A stretch of 64,000 nucleotides of DNA. Source: Laetmonice hystrix. Lineage: Eukaryota. Location of the stretch: contig OZ249436.1 of assembly GCA_965235115.1 (NCBI GenBank), positions 7,998,001 to 8,062,000 on the forward strand, given 5' to 3'. The notes under the pieces were generated by a model, which was not told where the DNA came from, did no database searches, and saw only the letters and a list, made by a program, of their open reading frames with translations. The position numbers and the translations under genes were made by a program. How positions within the stretch are numbered: the stretch's first letter is position 1; each line of letters begins with the position of its first letter. Shown piece after piece: positions 1-64,000 of this stretch.

Positions 1-569
1 GTGATGAGGTTGGACACCCGTGTAACTCCTCGGCTGTGATGATGTTGGACACCCGTGTAACTCCTCGGCTGTGATGAGGATGGACACCCGTGTAACTCCT
101 CGGCTGTGATGAGGATGGACACCCGTGTAACTCCTCGGCTGAATGTGATGAGGATGGACACCCGTGTAACTCCTCGGCTGAGTGTAATGAGGTTGGACAC
201 CCGTGTAACTCCTCGGCTGTGATGAGGTTGGACACCCGTGTAACTCCTCGGCTGAGTGTAATGAGGATGGACACCCGTGTAACTCCTCGGCTGTGATGAG
301 GATGGACACCCGTGTAACTCCTCGGCTGTGATGAGGATGGACACCCGTGTAACTCCTCGGCTGTGATGAGGATGGACACCCGTGTAACTCCTCGGCTGAG
401 TGTAATGAGGATGGACACCCGTGTAACTCCTCGGCTGTGATGAGGATGGACACCCGTGTAACTCCTCGGCTGTGATGAGGATGGACACCCGTGTAACTCC
501 TCGGCTGTGATGAGGTTGGACACCCGTGTAACTCCTCGGCTGAATGTGATGAGGATGGACACCCGTGTA
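1..569. repeat. Minisatellite, 35-nt unit (GTGATGAGGATGGACACCCGTGTAACTCCTCGGCT) with some 39-nt variants, ~15 copies, cut by the window start
   Basis: Units read directly at 1, 36, 71, 106; variants carry an extra GAAT/GAGT. Confidence 0.97.
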
Positions 570-1344
570 GAGAGTTGTATAGTGCGGTACGCGGTGAGTT
601 TATGTACCATATCGGAGTCTGTTACAACATGCCGTGGGCACCTTGAAGACTGCTGTCTGTTAGAAGTTGGTCGGACGGAAACGTTGTAAAGACTGTAGAC
701 TCTGCCTTGCTATACCAAGCGCAGTGATAATGATATGTAATGTGTGCACTTTACGGCATATTGACCGCAGTGTTGGTGTTTTAAACGATTCCCTTGCATG
801 CGTCCATGGAATAACAACTTCAAGGTTGGGTGCTTTCATGTTAGCCAGTGAATGCCAGACTGATCGTTACCCAGTACTGTCGGGGTGCGCCGTGACCGGC
901 TACTGGCCGGGTGTGGCAGGCCGCCGGGTCTAGGGCTGGTATAGCCGGGCTGCCCTAGGGCGGATACCGTAACGCCAGCCCGCCTGCCTTACTAATACCA
1001 CCCTCACACGCACACTGATCACTGCTCTATGTAAAGTAGACGGCAGGGGCCCGGAAGAGGGCCGAGTCTATATTCAGATGATGAATTATAGTTCTGATAA
1101 ACCAGACCAAGTCAGCCATAACATGATTTCTTTTTTGTTATCTTTGATATAGTGGAAATAGCTTGGATTGGTCGACCTACATACAGTAAACGGTCCATAG
1201 TGCCATCGTTACTTACACGTATAGGTCATCTTCACAAGTTGTTATATATAGGAGCACAACTCTACCATCACTGGCATCGCTTTGACTCTAGGAACCCTGT
1301 AATCCCCAGCATCATGCCGCAAGGGATTTTAATACAACCATAAA

Positions 1345-1440
1345 GTATTACATGTCATTATGTATTACATGTCATATGTATTACATGTCATATGTATTAC
1401 ATGTCATATAGTATGTAGTATAAAGTATTACATGTCATAT
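1345..1440. repeat. Short tandem repeat, ~16-nt unit TGTATTACATGTCATA
   Basis: About four adjacent copies plus one displaced copy near 1425-1440. Confidence 0.85.
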
Positions 1441-3703
1441 GATGACAGTGTAGTTGTGACTTATTCCTCCATTAATAGTGTGTCTGCATGTAACACAATC
1501 AATAGTATCTATGTCTCTACCTCACATATTATAGCGATTTATAGAGTTATTGATTTAATCCACCGTCCATGATGACAATTATAACAGGTTTATGCCGATA
1601 TAGAAAATGTGGTTCTTTGATGACTGTCCAACTACATTATATTAGCAGCATTGCACATTACAAACATTAATAATACCAATGATTCCTACTGCCGTTGAAA
1701 AACCAAAGTAAAAATATAAATACAATATATTTACATTTATCTCTAAGTTATGCTTATTAAAAGGTACAGTTTTAAAATGCCCTCGTTTATTTCCCATAAA
1801 GTCGACTCTGTCAATGAATAAGTCGTTATTCTTCTACTGTTCAGAACGTCAGCAAATTAATTGGAAACTACTCTGGGTGTTACTATATAGGAAAGCCATC
1901 ACAAGTAAGACTAATGGCTGAACATAAGTAAATATGTGACCGATAGTTTTCATCCTCTAAATCCGTGGTTGATTGCTATAATCTTATCTTATGGGTGATT
2001 CATATAATCTTATCTTATCATCATGTTATCTATCTATCGTTGTGATGACGTCACTTGAGAGGTTATTGCTATATCAAGCTATACTGTTTTGGGGGATTAT
2101 ACATGATGGTTGATTGTTGATAAAATGGTAATAGGTAATTATTATTAACAAGTAATTTTTAATATAAAATTAAGTGAATATAACCTAGTTAACTAGGAAA
2201 CGATGAAAACACTTGAAGGAACTCATTCACTCGTATACATTACAGCACCCTAATGGTTACTTTGCCTCGACATCTGCCAGGAATGATAATTATATTGTAA
2301 CCATAGAAACCCGTCGTTTTCCGAATACCTCACCAACACATACTTAGCATAGGTACATCCAACATCGCGTCTTAATGACATGGAGTTGACCTAAAAGGTT
2401 TCATTCAGCGCTTAAGATTCTGAGTTTTTTTTATATAGAAAACTCTGTATTGAAGCTGTTATCAGAATGGGCACTTACTTATAAAGCGCAGTCTTGTCGC
2501 ACAGATACAAAGATAACGCAATTCTTTTCTTTCTTGTTGCTTAAGTTTTCTTTTATAAGGTAGGAATCGAAGTCGACAGTTTATTTTTATACAAATCCCT
2601 GAATATTCCAACCATGGAACAGTTAACTCCGGGTGATGGCAAGCAGTTGACAAGAAATGCATTTCAAAATAAGTGTCTTAATTTTTTTCGAGTAATGTGT
2701 CTTCAGTACACATATGCCGACTATCCGCCAGTATTAGCAGGCCTTTGTTCGCCTGTCATCGCAATCAAAGTGCCTCTCGCCACGCGCACCGTCTGCGCAT
2801 TGATTTTACTTCAAGATGTAATCAGCGAGGCGTTCAACAAAACGCTGAGGCTGTGAGTTGCCTCCGCCATTCGCTTATATTTTCAAACACTTTGCCCACT
2901 CAGCGGCACTATTGCCTACAAGGACCTACACGGCGCGCGCCGTGATTTCCCTGCCGTACCTCGCCTACCTGCCACTCTAACTCCGCCGGTGTATGGAGAG
3001 AGTGAAAACACTCCCTTAGAGAAGCCACTTAATGAGCTTTGTTTCCCAAGATTCTCCCTTTAAATGCCCCTTTCAGACTTACGCCGGGGCTCTAAAGTGG
3101 AGTAACACTAGCTGGTTTTAATGATGCCAGAGGTGCTCACGCTTCCGTCTGGCCCCGAGGGTGCCCAGGGATACATGCGGGTGACAGAAGTAGTCCCCTG
3201 TTATTTACAGTGATAAGTACATACACCTCCGCCGACCATTCTCCGGGTACCCTGGGGAGGACTGGCTGGGGGCGTGGGGAGGGGGTGGGGGTGGTATCAT
3301 TTTTGTCCTTTCAAGTTGTCCCGTCCATTATGCACCCAAAGAAAAAATACCAGCGTCGAGGTGTGTCAAATAGCCCTCTGACTTCCGAATGATTCGAGTC
3401 CTAATTTCGGCTAATTGCTAGTGATTGTGTGGATTTCTCCGCAGCACTATACACGACTGTAGTAATTTGCCGGCCCTGCCTTTCTTCCGTATAATGGGGA
3501 TAATTTTCAGACAAGGGTCAAGCAAATTGAGGTGCCTGTCTCTAGCATAATGATTCTCGGTCATGCACAAGGAAAGGTTGTTAGAGATTCTTTGGGCATT
3601 GGTGAAGCATAGGATAGGCAAAGTGAGATAATACAAATAGAAGTGACAATAGTATAGAACCAGTGGCAAACCATAGTTCCGTCGTCACCAACCATGTGAG
3701 GGA

Positions 3704-4290
3704 CAGCGGCAGCAGAAGCAGAAGCAGCAGCAGTAAAAGTAACAACAGGAACAGCAGCTTCAGGAGCAGCAGCAGCAGCAGCAGCAGCAGCTGCAGGAGC
3801 AGCAGGGGCAGCAGGAGTAGCAGAAGCAGCAGCAGCAGTAGCAGCAGCAGAAGCAGCAGGAGCAGCAGCACCAATAGCAGCGATAGCAGTAGCAGAAGCA
3901 GCAGCAGCAGTAGCAACAACAGGAACAGCAGCTACAGGAGCAGCAGCAGCNNNNNNNNNNNNNNNNNNNNNNNNNNNNNNNNNNNNNNNNNNNNNNNNNN
4001 NNNNNNNNNNNNNNNNNNNNNNNNNNNNNNNNNNNNNNNNNNNNNNNNNNNNNNNNNNNNNNNNNNNNNNNNNNNNNNNNNNNNNNNNNNNNNNNNCAGT
4101 AGCAGCGATAGCAGTAGCAGAAGCAGCAGCAGCAGTAGCAGCAGCAGAAGCAGCAACAGCAGCAGAAGCAGCAGGAGCAGCAGCAACAGCAGTAACAGAA
4201 GCAGAAGCAGCAGCAGCAGCAGCAGTAGCAGCAGCAGAAGGAGCAACAGCAGCAGAAGCAGCAGGAGCAGCAGCAACAGCAGTAACAGAA

Positions 4291-4322
<32 letters not shown>

Positions 4323-4323
4323 G
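3704..4323. repeat. Degenerate (CAG)n trinucleotide array interrupted by an assembly gap
   Basis: CAG/CAA/TAG/AAG/GAG triplets on both sides of the N-run; explains the poly-S/L/A/C ORFs. Confidence 0.95.
3951..4096. other. Assembly gap (N run)
   Basis: Run of N. Confidence 0.99.
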
Positions 4324-5890
4324 ACTATTATAGTAGATCCTCGCCTCCCGTGGGGCGTTCCAAAAGGCACGCTCGCGACACGCTGTGAATACTAAGTGGC
4401 TGAGGGTCAGCGTCATATGTGACGGCTCATCCTGGTACTTTGGAGACAGTCACAGACGCAGCTCTGGGCGCGGGGTGGGGGTGAGGGAGGGGGTGAGGGG
4501 GGGGGGTGCCGTTGAGGAAATCAAGGCGGCGCACTCCAGGGACACCCTACTAATTCATGGCAACCTTGTTGGGCACTGGGCTTTTGTATAAAACCGTACG
4601 GAATAAGACTCACATTAGTGTACTGTTTGTCATCTTTTGCAGACAGTTATAACGATTCCTTATTGGCCAGACATTATTCCACCTCAGAAATATATGAACT
4701 GACGTCACTGATTATAAGACACCAGAATTAGTAATGATTGCAGCGATTGTCGCAGAGATTGTGATTACACTCTATTCTTTTCCAGTCCGCCAGAGGCTTG
4801 GAATATAATAGGCCTATATACCGTATAATCTAATATATGTATAAGACGGCCATTATATAATATATTCTCCGAGCAGCTCTCCTCATTACGACTTGTTTAT
4901 ATGTGAGTACCCGAGGTACAGTAGGTCATGTTTCTGAGAAGGGAAATGTCCCCTAGTCATGATAAAGGATGGTGACGCCAGCCGCCTCCCTGACACCCGC
5001 CCTAAGGCGGCAGTAGACAACGACAGCCAGTAAAGCAAAGGCCTGACGCTGTCAGAAGCGTCTCCAGAGACGAGGGCAGGATGGGAGGAGGAAGGAGCCG
5101 GTCGATCGATGAGAACAACTTAGATGGATGAGCATAGCGCCAACTGAAGCATATTCCACTGATACACTCAGAGTCTCGGAAAATAAAGTGAAAATGTGAT
5201 GCACTCGTAGTGGTGACGCCGTGCTTGGCCCAGTGCTTTAGTCGACTGTAGAGGTTTATCGATGGAACGCCGCACCGCCCGCAGTTCTCTCCTCCACATC
5301 TGGAGAGCTCTTCACGCCATCCGTAAAGCGCGCCAAGTTTGGCCGGAACGACCAGGAAACGACGCCAACTATCACTGTTGTCGTCTGCTTGCGATGACTG
5401 TGAAATGACGGGCGATGTAGACGCGGAATCACGCCCTTTCGATCCTGTGAACCTGTTAATTTCACCAGTGATTAATGATATAATCCACGTCACGAGAAGA
5501 ATCGGTGGGGGTGGAGCTGTCGCCACGTCGCTCGTCATATCCTCTCTGGGCATTAATCAGGGAAAATAATCAGAGGGCATTGCGCATGCTTAGCGTCGAC
5601 GTGAGAAAAGGGTGTTCCTGTGACGAGTGGCATTTGACAGGGGCTTTGATGGTGATGTGTACACGTCTGACAGGAGTACACATAGTCGATCGGTCCTATG
5701 TATGCAGGACGCCGCTTAAAGTCTTTGGCGTCTGCTTGACCTATCTCCTAGAACTCTGACAGTGAGGTCAGGAGGAAGCCACTCTGCGCATGTCAATCAT
5801 CCTAGGAAGCCATAGCCGTGTTGTATCTGGAATAGAAAGGCACAACTCGAAGCCACTTTCAAAGGGCAATAAAGACGTAATTGCAAATCG

Positions 5891-5897
5891 CTCTCTC

Positions 5898-5952
<55 letters not shown>
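5891..5952. repeat. (CT)n microsatellite
   Basis: Direct reading. Confidence 0.98.
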
Positions 5953-5954
<2 letters not shown>

Positions 5955-8900
5955 ATCTTGTATCTTAGACTGTATATAGAAGCTATATATGCAATATACA
6001 CATATCAGTACCGTATTTAGATATCGATATTTACGATAGATTTATGCACATCGTTTCTCAGAGAGAAAATTTCCTTGGTAATGTTAAATATGTGGACAGT
6101 CACCTGATGGCCTGTCGGATTCTCGAGTTCCTGATGGCCCATAGACTCTATAGGGGCCTACCGACCTCTATATCACCCGGGAGGTCATACATAATGTAAT
6201 AGAAACATTGCGAGGGGCCAGTTTACGATAAACCCGCTCTTACAATCATTGCCCATTATCTCACACCCATCAAACTAAAGCCGAGTCCAAAGCCCGGATA
6301 CATTATCCACTGTCGGGTTATGATTTTAATTAGAGAATTTGATAAAGGATTTCCCCATTGTTATCCGATACGACGTCAACCGTCCAAACCTCTACATTGA
6401 ACTCTTAACGCTAGTCCATGGGTCCAGGTGAGCCAATTCACATGGGGACACATTATAATGGTTAGGAATGACAGGAATGGCGACCCCACCCCCACACCGA
6501 CCATGGACCTGGTATGGTGGAACATTTCGTTCATGATTCCACTTTATATAGTTAATAATGAAACATGATTGATATGCTGTGAGGTTTTTAACGGTATCTA
6601 CGGTATTCTGTGTTGTCTGACTCAAGTGTAGCACACTTGTAAACTGACCGTGTTACCATTCCACACGGGTAGCTTGCCAGAAATAGAACCGAATCGAACC
6701 TGGTTAATTCGCTGATCGCTGACAGTAGATGGCACTGACGTCGGCTGCGTTTGGCATGGTAAATGCTGTCTCTAATGGCGTCTTTGGTTCTCCATGGCAA
6801 CTGTCAATATCTGTTTTTCGAGACTAGTTTTCTTGGATAGAATCAATTATTGGCGCGGGACCAGTGACTAGCTATGACGGACCGGCGTTTACGGTATGTC
6901 TCGGACTGTCCGAGCGCCGATGGATGACCTCCCGAGGGCACCTGTCCAAAAAAAACGCCGCTAGGGGGCGCGGGCGGTGACGGAGCCTTAATGGCATGCA
7001 TTACATGCTCACACCAGGATCACATATATGTAGTTATAGAGGTTGCCAACACGCACGCGTGGTTGCTCCGATAGCTGGGTCCTTTATGGCCCGAGCAGCG
7101 CCTTTCCGGGCGCCATGGGAAGCCCGCGTGTCGTTATCGCCTCTCGACGCCCGTCCTGCACTGCCTCCCCCCACGGCCAGTCCAACCTACACACCAGTAA
7201 AATGTCCATATTCTCGCCCGAAAGTACCATTTAGATATCGATCCCAATTCGGAGAAGTACTCTATGGAGATTTGTATTGAGCACACTCGTGGAGACGGGG
7301 CTGAGACGGCAGCCTACATTGACCCGCCATGCCAAACTTTTAGATCACGCTTTATACGAAACGGTGGCTCATATCGAACGGAGGTGATAAAGTTTGAGAT
7401 TGAGGCTCGCGGCCAGAACGAGGCTGATGATACGGTCGGGGGGGTTGATTAGACCCGCCATAAAAGCATTGCTGTGTAACGCGCATCCTCATTGTATCAC
7501 AGCATTGAACTTAACCGTTTAATACGACCCGCTGTCTGCAGATGTGCGGCTCCAAAATGGCGACATGTTTGTGGGCGAACAAAGTGAAGGGGTGATCGAC
7601 GGCGCACTACGCCCTCCCACCCACCTACTCCACTTCTCAGAACAATGGCGCGTCTGAAAGACAGAAATGATTTGATGATGTTTAAGAAACGCAGATGTTC
7701 CGGATGGAATTGGCGCCATATCTTGATTTATAGGTAATCAAATTGTATAGCGGTGGTTGCTATCGGTTGGTTTGGTGGAGATGTCCGGGCCAGTCAATAC
7801 GAGTTTCACGGCAGCAATCTTATCGTTGTGCTAGTGTAACGCGTCTTCACAGAGACACGGACATCGTTCTTCTTCAGACCTCCATATGCACTGAAGCGTT
7901 GCCCCAGACAATTCCTTCTTGTGTAACCCACCCCCTTCCCCCCTCTGTAACTCCAGCGCGCCTCTGGTAACTTAAGCCGTAATCCCTTAAAATTGTCCTT
8001 AATCCATGCACTCCTCAGGGTGGAGTGGATTTCGGCGTTCACGGTTTCTTCATGAGGCCCATGGATTATCGGGGTCTGACGGGCTCTGTAAATACTGGGG
8101 AGGATCGCCCCAATGGGTGCTTAGTCAGGAACTAGGCGGGAAGCAAAGGTGGGTGTTTGCCGCTCGAACAGTGCTGCTGTCTCTACAAAAGTCATTTTTT
8201 AATTGTCCCTTGTGGTCTCATCGATCAATGTCAGCATAACCAACAGTGCACTTGTTTTCGCAGAATAAAAAACTCATTAAGTGATAATGAAATGCATAAA
8301 TGTGCGCTAAATCAGATTCATGTAATGCATTGTGAAGAGGGAGCGATGGTGAGGCGGGCAGCTTGCTGGAAGAGGAGAAAATTGGCGGCGAACCCGAAAT
8401 ATCTTACGATTGAAATATGAAAGGATGATGAAAGCCTTTGCAGTAACTTCAGGGTGGGCCTAAGGTTTGAAAATACTTTTGGCTCTAGCAAGGAAGTTAT
8501 TTCCTCCTAATAACCTTAGGCTAGGCCTATACAGGAACTTGAAATATGGGGGGGGGGGGGGGGCAATAAAATATAGCTCCGAAAGAATTTAGCATATAGT
8601 GGCAAGATTATACTTCAGATTGTGAGGGCTGGTATAAATTTCGTAAAACTCAATGAGGTCCTTTGTCACGAAATACTAGGAGATATAACGGTCCCCGACA
8701 TTAATAATTTGGACTTACGAAATTTTGAACAGCTTTTTAGGTTAAAACAGAGGAGAAATGCTGTGAGGCACGATATGCATATTGAGTGCGACTATGAAAC
8801 TTCTGTTATAGTCGATATTTTTACCACGTGGCAATCAAAGTCCGTGTTTCATCAAGTACCAACCAGTGCATTTATATTGATAGCACTTCTTCTCCATAGT

Positions 8901-9491
8901 TTTTATCTCCTACAAGAAACATGGGTCCATGTTACAGCGTATGAAGTATTTTTTCGTGGTAGATCACCTGATCTACTTTTTGTTACGAACTGATACCGCT
9001 TTCTTCATGGTTGATACTGTTCGCATGTACGAGATCGCTTTGAATGACGTCATGTTTGCATTTCAACCACCTTGTTCTTGCAACACGATTCCGGTGAATC
9101 GTATTGGCTTACTAAGGGCCTGTTCATTATATAGACGCGTAGCCAGTCGATTTGCCTTTAACGACACAACATGAAGCGCGTGCAGTTCATTGATTATGCA
9201 GACGAAGTCTTTTAATCTAATTGCAATCTAGGGCGGGAACAAAGAAGGGGGGAAATCTAAACATTTAATTGTTTAAAGTTGTGTGCGTGTAGGAATTTCT
9301 ATTTGTCTACTCCGGTACCATTATCTTTCCGCCAATAACGTTACAGTGACGCCGCCTTTGAAGACCACCTCTTCAAAGAAGGCGTTACACTGTAAAGAAA
9401 CCTTTCCGATCAGATAAGAGGTTTGAAAATCGCCGATCCACACACGACGATGGAAAATAGTGTGCTTACACTTTTATAGAGAAACGGAATA

Positions 9492-9495
<4 letters not shown>

Positions 9496-9558
<63 letters not shown>

Positions 9559-9566
9559 CTCTCTCC
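9496..9566. repeat. (CT)n microsatellite
   Basis: Direct reading. Confidence 0.97.
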
Positions 9567-10671
9567 TTATTTATTCTTTATTTTGCCAAAGACTATTCCT
9601 CATTGACTAATGGAAGTTCTACATATCTTGTCATCGCATAGTTTTGTACAGCAGGGCCTGATCAAAGATCATGGGGTATAGGTAGTTATAGAGTGTGTAG
9701 TATGTCAGTGTTTGCAATAACAGTTACACACGATTCAGCGGATGATCGACGTTTTCCCCCAGAATCGAAGTGTATCGAAATATGTTTGAATTCTTTTTTG
9801 GGGGGCGGCGACAGACCGTGTTTGAAAGACGCGTCATGGAAGCAATATTCATATTTGCTCCACAGAATGACGGTTACACATTTAATGTGGAATCCTCCCT
9901 TGGCAAACGTGTTGACATTCTGCAATGTCGCTATTTACTCTGTACATACGTGCTGTTTAGGAGACGCCCGCCCAATTTAAGCCATTACTGGATCTAACGT
10001 AAATGTTTCGGCAATTTGCGTTCGCCGTTGGACCACTGTTCTCCTAATATGGCTAGAGAAATGAATCACAAAAGTAAATTGTAACTCCACTCGGGCATGT
10101 AATCGAGTACCATGCTGGATAAAAAATGTCATTATGAGGGCGTCTTACGCCTGAATGGCGCGCTATGATATGCTAATCTCACTCCTGCCAAACTGCGAAA
10201 CCAATGAATATGACTAGCCGCCAAGACTTGCCCTGAAGCCAATGAAATGCCATTAGTGGCGCTGATCTAGATAATGTTTTTGGAGGAACTATTTCGGGCA
10301 GACACAGGCCATGAGTCTGCTATCGACTGCTACTGTCAAATTGTGGGATAATGCATCATTTTTAATACAATCACTGGCACAATATTGCTGGCGATAAGTT
10401 GCCTCGGCCGAACTGCTCGTTTGAATGAAGTTCACTCCCGCGAGATACATTTTTCTTGATGTTATCAGCACGCCCGATGAGACACCAGCCTCGCGTACTC
10501 GCACCCCTGGCCGCAGATGGCGGCAACGCCAGATATTTCCCGCCACGAGAGACGCCAGTCCCCGGAACGCTTAGGTCAAGCAGACAACACGTCTTTTATT
10601 CTGCATCAATGGGTTTCATTTATAGAAGACGACGCTCCCAACTATACCTCTACCTATCTCCCTGCTTCCTC

Positions 10672-12455
10672 ATAATACTTATATCTCCGACCACCCCTAT
10701 CTATCCTCCGCCCATACACTTATCTCCGACCACCCCTATCTATCCTCCGCCCCTACACTTATCTTCGACCACCCCTATCTATCCTCCGCCCCTACACTTA
10801 TCTCCGACCACCCCTATCTATCCTCCGCCCATACACTTATCTCCGACCACCCCTATCTATCCTCCGCCCCTACACTTATCTCCGACCACCCCATCTATCC
10901 TCCGCCCCTACACTTATCTCCGACCACCCCATCTATCCTCCGCCCCTACACTTATCTCCGACCACGCCATCTATCCTCCGCCCATACACTTATCTCCGAC
11001 CACCCCTATCTATCCTCCGCCCATACACTTATCTCCGACCACCCCTATCTATCCTCCGCCCCTACACTTATCTCCGACCACCCCTATCTATCCTCCGCCC
11101 CTACACTTATCTCCGACCACCCCTATCTATCCTCCGCCCCTACACTTATCTCCGACCACCCCTATCTATCCTCCGCCCCTACACTTATCTCAGACCACCC
11201 CTATCTATCCTCCGCCCATACACTTATCTCCGACCACCCCTATCTATCCTCCGCCCCTACACTTATCTCCGACCACCCCTATCTATCCTCCGCCCCTACA
11301 CTTATCTCCGACCACCCCATCTATCCTCCGCCCCTACACTTATCTCCGACCACCCCTATCTATCCTCCGCCCCTACACTTATCTCCGACCACCCCTATCT
11401 ATCCTCCCCCTACACTTATCTCCGACCACCCCTATCTATCCTCCCCCCTACACTTATCTCCGACCACGCCATCTATCCTCCGCCCATACACTTATCTCCG
11501 ACCACCCTATCTATCCTCCGGCCCTACACTTATCTCCGACCACCCCTATCTATCCTCCCCCCTACACTTATCTCCGACCACCCCTATCTATCCTCCGCCC
11601 CTACACTTATCTCCGACCACGCCATCTATCCTCCGCCCCTACACTTATCTCCGACCACCCCATCTATCCTCCGCCCCTACACTTTTCTCCGACCACCCCA
11701 TCTATCCTCCGCCCCTACACTTATCTCCGACCACCCCTATCTATCCTCCTCCCCTACACTTATCTCCGACCACCCCATCTATCCTCCGCCCCTACACTTA
11801 TCTCCGACCACCCCTATCTATCCTCCGCCCCTACACTTATCTCCGACCACCCCATCTATCCTCCGCCCCTACACTTATCTCCGACCACCCGTATTTATCC
11901 TCCGCCCTACACTTATCTCCGACCACCCCTATCTATCCTCCGTCCCTACACTTATCTCCGACCACCCCATCTATCCTCCTTCCCTACACTTATCTCCGAC
12001 CACCCCTATCTATCCTCCTTCCCTACACTTATCTCCGACCACCCCTATCTATCCTCCCCCTACACTTATCTCCGACCACCCCTATCTATCCTCCCCCCTA
12101 CACTTATCTCCGACCACGCCATCTATCCTCCGCCCATACACTTATCTCCGACCACCCTATCTATCCTCCGGCCCTACACTTATCTCCGACCACCCCATCT
12201 ATCCTCCGCCCCTACACTTATCTCCGACCACCCGTATTTATCCTCCGCCCCTACACTTATCTCCGACCACCCCTATCTATCCTCCGTCCCTACACTTATC
12301 TCCGACCACCCCATCTATCCTCCGCCCCTACACTTATCTCCGACCACCCCTATCTATCCTCCGCCCCTACACTTATCTCCGACCACCCCTATCTATCCCC
12401 CGCCCCTACACTTATCTCCGACCACCCTATCTATCCTCCGCCCATACACTTATCT
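10672..12455. repeat. Large C-rich minisatellite, 39-nt unit (ACTTATCTCCGACCACCCCTATCTATCCTCCGCCCCTAC) with 38-nt variants, ~45 copies
   Basis: 13-aa periodicity in the ORF track (LHLSPTTPIYPPP); the unit has no stop codon in any + frame. Confidence 0.98.
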
Positions 12456-13165
12456 TTCAAACACCCACCCCCCGGTTCCTCCATTTTCTGAGTTTATACC
12501 CCGCTTATGTTCGTACATGTAGGTTCCATGCCAGGCAGCCAGCCGCTGCAGGAACCGACAATGGATACTCTCCTCCGGTCTTAGCCGCCAACATAACACA
12601 TTTCTTGGGCCCGGATCAGCGCGGCCGTGCCGTTATTGGCCGAGAACTGTCAATTACATCAGTGATCACGGCGCAGAAAGAAAGGAGACAATGTAGCGTC
12701 TGCGAGAGGAAATTAAAACGCGGCAACCCGCAACTGGACCCGTTGATGGATGAATGTGTAAGGATTTCATGAATGTTCATTGCTGTCAAATGTGGCGAAA
12801 CACAAATACAACGTTTTGCCTTCCTTGTATAATCCAAAGCAGTCTCCCGGGTATTCCTTTAATGGCGGTATTAGTTCTCTCAGAAGTGATACACTAAATT
12901 ATCACCCACGCCAGGAGACTGCCGCGCCAGTATTGGCATTAGTGCTCCATTGCTGACTTGATGATTTGAGGGGAGGGGGTAGGAATCTAATCGGGCATGC
13001 TCCGACCGTACACGGCAGCGTAGACTGGCTATGTGATGAAACGGACTTGTCAAACAGGGAATGAAATTAATTCGGTGCCGTGTTGTCTTGGTGATAGATA
13101 ACGTCAGCAGGCCTCAACAGACATCAACCCTGAGGGGGGCATATAGAACATTTTGTGTGGTGGGC

Positions 13166-13262
13166 AGGGTGGGGTGGGATAGAGAGGGGACGTAAGGGGA
13201 GGGGTGGGGTGGGAAGGAGAGGGGACGGTAGGGGAGGGGTGGGGTGGGATGGAGAGGGGACA
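13166..13262 (+). repeat. G-rich imperfect tandem repeat (GGGGTGGGATAGAGAGGGGGAC-like units), G4-prone
   Basis: About three related G-tract units. Confidence 0.7.
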
Positions 13263-15974
13263 TAAGGGTAAGCATAGTGGGTACATAGTGAATTAAACAC
13301 TACTCGTACGAATATGCACAGTTATACAACTAAATCCTGTCAGCCTGGAATTGAATCAGATGTATCTTACTATAGGGCCTATACAACATTATATGAATGT
13401 AGTGCATCTATCTACAATCGACATGAATGAGTTCTTTGTTGTTTCTGCAAACTAAATGCATGGCAGTCTAATGTTTATCTTCACTCCAGCCCCCCCCCCC
13501 CCCCCCCCCACAAAAAAAAATCCATCATAGTTGTGGCTGGCGATTACCATACCATGCAGTCATAACGCGTGATTTGTTGATCGCTGTAGCGACTGCCATT
13601 TATCTGAAGTAGTGGCAAGTAATTTAACTTTTCCTCATAGAAAAACCTGCATCAAAATTAACGCACCATCACCCAGGGGGCGCTTTGTACAACCAAGGGC
13701 CCGGCAGTTGACGTATAGGGGCTCTGCCCTGATCATGGGAGTTTAGGATCATATCTAAGAGGGCAGTTGCCGTCTTCATATCGTCACTGCTGCTCTATAC
13801 CCCGCTCACACGCCACCCCATACCCCCACCCCCGCCTCGTCTGTCAGGTTTCAGGGGACCCGGGGAGCGCGATTTCTGGTGGTAATCACCTGCAAATCGA
13901 TGTGTCCATCGTCAGAGACATAAGGGAGGGGCGGGTGGACGCCGGCTGGGACCTGCCAGGTCCCATCCGACCGGCCGGCCGGCCTCCCAAAACCTGCCCG
14001 TCATTTATTTCCTCTCTGGAATCGGCCCCAGACCCTATCAGCGACCGCTTATTCATCTATTTCCGGCGCTTATCGCTGACAGTGACGCGACTCGGGCCGG
14101 TCGTAACCGGCGGGTCCGGACACACGGCAGTCCCCTAACGATATGTTCTTGGACTGACTGCTTCAAGGTTTCCCATCTTAATGAGCCTTAGATACATTGA
14201 ATATTTATGGAAAATACAGATCCTTCCCGCTTGGTGCCAGGTCAACTTTGCTATATTGTGTCTCTATTACCTCACTATATTGTCTGCATTATGACTTGCT
14301 TGGTGCTAATGCTTGGTGAGTCTATGTTAGAGCCATGTATTTGATATAATTTAGAGTTTGCCAAGGATTCGTCCTTCTTCAGAGATTACTGAATCTGTCA
14401 CATCAGCAGAGCCAATTTGAAACCGTAAGTAGTTGATGGAGAGTGAGGTTTTTCTCAGGCAATATTTGTCTACCTAAGCATTTTACTCTGCCTTCAGAGA
14501 ACCTATTTCTGTCCTAAGAGAGTTTGGCTGATCAAACATGCAATATAAAAACTTGGCTTCAAACCAACAGTTGCTGTTATCGATTGATCCCTAGAAAAAT
14601 TATGTAAACTATCGTGAACGGTCTGTTCTTGTCAGGCTGACCTTTTCTATGCGATGATGGACGAATGGGGGCAACAACCAGTTTGATTTGCCTGTTATTC
14701 TCATGCCACCGTGTGGAATATTAAAAGGACCAGGCCAGAGTCCATTAAATTATTAACAAGTATATCCTTTGTCCTTTGGCTTGGCCTTTGAAAGGACATT
14801 CTAATATAGCTGGCGTATAAATGAGTTGTGTGAACCTGGGCGGGTTGGGCGTTCATCGATCAACTTCCTGTATCGGCGCGCTCGGACGGAGCTGGTTTGT
14901 TGCTGATAGAAGCGGCCTGTCGACGTATCAATATTTCATATCCCTGTAAAATTTTACCTGCTCGTTTGCGTCCAGCGCTCGTCAGACTCGTGTACGGCCC
15001 GCCAGGCGGCGCTTCGCCAACGCTCTGGTCTCGTCTGCTTCGTCTTCGCCAAGCGTCCAATGCGTTCTCACGATGGGTACTTTTTATTGGAACTTATTTC
15101 CAAAATTGCTATTGATTTTCTGTCGGCTTCTTTGCCGCCGAAATCTGAGACGCGCGATCACAGGAGATTGGTGAATAATTCAACTATGAAATTGACTGAG
15201 CGCAATCAGATCATCTGGTGGCTGACACTGGGGTGGGAAGCAGCATCCCCACCATCATTTTGTCTACAAATTGAGCCGGCGACACTGGCAACAGCACGTG
15301 CCTATCACTCACTTGGCCGCCAATATCCCTCCGCCATAGCCCGGCGCGCACCCGGCCTGCCCGCGCAGTCAGGAGGTGACCTGCGAAGAATAACCCCGCA
15401 AACATTTTCATTTTATCTCACGACTGCCGTGGCACCAGCTTAACATACAAATGAGGAACCGGTACAGCTCCTGGTGGCTTTCGTGACATGTCTATTTTAT
15501 CTGGCGAGCCTTTCGCCATCTACTGCTACGAGGTTTGGGACTTGGATGCAGAAACACATTTCCCACGCGACCTTTTGTTCCCGGTCGGTTTATTTATTGG
15601 TTGCTGTCGTAGAACCACGTGAGCGCGGCAAGTGGGGACGAAACCAATGTATTGGCTCACTGGTTGCTGGTCAACGCACAGCAAGTCCGAGCGGTCACCT
15701 TGTTAATAGCGTCGTTGATGGCACGAAGCGGGGAGAGCCTCGATCTGAGCGAGGACTATTGAACTGCCGGACCAGCGTTCCGTTACGGACGCCGTGACAA
15801 ATGGGCTTTGAGAGGGTTTGCCCTGGTACGCGACGTTACCAGGGCAGCAACATGTGTAGAGCTTAGGGACTGGACGTCCATTGCAATGGAAACCTAACGA
15901 CTCGTAAAACGTGTCGTCGGAAATGTGACGTCCGACGTGCGTAGACTTGTTCACGTGACCTCGCGACCTGGGCG

Positions 15975-16160
15975 TTCCCACCCAAGTGGTGGTAGCCGTG
16001 CCGTTCCCACCCAGATGGTGGAGCCGTGCCATACCCGCACAAGTGGTGGTAGCCGTGCCGTTCCCACCCAGATGGTGGGACCGTGCCGTTCCCGCCCAAC
16101 TGGTACCCACCCAACTGGTGGTAGCCGTGCCGTTCCCACCCAGATGGTGGGGCCGTGTCG
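15975..16160. repeat. Imperfect tandem repeat of ~25-nt subunits (CCCACCCAGATGGTGG-AGCCGTGCCGTT) alternating as a dimer
   Basis: GGTGGTAGCCGTGCCGTTCCCACCCAGATGGTGG occurs three times. Confidence 0.85.
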
Positions 16161-16607
16161 TTCAGAACAGGTCGGCATCCCCAACTTCCACTTCTCTTCT
16201 CAAATAATATATTAAATTTACCCCCCCCCCCATTCCTGATGCGAGTCATATAAGTAGGCCTATAGAAGTCATGCATTTGCGCTATAGGTGGATCATTCTT
16301 GAAATACACGTAGTCCAAATCGATCAGATATACATGTATAAACGGCTAGTTAACTGCATGGGCTTCAACGATGAATAGACCCATTGCAATAATTAGCGAC
16401 CTCATTCGGTGCCCACTGACCTATATTCCGTCCGTAATGATTATAATTCAACCATTAAGTGCTCGTGGTGATTTGATTCGGACTGATTTGAAACCAAAGT
16501 AATTATTGTTCTAGATGATTGTCAGATGAAATTGCCCTCAAAATGTCAACGATCATAGTGGCGCTGCCACCAACAAAGTTTACGTCACTACTGCCCTGGG
16601 AAAATAC

Positions 16608-17196
16608 ATATCATAGCGATTGTTTGTCTCCACAACCTATACTCTCTATGACATATCATAGGGATTGTTTGTCTCAACAACCTATACTCTCTATGACATA
16701 TTATAGGGATTGATTGTCTCCACAACCTATACTCTCTATGACATATCATAGCGATTGTTTGTCTCCACAACCTATACTCTCTATGACATATCATAGCGAT
16801 TGTTTGTCTCCACAACCTATACTCTCTATGATATATCATAGGGATTGTTTGTCTCCACAACCTATACTCTCTATGACATATCATAGGGATTGTCTCCACA
16901 ACCTATACTCTCTATGACATATCATAGGGATTGTTTGTCTCCACAACCTATACTCTCTATGACATATCATAGCGATTGTTTGTCTCCACAACCTATAGAT
17001 ACTCTCTATGACATGTCATAGGGATTGTTTGTCTCCACAACCTATACTCTCTATGACATATCATAGGGATTGTTTGTCTCCACAACCTATACTCTCTATG
17101 ACATACCATAGGGATTGTTTGTCTCCACAACCTACTCTCTATGACATATCATAGGGATTGTTTGTCTCCACAACCTATACTCTCTATGACATATCC
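16608..17196. repeat. Minisatellite, 45-nt unit (ATCATAGGGATTGTTTGTCTCCACAACCTATACTCTCTATGACAT), ~13 copies
   Basis: 15-aa periodicity in overlapping ORFs (SPQPILSMTYHRDCL). Confidence 0.97.
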
Positions 17197-18251
17197 ATTT
17201 TGTAATGAAAGTCGCCCCAGTAGTTTGGATAAAGATGACTTTTTTGACAGGCAAGTGGTCTTTGAAATTGATCGAGCTATGCCCTTAATCATAATTGTCT
17301 CTTAGACCTCGTCCTCCTTACAGTATTTTGGCTGCCTGTGGCCTGCATTCATTGCCACTTACCCTCATCATCGAGTCGTAAGAAATCGTCAAATCTTAGG
17401 AAGATCAACTAGAATATCAGTGTAGAGAAATCTTCGACGCGCAGGAGGATATTGACGTCATTCTCAGTTCAGTTCATGGTATAGGAAAGGTTTTATTGCC
17501 GATGTTGACATAATTTATCATAACGCTTAGTTGTGGGTAACAAGCCGCTGCTTTCGTAATATCAAGTGTCGACGAATGACATTTACAATGCGTGGCCATG
17601 CCAAGTCAATACAATTGACAAATTGTAGATCTCGTGTCTGAGAAAGATATCGACTGATTCCTGGGCGAAAATTGCTGTGTGCTGTGAACTCAATGATTAA
17701 TAAAGCCTTCAAATAATAAACACTTACGTTTAGAAACTGCACTGGCGCCATTCGATAGAACCGACCGGATGTATCTGATTTGCATACCGGAAGTTATACT
17801 ATAGAATTGGAATTCTGAACTTTTTAAAAAGAAAATTTACTCTCTTCAGGTCTGCTCTAGGAATAAGAGCCCATAAGCTGCTTAACAGCAAAGTATTAAT
17901 TAGTTAGCAATTATTGACCTAACAATAACGGTTATTGATCATTTTTTGCGACCCTATAATCCTACCAAGTTGAATTATGGTAATTTCTGAGGGATTGTTT
18001 CGGCGATGATACACCGGACACTGGCCTGCCTGTTCCTACGAACTGACCTACCTCTGAAGGTGTCAGATTACCGGCCGGTGGGGTTGTGCAACAAGGCACA
18101 GGTGAAAGTTGGTACTTTTTAAACAGAGGTTAGGCCTCCCCGCCCGGCTCGGCCGTCAACCAATGGTGGAGAACCCGGGTAATAGTATAAGACACTCACC
18201 GAGGTCACCACTTGAATAATTCGTAATGGTTTAAAGTCGGTCTTTTATTGG

Positions 18252-18402
18252 NNNNNNNNNNNNNNNNNNNNNNNNNNNNNNNNNNNNNNNNNNNNNNNNN
18301 NNNNNNNNNNNNNNNNNNNNNNNNNNNNNNNNNNNNNNNNNNNNNNNNNNNNNNNNNNNNNNNNNNNNNNNNNNNNNNNNNNNNNNNNNNNNNNNNNNNN
18401 NN
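18252..18402. other. Assembly gap (N run)
   Basis: Run of N. Confidence 0.99.
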
Positions 18403-19039
18403 GTCCACTTTGCACGGACATCAGTTAGTATGTAGGCACAAAGGACAACAAGGACTGTTGTGTTTGACAGGGAGCAAGTTGATATACTTTGGTACGTGTC
18501 TGTACCTAAGTTTACATTGCGCACGCGCGGGTGATGTACGGATCAGGCACGTCACTGCATAACAGTTAGAGACGAGAGGAGCAAAAAGTACCAGTTGGAA
18601 TAACGACTTCATGACAATAGCAGAATTATCTAATTAAAAAACCATTGGGATCTGGTAAATATTTAACTCATTTATGAGGTAAATAATAGTACAACAGCAT
18701 AACGCCGCGCGGGTGTCTTGGAATTAATAGATTTTCAGATAAAAATGTGTTTCTTGCTGTTATCTGTGGAAACACAGGGATACGGTTTCCCCATGATGGT
18801 ATGAAATGGTGCTACTAATACCTATTTCTCAGTAACGTGATGCTGTAGAGCAACTAGAGTGCAGTTATTGTGATAGCTATTGTTTTAGCTGACGTCTGCA
18901 CGCGTTCTCGCGATGCACAACTTCACAGAGTGCTGCCTGAGTGCTGTTGTACATTCATTATTAAATGGCCTGAAATGGCAACCATCCAGTAGATTTTTAA
19001 TAGGGAGGGAGATAGAACAACATGTGGGTCTAATTCTTT

Positions 19040-19140
19040 GGGGGGGGGGGGGGGGGGGGGGGAGGTAGTGCCTTATACGCAATGCGAATAGGTCCAGTAA
19101 TTCTAGGGTCAGGGATTTCTGCCTCGGAGCATTTATAAAA

Positions 19141-19176
<36 letters not shown>

Positions 19177-19333
19177 GGGGGGGGGGGGGGGGGCACAGGT
19201 GTATGGATGGATGAATGGATCCATATAGCTACCTGACATGGGCAAGGGTCACTCAGTATAGGGGGGCCAGAACCCTGTTTTTGAAAAATTTCGGGGGCCC
19301 GGCCCCCCTGTGCCCCCCTTAAATCCGCCACTG
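19040..19333 (-). mobile_element. Probable degenerate non-autonomous DNA transposon (hAT-like MITE); one clear terminus, poly-G/poly-T interior
   Basis: 19305-19333 reads CAGTGGCGGATTTAAGGGGGGCACAGGGG on the minus strand, a terminus type I recall from invertebrate hAT-like MITEs. No intact partner TIR or TSD found. Related starts at 22401 (CAGGGGCAGATTT) and 44709 (CAGTGGCGGAT). Confidence 0.5.
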
Positions 19334-19609
19334 CACATGTATTAGTTTCAAAGTGGATTAAATGGGGTCATTATTTTCTGGGTCACTCACAGCAGTTAAT
19401 AAGTTGTGCTGGAGACCATTCAAACATGTACGAGGCCTATTATATAAGTAACAAGTGTAGGGTGCGACTAGATTTGAGAATTATTAGCATGAACAACCCA
19501 TGGAATCCGAGTCCTCAAGCGTGGGGATGTTTTTATCTTTATGAACTAGATGTTACCCAAAATAAAAGGACTTCATTATTCTAAATGTCTTGAGAAACCT
19601 TAAAGCGGC

Positions 19610-19915
19610 TGAGGCCAATGGGAAGATCAAATTACAGAGCTCGTACTGTGTGCTCGTACGATCTTCATGGTGGCGAGCAGGCGTGCGAAGTCACGGACGG
19701 GGGCGGAGCCTACAGGCACGGCAGTATGAGTGACATTAATTTATGCGCACATGGTGTCCGTGCGCGGAAAATGGTGGCGCATTATTAATTTCTGCTGGCC
19801 CGTGATTGGCCAGCTCTGGGGAACTGTGCACATAAGTAATCAACCCACGTGATGCACTCGAGTCGATAGTTATGTTTGTTGATAGGGCCAATCATTTGTT
19901 TTCCATATAAGGCAA
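19610..19915 (+). promoter_or_regulatory. Putative proximal promoter of groucho
   Basis: CpG-rich. CCAAT 19615, GC box GGGGGCGGAGC 19699-19709, ATTGG 19805, E-box CACGTG 19846-19851, CCAAT 19888, CArG/TATA-like CCATATAAGG 19903-19912; ~420 nt upstream of the ATG. TSS not determined. Confidence 0.6.
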
Positions 19916-20331
19916 GTGTATTTGCCTACTGCTTTTGTTACTGGGAGCTAATACCGCGTGTAGGTTTATACTGTGTGTGGCATTTGAACCGGTGTGATCG
20001 GAGGACATTCCTGGCGACTAAATCTGGGAAATTTACCTTCTACGTGTACAGCATTGTTCGCCAGGGCACCTCTGTGGTGTCGACGGCACGGGAGCCTACG
20101 TAGATGCCTACATAGTGGAGTATTCGCAGGGATTTTGACCATCTTGTGGGCTCGATTGTTTGCGTACGGTACGCGCGGCCGACATTGCTGCAACGCTCGG
20201 TCAACGGTGCATAGAGGGGCCTCCCCTTGCATCTTCCGAGCTCTCTCGCAGCATAAACAGCCCGATATATTCGGGGATTCTTACCATTTGACGGATTATA
20301 CCTTGGAGTACCGACAGGGACCGTTCCGAGG

Positions 20332-20352
20332 ATGTATCCTAATCGACATCCC
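20332..20352 (+). CDS. gro (TLE): groucho coding exon 1 (MYPNRHP)
   Basis: ATG at 20332; donor CCC|GTAAGT, phase 0; resembles the N-termini of TLE (MFPQSRHP) and fly Gro (MYPSPVRHP). Confidence 0.92.
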
Positions 20353-20536
20353 GTAAGTGCGAGGAGTTTTGGGCGCCAAGCGAGCTCCATTCTTTGTGCG
20401 GGTGGTGTTGAGTTGCCATTGGTCGCTTTGTAGTAATTGAGAATAGAATCTGGGGCTTCGAGTCAATGGTGCGGGGTCTGTCCCCTCAGCCCCGCCGCCC
20501 TAACGTGTAGTAATGGCTGCTTCTTTTCCACTACAG

Positions 20537-20634
20537 GCCCCTCACCAACCGGGCCAGCCGTTCAAGTTCACTGTGGCCGAATCATGTGACCGAATCAAGG
20601 AGGAATTCAGCTTCTTACAAGCCCAGTATCACAG
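20537..20634 (+). CDS. gro (TLE): groucho exon 2, Q domain ([33 protein letters not shown])
   Basis: Acceptor TTCTTTTCCACTACAG, donor AG|GTAAGC, 98 nt, phase 0 to 2. Confidence 0.98.
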
Positions 20635-23066
20635 GTAAGCCCGTCCTCTCTTCCTAATTACATTGTACCAGGCCGGGTGGAATGGCTCGCCACACCACCG
20701 GGTCGTGTTGCATTGCATAAAAATGGCTGAAGCGACGCCACCCCGTGGCCTTGGCTTGAGTACGGGCGTCGTGCCCGGTCATAGACCCCGGCCTCCCCTC
20801 CTGCTCTTGCAGGCGGCCGCCATAATACCTAAAATACATTAGTGTTTGATCAGCGAACTATTTTGTGCACACGTACGAGATCGGCATGCGGTGTGTAAAC
20901 AGATCGTAGTCGGGCCTACGCGGTGTCTGGACGAATGTAATGTCATTCCTAATGGCTTCGCTGGCGGCCGCCACCCCGCCACCGACCCGGCCGCCGTGGC
21001 CGGAGCCCCCCTCCCGCCCCATCTGGGCAAGGTCGTATATTTATTTGTTGGTACGGTCAGTTTCTTCCAAGTCCGGTCGTTGGTGCATGTATTTATACAC
21101 CACAGTTGGCATGCACCATAGCCAGGCACCCAAGGCATGGGCAGCGACGGCTGCAGGCCTTGCTGCTTGCAGTAACAAGATGGCAGCCTATACGCTGGTG
21201 GTATGGCGGTTGTGTGAAGGGGCCGCCGCCAGGGAGCGAAGAGCACCCCGCCATGCGTGAAGCAGTCAGTCGGCCGGCCGGCCGTGCCAACCAGCCAGCC
21301 GGCAGATGCCGAGCGGGCGGCCCGCCAGCTCACGCCGGACCACCGCACTCAGTGCGTGTACTAACAGCCGCTAGGTCGCCTGGCTAGCTAACCCTAATAC
21401 AGGGTTCACCACACGGAGGGACAATAACGATAAACCCCAAAGCAGGTCGTACGTTCCTCAAATGGCCTTGTAGTTAGTTGTACGATGCCGGGTCTGTTAT
21501 TCAAAATAGAACTCAGCTGAGGCCCAGAGCTAAGCCAAGTTGAGAATAGCCCTACAAAAACGTGTTTCGTCTGTTCTGAAACTAGGTCATGTTCAGAAGC
21601 CGTGTTCATGCATGGTGGAGGCCTGAAAAAAAGATGCTTATTGACTTTAGACAGGTCGATATCCCAGTGCCTGACAATGAATCATAGTGAAACGTCAGTT
21701 TGTTCTCGCAGTATTACTTATGATCACATATATTATTCCATGGCTCATTCAACTTGGAATCCGTATGATGGCAACTGACCCTGTTAAAAAAGATATCACG
21801 TCATTCGTAATTACTAATTTTACAGCACTAATTGTTTTTTTTTGGTATAACTAAGCAATCAACATATATTATATCCCTGTATTTAACTTGTCATTAGCAT
21901 GATTTCATGATTAGTGGTATAACTTATAAATGGGTCACAAAGTATGACTTAGTTATTTGTGCTGCTGATTGAAAAGGTCCAATTTTAAAAGAATTTGGTG
22001 TAAAATACTTTGCACAAGAGTAAGAAACTTTGCATGAGAGTAAGATTTATAAGTAGTCTGGAAGTTGTTGGATCTTGAGATACTTGTTTATATTCTAGAC
22101 GTTAACTTCAAATGGAAATAAAGACTGCTAGATATGATCTAAATATGAAAATTTGTTTGGGTTAAAATATAATTCCAAATATCCCAAGTAGAGAATGAAA
22201 CCTGTTGGGACAGATTTGACCATGGCACCCTGATACCAGAATATGGGTCAGTCACGGCTTGTGAACAGGAAGTGCTATGTGTTACTCAGTAATCATGGTT
22301 TGGAGTCTTGTTTTTTGTGGCTTCCATGTTAAGGTTGTATCCGCATAATTTTTGAAAATACTATGTACATAGCGTGCTGTACTTGCCAATTGCCATCATA
22401 CAGGGGCAGATTTCTAGGTCAGAGGATTGTTGTAGCATTGGCGGCCCCAGACAAGGCAGTCAGGCAAATGGTGGTCCCAATAAACACTAAAAATGATATG
22501 GAATGGTAAATTATGGATTGTATTCAGTAATGGGTAGTTGGGAACGGCCTGCCATAGAATATTACCCCAGCTTGTTGGCCGGGATGAGGCAATGTCTGCT
22601 TGGTTTCATTTACTTCGTGCAAACAGGGCATATTTAATATTATAACACTAGGTTGGTCAGCCATTATATTCTAATTTATCATATTGCATATCAAATTTGT
22701 GCTGGGATTATGGCGTTCAATTATGAAGCTATTTTATAATGGCATAGGCTTGTCGTGCCAGCATTGACACATGGTGCAGTCTACATTCATTAAAATGCAA
22801 TTTTACCAGTCTGAGGAATAGAGAAGTGGGCACTTCATGCATTGGTAGCAGAGATGCTTATTATTAAATATGTAAATGTGACCAAGCTAAATGAAGTTTG
22901 ACCTGTCTGTCTTTCAGTTCATAGTACCGGTAGCACCAGCTGGCTCGTGGTACAGTTGAAGTGCAAAATTGCGTGTCTAGACAGTGAAATGTGATTGAGA
23001 ATCAAGAGGATCTCATTTGTGTACTACAAGTGTTGCATATATCTGTTTTTTCTTTTTTTTAAACAG

Positions 23067-23130
23067 TTTAAAAATGGAATGCGAGAAGTTGGCGCAGGAG
23101 AAAACCGAGATGCAGCGACACTATGTGATG
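23067..23130 (+). CDS. gro (TLE): groucho exon 3, Q domain (LKMECEKLAQEKTEMQRHYVM)
   Basis: T-rich acceptor ...AAACAG, donor ATG|GTGAGT, 64 nt, phase 2 to 0. Confidence 0.98.
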
Positions 23131-26100
23131 GTGAGTACCAGGCTCTGCCAGCTAAGAACAAAAATGATGAAAATCAGAAATGAATTAAATATTGTTAATA
23201 AAAATGATGTGATAAATTTAAGAGAGAATTGAGTATTGAAAGTAAGAATATTATTATAGTAACCAGATATGGAAAAGAGTGCTCACTCATTTCTTCAAAG
23301 TTAGAACTATCATCTATACCGACTGTTTGAAGTCGTCAATGTTGTAAAAAATCTAAAGACCGATTAATAATGTTTCTGCAAAGTTGCAAACGTTTGTCAG
23401 TACTTTCCCTTTAATTGAAAATAGAACTTTTTAGGCACTTTAGTATTCTGTTACTTGAGACAAAAATAATGTAGTGGAAGGTTTAAAAGTTGGATTTAGA
23501 TCTTCTAAAATAAGTAGATTTTACTTTTAAGTGGGAGACTGAGAAAGACCTACAGGTACTGATCAATAATTTCTAATAAATCTTGAACTGTTACACATGC
23601 TTGAAAGATATAATGCCCCCCCCCCCATGAAAGCCATGCACTGGCTTGTCCTGGTAAAAGTTTATGGAGCCCTATGCCTACTAATATAGTGCTACAATGT
23701 AGATTTTTACAGAATAAAATTATTCAGAATTAGTTCAGACACGATGACAGGTAATTATTTGACAGGTGGTGACCATGCAACAGACCAATTTATCAGGAGG
23801 GACAATTTTCTTTTGAGTATCGTGGGTACACGTATGGTACCACATTACCAGTACTACATCCTTTGTTCCACTACTTGGCAAAACGTCGTGTGGTTTGAAA
23901 GATTGCGGAAGTGCTGTTTTGCCTGCCACTGGTCGACAATCACTGTTTTCATTTAAATCTCATCATTTCCATTGAATCGTGGGTAACCCCACCGAACACG
24001 GTCTTCAAAAGATAATCTTTTCTAAATGTTCAAGAAAGAAAACAAGACATTTGTCCTGGGGACAAAAACAGACATTAGCCGTGGACCTTTTCTCCGAGAT
24101 TACCTAAAAATGTCTGAATTGGATGCTTTACTGAGCGACCGGCGGAGTGGAGTACGGAGCCAACGCGTTAACATCTAAGAAATCAGTATTAAAGAGCTGC
24201 AGAGAGCTATTATCATGTAAAGAACTTTCCTCTTCTCCGTGAATGGCTTTATTTACATTGGATTGGCTTGTACTGTGCCATGAATAAATTAAGAGGGCTT
24301 TACACTTGAGCTTGAATAATAGAGTGTTGGCTAAGACGGAGTTAATCAGGAACCAACACGACAGAGGCGCTCAGCCGATAGCAATCAGGATGCTACCAGT
24401 GCTCAGCTGTCTCCAACTACCATTGTTTTAGAGACACACCCTTAGATTTCTTAACTTATGAAAGGGAAGTTGTAAAGGTTCACAACTTGCCTCGTTTTAA
24501 ATTTTCATAATGAAGCAGAAGTCCTTGAATTGATTGCTGAATATATAAATAATGTCATAATATATTCATTCCTAAGGACACAACTATTCTGAGGTTCACT
24601 TTCATTCAATCAGAAGTGCTAAATTTGCCCGATATCAATATTAACAAAGCCTGGAGGTGACATCTATCGTTCAAATTCTCTTCAGTCGGGGCTAATATAT
24701 TTACAAATATGAAAGTTACAAATTGTTGGGAAGCATTCTAAGGGCATGTCCCCAGGCTGTTGGCATGTGTACATGTCCCACGTCAATTACTGCTCAATAA
24801 TTGACAGTTCTATTTTCCTTATCTGAAGAACTTATAATTTAAGGTACCTGGTATAGAAACCGTTTATAACTTTTAGAAAATACACTCGTTGTACACAAAC
24901 CTGAATATTTTGTGTGAATCCCTAGTTTTCTTTTTCGATTCTCAAGTCAAACAACCAACATAGACTCTGCAAAAAAAGTAATCAGAGTTTGGAAATAGGG
25001 TTGGCATCGATCCCAGTTGATGGAACTTGCTTCACTGTGTATTGATTTTTGCCTTATATACACTAGGGAAAATTTCTCTCTATAGATGTTATCAGTCCAT
25101 TGGAGAAAGTCAGCAGCTCTGTTCTTCCCCACTATCCTGCCTTGATGTACCAGGCACAATAACCTCTGAGCTCCGCTCTGTAGGAAAAGCCAACTTCACG
25201 TATCGGAAGTCCTGTTGTCGTACAGTAACACTATACGCGAGTAGTAGTACCGGGTACAAAATGTACTAATATTACTACGAGTAGTACCCGCACAGTTAAT
25301 TTAATATTTTAAAACAGATCTTTTTTCCGATAGCTCAGTGGCTGTCAAATCAGTTGAAGCAGTGTGTTTCAATAGCTCAGTCTGTTTGTAAAATGTAAGT
25401 TTGCATCCAGAGAGCCATATTTTGAAGTAAATTGTGATGCGCTGATTAAGTTTACATTGGAATATTTTACAATGGAAACTGAGCACTGACGAGAATACAT
25501 CTAAGAAATACCCTTCTAAAGGATTTTAACCAAATTTTAACATACTGAAGGGCCTTCGGAGAAAGTCTTTTTATATCAGATAAGGGCACTTTTTCTCTGC
25601 ATGAAAGAGAGCTCTTGGCTTACGTTGTGGCCCCTTCTCGCTGCCATTGACCAAAGCGGATAATGACAATCTTCATTGAGCTGAAAGGATTATACAAAAT
25701 CCTCTTAGGCTTCGACCGAGAGATAATGCCTTTTCAGATATTGGCTATCAAATCAGTTGAAGCAGTGTGTGTTAATTGGAAGGCTAACCGTGCTGGAATG
25801 TTTTATTATTAGCAAGAGCTGGGAGTTTGATTTTATGTGAAGAAGATATTCATGAAATGCATGTCCTTGTCGTGAAGACTAAGGACAGCCCGCACCCACT
25901 CAGTTCTAGACAGAGGTAGCACATTGAATAGGAAACCAGCCGCTTGTAAGAGAAGGCTACACTCCGTTCGTGAAAGACACAAGGGGGGTTTTATGCCACA
26001 CACGTTCCGTAAGGAAGTCTGTCAAAGCCACATGACAGGCTGGATGAAATAATAACACCCGATACCATGCGGGAGATAGTCGTTAACAGAACGACATAGT

Positions 26101-26529
26101 CACGAAGTCCTTTGGTGGCCACTTTCAGACTTGTAATGATAAAGGGGAAGACCAGCTGAAGGTCTGACGTCGTGAAGTGAGAATTTAATTAATCTGAGAA
26201 CAATGAGGTACGCGTCCAGGTAGCCGAATATTATTAAATAAATTCTGAAATTATAGGACTCTACCCGAAAACGAACATATTGCCTAGGTAATCCGAACCT
26301 AGCGTAAATCATACCATGATATTGATTATTGATGTGAATACCACATGTACATGTTAGCAAATTAACTTAAACCTGATGTTATCATAGATTTATTTTTCCA
26401 TTCATTGCAGTTTATGATGTAATTAACCTAACACAAAACACGAAGTTACTGGCTAAGGAAATAATGCTTTCAACTGGCAGAAATAGATTGTATTGCATTA
26501 TCTAAACTGTACTCTTATTCTTGTTTCAG

Positions 26530-26574
26530 TATTATGAAATGTCCTATGGACTCAACGTAGAAATGCATAAACAG
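26530..26574 (+). CDS. gro (TLE): groucho exon 4, Q domain (YYEMSYGLNVEMHKQ)
   Basis: Acceptor TTCTTGTTTCAG, donor CAG|GTAAGA, 45 nt. Confidence 0.98.
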
Positions 26575-29500
26575 GTAAGACCTTGTTACATATAATTGGT
26601 TATGATAATCACAGTAGGCCTAATATTAATGAGTAATATACTCATGCCCTGATTACCGAGAACAAATTACTCATTCTGATATTGTGATCAGTGACTTCCC
26701 TGTCAGAAAGACCGAGTGTGCTGCCCTGAGGTGTGGATGGCGGGTGAATTATTTACTGGAACTTTTGATGTACAAAAAAACGTATCTTCTAATGAGCAGG
26801 TCTTCACCTTTGTTTTGTGGGACAATGTTCTGGGGTTGTAGTGGTTGGTGGGAGATGATGGGTATGTAGGATGGTGCCTCATATTGTATGTAAGTGGAAG
26901 CTGTCGTTATGACATATGATCAGCGTTCCACCTGCTCCCTGGACAGAAGTGATGGCGTTCTGGAGTGAGGAACACCCACGAAGCAGAGGCCGTTTTACTT
27001 ATATATACGGGTATATTAATTATTACCGCATGTATGCAGAAGATATATTAACCCTTTCCCAATCACCCAACTGTCACGTGTGCACTAATATGATCCATGG
27101 GGTAAAGTATGTGGGGGGAGGGGGGCTGTGGATGATCCAGGCTGGTGGACTGGTTGGGAGGTGTTGGTCCCACATCAATCTCAACCCACGGTTGCCGGTG
27201 CGGGCCATTGCAGGTCGAGGTGTCAATCACAGGGGGTTCCATGTAAACCGTCCTCTCATTGGCCGTCTTTGATGTGAGGCAGCCAATGGCGTGTGGCTTC
27301 AGAGGAGATTGACAACACGAGCGGTGGGAGCCGGGGTGTGTGTGTCATGTTCAGTGCTTGTTGATGGGCACAAGACTAGTGGTGTAGGGTGTTGGCTTCA
27401 AGTCCACCCAGGCTGCTCTTGGTGAGGGAAGGCGACCAACGGGTTGTGATGGGGTGGGGGGTTCGGCCAAATGCATGGGTTGAAGCATGGGGTCTCCACG
27501 GCAACAGGGCAGAGCTGGCAGTGACATGGTGCAGAGTGCTGCCAGGTCAGGTTACAAGTCGGCAGGCTGAACAGTCAGGGCGAGTGATGAGGCTTGGCAC
27601 GTTGAACCTAGATGTGAGGGTGGGTCGGTTCCTCACTCCCTCCCTCACTCTCTCACTCTCTCACAGGGTGATGAGCTGTGGTGGACATGGAGGTGCCAGA
27701 GGGAGGGGCTGGAGGGTGACCGGTTATAGGAGGGAGTGGGTGGGTGGGTGGGGGGAGGCAGGCCAAGGTGAGAAGCCATGCTGGTCCCGTGCCCTATATC
27801 TTCCCACCAAATCCTTGCCACATGGCAGCAGCAGCCAAAGTGCTGGGCAGCCGGCAGGGAGGCTGAAAGACGGCAGCAGCAGCCGCATCAGCAGCGCACC
27901 CATGTGGCAGGGTTGAGAATCAGGCAGGCGTGCTGCGATAACACGCCAGACACAGGCTAATTGAGCCCATGTTTATGGGCTGCTAAATGAGTGCAGAATT
28001 TTCATCTGTGCGGGTTTCCCCCCTACCGGCTCCTATTCCAGTGGCTTCCAATAGGCCAGCACAGGCCAGGTCATTGGAAACACGTGTTAGGGGTGAGCAA
28101 AGCCGGCCTGGCCCTTTACCACGCCAGGCGCCCAACGTACAGTTAGCGGCTGACGGTGGCCTCCGCCACTCTACAATACTTCTTACTCTATCACCGTCTC
28201 ATGTCAAGGAAAAAATGGGCCGGTAAAACGGAAAAAAAGGACAGGGGGAAAAAATCTGAGATAGCAGAACACACTGAGTTTAAAGGTCACTGCATATTAT
28301 TTAGGTGTGCACCGGTACTGATTTGTTGGTCCGGGGGTGCAGAGACTGGGTCGGGCAGAGTGAAAACCGGAGATCGTGTTTGGCTCCATTGCCACATGTT
28401 AAATAGACCATGTAGATTCTAATTGGTTTGTCCACTAAAAAGCCTATTTAAAGTACAACATACTTAATAAGCATAAAATTGGCTCAAACTTGGCTGCCAT
28501 GTATAACCTGATAGTGATTTATAAAGAACACTAGCCATGCATGGCCTGTCGGTTGCTTGTACCTATTTGAAAAGAAGGGTTCGCGCCCCGAGTTTCTTTA
28601 GAAGTCCAAGCAATCTCTGACTGGGACCTATGGTGAAGGTAGCCCGGAAGACGGCCATACCTAGGACCTCGACTCTGCTGTAGGGGTGTATTTTTTTATG
28701 TTGGATAAAAAGCAATCCCCTTGCCCTAGTTACCCCAGGTCGAGGATTTATTGGTTGGGGTTGCAGACAAGCTTTGCTGGCCGCAGTGATTGGTGCTCCT
28801 AATTAGGCATGACGCTTAGATGTATCAAAGCTAGCACCATGTCTAAAGTAGCACCCTATCAAGGAGTCTGTGTGGCCCCAGCACATTTTGCTGATGTGAA
28901 CATTCCACTGGTGTGCCAAAACATATGGTGTTCATTAAGTGCAGGCAACATGGAAAGGGAAGGAAATTGCCTTTCAAATCATACTCAATACTAGCTCCCT
29001 AAAGTGATGACAGCAAAGCAGCAATTCGAACAGCCCACCCCCCTAAAAAAGAATTATTCTTAGGATATATTATGTGGAATGTTAGTGCATTATTTCCAAG
29101 AAAATACATTATGTGAGTGTGCAGACCAAACTGTTTCATGGTGGTGTTAGAAATTTTCACATGCATGATTGTAAGTAATGGAGATTATATACGACCCCTG
29201 CAACATTATGTTATCAGTTGACATGATTTTCCTTGTACAAAGAAAAAACGCTGAGCATGTGCATGACAACGAACCAACTGTAGAAACTGTGCTTCATATA
29301 TCATTGCAATCTCCTTACTACGTCATTAGGCTAATTATTTCACAGCCTTCCACATGCAATACTGGGCAAAATTGGAAACAGTTGCACATAGCCAATTTGG
29401 CTGCCTTTCCCGTAATTTCATGACAAAATAATGACCTGAACCGGCAAAGAAATTATCATAATTGCTTTTGCTGATGGAGCCTGTTGGTGGCCTGTAAATT

Positions 29501-29639
29501 GTAGGGGGAGGGGGAGCAGGGGAGCAGAGGTTATGTAATTTAGAGTTGTGCATGACTAGTATTGTGTGGAAATTCAAACTTTTTTCTCCTCCAGAAGTTG
29601 TTGATGACACAGTTATCAGTGGTCTGGCATGGGGGGCAA

Positions 29640-29886
29640 TTGGGATCCCTGTTTGTGGAGAAATGACAACAATGTTGGGATCCCTGTTTGTGGAGAAATG
29701 ACAACAATGTTGGGATCCCTGTTTGTGGAGAAATGACAACAATGTTGGGATCCCTGTTTGTGGAGAAATGACAACAATGTTGGGATCCCTGTTTGTGGAG
29801 AAATGACAACAATGTTGGGATCCCTGTTTGTGGAGAAATGACAACAATGTTGGGATCCCTGTTTGTGAAGAAATGACAACAATGTT
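29640..29886. repeat. Minisatellite, 35-nt unit (TTGGGATCCCTGTTTGTGGAGAAATGACAACAATG), ~7 copies
   Basis: Near-identical units in groucho intron 4. Confidence 0.97.
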
Positions 29887-30368
29887 GACAAATGGCAGTG
29901 ATGTCGCTGAAGCAGTTTCTTTCTTACTGCTTGATGGCCATTGCAATTATTATCCCGTGAAGTTGAGAAGTTAGGGTTACATAAGTTGCACCGTTTTAAA
30001 TTTGCCAGAAAGACAATATACTGATATTATTTAGTAGTGAGTGAGGGATTGGTTTGCCAGTCCATCATCGTAATCAATTTTGGTTGGTTAACTTATATTT
30101 GTTGTAACGGATTGTATAGCCGTCGGACCAGAATTATGTTGGATCAATGCTGAGGTATAATATGTCTGACCAGATGGGAACCTTACAACAGGAGCGGGGA
30201 ACAGACAGCACCAAGGGTCAGGGCAGGGGTGGGGTGTAGGTTCACGGAAACATCTGGTATTATCAGCCAGCTGGGTTATATCCCGATGGGTTCATACTGC
30301 TGCAGAATGCGTGCCCTGATTGAATGCATGCTGTTGTTACAACATTTAAACAGGCACGTTTGAGAATC

Positions 30369-30776
30369 TGGCATCTGTCCTGATGTCCACACAGGGCCTT
30401 CTGTGGCATCTGTCCTGATGTCCACACAGGGCCTTCTGTGGCATCTGTCCTGATGTCCACACAGGGCCTTCTGTGGCATCTGTCCTGATGTCCACAGAGG
30501 GCCTTCCGTGGCATCTGCCCTGATGTCCACACAGGGCCTTCTGTGGCATCTGTCCTGATGTCCACACAGGGCCTTCTGTGGCATCTGTCCTGATGTCCAC
30601 AGAGGGCCTTCCGTGGCATCTGTCCTGATGTCCACACAGGGCCTTCTGTGGCATCTGTCCTGATGTCCACAGAGGGCCTTCCGTGGCATCTGCCCTGATG
30701 TCCACACAGAGCCTTAGATCTGTGGCATCTGTTCTGATGTCTACACGGCCTTCTGTGGCATCTGTCATCTGTCCTG
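30369..30776. repeat. Minisatellite, 35-nt unit (GGCATCTGTCCTGATGTCCACACAGGGCCTTCTGT), ~11 copies
   Basis: Direct reading. Confidence 0.97.
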
Positions 30777-31138
30777 CCGGGTCTTTGTTACTTGTGTCTA
30801 TGATGGCTTCAACAAGTTGTCAAGTGGTCAGTGCGAGTTTTCTGTACTCCAGGCATGAGTGAACACAAGGCAATGCCTTGGTTCTAGTACTTGACACGTA
30901 CGATTGGAGTGGACATTGTCCAGTTGGCTGACTAGGCATGCCCTGTATATAACAAGCCAGCCTGATAACAATAGAATCCCTATTCCTCTGTTCTTCTGAC
31001 CACTCAGTATTGTCAAACATTAACCACTGTCCAGGGCAGTTTGATAACAATGAATGATGTCAAAGCTTGAAGCAGTATTGTAATGACCATTACTAATCAT
31101 TTTTTTGTGTGTGTTGAATTTATCCGTTGTAACACCAG

Positions 31139-31811
31139 GTGTTCTGGTCGTAAAAAAACAATGCTTACGTTCAGTGGTTGTTCAACTGTAGTAGTCTCAT
31201 ACAGTTCTGGTTGTAAAAAACAAAAACAACGGTTACGTTCAGAGGTTGTTCGACGGTAGTAGTCTCATACAGTTCTGGTCGTAAAAATACAACGGTTACG
31301 TTTAGTGGTTGTTCAACTGTAGTAGTCTCATACAGTTCTGGTTGTAAAAAACAAAAACAACGGTTATGTTCAGTGATTGCTCAATGGTTGTAGTCTCATA
31401 CAGTTCTGGTTGTAAAAAACAAAAACAACGGTTACGTTTAGTGGTTGTTCAACTGTAGTAGTCTCATACAGTTCTGGTTGTAAAAAACAAAAACAAGGGT
31501 TACGTTCAGTGGTTGTTCAACTGTAGTAGTCTCATACAGTTCTGGTCGTAAAAAACAAAAACAACGGTTACGTTCAGTGGTTGTTCAACTGTAGTAGTCT
31601 CATACAGTTCTGGTCGTGAAAAAAACCCAGTTATGTTCAGTGGTTGTTCAACTGTAGTAGTCTCATACAGTTCTGGTTGTAAAAAACAAAAACAACGGTT
31701 ACGTTCAGTGGTTGTTCAACTGTAGTAGTCTCATACAGTTCTGGTTGTAAAAAACAAAAACAACTACAACGGTTACGTTCAGTGATTGCTCAATGGTAGT
31801 AGTCTCATACA
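31139..31811. repeat. Minisatellite, ~68-nt unit (CAGTTCTGGTTGTAAAAAACAAAAACAACGGTTACGTTCAGTGGTTGTTCAACTGTAGTAGTCTCATA), ~10 copies
   Basis: Direct reading; length varies in the A-rich part. Confidence 0.96.
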
Positions 31812-31997
31812 AAGGGACATTGACGGTCATGTAATAACGGACTTTGTGGACCGGCGAGATTTCTTCTATTTTTATATTTTAAAATTTGTTTTTAAATGGG
31901 GAGGGGGCTGGTAGCAGGCTGATTAATATACCACCGGTGTGTATCATCACGTGACCTCATTGTCTGCTGCAAGATATCGACGTCCAAAAAAAGAACA

Positions 31998-33067
31998 GCG
32001 AGTTTGTGTTGTGGGCAGTGCAGGGCCTGGAGTGGTATACCGACCCGTGTGAACTGGGCAGTGAGTTTGTGTTGTGGGCAGTGCAGGGCCTGGAGTGGTA
32101 TACCGATCCGTGTGAACTGGGCAGTGAGTTTGTGTTGCGGGCAGTGCAGGGCCTGGAGTGGTATACCGACCTGTGTGAACTGGGCAGTGAATTTGTGTTG
32201 CGGGCAGTGCAGGGCCTGGAGTGGTATACCGACCCGTGTGAACTGGGCAGTGAGTTTGTGTTGCGGGCAGTGCAGGGCCTGGAGTGGTATACCGACCCGT
32301 GTGAACTGGGCAGTGAGTTTGTGTTGCGGGCAGTGCAGGGCCTGGAGTGGTATACCGACCCGTGTGAACTGGGCAGTGAGTTTGTGTTGTGGGCAGTGCA
32401 GGGCCTGGAGTGGTATACCGACCTGTGTGAACTGGGCAGTGAGTTTGTGTTGTGGGCAGTGCAGGGCCTGGAGTGGTATACCGACCCGTGTGAACTGGGC
32501 AGTGAGTTTGTGTTGTGGGCAGTGCAGGGCCTGGAGTGGTATACCGACCCGTGTGAACTGGGCAGTGAGTTTGTGTTGTGGGCAGTGCAGGGCCTTGAGT
32601 GGTATACCGACCCGTGTGAACTGGGCAGTGAGTTTGTGTTGCGGGCAGTGCAGGGCGGTATACCGACCCGTGTGAACTGGGCAGTGAGTTTGTGTTGCGG
32701 GCAGTGCAGGGCGGTATACCGACCCGTGTGAACTGGGCAGTGAGTTTGTGTTGCGGGCAGTGCAGGGCCTGGAGTGGTATACCGACCTGTGTGAACTGGG
32801 CAGTGAGTTTGTGTTGCGGGCAGTGCAGGGCCTGGAGTGGTATACCGACCCGTGTGAACTGGGCAGTCAGTTTGTGTTGCGGGCAGTGCAGGGCCTGGAG
32901 TGGTATACATTGTACCGAACTGTGTGAACTGGGCAGTCAGTTTGTGTTGCGGGCAGTGCAGGGCCTGGAGTGGTATACATTGTACCGACCTGTGTGAACT
33001 GGGCAGTGAGTTTGTGTTGCGGGCAGTGCAGGGCCTGGAGTGGTTTACCGACCCGTGTGAACTGGGC
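31998..33067. repeat. Minisatellite, 63-nt unit (GTGAGTTTGTGTTGCGGGCAGTGCAGGGCCTGGAGTGGTATACCGACCCGTGTGAACTGGGCA), ~17 copies
   Basis: 21-aa periodicity in overlapping ORFs on both strands. Confidence 0.97.
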
Positions 33068-35466
33068 TTGTAGCAGGAATAAAAATCGCTTGTGATTGTC
33101 CATTAAACAAAGTCTGCTAACACTGGCCGGACCCCGGTCAGCAGGTCCATATCAGCGCAGGGCGCGCGTGCTCCTTTGTTCTAGGCCTGATTATTCATTA
33201 CAAGCATACTTAATTGACCCCGGCTGACCCCTACTGCCCAGTGACAGCTCAGTTAGTGACCACAGTGTGGTGGACATTCCGTCACGGTCTGTGAGAAGAG
33301 GTCGAGAGCCCGGACGGACGGCGGTCAGACTAGTGGCCATTATGGCCAGCCATTGTCGATCTCAGCAATAGTAACCCCAGCCTATTTGCTTAGTTTGTTC
33401 CCCTCTGTTTATCTTGCACCAGTGCTGGTGTTTCTTGTTTTCCTGGCCAGCCGGCCCCATGCCGTAGAGGACCCGATCCCCACACCGTGGCTAGGGGGCG
33501 GGTGGTTCTTGGAGAGGGCGAGAGGGGCAGAACTCCCCCCCCCCCCCATCTGTTTGCTGTGTCAATATTTGCCTTCGCTTGCCAAATTCCACCCATTGTT
33601 GTCTCGGCAAACAAACCGGCAATGCGCACAAGCCCTGCCTGGTCGGCTGAAAAAATCAATTCATAATTTTCGCTGTGCAAACACCACAGCTGTGTAAATT
33701 AAACCCTCCAAACGGAGCACCACTTGGCCAGCGATTTAGAGCGGTTTGAAGAGCTGTCACTGACTCACCACCTCGCCAGTTTGGGGGCTCTTGTGAAGCA
33801 ATGAAGCCCATTGGCAAACGGTTGTGCCATTTTGCCCATTTCTCCCAGATGCAAGCAGCAGCAGCAGCGGCGCCGGTCGGTGCTGACTCGGGGTGCAAGG
33901 AGAAGCCAGCGGACCCTGTATGCCATACCCACCGGTAGAGGTCGCCCTCAGCTATCCGGTGCACGGCCGCGTAGAATATAGTATGTATGCAGCTCACAGC
34001 TCGCTGCAATGTAATTAGGGGAGCGGCGGGTGCCAAGGGAAGGTGTTATATTGAGGGGTGGGGGTCGTCATTGATCCTCGTATCGGCCTGGTCTGAACGG
34101 CAGGCATTGGTGAAGGCGATGTTGACAGAGTCAGGGCAGGCTGTGCCGGCCCACCACTACTCAAGTACTCTCAAACCCTAGCTATTGATATTATATTAAA
34201 GCTTGCCATTAAGATGCTTGCACTGAAGTGGGTCTGGGCTGCTGGGAGTAGTTGGTGGCGGTAGCACATAATAAGTGGTGCTAGGTGGTCCAGGCGGCAG
34301 GAGTGGGGTGGAGGGTGGGGGTATATAGAGATGGATCTGAAAGCTCCGCAGGGTTGGGTGGGGGTGGGGATGGGGGTGGGGGTGGGGCGTCTCATGAGCA
34401 TATATTACCCGGCCAGAGTGGAGACACCAATCGCTGCTAACAGGAGGGGGTCCTGAGGCTACGACTGGCACCCACTCACACTGCTGAAATCATTGCCACC
34501 ACACTGCCACCGATTTTTTCCCGCCCTCATGGATCGAAGTATATGCTCATGTAAGTGTGAGAAGTAACATCTGCAGACACACCACCCGTGATCTCCCACT
34601 CCTACATCAACAGATAAAATATGACAGGGGGCTGCGTAAAAAAGGAACAGTTGGATTAAATGTCTCTCTGAGGAGAACAATTTAAGAGTCGAGGTACCAA
34701 AAAAGTAAAAACGGAAATCGAGAAGATTAGATTGCATGACAGGCAGCGAACGCCGTTTATTTGGACTCCATGAGAAAAAATTAATATTTTTATAACAACA
34801 GTTTTCAACTTGAATTATGTTGTGAGAAGCGTGTTTGTTTGAAATTTAATGTTGCTCATTAAAACAAAGGGAGGCATTGCTGATCTAAAAACAATATTGC
34901 ACCTTATCCTGTAATGTTTAATAAGCAGTCACCCTTTTTGGATGGGCTGGGGTGCCTGACTGTTGTGTGCTCAGACTCTAGAGAAAGGGCTGTTGAAGAT
35001 TTAAAGATGATTCTGTCATTCTGTAATATGAGATAGCAGTTTGTCACACATTGTCAGTATCAGTTCGCGAAAGTCACCGAAAGGGTCTCGGGGGAGCGAG
35101 CATATGGAAGGCTCCATCGTATTTCATGACGTCCATTTCACTCTGTCTTTTTGTGGCTTGAAAAAGAGGACTGAAATTATGGGTTTTCTACCATTATTTG
35201 ACATGATCATTATGTCGGTGTAAATGGTCTGTGTGGCAGTGCTGGGCTGGGGGGGGGGGGGCAGACGGAGCAGGGGATTGCAATGAGATTAGAGTATGAC
35301 AGTCCCAGGAGCTGGCGTTGTCTCCATTTGGTAGCTGTCTCATGGACCGGTAGGGGGACATTGAAAAACGCCTGATGAGCTGTCACTCATGTTTACAGTG
35401 TGAGCTCGGTGTTCTCCCGATTGTGCTGCCACCTAGCCGGACTTGACGTGCTTGTCGCCATGGCGC

Positions 35467-35525
35467 TGAGTGAGTGAGTGAGTGAGTGAGTGAGTGTCGG
35501 CGGGTGAGTGAATGAATGACTGAGT
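35467..35525. repeat. (GAGT)n / (GAAT)n microsatellite
   Basis: Direct reading. Confidence 0.85.
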
Positions 35526-36107
35526 GTGTGGGGAGGGTGTGTGAAGAGGCCCGCCTCCAGGGGGTGATGGACCACAGGGCCCCTTGCTGTGCATGTCACA
35601 GCCCCAGCACGCACACATACCCAACCCTCCGACACCACACCTCCTGAGCACAGTCCTCCAACCTCCCTCTGCCCGGATTGAAATCAGCGGTGTGAGTTGT
35701 CACACAGGAGGACTCTGGGACGGCACTCCGGGCGGTCATGGCGGTCAAACGCGGTGACCGGGACGCGTTGGTCAGCGTCCGCGATGAGGAATGGGATGAT
35801 GAGGGGGCCTCCAAGGACCTCAGCGTTCATGGCGACATCCACAAGGTAGCGACTATCAACGACGGGCACAATATCTGTGAAAGATCAGAGTTTGATGTTA
35901 ATGATGTCCCTTCGGACCCTTGGAGGCATGAACTCTCTCAGGGACCCCAGGCACGTTTCGCTGAATGGACCAGCTGGCCATTTTGATATCACCGCCTGGG
36001 TCCTAATTAGGATGCGATTTAATTTTATTCCCTTAGTACTATGGCAGGCAATGAAAAACAGCCGCCCTTGGCCAGACTGACTTAGTGGATCACGTGGGTC
36101 ATGTTAT

Positions 36108-36450
36108 AGACTGACTGGGCAGTATATCTGGGTCAATATGGTAGACTGACGGGGCAGTACATCTGGGTCAATATGGTAGTCTGACTGGGCAGTATATCTG
36201 GGTCAGTATGGTAGACTGACTGGGCAGTATATCTGGGTCAGTATGGTAGACTGACTGGGCAGTATATCTGGGTCAGTATGGTAGACTGACTGGGCAGTAC
36301 ATCTGGGTCAGTATGGTAGACTGACTGGGCAGTATATCTGGGTCAGTATGGTAGACTGACTGGGCAGTATATCTGGGTCAGTATGGTAGACTGACTGGGC
36401 AGTATATCTGGGTCAGTATGGTAGACTGACTGGGCAGTATATGTATATTT
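36108..36450. repeat. Minisatellite, 35-nt unit (GACTGACTGGGCAGTATATCTGGGTCAGTATGGTA), ~9-10 copies
   Basis: Period 35 (CTGAC at 36181 and 36216). Confidence 0.96.
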
Positions 36451-38580
36451 GGGTCAATATTGTAGGTCAGGCCGTGTCGATCATCGTTTTCAGGACTTAC
36501 ACTTAAGAGCACGAAGGTAACAGTGAAGTACCCTAACCGTGTTAAAGTTGAGCCTAAGGGTTGACTGTCAACTTCTAGCTTGATAATCTAATATTTTGAT
36601 GATGCGACTAGCGGGTCCGCAATTCCTAAAAGGCAGAGGGCCATATTTGATCATCCCTTTGTGAGGGTGCTCTCAGGTGGTACTAAGGGAATACTGATAT
36701 TGCGTTTGATCCCCCCCCCCTGGTGGAGTATGCCCCAGCAGTCATTGTAACGGTTTCTAACGCCCTCCCATGATCAACCCCAAGGGCCCCGGGGGTATAC
36801 TGGATCTTCCTGCCCTTCCCACGGGGCCAACGTAAGTCGCAAGTCTCTGAGGCAGTTCCTACTGTCCTGGACATCCGGGAGTTTATAGTCAGACATCATG
36901 GTTGAGCTTGCCTGGAATGAGCTGTCAGCTTGCGGGCTTCACGCTCACCTAGGAGTCCGCTAGGGGGACGGTTGGGGGCGTGGGCAAGGGCACACAGTAT
37001 GGAATTAGTATGCTGGGGCCGGGGCCTGGTCTTGAGGCTGCCACTTTGGGACCGGATGTGATTAAGGTGGCAGATCGCCGCATCATTTTAAGTTCATTTA
37101 CACGATACAGCAATCGGGCGAGCCTGCAGTACGGTGATGGGCAGCGCGCCCGTTACACCCACTCATTATTCACTAATTTATAAGTCGGCGGCGCGCCCCC
37201 TTAAGACACCGTCCCCGGATTACGAACTGTATATTAATCTGATTTGATGGACTATCTAACATGCAAAGAAGATATTATAGTGGACGGTGGGAATGGCCCA
37301 CCGTGGGCGATGCCGGTAATGGGCTTAGAGCAAGTCTGATGGCGACCATTAAGCCGGCAGGCTCAGTGTGCGTTGTTTTTAATCTGACCACGTCTCTGCC
37401 CCATGTTCTCGAGTTCGACGTGTGCTTGTAATTTCCCCACGGAACTGTTGCCATTTTTCTAGGTGACTCACAGTCCCGTGGGAGGAGCTTGCAAAATTAT
37501 GTGGCGTTTATCTCTAGTGTAAACGTATTTCACCAGCTCAGGGAGCACTTGCTTTCCATAATAACAGCTTTATGTAAAGCCCTTTTTTTCTGTGGCCCCT
37601 GCATCGAGACGTGTCCATGGGGGACGGAGGGGTAGGGTAACTAGATTATAATGAGGGATGTAGGAGGGGATAGTCTCACACCCAATCCACACCAGTTACT
37701 GGCAACACTGGATCAAAGGCCTTGACACCTGACCGGCTTCGGGCAGTCAACCTCACAGAGGTGAATTTGAATAGGATGAAGGGTCGGGAAAACAAGGCGC
37801 GGCTTTCCAGGAGGTAAAAAACATAGAGATAAATGAACAGTGTCCATAGAATCGCATGCAGTTGCCAGCCAGGGTGATGCACCATGATCGTAGGGGGAAC
37901 TGCATACTTGTGAAATTCATCTTTTTAAGGTTCATCATTCTTCAAACGATGGTTTGAGGCCAAAGTTTTGAAATGTATAGATTAAAGGGTTTCATATTTT
38001 AAAACAAAGTTCTTCGTAATAAGATTTCTTGGATCTTGTATGTTCAAAACCTCTGTCTGGCTAATCCTGATGAGTTGATGGCATCTGAGGCGTTGGCAGC
38101 TAGGCAGAAGTTCCTATGTTTACGTAGTGGTAAAACTCTGCAGGTTTCATGTTCTAATCTTCATTAAAAGGAGGCAGCCTCGCAAGTACAATGGCAGTTG
38201 GCAGGTCGTACCATGCACGCCGAGTAATTGAACCCCCGACGAGACCTCACCACAAGTGATGGTAGTCGTGACCCTGCCATGATGTCTTTTATAGAGGCAC
38301 ACATGGAGTGAATCATGCCACACCTCGCATGTTACCTCCTGGCAAGTATTAACAGGTCTGCAGTACTCGAGACATCTTCCTCTTCATTAACATGCCATTT
38401 CCAGACTCTCTACCTTATCACAATATATTGCTGAAGGACGTTCAAATGAGAAGTGAAGAGTATCGCGAATTCAGAGCTTGATTTAAAAGTTGATTCCAAG
38501 TAGACCGAATTGAAAAACATCTGTTTTAAAATGGTTTGAGTTTTTCCGAGAAAAGCCCCTGAATGACAGACAGCTTGTTG

Positions 38581-38641
38581 GGTCGGTCCACAGCAGGGGG
38601 TCGGCCCACCGCAGGGGGTCGGCCCACCGCAGGGGGTCGGC
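38581..38641. repeat. 18-nt tandem repeat x3 (GCAGGGGGTCGGCCCACC)
   Basis: Copies at 38593, 38611, 38629. Confidence 0.9.
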
Positions 38642-41088
38642 TCTTGTGTAAGAAGGATGGGGAAATGGGAATTAGCGGCAGGCGAGGCGGGATTTCCTGT
38701 CTGGCGCACACATAGGATCAGAATGATCCAAGTTATTATAGACGCCACTTTGAATCCTCAAGGACCATTGAAGGTGGCGAAGAAGCAGGATCCCTGCTGG
38801 TTGTGTTTGGTAGAGAGTTTGATGTGTCATCGTGCCGGGAGTTATCCGGGTAGGAAGGATAGAAGATGGTGGCAGTGGCAGCAGACTGTATGGAGTACCG
38901 ACCTGAGGGAATCGAGATGGTTTCATGTTTAGTTGCTATCAGTCTACCGTGTTTCAATAGCGCCCTCAGACACTATAGCCTGCCATTCCCTACCCTCAAG
39001 TGGCCAACAACCTCAGCTGTCGCGTGTGCCCCAGTTGCCCTCCCTCCTCTCGTACACTGGCATGCAAGACTGCAGACACTCTCCTATAGCCATATTGATC
39101 CTTGAAGGAGAAATTAAAGTATAATGTCGGGATGGAAGGTAATCTGGGAGGTATTAGGCTCAAGGGGGCCAGGATGGGACGGTGCCTCATTGGACGTGCC
39201 GGGGGTGATGAGGCTGGAGGTAGGGCTGGCACACTGGTATACACGGCAGATTGACACCTGGCATGCAGATTCATGTCTGGCGGCAGTTTGCACACGTCAT
39301 TCGTCGACCGACCTGCCTCATACGCTCACACCCGGTTGGAAGATCAGTGTTTGGGCAGCCGGCCAGCAAGTAATGTGCCAACTTCAGCTGTTAGAAAGGA
39401 TGAGAGTCCAATGCTGAAACTATCGATTTGCTATCTCTTGGGTTGTTGTCAGCTGACCTTGGCTACAATTTTCCTGGTAAAGAAGTTGTTTGAAAGAAAC
39501 CCCCTGACCCCCCCCCCCTCCCCCATTTTCTGGTGGATCATGATAAAATGTGAAACTGTGATCTAAAAACCTAAGTAATAAGGTACTTGATATTAGTAAT
39601 TCATGGGAAGACATTTTGCAAAGTGTTACCCGGCTTATTTCTAGAGCATGGCGTTAAAAGCTGACCAAAAAAACTGTCCGTGAGCCAATGCCGATCATGA
39701 GGATGGCTAAAGAGGAATCTTTATTTGATGACTGCGAGGGTTTTGGCAAAGCCGGAATCGATGGGTGTGTTGATGTCTCATTGAACAAGCTGGCAAATAC
39801 GACTGCAGCATGAAACACTCTTTTGAAAGCCATTAATATTGAGAGCAAACGGAAGCAGACATTAATATGGATGGTGCTCGACTGGGAGTAGTCTGGGAGA
39901 TGGGGCGCCTATCGATCTGGGTGCCCGCTTCCAGCCCTCAGTTGTAATCTGAAGAGCGTCAAATTTATGTCAAGCTGTCAGCTTAGTGCTGACAATACTC
40001 GTGGGTAGGTGGCGCTGTAACGGAGCCCTACTCTAGACCACTGGGACTGGAAGTCAATAGTGCGGTATGTAGACACGTTAGTAGAACCCCGGCTGGTTGG
40101 GATTGCGCCTAGCACCACTTTGGTGGGGGTTGATCGGTTCTGCCCTTGTCTAATGTTGCTGGGTAAGGTTGCGTCCCTGGGACTGTTGTAACATGCAAGG
40201 GGATCCGCCCTGGTATGATGGGGGTGGGGTGGGGGTGGGGGTGAGCAAGGACTTCCAGTCAATGCCCAGCGTGCTGATGTGAATACAAGCACTATAAAAC
40301 CAGATTAGCATAGAGAGGCCTGGCGCACACCCATAGACATTGGCATCAGGGTTGCTGCGATATGGCAATGGCGGTGTGCAACCTATGAAAAATTGATAGT
40401 GACAGTGCAGCACATTGCAGCTGTGGGACAGAAGCAACGTTTGCATGGGCAGCATGCCCCCCTAGGGAAGCTGCCACACTGCCCGCCCTAGTAAATTTAT
40501 TTTCTCATTACAGCCATAGGGACACATGATTGATGTTGCACACGGAAGACATAATTGCAGGCATGAATTTATTATGCCGAACGAGCCCCCATGAGATTCA
40601 CCGCCCATAATTTCACCTTTATTCTCTGCTCCGATAGTTGGTATGATTGGGAGCATGGGCAGGCCATGGTGCCCGCACGGTGACAGCCCACCAACAGCTC
40701 CACAGGCAAAAAGATGGATCTTTTAATGGAGTTTCTTGTTCCGCGGTATTACCAACCATTATGAGGAAAATAAACGGTGGGGATTTTAATTGCCGTAAGA
40801 AGTCAGTCAAAAGATACCGATGGGACCGCGCGGGAGGGTAAGCCACACCTCGCGTCTTTCAGGCAGAAGGATTTCAGAGGCCCGGCGTTTCAGTCACATG
40901 ACTTGTCATGAGTCTGTTTATTGGTAAAACCGATCGCATTGTGTCTTGTTTCAAATCAGTGCTGTCACATGCAGCTTTGGCGTCGGAGCCATCGCCTCCA
41001 GCTTTTGTGTAATTGTTTTCATGCGCGCGGTGCATGATGGGGCCGCCCACTGATTTCTCTGTTCATATTTTTTTCTTTCTGATTTCAG

Positions 41089-41151
41089 ACTGAGATTGCC
41101 AAGCGGCTAAACGCAATAATCGCCCAGGTCATCCCGTTCTTGTCTCAGGAG
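41089..41151 (+). CDS. gro (TLE): groucho exon 5, Q domain (TEIAKRLNAIIAQVIPFLSQE)
   Basis: Acceptor TTTCTTTCTGATTTCAG, donor GAG|GTAGGT, 63 nt. Confidence 0.98.
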
Positions 41152-42038
41152 GTAGGTGACAACTTCAATATCGTTTTTCTTCACTAACGCTGGGGTGAGC
41201 TAGGAAGGAGGGAAAAGAAAAAAACCCATTTGAGTCATATTCCATAATTCCATTTCTCGCTCCAGTAGACATTGATTTGGTGCTGTAGAGATAGGAGGAC
41301 CCTGTGCGGATCAGTGCAGCTCTCCTTCCATATTTGGCTTCTTGTCAAGATGCAGGGTGATTTGGTAAGAGATAGTGTTGCCATGGATACAATAACTCGC
41401 TCTCGTAGTCTGAATCTGTTTGACTTTGAGGGGGATACTTTATGGTGAGAGCGGCGAGCTTGCACCGACATTTTTAGACTCTCGTGTTTACTTTTGTCCT
41501 CAAGACGAGCTCGAGAGCAACCGCCAAAAAATAGACGCGGTTCTCGAGCATCATGGGAAGAGTGGCAGCGACGGTGAAAAATTCGGAATATTGAATGTGT
41601 CTGAGAGTGTGTGTGATTAGGATGTACTTAATTGAAGTGTGCTTTATTGTAGAATTGCAGGCTTGGCGGGAACAGGGGGGACTGAAGAGTGCTTGTACAT
41701 GACATTTTTCTGGGAAATTAGAAGCACTTGTGCAGTCATTATCTTGATTAAGAAGGTGTTTTCAGGGGAGCGAGCCCTGAAGAGGTATTGATGGAAATGG
41801 GGCTGCCATTGAAAATCACTTGTGTGTGGAAACCAGGCTATCTAAGTGAGTCGCGCGCTGACAGGCGTCCTTGAGTATGTAATGAGGGAGGGCCCGAAGG
41901 CTGTACTTGGCAGGCTGGTGCTGCTAGCTCCACTCTACTCCACCACTACTCCACCCCCTCCACCACCACCGCCTCCACACCAGCCAGTCAACCAGACAAG
42001 TACATCTTCTCACACTCTCGTCATCTTCTCTTTTCTAG

Positions 42039-42113
42039 CATCAACAGCAGGTGGCAGCAGCAGTCGAACGTGCCAAGCAGGTCACCATGACAGAACTCAA
42101 CGCCATTATAGGG
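42039..42113 (+). CDS. gro (TLE): groucho exon 6, end of Q domain ([25 protein letters not shown])
   Basis: Acceptor CTTCTCTTTTCTAG, donor GGG|GTGAGT, 75 nt. Confidence 0.98.
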
Positions 42114-43245
42114 GTGAGTAAGCATGATACACCTCACAGTCACATCCGTTCTGCACGGCTGGTCTAAATAAGCAATCTGAGAATATGAACAAAATCGTCC
42201 CCCTGTGCCACTGTCACTGAGCAGGGCACCCTGGCAGGACGACCTCCAAACTATTACTGTCACATACTTTTTGGCATCCCCGGAGACATTTCAAGGAGAA
42301 CATTGTCGACGTGTTAGATAGGGATCTGGAACCATGTGTGTAGGGACCGGTTAGGACCAGACACACCGGCCCGACAAGTTTATAATGTAATGACACGGAC
42401 AGGAGTGCTAAAGGAATGTGAAATATTAATCGTTGAGACCGAGACATTGGCGGCTGCGTGGCCCTTGCTCTAATTGCCCTCTGTGCCACAGGGGCAGGGG
42501 CGAGTTGTTGAAACGCAAGCAAGGGCATCCAGCCATGGACAATAGGGCCGTGTCAGGTTTACGTGTGCTCCAGGCTCACATAACACACCGTGCTGAAATG
42601 TTAAGCCAGAGATGTCGTGATAAGGCAACGTAATGAAAACTAAATTCTAAGTAAGGCCGTGGGCAACAGAGAGCAAGAAGTACTTGTGAAAGTCGTTTAG
42701 CTTGTTTGTTGTTTCGATCGCTCAAGTGTGAAGAGTAAAATTTCTTGACGAAAAGAAAAGTGACGCTGAAAATGTTGTGACTTTGGGGACATTTCCTGCA
42801 TACAGGACACAGGTTATGGGCCTCATGGGCAAGGTGATGACCTTCTGACCTTCGCATAACCCTAGGAAAACATAGGACCTTTTCGACTTTTCCGACTCTT
42901 TAACAGTTCTTTGACTATTCAATTTGCCCAAGGATGGGAAGTGGCAAACCTTACTGAGTCTGGCCTGAAGTTAAAGAACTCAGCTTTCAGGGGACGAAAG
43001 GCCTTACTGATGAGGACTTAACCGATGCTCAATAGGAATTTGATTGTTTACACAAGTGAAAACGTTTACATGTAATCAGGTGCCATATACAGAGGCTGTT
43101 AAGAGGCATTAAGGTTTTATAAAGCGTTAAAGGAAATACCTGCAGGAGAGAAACAGACTCTAGAAACCTTTTCCATTAGAATTTCTAATGAGAACTGACT
43201 GAAAATCTCAAGATACAGCAAAGCCTTAAAACAGCGGCCCCATTA

Positions 43246-43575
43246 GGCTAGAAACACACGGACATGCGATTTTGCAACGCATGCGTCGCATGCGTCAAGC
43301 TTGGTAAAGGTTGCCACCCTGTGTAACAACCTTTTACAACGGCTGGAACCCCCCTATGAATGACGTCATCGTCATAGGAATCTCCCGTGCGTTGCTCTGT
43401 GCGATGCGTTGAGAATGGAACATGTCCCATTCGAATCGCATCGCATGACGTTAACGTGTCCGTTATCTAAACGCGGGCGATGCCGTGTAAACACCCTTGT
43501 GTATTTCCAGTTGTCCCAAAAATTTGCGTTAACGCACGCGAAGAACGCATATCGCATGTCCGTGTGCCCCTATCC
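43246..43575. mobile_element. 330-bp MITE, PIF/Harbinger-like, in groucho intron 6
   Basis: 25-nt TIRs GGCTAGAAACACACGGACATGCGAT (43246-43270) and ATCGCATGTCCGTGTGCCCCTATCC (43551-43575), 21/25 complementary; TTA on both flanks (43243-45, 43576-78), the TWA target-site duplication known for PIF/Harbinger. Confidence 0.8.
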
Positions 43576-43779
43576 TTACCGAAGCTGTAAAAGCCTTCCT
43601 TTTAGTTAATGGTGTTCTTTGTTCTTTGATGACTCTCTCGCAATGTTCTCTTGTAATGTTAATATTGATTGTTTCTCTTAGAATAGTAATTACTCCTTTC
43701 ATTACCTGAGCATTTTCTTGACCTCATGAAATGCTCTTCACAATGGTATATCTGTGATGCTTTACTTTTGTTGCCGCAG

Positions 43780-43954
43780 CAACAGATGCAGGCGCAGCAC
43801 CTGCCGCACGCCCACGCGCCACCCATCCCCATGCCGCCCCACCCGGGCATGCCCGGAGCCCCCGGCATGCCCCCCTCCTCCAGTGCCGGACTCCTCGGGG
43901 TCATGGGTGGAGCACTCTCCGCCTCCCACCTAGCCCAAGTCAAAGACGAGAAAG
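43780..43954 (+). CDS. gro (TLE): groucho exon 7, GP domain (QQMQAQHLPHAHAPP...SHLAQVKDEK)
   Basis: Acceptor TTTACTTTTGTTGCCGCAG, donor AAAG|GTCAGT, 175 nt, phase 0 to 1; Gly/Pro-rich like the TLE GP domain. Confidence 0.95.
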
Positions 43955-46133
43955 GTCAGTTCCAAAGAGGTATGAAAATCGGATAATAAAAAGGTTTTGC
44001 ATGAAAGAGTGTGTTGGAAAATGGAAGTCTATAGGAACGGAGCCATCAAAGAAATATCATTAGTCCCTTGACAGTGTATTAAGTGTGAATCGGACTTTGT
44101 ATTGTAGCCAAGTGTAAACGTTTAAATCTCAGGGTGGGAAAGGAGAAAGTACCGTTTTCAGAACATGACATAAATACAAGCAGCAGGCCCTCAACGACCG
44201 AGATTGAATGGAGAAAGGTTTATAAGAAAGTGACACTATAGAAAGGTCAGCCGGGTAATGTGACTGTAATGACGATAAGACCTCGCCCGTCTTGACAAGT
44301 TTCTTCCCTGATCTGACGGCCATCCAGCGTCATCCATCCCGTAAAACCACAAAGCGACCTCACCACAAGAGCCACAAATCAGAAATAATAACTAACCACC
44401 TTCTCTGGCGCGCCCACAAAGAGTGCCGAGGTGTTTTTGTCGGGCGGGCTTGTTTTCTCCGCCGTCGATGATTGCTGAATGGACTGGTTAAATACAAATC
44501 AGCCGAACTCGGGGACTGAGCAGCTGTCCGACCGTAGCTGAAGGTCTGTCAGGGTGGTTCGCGCAGTGGTCTTATATGTACGCCCTGGGGAAGGGAGCCG
44601 GGCAATGAATAGGGAGTACGATGTCGTGTCAAAGGTGGCTGCAGTGTCGGCACTGTCAATGGCTCCTTGGTTTTGGTGTAACTCAAGAGGAATGTTAACA
44701 CCGTAATTCAGTGGCGGATAAAAAAGACGACAAGAAAGCTTTCTGCAGTGTGAAATTTCCTACGGGTGTTACCATGCATTTTCTTTATTTTTGTTTCTTT
44801 TTTCCAAATCAGAAAGATTTGTGGAGTAATGTAAGAGCCCTGGATTTGGTTCCCACGTTGACTGCTGTACTGTAGGTAGTTATTTATCAATTTATCATCT
44901 TCTTTGTGGACAAAATTGGCTTAGATGAAAATGATAGAATTGACGATTACAATGAAAGGCACTTCTTAGATCAAAGTCTGTGTGTAATTTCAGCCGGAGA
45001 TTTTGAAGAGTGCCTATCTAGGGCCCGGTTGGGAGATTGGGGGGGGGGGGGGTGAGATGTCGTATGATCTTGGGGGGTAAGAGGTGGGGGTGGAGGTGCC
45101 TGGCCATACAAGTGACAGGCGCTGGTTCACCTGCCCCAGGTTACCGCCCTACTCCTCAATCAGTGGAAACAAGACAGCCGACTCTGTCGGTAAAGACGGG
45201 AAAATTGATACCTGTCGCAGGTCGACAGCAGGTACCCGTTACAACGGAACCGGCGCGCAGAAAGGCAACGAAAGCCGATAGTCCATGAAGAGAAACTGAA
45301 GACTCCGTCTAATGACTACTTCGTGCTGTAGCTCTGGCAAGCATGTCGCGACTTCAATACATTCTGAGCCAGGCCGGAAAAAAACCCCAGGGGTAAACTA
45401 TTAGTGTGACTGACTGTCCGTCTACCGTGTAGCGTTTGAAATATGGTGATTAGAGTTGTACACCTTGGTAGGGAAAGGAGCCGAGGGGCTGTGAGTGGCA
45501 GGGTCTCAGGTAGGGGGTTCACTAGTTAGTAACTAAATCCACGGGGGTAGGAGTAAAAGAAGGGGAGATTTGGTGGTAATCTGATCCCATGGGTCGTGTT
45601 CATGTATTCACAACCAATTGTGTAGATTTAAACATGGACCATTAGTGTGACGTGGATGGCTGGATCCTCGGTGTCAGGTGCCAACGACACTGCCAACTGG
45701 CGCTAGATAATAGGAGTTGGATACAAAAGCCCATAAAAATTATATTTGGTCTTCAAGTACGGTTGATTCTATGGGGCGTGGTTTGACTGTCGTTTGGCTT
45801 TCACTGCCGCTGATAATGTATTCATAGTAGACCTATATTTACTTTTCCCATTTCAAACATTACCCTTTGCATGTGGCTGGAACGTATTTTATGTTAGGAT
45901 GCGCTGTTGCTGGGCGCTCCATGGTAACCGCACATGCAACATTAATATCCTATCAGTTTCAGGTGATCACATGTTCCATCTATTTATTACTTGTCATTAT
46001 CAGGCGTGCTATGTGCATTTCATGTTGACTAACACGTGCCATTGCCTTTCCCTTCCAATCACCTGCTGAACGCTCTGGACTTACCATTGGTTGTCACGCA
46101 ATGTCGGTTGTCATGGCAACCTACAACTGACAG

Positions 46134-46153
46134 CACAAGAAGCAGAACGGCAT
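46134..46153 (+). CDS. gro (TLE): groucho exon 8, 20-nt microexon ((A)QEAERH)
   Basis: GACAG|CACAAGAAGCAGAACGGCAT|GTAAGT. Length 3n+2 bridges the phase-1 end of exon 7 to the phase-0 start of exon 9. 128-nt AG-free zone upstream, with branch motif TGACTAAC at 46026-46033. Confidence 0.8.
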
Positions 46154-49100
46154 GTAAGTACCAGGATTTGAATCCTTTTATTTTTTTTATTATATTTTTA
46201 CCACCGCTTTCTCTAATTATTTCGGCGTTCTCATTTCAGTGACTGCAGTCAGAAGAAATCTGCCTATTTTTGGCTACTTAGGGTAATGCTAAAGTTATCG
46301 GGCAGTCTTTTTTTCTGCCCCGGAGGCACGATTTTGAAAGGTTCATTACACTCAATTATAATACTGCTTTTGAAAGTCAGAGAACAGTACACATCAAGGC
46401 ACGCGAGTTTTTCTAGTTCACGTCGTTCATTCTCTAACGTAACGCAAACCCACATAATTTTGCAACACAACTTGCATTTTGGGACATTTCTTATGACACA
46501 GATGTTGGAATATTAACATTTTGGGGTCTATAGAACCAAGTATGGCTCATTAGGAAATGGTATATTGGTCAATGTTAATCTTATTGTATTATTGCCCCTG
46601 CGAATGTATATATTGGCAGTTTGAAGCGGAAACAAGACAAGGCCTCCTGCCCTCACCCCCTAACTGACAGGGCATTGGCCCAGTTTCTGTCTGTGTGACC
46701 CGTAGAGCTTGATATAAACAATGGTCGCCTGTGTGTGCGGGGTGGTGCCCGCCCCAGTGAGTGATTAAGGCAGCCATGCCGGAACTGACAAACCAGCAGA
46801 GCCGACCGCAACACCAGCGGTGTCCTCCGCCCGACTTGCCTGCCTGCCCCGACCGCAAGCCGCCCGCCGCCGCCGCCGCGAACAAAGGGGCCTCGGCGGC
46901 GTACTCGACTGCCGGCCGCTGTCTCTCGATGGCACCGGCTCTCGTGACCTCCTTCCCGCGTCACCTGTGAGTGCGTGTGTGTGTAGAGTGCGTGTGTGTA
47001 CGTGCGGCTGGCACCCAAGGCTGGCTGATGTCACTCGCCATCACGTGCACGCTCAGCCCACAACCATGTTATCGCTATCATTACAGCGGCCCGCTTTGAT
47101 CAGAATGTGTCGCCAGACATGCTGCCCTAATTTGGACCACTGCCACTGAAGCACGCCGCCACCTGATTGGTTCGGGACAAAAAGCCAGCTCAGCCAATCA
47201 CGTTTACCTTAGGATTGGAAGCAGTTGCCATGGGAGATGATGTATTTGCTGAGTGGCAACCCGACGTTCGCATGTCCTGTGTGATTGCACATGTAAGCAT
47301 GCATGGATCTCGTGTGGACAAGTCGGGCTGGCTTGCATGTATTCCTGCAATGGAGCTCTGCTTAAAACTCATCCGTAGGGACTGCTTATCTACTGCAATT
47401 AGGTAAAGCATGCGGCAGCCACACCCCTCCCTGAAGCCTTGTGCCCAGGGCAGGATAATCTGGCACTAGTCCCAGTCGGCATTATGCTGGAATCGCTAGT
47501 CTATTGCCGGTTGTTAGAGCGAGTACGCCGTCTACGCAGCCAGTATTGCGGTAGTCTATTGTCAGACGCTGGCGGCAGGTGTCGCTGGCCTCGGCTATTG
47601 TCGGCGTTGTTTGGTCGGCAGCAACAAAACAAGCCATTTCTGCTTGCCTGGCGCTTTGTTTCCGCCCGCCAAGGCCAGATGGCGCTGCGCGCGGTGTGAT
47701 TCATGTGTGGACCTTGCGCTTGAGTGAGCATAGCTGATTGGTTTGTCAGTGGGTGTTGGAGAGTGGTTGATGCGGGGCCGGGAGGGAGGAGGCACGGGCG
47801 CAGATTGGGCAGGCCTGTTTCAATATAATGACTGATGAGAAGCGATCAGCAGTGCTACACTGCACATCACTGCCATTCCATTCACCCGGGTATTCGGATT
47901 CAGATGGCGATTGTGTGTAGGGGCCGGGCGGGGGAGGGGTAGGGAAAGGAGGGGAGGACTTGGGGGGTGGGGGTGTTTAGAGGATTGGGGCTTGAGTAGC
48001 GGGTCCTGAGCTGGGGATGTTGGTGGTGGTGGTGGTGGTGGGAGGGGGGGGGGGGGATGAGGTGGCATTGTATTTGGTCAGAGAAGGTTGTTGGAGGGGA
48101 CTGGTTAACGGGGTGCTGTATTAGCAGCGGGTCATCGGCCAGCGCTACCCGGCTGCCACAACTCGGACTATTTGTGCTTGACTGCCGGCCTTTCTGTACC
48201 ATTTTCATGGCCATTTGCGCATACGGCTCTGGCCACTGAAGCAGAAGGGCCACACACCGACACCCAAGCAGGATGAGTACATGACGGACACTCCTGCCCA
48301 CCGGCTCCTGTGGCCAAAGGCTATAAGCAGGGACATTGAACAACCCAGTTCAACCAAATGGAAAATCTGTCTGGTGGCCTGGTGGTCAGGGCAGCCAACT
48401 GGCAGCGGCCAGAACGGTGGCGTAATGGCAGGCCTATTACCAGTAATGGTGGCACCGAGTCCCCATCTGACTTCTACAATGATTGAGCTCCAGCTGACTG
48501 ATTGCAAACCGTTCTCCTGGTATACAGGCTCCGGGCTGCGCCCCCCCCCCACCCCAACCATCCCACTCCAACTGTCCCATGCTTCAATGTCTCGGAGCCA
48601 TTCCCTTCAGCCGCCAATGGACTTCAGTTTATGGATGAAATTGTATCAGCTAGTCCGACAAAGATGGTACTTTCCCATTTTTGGATGGTCAGAATACCAT
48701 GCTAAAACCCTGGCTCCTGTATTAAGGCGATAGTGGAATCCAAGTATTTCTAATAATGATTTATCAACCAGTAAAATGATGACCACAGGAGGCTTTAGAA
48801 GCTCTGCCGGCCTGCCAGAAGTAGGGCCTCCTAGATTTGTAGCCGGCCATTAAAGGAGCGCCCAGGTTTGTACCTCCTTGACAGGGCCAAAACGTGCTGA
48901 CCTCATGGCCTCAATTGGCATCTCTTGAGCGCCCCTTTCTCTCCTGACGCCCCGATTTCCACAAAGGTCCTTTGAAGCAGCACAGATGGAGCTTACCCTC
49001 TTGGGCGTCTCTAGCAGCGTCATCGAGTGATGCTGCGTCCACAAGGGCCCTATCAGCAAGGGTTGCTGGAGACAGAGAGGTGTTTCTAAAGGTCTCGAGT

Positions 49101-52100
49101 AGCCACAGGGTGTTTGTATGCGGTGAGGTGTTAGGCCCGCCCCAGACCGCTCCTTGTCATTGTAAATCTCTGGCACTCATCCTCAGCTCCAGCCGCTGTC
49201 GTTGGGCGCGTCTTCGTCTGGCTTCTTCATCTCAACATACGGGTCCCTGAGGAGGCGGCCAAGTGCCGGGGCGAGTCAAGTGGAGAAGTTGGGGTTGAGA
49301 ATCTGGGGGCTCAAAACCACGATACTGGGGGTGGATGCCCTCCGGGGGGGGGATCGGTCTGAACTAAAAGGTCCAATAGTGTGCCTCGAATTCTCACCCC
49401 CCCCGGGAGAAATGTAAGCAGAGGCCCTATAGGCACACACGGGGAACAGAGAGGTGCACCTTGTCGGCCCAAAGAACTGTTTCCTTATTTAACATCGGAA
49501 CGGGACTTGATGGCCAACTTAAGTGCGGAGTTTTCTTCTAGGTTGCCTGAAGGATATTGATCATTGAACAAAATCGGTTACACTTGAAGGAGGGAGTTGG
49601 TGGGGGTTGAGACAATGAGAGGTGGTGTGGATTGGTTTCCCGGATGGGGTCTGGTTGAGGGTTGTCATGGGGGGTTTATATTCGAATATGTTTTGTTTTT
49701 GACCTCGCCAATGCGGATGTGGTTTGTGGGCGTAGGATGTCTCCTAGTGGTCAGTTAACATATCAAATAATCTATGTGGTGGTGAAGAAACGCCTCCTTG
49801 GGGGGTGGGGGTTGCCGGTGGTGGTTTGGGGGTGGGGGAGGTAGGCTTTCAGTGGGGACACTACCGCACTACAGCCAAATGTAGCACATTAGTAGCGCCA
49901 GGCCCTTCCATTAACTGCCGATGGCTTTGTGTGGGCAGACCACAATTATGCTACAAGTCGGCTTAGGCATAGTAGCCACAGCAGGCCGGAGGAGGAGGGG
50001 GGGGGGCGCCGGACAATCCGGACTAAGTGGCAGCAGTGGCCAGCAGGGCGCAAATGCCTTTAGCTTACGCATGGGTAAAGGGGGTGGGGGGAGGAAGTGG
50101 CAGGAAATTTCATTAGGAATTCATCAGGTTCTGATGACTTGGAAATGTAAATGATTCATGGGAAGCACTGCCGGGAGCCTTGGGGCTTCACTCCCTGTGG
50201 ATGGCGTCCAGAATAAAAAAAGGGGGAAGGGTGTGTGGGGGTGGGGGTGGGGGTTGGGGTGAGGGTGATACTGTCTATAGCTGGTGAACCATACCAACAG
50301 ACATGATGTAAGGAGGTCATTATCTGATGCCTGCCCGGGGGTTGGTACCAGAGGATGGTCCGCCGGGGATGGGTTGTATGATGCCCTCCTACCTACCGCG
50401 GCCACTAGAAGATCCTATCTGACGCCCATCCTGAATCTGTCCTACCGTCCATGTCGTAAGTGGTTGAAGAAGCAGACAGAATCTGCTGGTTTATCTTGGA
50501 AATCGGATCATCGATGCTGTCACTTCATTTGGTTGGGAGCCTGGGAACTGCCCATGGAGTGGTTGTGGGCGGGGCAGGCAGATAGCAGCCGGGGTGTGTG
50601 CTAGCAGGGACCCAGGGGGAGGGGGTGTGGGGAGGGGGTGTGGGAGGGAGCAGTCATGGCCCCCGGGGGTTAGGGATGGATGGGTGGATTGTACCCCCTC
50701 CCTCTCACCCCCAACACCCCCACACCCCTCCCCCGCGCCACCTGAGACACGACCTTGTCAGCTGGAATTACCAAGGATGGGAGGACAGGGAACCTTTCAA
50801 GCAGCTGCCTCCTGCGGTCCTCGGTCCATCTCGGTCCCTCTCGGTCCATCACGGCCACAATGCAGCCTTGTCTTTACGCTGGGTGGTCGGCCGTTTTACC
50901 GACCCTCTATTCACCCCGTAACACCCACTTAACTCCCAATTCGCGGCGACCTAGACCCCACAAATTACCATCTCTAAAGGCTGAGACGAGATAAGATGTA
51001 GGGGTTCAGCTTCAAAACCCACCGCGTCTTGTCATAAAACACAGAGGGCAGAATATCCTAGCCACCGTGAGAAAAACCCCTCCAGCGACACCCTTTCTAT
51101 TACCCAGGGAGCAGGTGTTGGTCACATTATCAACCAGAAATACCTGGGATTCTTGCACCACCATCGAAAGCCCCACGGGGATTTGTTTGACCAGATTATG
51201 GATTTCAGTTTAAGGTGGACTAGTATCACTAGTCTATAGTGGAGAGGGACGGGAGTGGACTGGGTGGTTAAACATGGACTGACTATAGGTGTGAGGGGAC
51301 CGCAGCTGTCGGTGGGTATAAGGGTGGGGAGAATGTGGAGTAGAAGGGGAGGAGGAGGAGGAGGAGAAGGTAGAACAAGGAGGAATGGTTAGCCATGGCG
51401 GGAACCCTCCGCATGACCACACTGACTGGGGGACTGGGGTGAGGGTTAATAATCGCACCTGGATGTCTAGGGCTCACTGGGTAAGGGTATTTACCCTATT
51501 CTAATCCGACAGGCATCCACTAAATACACCTGTATGCGATTCACTCTCAGCCCGATTCAGCCAAGGTTGTCAACCAAGGTCAAACAAGTCCCCGTCCTGT
51601 TAAATATAGAAAAGAATATGATCTACTAAAAAGACCTTGACTCTATCCACGGCACAATACGGAACAAGAACCAGCAAATTGAATTTTGAAAGTCAGTAAC
51701 AATAGCACTTGGATGAGTGCCATGGCAGGTCGGGTTAGTTGAGGATTAGTAATCCCATGAATAGCGGTAAAGGTTGTGGTACGAATGGCTATAGGCCCCC
51801 CTCCCACCCCCTCCCGCCCGCTTGCCTTGCTTAGCCCGGCTTGTATTAAGTGTCACGAGTTTGTTTGTGTTACGGCTCAGAAAGTGGTCATTGTGTGAGG
51901 GGCGCACGGTTGAGTGCACGTATTGACGACACCTCCATTGAGCCGACGTTAATTTGCTCCTCTATCGACCAAGCGTGGACGCGGAGCCAAGGGAGGGGTG
52001 GGGGGTGTGAGTGGGTGGGGGTAAGGGGTGTGTGAGGGGGGTCGTGTGCATCCTCCGTTTTGACCCCAATACGTGTCACCTCTTCCTGCCCCTCTGTCAT

Positions 52101-55021
52101 TACCGGTGTCGGGGGCCATTTCAGTGGAGAGTCGTCATGGGCGGCACATAAAGGTTCTATAAGTAATTGTGGTGGTGTGTGTCTAGCAAACCACAGCCCT
52201 GCAGGCCACAGTTGAGTGATCAGACACACAGTCATGGTCTGTTGCACACAGCCGGGAAGTCACCGCTGGGCTACACAAACTGTGTGTGTGTGCACCTCCA
52301 CGGGTGGACGCACCTGTGAGGCGAGTCACTTTCCCGACTTTCAGTAGGATAAATGTTATGTGTGTGTCCCCCCCCTACCTCCCCTGGCCCCCCGCCCCCC
52401 CGGGCCCCTTGAACTGTACACACCAAGGTCCTGTGTTGAAGAGCACACTCGCCCACTAACCCAGCCTCTGGCGACTGGTGACCCTCAACTGTAACCATGT
52501 AATGTCTCATGTCAAATAGCTGACTATACGGGGAGAAAGGTGGCGGCTCAGGTGAAAACCCTTCACAACTGACCCCCACCCCCACCCCACCCAATCCCGG
52601 CCGTCCCGCTGTGGTCGGAGGCGGCGACACCAGGGCCACCTGGTGATTGAGGTTAGAACTAAAAAGTGCCTTGAGAAGATGGCGGCTGTGGTTGTGGTGT
52701 TTGGGGCGGGAGACACCGAGCTGTGATTTCAGGGAGTTTGAATGATTGAATGAACAGTCGGCCATCCACACACATGGTGGACTGTGGGGAATCTAAAACA
52801 ATAGCTGAGGCCCACGTGGGTTGTGTGAGAGGGTGATGAGGGCAGTGGAGTGGTCAACAGGGGTAACAATGGCAGAGCAGGGCTGGGGTGGGGAGAGGAG
52901 AGAGGGAGCAAGGGTTGGGGTAGCGGGGGTGGGGGTGGGGTGGAGTGGGGTGCCGCAGCACCATTGGTGTGTGAGAAACAGTGACTGTTGGAGTGTGAGA
53001 TATGATTCCCGTGTTGTATGATCACAGAGAAACTGGGCTAGCAGACCTACCAACCAAAAGCCACCACCCGATGGCTGGCTGGTTCTCGCTGTCTTCAGGA
53101 AGGCAGGGAGGCGAACCTCTCTGTCTCTGTCTTGCTGTGGGCAGTCGGCAGCCCCCGATTGATGGCCTTCCCACAGCGACTGGCAGCAGCACGTCTAGTC
53201 TCCACTAGTCTCCCCGCCTAGCCGTGCCTTGTAATCGTCCGCCACACATTAGGTGGGCACTAAGCCTGATTGCCCACCTAATCCTATTGCACTAATGCCA
53301 TAAGGCAGCGCGTGGGCCTGTTTTTTTACTGAGCCCACGGGGGCCAGGGGACATGACAGGCATGGGTAATGAAGACGCTGCGCAAGGAGCGACTCGTCGT
53401 CGGATTTCTCCGTACAAGCCGACCGTGGGTAAAACGGACGGGCACAAAGGCAGACAAATCACGCCTGTCTTGTTGGAATGGCGCGCCAATCCCGGCCAAT
53501 CCAGTGCAATCAGGGGAAACTTGTAGTTTTCTGGATGGGTAAGCGACGGGAGGGGCTTGGCGACGGTAAGGCCTGCGGGGCCGGCCGGGGGTCAGCCAGC
53601 TCGGCCACTGCCCTCATGTACAGACCCGACATTGGTAATGGCACCAATTTATCAGGCTTGGGGAATGCACAATTAGAGATGCTGGTAGTTACCTGGGGAG
53701 GGCTGCGTTATGCGAGCTGGAACTGATGGATGGATCATCCACCACTTCTCCCACCAGTGGTGGTCCGAGTGGTGCCGTGGGGGAGTGGGGAGGGGGGCTG
53801 AAACACATTCATGAGTCCACACATGCTTGAGGAGACCGGCGAGTAGCATTCACTCATTCTGAGCTTGCGGAGACCCTCCAAATACGTTGGCTAATCCTGA
53901 GGTGTTAAGCAGACGGAATTTAAAATCCCCAGCTGCTCCTACCTGGGGGTCAATTCTTCGGTTTATACTGGGCGACTTTTTAAAGCAGCTAATATATAAT
54001 TATGTACGAAACATTTTAATATTCACTGTGAATAATTATATTTCAATTTTTAATATTTCCCCTAAACATCTGCTAATACAGTATCAACCGACAGCTGTTT
54101 AGGCTTGCCGTGCCAGGCATTAATCTTAGATTATATATACAAGACCACATACCGGCGACGCCTTGCTGTGAGTTTTGTGCAATCAGACAATGTTTTGTTT
54201 GCACATCAAACACAGCCAGGAGTATTGCATTTGTTCACACACTTAGAACGACAGCGAGACAAAAATAAAAAAAAAGGAAAAATGGTGCGGCCCGTTGGCA
54301 TGTGAGCCGGGGCCGTACGAGGAGGGGACTCGGGAGTTCGGCAAGTGTTTGGTGTGGTATTTACATGCCTCCTGAGCCACGGCTTATCCTCGCCGGGGAC
54401 TGAGGCAGGCCCACTCGCCCACTCTAGTAGGTAATTGGCCTCTCGTATACACTTAGCCAACTCAGCACCGACTGAGCGGCAGGCGGCTTGACACAAAAGC
54501 TGGCCCTGTGATGGCGGCGCCGCTGTCCCCCTAGTGGATGGCATCGACAAAGGCCAAAAGCCACTCAAGAATGTCCAGGCTAACGCAGTGCTGACGTCAC
54601 CCTCTCAGACGCCCAAACCGGAGTTCTTGTCTCCCCACCGCCACACCCCTCCCCTCATTCTGTCATTATCCCACCTTGCCCACCGGAAGTCACCCAACCC
54701 TCTTTTAAAAGCAATTGTTACATGTATGTTTATGGCTGCCTGGCACGAAAATGTTTTTATTAAAGGGGAGGGAGTAAGAAGTAGAAAAAGTGAGTGTAAT
54801 AGTTTGATAGGGGGAGGGTGGTGGTTGTAAGAGTGGAGAGGACATAATGTATCGGGCCCGTGTGGAGTAATCATGGCCCCAACCCGGTGAAGTGTCAGCA
54901 GAGAGGGAGGGTGGGAGGCTCATGATGACAGGTACTGGAGTGGTAGAGTGCCAGTGTGGAGTGGGGCTCCATATATGCTGATGGGGTCAGACGGGGCGAG
55001 GACCCTTGAAGGTTGGAGGAG

Positions 55022-55056
55022 AAGGAGGAGGAGGAGGAGGAGGAGGAGGAGGAGGC
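55022..55056. repeat. (GAG)n microsatellite
   Basis: Direct reading. Confidence 0.9.
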
Positions 55057-56071
55057 CCAGAGCGCCCGGCCGCCACCTCTCCATCCCGGCCCACCCGGCT
55101 ACAGTACGTACACTGGCCGAGAGGGGGCGCTGGCACTGATTGAGAACAGGATGTGGGTTCAGACGTTCAGATGCTGGCAGGGATCCTGGTAGGGGGTGGG
55201 CGGGAGAGGTGGCAGCTTCCAGTTACAGCCATTCAACCCCAATGCCTTTTGACCCCTGTTAAGCCCCTCCAGGACAATCAGTTGGCCGGAGTAGTCACCA
55301 TCTGCCCACATGTGGCCCTACTGACCTCAGGGGACCTTGACCTTTGACCCCATTGAGGGGATTAAATTCTCCTACATTTACCACCTTAGGTTGTGGTGAG
55401 CACCTGGGGCTGATGACCTGGCTTCGGTTACCGGGTTATAGTGGGAAGAAATGCTAGGTTTGATTCTCTGGTTGATAGGGTCGTGGGCTCAAATAGAAGG
55501 TCACCAAGAAATACATGCGTGCTCTGGACTGGGTGGTTCGTGGTGGTCTACTGACTGCCCAAGCTATAAAAGGTGGCACCTCCAACCTGGAAGTGATTAA
55601 CCAAGCATGTATCCCACAAGACAGCCAAATTGTGTTGTTGTCATGGTAACAGGGAGGCATGGTGAGAAGAGTTTGTTGTCAGAGTTAATGGCAGGATGGG
55701 GCCGTCGCCTGATGGTGGTTTCAGATTGGCAGTGTGACGTCAGCCCCACGTGACATTGGCCCCAAGCCTGGTACGCCATTGGTCGAACCAGAGGTCACGT
55801 GATAAATCGGTCTCAGGTTTAAAAATGGCAATGAATTGCTTGGGGAGTTAAGTTGATTATGGGATCTGTTTTCTCATAACAAAGTGGGGGATTTCGTTTT
55901 TTCATTAACTCCAAAAATCGTGCATTGCTGTTAGGATAATTACACGGATGACCTGTTGAATAACCTTTGCGTTTAATCTTTGATCAAATGACGTGGTTGT
56001 TTGAGCGTCCTGATCGTAATTCTGACCAACATCCGGGAGAAAAAAATTGTGCTTCCCCAGACAAAGTCTGG

Positions 56072-56300
56072 GAATGAAGGAACATGGGAGCAAAAGATAC
56101 CTTACTGATCTCTGAATATGGTCGTCAGGTAAGGTGGTTGTGGGTGTGTGTGGTTGTGGGTGTGTGTCGGGACTCGGTGGACGGAGAATGAAGGAACATG
56201 GGAGCAAAAGATACCTTACTGATCTCTGAATATGGTCGTCAGGTAAGGTGGTTGTATCTGTGTGTGGTTGTGGGTGTGTGTCGGGACTCGGTGGACGGAG
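56072..56300 (+). repeat. Tandem duplication, 114-nt period, two copies
   Basis: GAATGAAGGAACATGGGAGC...GGTGGACGGAG begins at 56072 and 56186. Confidence 0.95.
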
Positions 56301-57165
56301 GGAGGTGGCCTGAGTTTGGCCTCACTTTGACTCATTGTCTGAGGGTCAGTTTCATTGTCTGTTTGCTGCGTACACACACCCCAACCGACCGGTCTCTCAG
56401 ACACACCGACGTTGGGAGGTGTGTGCTCAACGCGAGCTGCTGTGTGCCCAACAGAACCCTCTGTGTGCCCAACACCACCAGCTCTGTGGGCTGGGATCAG
56501 GACTTTGGACAATATTTAACTTCACCTTGTTGACCACTGGTCACTGTCCAGTGCTGGGTTTTAAGCAGTCAAGTTGACCACAGCCCAAGTCGAAGGCCGG
56601 TGGTCGAGAGGGGAGGGGGTGGAAGCGCCGGGGCCTGACCGGAGTTGGCCTATAACGACGCACACAAACAGTATTTGGCGGTTAAGGTGCGAAAATATTG
56701 CTTTATATACGGCCTGCTGAAAGTATTACAGGCTGTGTACAAGGTGTTTGTTGGGGAAACACTTGAGGTTGTTTGCTTGTGAATGGGAGTGTGTGCCCAG
56801 GCGAGGTTCTGTTTGACGATAGCCGTGGATTGCACGCACACCATTTGACTTTACTTTGTAAGGAATACTACTGTCGGGAGAGAAGGCTACAGCAGGGGGA
56901 GGGGCCGGACTGAAATAATGGTAAACCTGCCTTCTATCGATTTCAAATGAGAAGCTTTCTATTTCTACCTATTGTTTGCTGGGGTACTCTCTTGACTGTA
57001 GGTAAGCACATTCTTTTGTTAAGGGGTTGATATCCCAAGGGGTAACAGGCAGGTGTTAACACAAATACCGGGTATAATGAATTGACAAATGAGCAGAGGT
57101 TGATTGGGGTCCAAGTTTATTAATGGTAGCGGTTGTCGTTTTGTGTGTTGAAGAACGTTACCCTT

Positions 57166-57216
57166 AGCCCCACTTACCCGACCCCCACTTACCCGAGCCC
57201 CACTTACCCGAGCCCC
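57166..57216. repeat. 15-nt tandem repeat x3 (CCCCACTTACCCGAG)
   Basis: CACTTACCC at 57171, 57186, 57201. Confidence 0.9.
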
Positions 57217-57458
57217 AGATGTGTTCAAACCCACCTGTACACACCGTCCACACCTCGCACCTCGCCAGCTGTTTCCCTCGGTCAAACTGACCTTTGTTTA
57301 CATACATGGCACTCGGCTTACCGTTACATAGTGAATGTCAATATTAACCCAACCCCAGATCACCCCCCACCCCCGCCACCTCCAGTAATACCATGATTCC
57401 ACTACCGAAATAACCCTGACCCAAAACACGGGGTGAGATGGGTGTTGGCGATCTGCCC

Positions 57459-58692
57459 GATTGTTGGACCCACCTGTAGGTCACATGAACATGGAGATAT
57501 TTCTGATGTAATGTTAGCAATGAACCACACATCACAGGCCGTGGGTTTCCATAGATTGTTAGCCCCACCTGTAGGTCACATGAACATGGAGATATTTCTG
57601 ATGTAATGTTAGCAATGAACCACACATCACAGGCCGTGGGTTTCCATAGATTGTTGGACCCACCTGTAGGTCACATGAACATGGAGATATTTCTGATGTA
57701 ATGTTAGCAATGAACCACACATCACAGGCCGTGGGTTTCCATAGATTGTTGGACCCACCTGTAGGTCACATGAACATGGAGATATTTCTGATGTAATGTT
57801 AGCAATGAAGCACACATCACAGGCCGTGGGTTTCCATAGATTGTTGGACCCACCTGTAGGTCACATGAACATGGAGATATTTCTGATGTAATGTTAGCAA
57901 TGGACCACACATCACAGGCCGTGGGTTTCCATAGATTGTTGGACCCACCTGTAGGTCACATGAACATGGAGATATTTCTGATGTAATGTTAGCAATGAAC
58001 CACACATCACAGGCCGTGGGTTTCCATAGATTGTTAGCCCCACCTGTAGGTCACATGAACATGGAGATATTTCTGATGTAATGTTAGCAATGAACCACAC
58101 ATCACAGGCCGTGGGTTTCCATAGATTGTTGGACCCACCTGTAGGTCACATGAACATGGAGATATTTCTGATGTAATGTTAGCAATGAACCACACATCAC
58201 AGGCCGTGGGTTTCCATAGATTGTTGGACCCACCTGTAGGTCACATGAACATGGAGATATTTCTGATGTAATGTTAGCAATGACATCACAGGCCGTGGGT
58301 TTCCATAGATTGTTGGACCCACCTGTAGGTCACATGAACATGGAGATATTTCTGATGTAATGTTAGCAATGAACCACACATCACAGGCCGTGGGTTTCCA
58401 TAGATTGTTGGACCCACCTGTAGGTCACATGAACATGGAGATATTTCTGATGTAATGTTAGCAATGAACCACACATCACAGGCCGTGGGTTTCCATAGAT
58501 TGTTGGACCCACCTGTAGGTCACATGAACATGGAGATATTTCTGATGTAATGTTAGCAATGAAGCACACATCACAGGCCGTGGGTTTCCATAGATTGTTG
58601 GACCCACCTGTAGGTCACATGAACATGGAGATATTTCTGATGTAATGTTAGCAATGAAGCACACATCACAGGCCGTGGGTTTCCATAGATTG
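57459..58692. repeat. Highly homogeneous tandem array, 95-nt unit, ~13 copies
   Basis: Near-identical 62-aa ORFs recur at 95-nt spacing (57627, 57722, 57817...); one unit carries a 6-nt deletion near 58283. Confidence 0.98.
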
Positions 58693-59074
58693 ATCGCACT
58701 AAGTGTGCTTCAGTTTACTCAATTGATTATTGACCGACCCGACCCATGGAGTGCCAGGTCTAAATGGACCCACAGCATCTGTATTGACAAGACAGTTCTC
58801 GGCGCTTGGCAAACACAAACCGTGGGGCTGTGGGCCGGGCAACTATTGAGGGATTGTTGGAACACTGGTGTGGGTAATAATTAATCTATGTGTGTGAACT
58901 TGTAACTGGGTTGCCGGTAGTTTCAGCTTGTGTCATTCAGTTCGTTCTTATTGTAACTGTTTGGTAAGGGAAACACATTGTGTTCATAACACAATAGGTG
59001 TACACCATTTTGAAAAGTGATATAAAACTAGCAGTGCGGCACCACATAGAAAATTGGGTTCTCTCTTTTAGTGG

Positions 59075-59422
59075 GCTAGGTGACAGGGTAAGGGCTAGGG
59101 TAAGGGCTAGGTGACAGGGTAAGGGCTAGGTGACAGGGTAAGGGCTAGGGTAAGGGCTAGGTGACAGGGTAAGGGCTAGGGTAAGGGCTAGGTGACAGGG
59201 TAAGGGCTAGGTGACAGGGTAAGGGCTAGGGTAAGGGCTAGGTGACAGGGTAAGGGCTAGGGTAAGGGCTAGGTGACAGGGTAAGGGCTAGGTGACAGGG
59301 TAAGGGCTAGGGTAAGGGCTAGGTGACAGGGTAAGGGCTAGGGTAAGGGCTAGGTGACAGGGTAAGGGCTAGGTGACAGGGTAAGGGCTAGGTGACAGGG
59401 TAAGGGCTAGGTGACAGGGTAA
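59075..59422 (+). repeat. G-rich compound repeat of 19-nt (GGGCTAGGTGACAGGGTAA) and 13-nt (GGGCTAGGGGTAA) units
   Basis: Direct reading; dense GGG tracts fit the G-quadruplex pattern. Confidence 0.96.
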
Positions 59423-59467
59423 GAGCAAAATGGTGGGATACGTTTTCGTTGATCAGTGTATTAGAAT

Positions 59468-59591
59468 GGGGTAACATGAGGGACGGGGTAAAATGGGGGA
59501 TGGGGTAACATGAGGGATGGGGCAACATGGGGGATGGGGTAACATGAGGGATGGGGTAACATGGGGGATGGGGTAATTTGGGGGACGGGGT
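59468..59591 (+). repeat. 17-nt G-rich tandem repeat (GGGGTAACATGAGGGAT), ~7 copies
   Basis: Direct reading. Confidence 0.92.
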
Positions 59592-61004
59592 ACCCCATCA
59601 GAGGGCGTGGTCACACGTATGGCGATCAACCCCTTAGTGACGCCGAGATGTGGCCGTTATATCGGGGTGGGGTTGTTTGAGACGGCTGGTTGGTGCACCC
59701 ACAACACCCACACGATCGAGTGGAGTCTGTGGGTCTGTGGGTGTTGGTCCAGTTTCTGACGGTCAATCATCCTCATTGCTGTTGATAAAATGATGTGCTC
59801 AGCACAATCACACAGCGTTGTCAGATGAGGAAGTCCGACCCACAGAGATACGGGTATCGTCATTAATGATGACGTGACTTGTGAGTTAACGTTTTGTGGT
59901 CTGGTCAGGAGTAGCTAGTCAGGAGTGGCCAGGAGATGGGAGCATGGAGTCCTGGGGTGGGTCCCGATATATTGTCGTGACATCAGGAGACAGACAGCTT
60001 ACAGACCCGGACCTGGGATAAAACAAGATAGGTCAGTAACAATGAAATGACAATATTGGCAGGGTTCGAGGGGTCAGGAAGGATGTCTGGTGAGGGTTTA
60101 CGGGATCAGCAAGATCCAAGCGTGCCCCGCCATCATTTGGGTGTTTTGAGATCATACGATCAGTCATTGAACCACATACCAATCATTGATATTCGTACCA
60201 ATCATTGAACCCCTTACCCGGGTCAGAATCTTACACAGCCTACACAGCCTATAACGAAACAACCAATGAAGGCAAGAAGGGGCACCTACAGGCACCCTGG
60301 AGGTGGGGTAACTGTAGACACCCCAGAGGTCACAACTTGATCAGCATTTCCATCCCCAGATTACCGCAGTGCTGACCTCTTCCCCCAACGCTAAACCTAG
60401 GTTCAAACCCGGCCGATAATCTCCCCGGCCTAATCGCACCCACCCAAGGGATTAGGTTAATCTTATCGCGCCCAGTGGGTTCCCAACTCAGACTGAAGAT
60501 AGCCGCCTGTGATGGTACATACCCCCCTCGTTACCCCCAGCCGCCGCTGTGGATCAGTCCAGTAATAATATCACTAGGGAGTCTAGAGCACGGTACTCTG
60601 GGCTCGTTCACAGACTGAAGAGGAATTATTTGACATCCTGCCGGTTTTATAAATCATTAAACTTCCTGGGTTTTCATCATGATGTAACGCTGTAATTCGT
60701 AATCTACGGTCATTTGACAAAGCGATTCCGATCGAGGTCAAACTGTGTGCGGGGAACTAGGTAACTAGGGCAGTATGGAATGGGGTGAACTGATCAGAGA
60801 GACATCTAGTGAAAGAGCTGGAACTAAATACCATAAGTCTTTGGTCAGTCGCCAAGATCACTACATTGTGACAATGTCACTATATGGTGACCCCAGAGAT
60901 ATAAATGGGGCATCCGTTTCAGTTATAACAGTGGACGGTTCGAGAAATTACAAACTGTAGTACCGACATAGCAGCTAAGTGTTCTTTCCTGTTGTATTTT
61001 CCAG

Positions 61005-61118
61005 AGAAGCTCAGCATCACCTAATGACCGAGAAAAGTACGATCCCAGAAATCGAAGTAGGTCGCCCGAGGTAAACAATGCTGCAGGAAAGAAGAGACGC
61101 ATGGAGAAGGATGGAGGG
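61005..61118 (+). CDS. gro (TLE): groucho exon 9, CcN domain with NLS (RSSASPNDREKY...GKKRRMEKDGG)
   Basis: Acceptor TTTCCTGTTGTATTTTCCAG; 114 nt, phase 0-0 using a weak GGG|GTTCGT donor; the basic KKRR cluster precedes the CK2 site as in Gro/TLE. Confidence 0.85.
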
Positions 61119-61836
61119 GTTCGTATAATATAGTTTCATTAACTTATTGTTCAAAATATAACAGCAAATAAACGCATGACAGAGGCTATCAAAATTCATC
61201 CTGGTTATGATGGATTAATCAAGCTTGAGTTTGCAGATATCCTTGTGGTTTAATATATTTAGTTACGCAGGTAGGTTCATATGGATACTTTCGCCTGGAG
61301 ACGTTGGATGTGAGATAACGTTTATCATGAAAACGGGGTATATAAATCTTTGAAAACCCTTTTTTTCAAACGTTTTTTATACACACAATTTGCCTTCATC
61401 TTGTATTGTATGGTCAATGATGATGTGTTGACAACTGTAATTCTTGCCCTAACGTTTTCATTGGAGTGCTTTATTGTATGATTGAATGCTATCCAGTAGT
61501 GTACGTGCAATTGTGTGTGCCTCAGTTATGCTTTAAGACAATTTGGAAGAATTGACTTTAAGTGATGATTAGGCAGGCTTCCCATTTAACAGCAACAAGA
61601 ACAACCACTTGAAAAGAGAAAGAAGAAAAAACGTGAGAGAGAAAAAAAGAAAGCAACATCAATTATGCCTCCCTAAATTTCAATTCCTCATTTTCCTTTT
61701 TTGGATGAGTTGGGATTGAATTTTTGCTTCTTGTCTTGCGTTAAGCATTTCCTCCTGCCAGGTACCATCCACCACGTTAACTGCCTCTGGCCTTGACTGC
61801 CCTTCAAGTAATTGATGTTGCTTTGTTTGTTTTTAG

Positions 61837-61890
61837 GACAGTGATGGGGAGAAAAGTGACCAAGATTTAGTTGTTGATGATTCCAATGAG
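61837..61890 (+). CDS. gro (TLE): groucho exon 10, CcN domain with CK2 site (DSDGEKSDQDLVVDDSNE)
   Basis: Acceptor TTTGTTTGTTTTTAG, donor GAG|GTAAGA, 54 nt; closely matches TLE DSDGDKSDDNLVVDVSNE. Confidence 0.98.
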
Positions 61891-62270
61891 GTAAGATCCC
61901 ATCCACAGCAGTGTAGTGCACCCAGTCAGGCAGGCCCAGTCACACTTGTCGCTCTCCAAAACTGGCCATCCTAATCAATTGTGGTCATTTTCCTCAATTA
62001 AACTAGATTGCACGGATATCATTTCCGTAGAATTTCGGATAAGGATCGAAATTAAATTCATTTCAAGTTTGGAGAATCGTCGTTATGGTTATCTTTATAG
62101 TCATCAGTGTGGACTTGAAGAGAACAGGGATGCTCTGTTTGGAAAAAAAATAAAATAAATAAAAATATAGATACCAAAAGGAAAATAGCATGGGGAAAGA
62201 AGGTAATGACGTAGTAATGCTGACTCGATGGTGACTGGTCCTTTCATTGTGGATACATAGTGGTGTCTTT

Positions 62271-62334
62271 ATTTCTGCTTGTCGTGGACACTCCTGATCC
62301 ATTTCTGCTTGTCGTCAACACTCCTGGTCCATTT
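62271..62334. repeat. 30-nt tandem duplication (ATTTCTGCTTGTCGTGGACACTCCTGATCC)
   Basis: Copies at 62271 and 62301. Confidence 0.9.
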
Positions 62335-63131
62335 ATTGTCTAGGTTCCTGATTATTTCCTCAGTTTCCACCTGTCTTAGCGCCTCTCTGACTGTATCCAG
62401 TGTTACCTGTAGACCTTAGATCCAACCACACCTTCCTCATCTGCATGCTCGATCTTGTTCTGTGGTTCCTGGTTGGGATGGGTGGGCGGTTCCCAGCTAA
62501 AAGCCAAAGTTAGTTCAGAAACTGCATGTGTATTTCTCACGTTTTTTTCTCTATCTCATCTCGTGAAAGGCAAAGAAATTATTCTCTTCTACACATTTTA
62601 TTTTGTTCCAAGACGAGTCGTGGAAACCTGTCAGGGTTTTGGGAAGAACCCTTTAAAAAATCACGAATGCTTTACCTGAACCTATTCACCAAACATATCT
62701 GGATAGTCTGATATGCCATTCGTTTTGTGTACCAGTAGTATAATTGGCTGACTTTGTCGTATTGTCTAAACTTTGTAGCATTGCCAGCAACTTGCAACGT
62801 GTATAGTCGGGCTGTGATTTTCGTATTAACACACAGTACAGTTTATTTGATCTTAGGTGCAGTTGAAGAGTGGAATTCACAGTACATGTATTCTCAAAAA
62901 TGCTGAAAACTGATTGCGTTTAGGTGTTCTTTCCATGATGTAGTTGCGAGAGTTTGGTGTGCGGTGGATTTGTTTGTAGCATGCTTCATGTATTCACGTC
63001 GGACGGGGCCCAGTCTCATGTATCGGGATACTAACTGGACTAACACTGACAAAGGCTAACGTTACGTTGGATTAGGTTAATGTTTGGTGTAGGCTAGTAT
63101 ATTCAGTCAGCATGATGGTTATATTTTACAG

Positions 63132-63272
63132 CCGGTCTCACCGTTGAATGGCGAGCGGTCGCCACGGGAAAATGGTCCAAACGATAAATCGCACAAGGAC
63201 AAGGCACCTGTGAGTCCACGAAGCGATGGGTCGTCACACGCCAGCACGCCGTCATCGAAACACAAAGACCAG
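63132..63272 (+). CDS. gro (TLE): groucho exon 11, start of SP domain (PVSPLNGERSPRENG...SKHKDQ)
   Basis: Acceptor TATATTTTACAG, donor CAG|GTAGTG, 141 nt, phase 0-0; conserved SPRENG motif. Confidence 0.92.
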
Positions 63273-63398
63273 GTAGTGGATCCAGCCATAATGGCTGCCA
63301 ACATGGCGGCTAACATGGCCGCCGCGGGGAGTGCTATGGGAAGGGGCGGGCCCATACCAATGTTTCCCATGTTTCCTCTGTATGGGTTTTACAGATAG
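63273..63398 (+). CDS. gro (TLE): Candidate alternative C-terminus by read-through of exon 11 (VVDPAIMAANMAANMAAAGSAMGRGGPIPMFPMFPLYGFYR*)
   Basis: Frame stays open for 41 protein-like codons to TAG 63396-63398; AT-rich UTR-like sequence follows. Confidence 0.55.
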   Translation, partial: VVDPAIMAANMAANMAAAGSAMGRGGPIPMFPMFPLYGFYR

Positions 63399-63935
63399 AC
63401 TCGGATAACACCCAACCTCGGCACTCCGTGCTCTCACACCTCGCCATTGCTAACTCAAAACGACTCCCAGGAATCTTATTTGTGTACATAGACACTGTCA
63501 TGTTGTAAAGTAAGAACTTAGTGATACCGGTTTCCTTTAAGGAGACTGGACAAAATAAGATTAACAGATAACAATAATGAGGTAAATTTATTGTACATGA
63601 AACAGTGAATGTGATATATTGTTTATAACTGCAGTGAAATTGTTTAATTTGACTAGAAGTTGTCTATATATCCTCTTATATTACTAAATGTGATCACTTA
63701 TTATTATTATTATCATTATTACCTTATTATTATGGTTATTCTGTATTTGGTCGCTATATTGTACATTTATTATTTCTTGTTTATAGCCAAAGCTTAATGT
63801 TTTCTGTAAGAGAAAATTCAGTTGTGACGTAAGTGCGGGTGGGAAGGAGGGATCTGGGCAAACACGCCTCTCTTAGATCTGTTTCCAATCCACGATCACA
63901 GTCGGCCGCTATTGTACATGTACCTCTCTGTTGGC

Positions 63936-63980
63936 AATAAATTGTATTAGAACCAAAATGGTGGCTGATGTTGTGTCTAA
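63936..63980 (+). terminator. Candidate intronic polyadenylation signal
   Basis: AATAAA 63936-63941, several TGTA motifs upstream, GT-rich element at ~63961-63978. Confidence 0.45.
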
Positions 63981-64000
63981 ATGCCCAAAGGTCCTCCCCA

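What the first reader, a model, noticed from the sequence alone, without database searches (positions are those of the whole stretch)
63273..63980. Intron read-through plus polyadenylation predicts a WD40-less short Groucho with its own tail
Past the exon 11 donor the frame continues 41 codons (VVDPAIMAANMAANMAAAGSAMGRGGPIPMFPMFPLYGFYR*). Its Met/Ala/Pro composition is protein-like and recalls the SP-domain segment MSAAAAAAAVVAYGRSPM of TLE1. It is followed by ~540 nt of AT-rich UTR-like sequence with at least seven TGTA (CFIm) motifs, AATAAA at 63936 and a GT-rich downstream element. The product would be ~331 aa (Q+GP+CcN+partial SP) without the WD40 propeller that binds WRPW/eh1 motifs. Vertebrates make such modulators from a separate gene (AES/TLE5) or short splice forms; here a single invertebrate gene might make one by intronic polyadenylation. 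I do not know whether this has been described for this lineage.
Basis: partly seen in the sequence, partly recalled or inferred. Interest (0 to 1): 0.8.

Follow-up and report, generated by a model that had tools for sequence, protein, structure and literature searches.

The report
Short WD40-less Groucho transcript, RNA-supported
In this invertebrate's only Groucho/TLE co-repressor gene, assembled RNA runs straight through one splice donor into the intron and stops there, predicting a 315-333 aa protein without the WD40 propeller; mammals already make such short forms, so this is a new example, not a new mechanism.

Summary
The sequence observation holds. After the exon ending at 63272, the frame stays open for 41 codons to a TAG at 63396. 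GC falls from 0.56 to 0.35 at that stop. TGTA occurs nine times downstream, and AATAAA sits at 63936.

An open frame of this length is not rare: 20% of GT-started intronic frames in this gene are as long. The decisive evidence is RNA. One run (X4) behaves as RNA. It holds a 654-nt contig that joins exon 9 directly to exon 11, skipping the 54-nt exon 10. The contig then continues unspliced through 63272 to about 63690-63719. No X4 sequence lies on 63727-64666.

The read-through transcript is therefore real. It ends about 230 nt before the predicted AATAAA, and no poly(A) tail could be seen.

A close relative keeps the whole tail and its stop. More distant animals have unrelated short tails after the same exon. 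The genome has a single TLE_N locus.

Human TLE1 makes a WD40-less form by intronic polyadenylation, and mouse Grg1-S and Grg3b are similar. I call this a new member of a known kind.

The parts
61005..61118 (+). Exon 9 (CcN region with the KKRR nuclear-localisation motif). It is 114 nt, phase 0 at both ends, with donor GTTCGT.
   Evidence: Sequence. tblastn to short and partial Groucho proteins P0024, P0019 and P0017. Its last 65 nt are the loose letters at the 5' end of RNA contig 22 of X4.
61837..61890 (+). Exon 10, a 54-nt frame-preserving cassette encoding the acidic Ser/Asp stretch DSDGEKSDQDLVVDDSNE (the CK2-site part of CcN). It is skipped in the RNA contig.
   Evidence: Sequence. 94% identical to P0017 and present in P0010 and P0024. 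X4 has no depth on it, and contig 22 joins 61118 directly to 63132.
63132..63272 (+). Exon 11 (end of CcN and start of SP), 47 codons, phase 0 at both ends.
   Evidence: The exon is conserved in many animals; 25 columns are invariant in alignment A1.
63273..63278 (+). Canonical 5' splice site CAG|GTAGTG. Of the 11 donors of this gene that I read, it is the only one without G at +5.
   Evidence: Donor listings. In the other animals the open frame leaves conserved sequence at the same point, just after KHK(D/E), usually with V, that is GTN. Exon 12 at extended coordinates 64609-64711 continues the frame and matches P0024.
63273..63398 (+). Read-through coding tail of 41 codons plus TAG. It is rich in Met, Ala, Pro and Gly, with GC 0.56.
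   Evidence: It lies inside RNA contig 22. It is kept with the same stop and 2 substitutions in close relative P0001.
63399..63690 (+). 3'UTR-like sequence covered by the RNA contig (GC 0.35; TGTA at 63483, 63504 and 63592).
   Evidence: X4 contig 22 lies on L008 1432-1991, which is window 63131-63690. Another 29 letters of the contig fall in the masked repeat. Motifs.
63683..63688 (+). ACTAAA, the only hexamer of the AATAAA-variant list I scanned within 40 nt upstream of the contig's end. I take it as the candidate proximal poly(A) signal (inferred).
   Evidence: Motif scan. The contig ends at 63690-63719.
63691..63726 (+). TTA-rich low-complexity stretch in which the RNA contig ends. The aligner masks it, so the last 29 letters of the contig could not be read.
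   Evidence: One search lists 'skipped repeats 1992-2027'. One search found microsatellite matches elsewhere in the genome.
63735..63755 (+). GU/U-rich stretch that could serve as the downstream element of a proximal cleavage site (inferred).
   Evidence: Read from the sequence.
63727..64000 (+). No RNA contig of X4 lies here.
   Evidence: X4 depth is 0 in bins L008 2001-2800. The 0.65 word share is explained by contig 22 alone.

Best explanation
The single Groucho/TLE gene has a composite terminal exon. When the weak donor at 63272|63273 (CAG|GTAGTG) is not spliced, the transcript runs on through 41 more codons, a TAG and about 300-320 nt of AT-rich 3'UTR. It most likely ends by cleavage and polyadenylation at about 63.70-63.72 kb, inside the 1336-nt intron. 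The mRNA encodes a 315-333 aa protein with the Q oligomerisation and TCF-binding domain, the GP domain, the nuclear-localisation part of CcN and the start of SP, but no WD40 propeller. By analogy with AES/TLE5, Grg1-S and human TLE1-IPA, it should enter the nucleus and co-oligomerise with full-length Groucho through Q. It would then lower or alter recruitment by WRPW- and eh1-motif repressors, while still being able to meet Q-domain partners such as TCF. What is shown: the read-through RNA, its end inside the intron, the exon 10 skipping and the intact frame. What is inferred: polyadenylation, translation and the modulatory role.
For: X1-X3 cover the 6-kb stretch evenly, so they are DNA. X4 covers only exon-like pieces and carries a GT..AG joint, so it is RNA. 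X4 contig 22 (654 nt, mean word depth 59) starts with 65 letters that match the 3' end of exon 9. It then lies without any joint on window 63131-63690, so it crosses both 63272 and the alternative donor at 63380. It ends in the TTA-rich stretch. No X4 sequence lies on 63727-64666. The only spliced downstream X4 contig (exon 12 to exon 13, joint 64711 to 67011) has depth 7.9 and begins in mid exon 12. An exon 11 to exon 12 junction is therefore absent from X4's contigs. X4's word share of 0.65 for 63100-63990 equals what contig 22 alone would give. GC falls from 0.56 to 0.35 exactly at the stop. The donor is the only one of 11 in the gene that lacks G at +5. A close relative keeps the 41 codons and the stop. 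There is one TLE_N locus in the genome. A precedent exists: human TLE1 makes a Q+GP protein by intronic polyadenylation, and that protein is nuclear, dimerises and dampens TLE1-dependent transcription (PMC12456218). Spliced short forms of long TLE genes are also known (PMC2997355, PMC3698143).
Against: No poly(A) tail or read ends were seen, because only contigs were available and the contig's last 29 letters fall in a masked repeat. No canonical AATAAA or ATTAAA lies near the contig's end, only ACTAAA. There is one RNA run, from one sample of unknown tissue. The tool itself warns that contig depth cannot rank parts of a gene and that contigs drop rare variants. A 41-codon open frame arises by chance in about 20% of comparable intronic frames. 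The tail is not conserved beyond one close relative. With 2 changes in 41 tail residues against 2 in 47 exon residues, and no DNA from the relative, constraint cannot be measured. Translation is untested.
Confidence: 0.6

Rival explanations
1. This is intron retention or unspliced nuclear pre-mRNA, possibly with an assembly artefact. The contig would only reflect incompletely processed transcripts stitched onto the spliced exon 9-11 path, not a stable polyadenylated mRNA.
For: Transcriptome contigs of other animals run 50-53 nt into introns of this gene and then stop (L010 after the same exon, L011 after exon 12). This shows that such tips are common. No poly(A) was seen and there is no canonical signal at the contig's end. 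The open frame is not statistically unusual.
Against: Here the read-through is at least 418 nt long. It ends abruptly, with no X4 sequence on the remaining roughly 900 nt of the intron. It lies in the same unbranched contig as the exon 9-11 junction, while the exon 11-12 junction is missing and the downstream spliced contig is about 7 times shallower. Plain retention should cover the whole intron.
Confidence: 0.22
2. The region 63273 to about 63690 is a long exon extension that is spliced again from a downstream donor (for example GTGATC at 63690) to later exons. This would give a transcript with a premature stop that is degraded by nonsense-mediated decay, so it would be regulated unproductive splicing and not a protein isoform.
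For: The alignment of contig 22 stops at 63690, just where a GT occurs, and its last 29 letters are unread. The word share of 0.65 cannot separate an end at 63690 from one at 63719.
Against: The alignment stop coincides with the start of the aligner's masked repeat, which explains it without splicing. GTGATC is a poor donor. Targets of nonsense-mediated decay are normally rare, whereas this contig is deeper than the productive downstream contig.
Confidence: 0.1
3. The coding exon simply extends to the later donor GTATGG at 63380, and the tail is ordinary SP-domain sequence of the full-length protein.
For: A GT with a purine at +3 lies at 63380, and the tail has exon-like GC.
Against: An exon ending at 63379 is in phase 2, while exon 12 starts in phase 0. 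Joining them shifts the frame and gives a stop at the end of exon 12. The RNA contig passes 63380 unspliced. In other animals' genomic DNA the open frame diverges just after KHK(D/E), and in the two transcript-derived proteins that span it (P0024, P0017) this exon is followed directly by the exon 12 sequence.
Confidence: 0.03

Closest known systems
Human TLE1-IPA isoform (transcript TLE1-201; RNA Biol 2025, PMC12456218)
   Same: A long Groucho/TLE gene makes a C-terminally truncated, WD40-less protein when transcripts terminate inside an intron. A few to a few dozen intron-encoded residues are added before the stop, and the Q domain is retained.
   Different: The human form ends in intron 6, after Q+GP (200 aa, 8 new residues), and lacks the nuclear-localisation signal. 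Here the end is five exons later, so the product keeps the nuclear-localisation motif and the first part of SP and adds 41 residues. The human form has 3'-end sequencing, half-life and protein data; here there is one RNA contig.
Mouse Grg1-S and Grg3b, the 'short Grouchos' made from long TLE genes (cited in PMC2997355 and PMC3698143)
   Same: Truncated products of a long Groucho gene that keep the N-terminal domains and lack WD40.
   Different: These papers call them alternative splice products with Q and GP only. The present form reaches into SP and seems to arise by failure to splice plus termination within the intron.
AES/TLE5 (vertebrates) and LSY-22 (C. elegans)
   Same: Small Q-domain proteins without WD40 that partner or modulate full-length Groucho. 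This is the functional niche proposed for the present isoform.
   Different: They are separate genes. This genome shows a single TLE_N locus, so the isoform is not an AES or LSY-22 orthologue.
P0010, a 309-aa Groucho ORF on a 1288-nt JGI contig, probably transcript-derived, from another animal
   Same: It ends by read-through of the donor of the same exon (KHKE, then 15 intron-encoded residues) and has Q, GP and CcN.
   Different: That contig stops 4 nt after the stop codon, 53 nt into the intron, so it may be only an assembly tip. Its tail is unrelated and it includes exon 10.

Membership tests
Groucho/TLE co-repressor gene | N-terminal TLE_N (Q) domain | tested here: met
   PF03920 matches above the curated cut-off at window 20561-42125, exon by exon. 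Those exons are 80-100% identical to P0024 and P0019, which carry PF03920.
Groucho/TLE co-repressor gene | C-terminal WD40 propeller encoded by the same gene | tested here: met
   Downstream exons at extended coordinates 69345-82834 encode the WD region and the C-terminal YEVIF. They are 93% identical to P0019 over 60 residues.
Short Groucho made from a long gene (TLE1-IPA, Grg1-S type) | The transcript retains the Q and GP exons and stops in frame before any WD40 exon | tested here: met
   Exons 1-11 plus the tail assemble into one open frame of 333 or 315 aa. The RNA contig carries the exon 9-11 junction, the tail and the stop. Exons 1-8 were not seen on the same contig.
Short Groucho made from a long gene (TLE1-IPA, Grg1-S type) | The protein product exists | not testable with these tools
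   No proteomic or ribosome-profiling data could be reached.
Intronic polyadenylation, composite terminal exon | RNA reads through the 5' splice site and coverage ends inside the intron | tested here: met
   Contig 22 of X4 covers 63131-63690 without a joint. Depth is zero on 63727-64666. The word share of 0.65 agrees.
Intronic polyadenylation, composite terminal exon | Poly(A) signal hexamer 10-35 nt upstream of the end | tested here: inconclusive
   There is no AATAAA or ATTAAA near 63690-63719. Only the rare variant ACTAAA is present, at 63683. The canonical AATAAA at 63936 lies in sequence without RNA.
Intronic polyadenylation, composite terminal exon | Untemplated poly(A) at the 3' end | not testable with these tools
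   Only contigs were available.
AES/TLE5 orthologue | A separate locus encoding only Q+GP | tested here: not met
   The only TLE_N matches in the 627-Mb assembly are in this gene. The search is exon by exon, so the count is a lower bound.

The most novel reading that the evidence does not exclude
In this spiralian the WD40-less, exon-10-less short form would be the predominant product of the only Groucho gene in the sampled tissue. It would act as the lineage's own AES/TLE5 equivalent, evolved independently through a weakened donor plus an intronic termination site. Its lineage-specific Met/Ala/Pro tail with an aromatic end (FPMFPLYGFYR) would be a functional C-terminus, for example a partner-binding peptide.
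Probability: 0.15. Interest if true: 0.55.

Novelty: new member of a known kind. Interest (0 to 1): 0.4.

Why it matters
Groucho/TLE output depends on how many WD40 propellers sit in each Q-domain oligomer. Vertebrates tune this with a separate gene (AES/TLE5) and with truncated products of the long genes. An invertebrate with a single Groucho gene that reaches the same result through one weak donor and termination inside the intron would be an independent route to a short Groucho. It would also be a simple handle for manipulating Notch, Wnt and segmentation co-repression in a spiralian model, by strengthening the donor or deleting the intronic end site. For annotation, the gene needs a second 3' end and a cassette exon 10.

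Tried and rejected
- Neutral baseline for the tail. I asked for the relative's contig, but no DNA was served. I then searched an intronic 74-aa ORF (62455-62676) to recover the relative's copy and found nothing. No dN/dS or neutral comparison is therefore possible.
- Tail in JGI metagenome and metatranscriptome contigs: 600 pattern matches, none confirmed (one search was a size slip).
- Exon 11 relatives in the same collection: 14 loci, most of them apparently genomic (one is the short JGI contig of P0010), whose tails (three translated) are unrelated.
- The 1.84-billion representative search found 15 hits. Only P0001 covers the tail.
- A second run search with the gene's normal 3' end returned the same four runs, so no further RNA run exists for this organism in the index.
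- The donor at 63380 is rejected on frame and on RNA evidence.
- The tail and UTR are not repeat-derived. Only the TTA microsatellite matches elsewhere in the genome.
- I did not send a complex prediction for the tail with the WD40 domain, because nothing I found claims that they bind.
- Literature searches found no description of an invertebrate Groucho short isoform made by intronic termination. The library is incomplete, so this is not proof of absence.

Full report
**What is in the sequence.**
The window is G000:C1:7998001-8062000. Its + strand carries the 5' two-thirds of a Groucho/TLE gene. Using tblastn with Groucho proteins found here (P0024, P0019, P0017) and by reading the splice sites, I placed these exons:
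- 20332-20352 (ATG)
- 20537-20634
- 23067-23130
- 26530-26574
- 41089-41151
- 42039-42113
- 43780-43960
- a doubtful micro-exon at 59080-59099
- 61005-61118
- 61837-61890
- 63132-63272

The gene continues beyond the window. Exon 12 lies at extended coordinates 64609-64711 and exon 13 at 67011-67141. The WD40 exons follow, down to the C-terminal YEVIF at about 82834.

The frame does run on for 41 codons to TAG 63396-63398. GC is 0.57 in the exon and 0.56 in the tail, and drops to 0.35 right after the stop. TGTA occurs nine times in 63399-63990 (P about 0.01 against shuffles). AATAAA is at 63936 and is followed by a GT-rich run.

The open frame is weak evidence on its own. In this gene's introns, 20% of GT-started frames stay open for 41 codons.

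**RNA evidence.**
Two run searches returned the same four runs from one sample and one study. Laid on L008 (window 61700-67699), three of them cover everything evenly and are DNA. The fourth, X4 (58 Mb of contigs), covers only exon-like pieces and carries a GT..AG joint from exon 12 to exon 13, so it is RNA.

X4's contig 22 is 654 nt long with mean word depth 59.
- Its first 65 letters end in ...AAGGATGGAGG. That is the 3' end of exon 9.
- They are joined directly to 63132, so the 54-nt exon 10 is skipped.
- The contig then lies without any joint on 63131-63690. It crosses the canonical donor, the alternative GTATGG at 63380, the tail, the stop and about 300 nt beyond.
- Its last 29 letters fall in a TTA-rich stretch (63691-63726) that the aligner masks. 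I could not see whether they are genomic or an A tail.

No X4 contig lies on 63727-64666. X4's share of the sampled words of 63100-63990 is 0.65, which is what contig 22 alone would give.

The only downstream spliced X4 contig has depth 7.9 and begins in the middle of exon 12. X4's contigs therefore contain no exon 11 to exon 12 junction. The tool warns that contig depth is a poor measure and that contigs drop rare variants. I conclude only two things. The read-through form is real in this sample. It is probably not a minor by-product, because an unbranched contig follows the intron path and not the exon 12 path.

**Where the transcript ends.**
Near that end there is no AATAAA or ATTAAA. The only variant hexamer is ACTAAA at 63683, with TGTA about 100-125 nt upstream (63592) and a GU/U-rich stretch at 63735-63755.

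This layout is compatible with a proximal cleavage site but does not prove one. The AATAAA at 63936 could be a distal site used elsewhere; X4 gives it no support.

**The donor and the rival donor.**
The donor is CAG|GTAGTG. Of the 11 donors I read in this gene, it is the only one without G at +5. A weak donor fits competition between splicing and termination within the intron.

Extending the exon to 63379 leaves phase 2 against a phase-0 exon 12 and gives a stop at the end of exon 12. The RNA does not use that donor either. That refutation scenario is excluded.

**Comparison with other animals.**
One close relative (P0001, an ENA assembly) is 95% identical over all 88 residues. It keeps the 41 codons and the same stop, with two substitutions in the tail and two in the exon. 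Constraint on the tail therefore cannot be measured.

In about a dozen more distant animals the exon is well conserved up to KHK(D/E). Where the sequences are genomic, the frame then runs into the intron (mostly V, that is GTN) and the read-through tails are short and unrelated. In the two transcript-derived proteins that span it, the exon is followed by the exon 12 sequence.

P0010 is a 309-aa Groucho ORF on a short JGI contig, probably transcript-derived. It ends 15 codons into the same intron, but the contig stops 53 nt into the intron and may be an assembly tip. A sister contig does the same after exon 12.

The truncation point may therefore recur, but the tail sequence is lineage-specific. 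No full-length Groucho aligned to the tail in the 1.84-billion representative search, so the proposed echo of the TLE1 SP segment is unsupported.

**What the product would be and do.**
The assembled frame gives 333 aa (36.6 kDa) with exon 10, or 315 aa (34.6 kDa, pI 9.4) without it. Exon 8 is uncertain by a few residues. The product has Q, GP, the KKRR nuclear-localisation motif and the first 47 residues after CcN, plus the tail. It has no WD40.

From established knowledge of the family, Q mediates tetramerisation and TCF binding, GP binds HDAC, and WD40 binds WRPW and eh1 motifs (summarised in PMC3698143 and PMC2997355). Such a protein should be nuclear, mix into Groucho oligomers and reduce their WD40 valence. 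This is inference; nothing here tests translation or function.

The genome has only one TLE_N locus, so there is no separate AES-like gene to fill that role.

**Known or new.**
Truncated products of long TLE genes are known: Grg1-S and Grg3b, cited in PMC2997355 and PMC3698143. In 2025 a human TLE1 isoform made by intronic polyadenylation (intron 6, 200 aa) was shown to be stable, translated when expressed, nuclear, dimeric and able to dampen TLE1-dependent transcription (PMC12456218).

I found no report of such an isoform in an invertebrate, but the library is incomplete. Earlier notes of this scan call the genome annelid-like. I did not test that, beyond seeing that the nearest named protein is from a gastropod.

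**Verdict.**
- This is a new member of a known kind.
- Confidence that this is a genuine terminated mRNA isoform is about 0.6.
- Interest is 0.4.

Noticed in passing
window 61837-61890: The 54-nt exon 10 (acidic Ser/Asp stretch, the CK2-site part of CcN) is a frame-preserving cassette. The RNA contig of X4 joins exon 9 directly to exon 11 and skips it, whereas P0010, P0024, P0017 and P0019 from other animals include it. It may be coupled to the short 3' end.
   Followed up: partly
L005:2045-2146 and L005:2221-2322 (extended window 75045-75146 and 75221-75322): Two tandem 102-nt exons encode alternative versions of the same WD40 segment (RDNYIRS...IWDLAA). They are 69% identical in DNA, each has its own AG and GT, and they lie 74 nt apart. 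This looks like a pair of alternative, perhaps mutually exclusive, exons that would change one blade of the Groucho propeller. Because 102 is a multiple of 3, reading frame alone would not enforce exclusivity.
   Followed up: partly
window 59073-59423: A minisatellite (periods 19, 31, 50 and 81) whose unit contains ...GACAGG|GTAAGG starts exactly at the candidate micro-exon 8. It offers a ladder of repeated donor sites (an exon of 8 or 20 nt). This is the same kind of splice-junction-seeded repeat that earlier notes of this scan report in this genome. Exon 8 is therefore uncertain.
   Followed up: partly
window 57459-58692: A 95-bp minisatellite of 13 copies, 97% matching, sits in the long intron upstream of exon 8.
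   Followed up: no
L008:4845-4994 (extended window 66544-66693): An isolated 151-nt RNA contig of X4 (depth 6.9) lies inside intron 12. It has no coding-like frame and no joint. It is unexplained and could be pre-mRNA reads, a repeat or an unannotated exon.
   Followed up: no
L005:9160-9700 and L006-L007 (extended window 82160-82700 and 87000-103000): The last intron holds a short-period tandem repeat that reads as NQRDQHGIKPSFI... in one frame. A long satellite with units of roughly 840-1900 nt starts about 4 kb downstream of the gene.
   Followed up: no
L010 (P0010) against L011 (P0024): In another animal the two transcript contigs differ by an insertion after the Q domain (NAIIG-VRTPTSLA-QQMQ against NAIIG-QQMQ). 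This suggests an alternative donor or a small exon at the Q/GP boundary.
   Followed up: no
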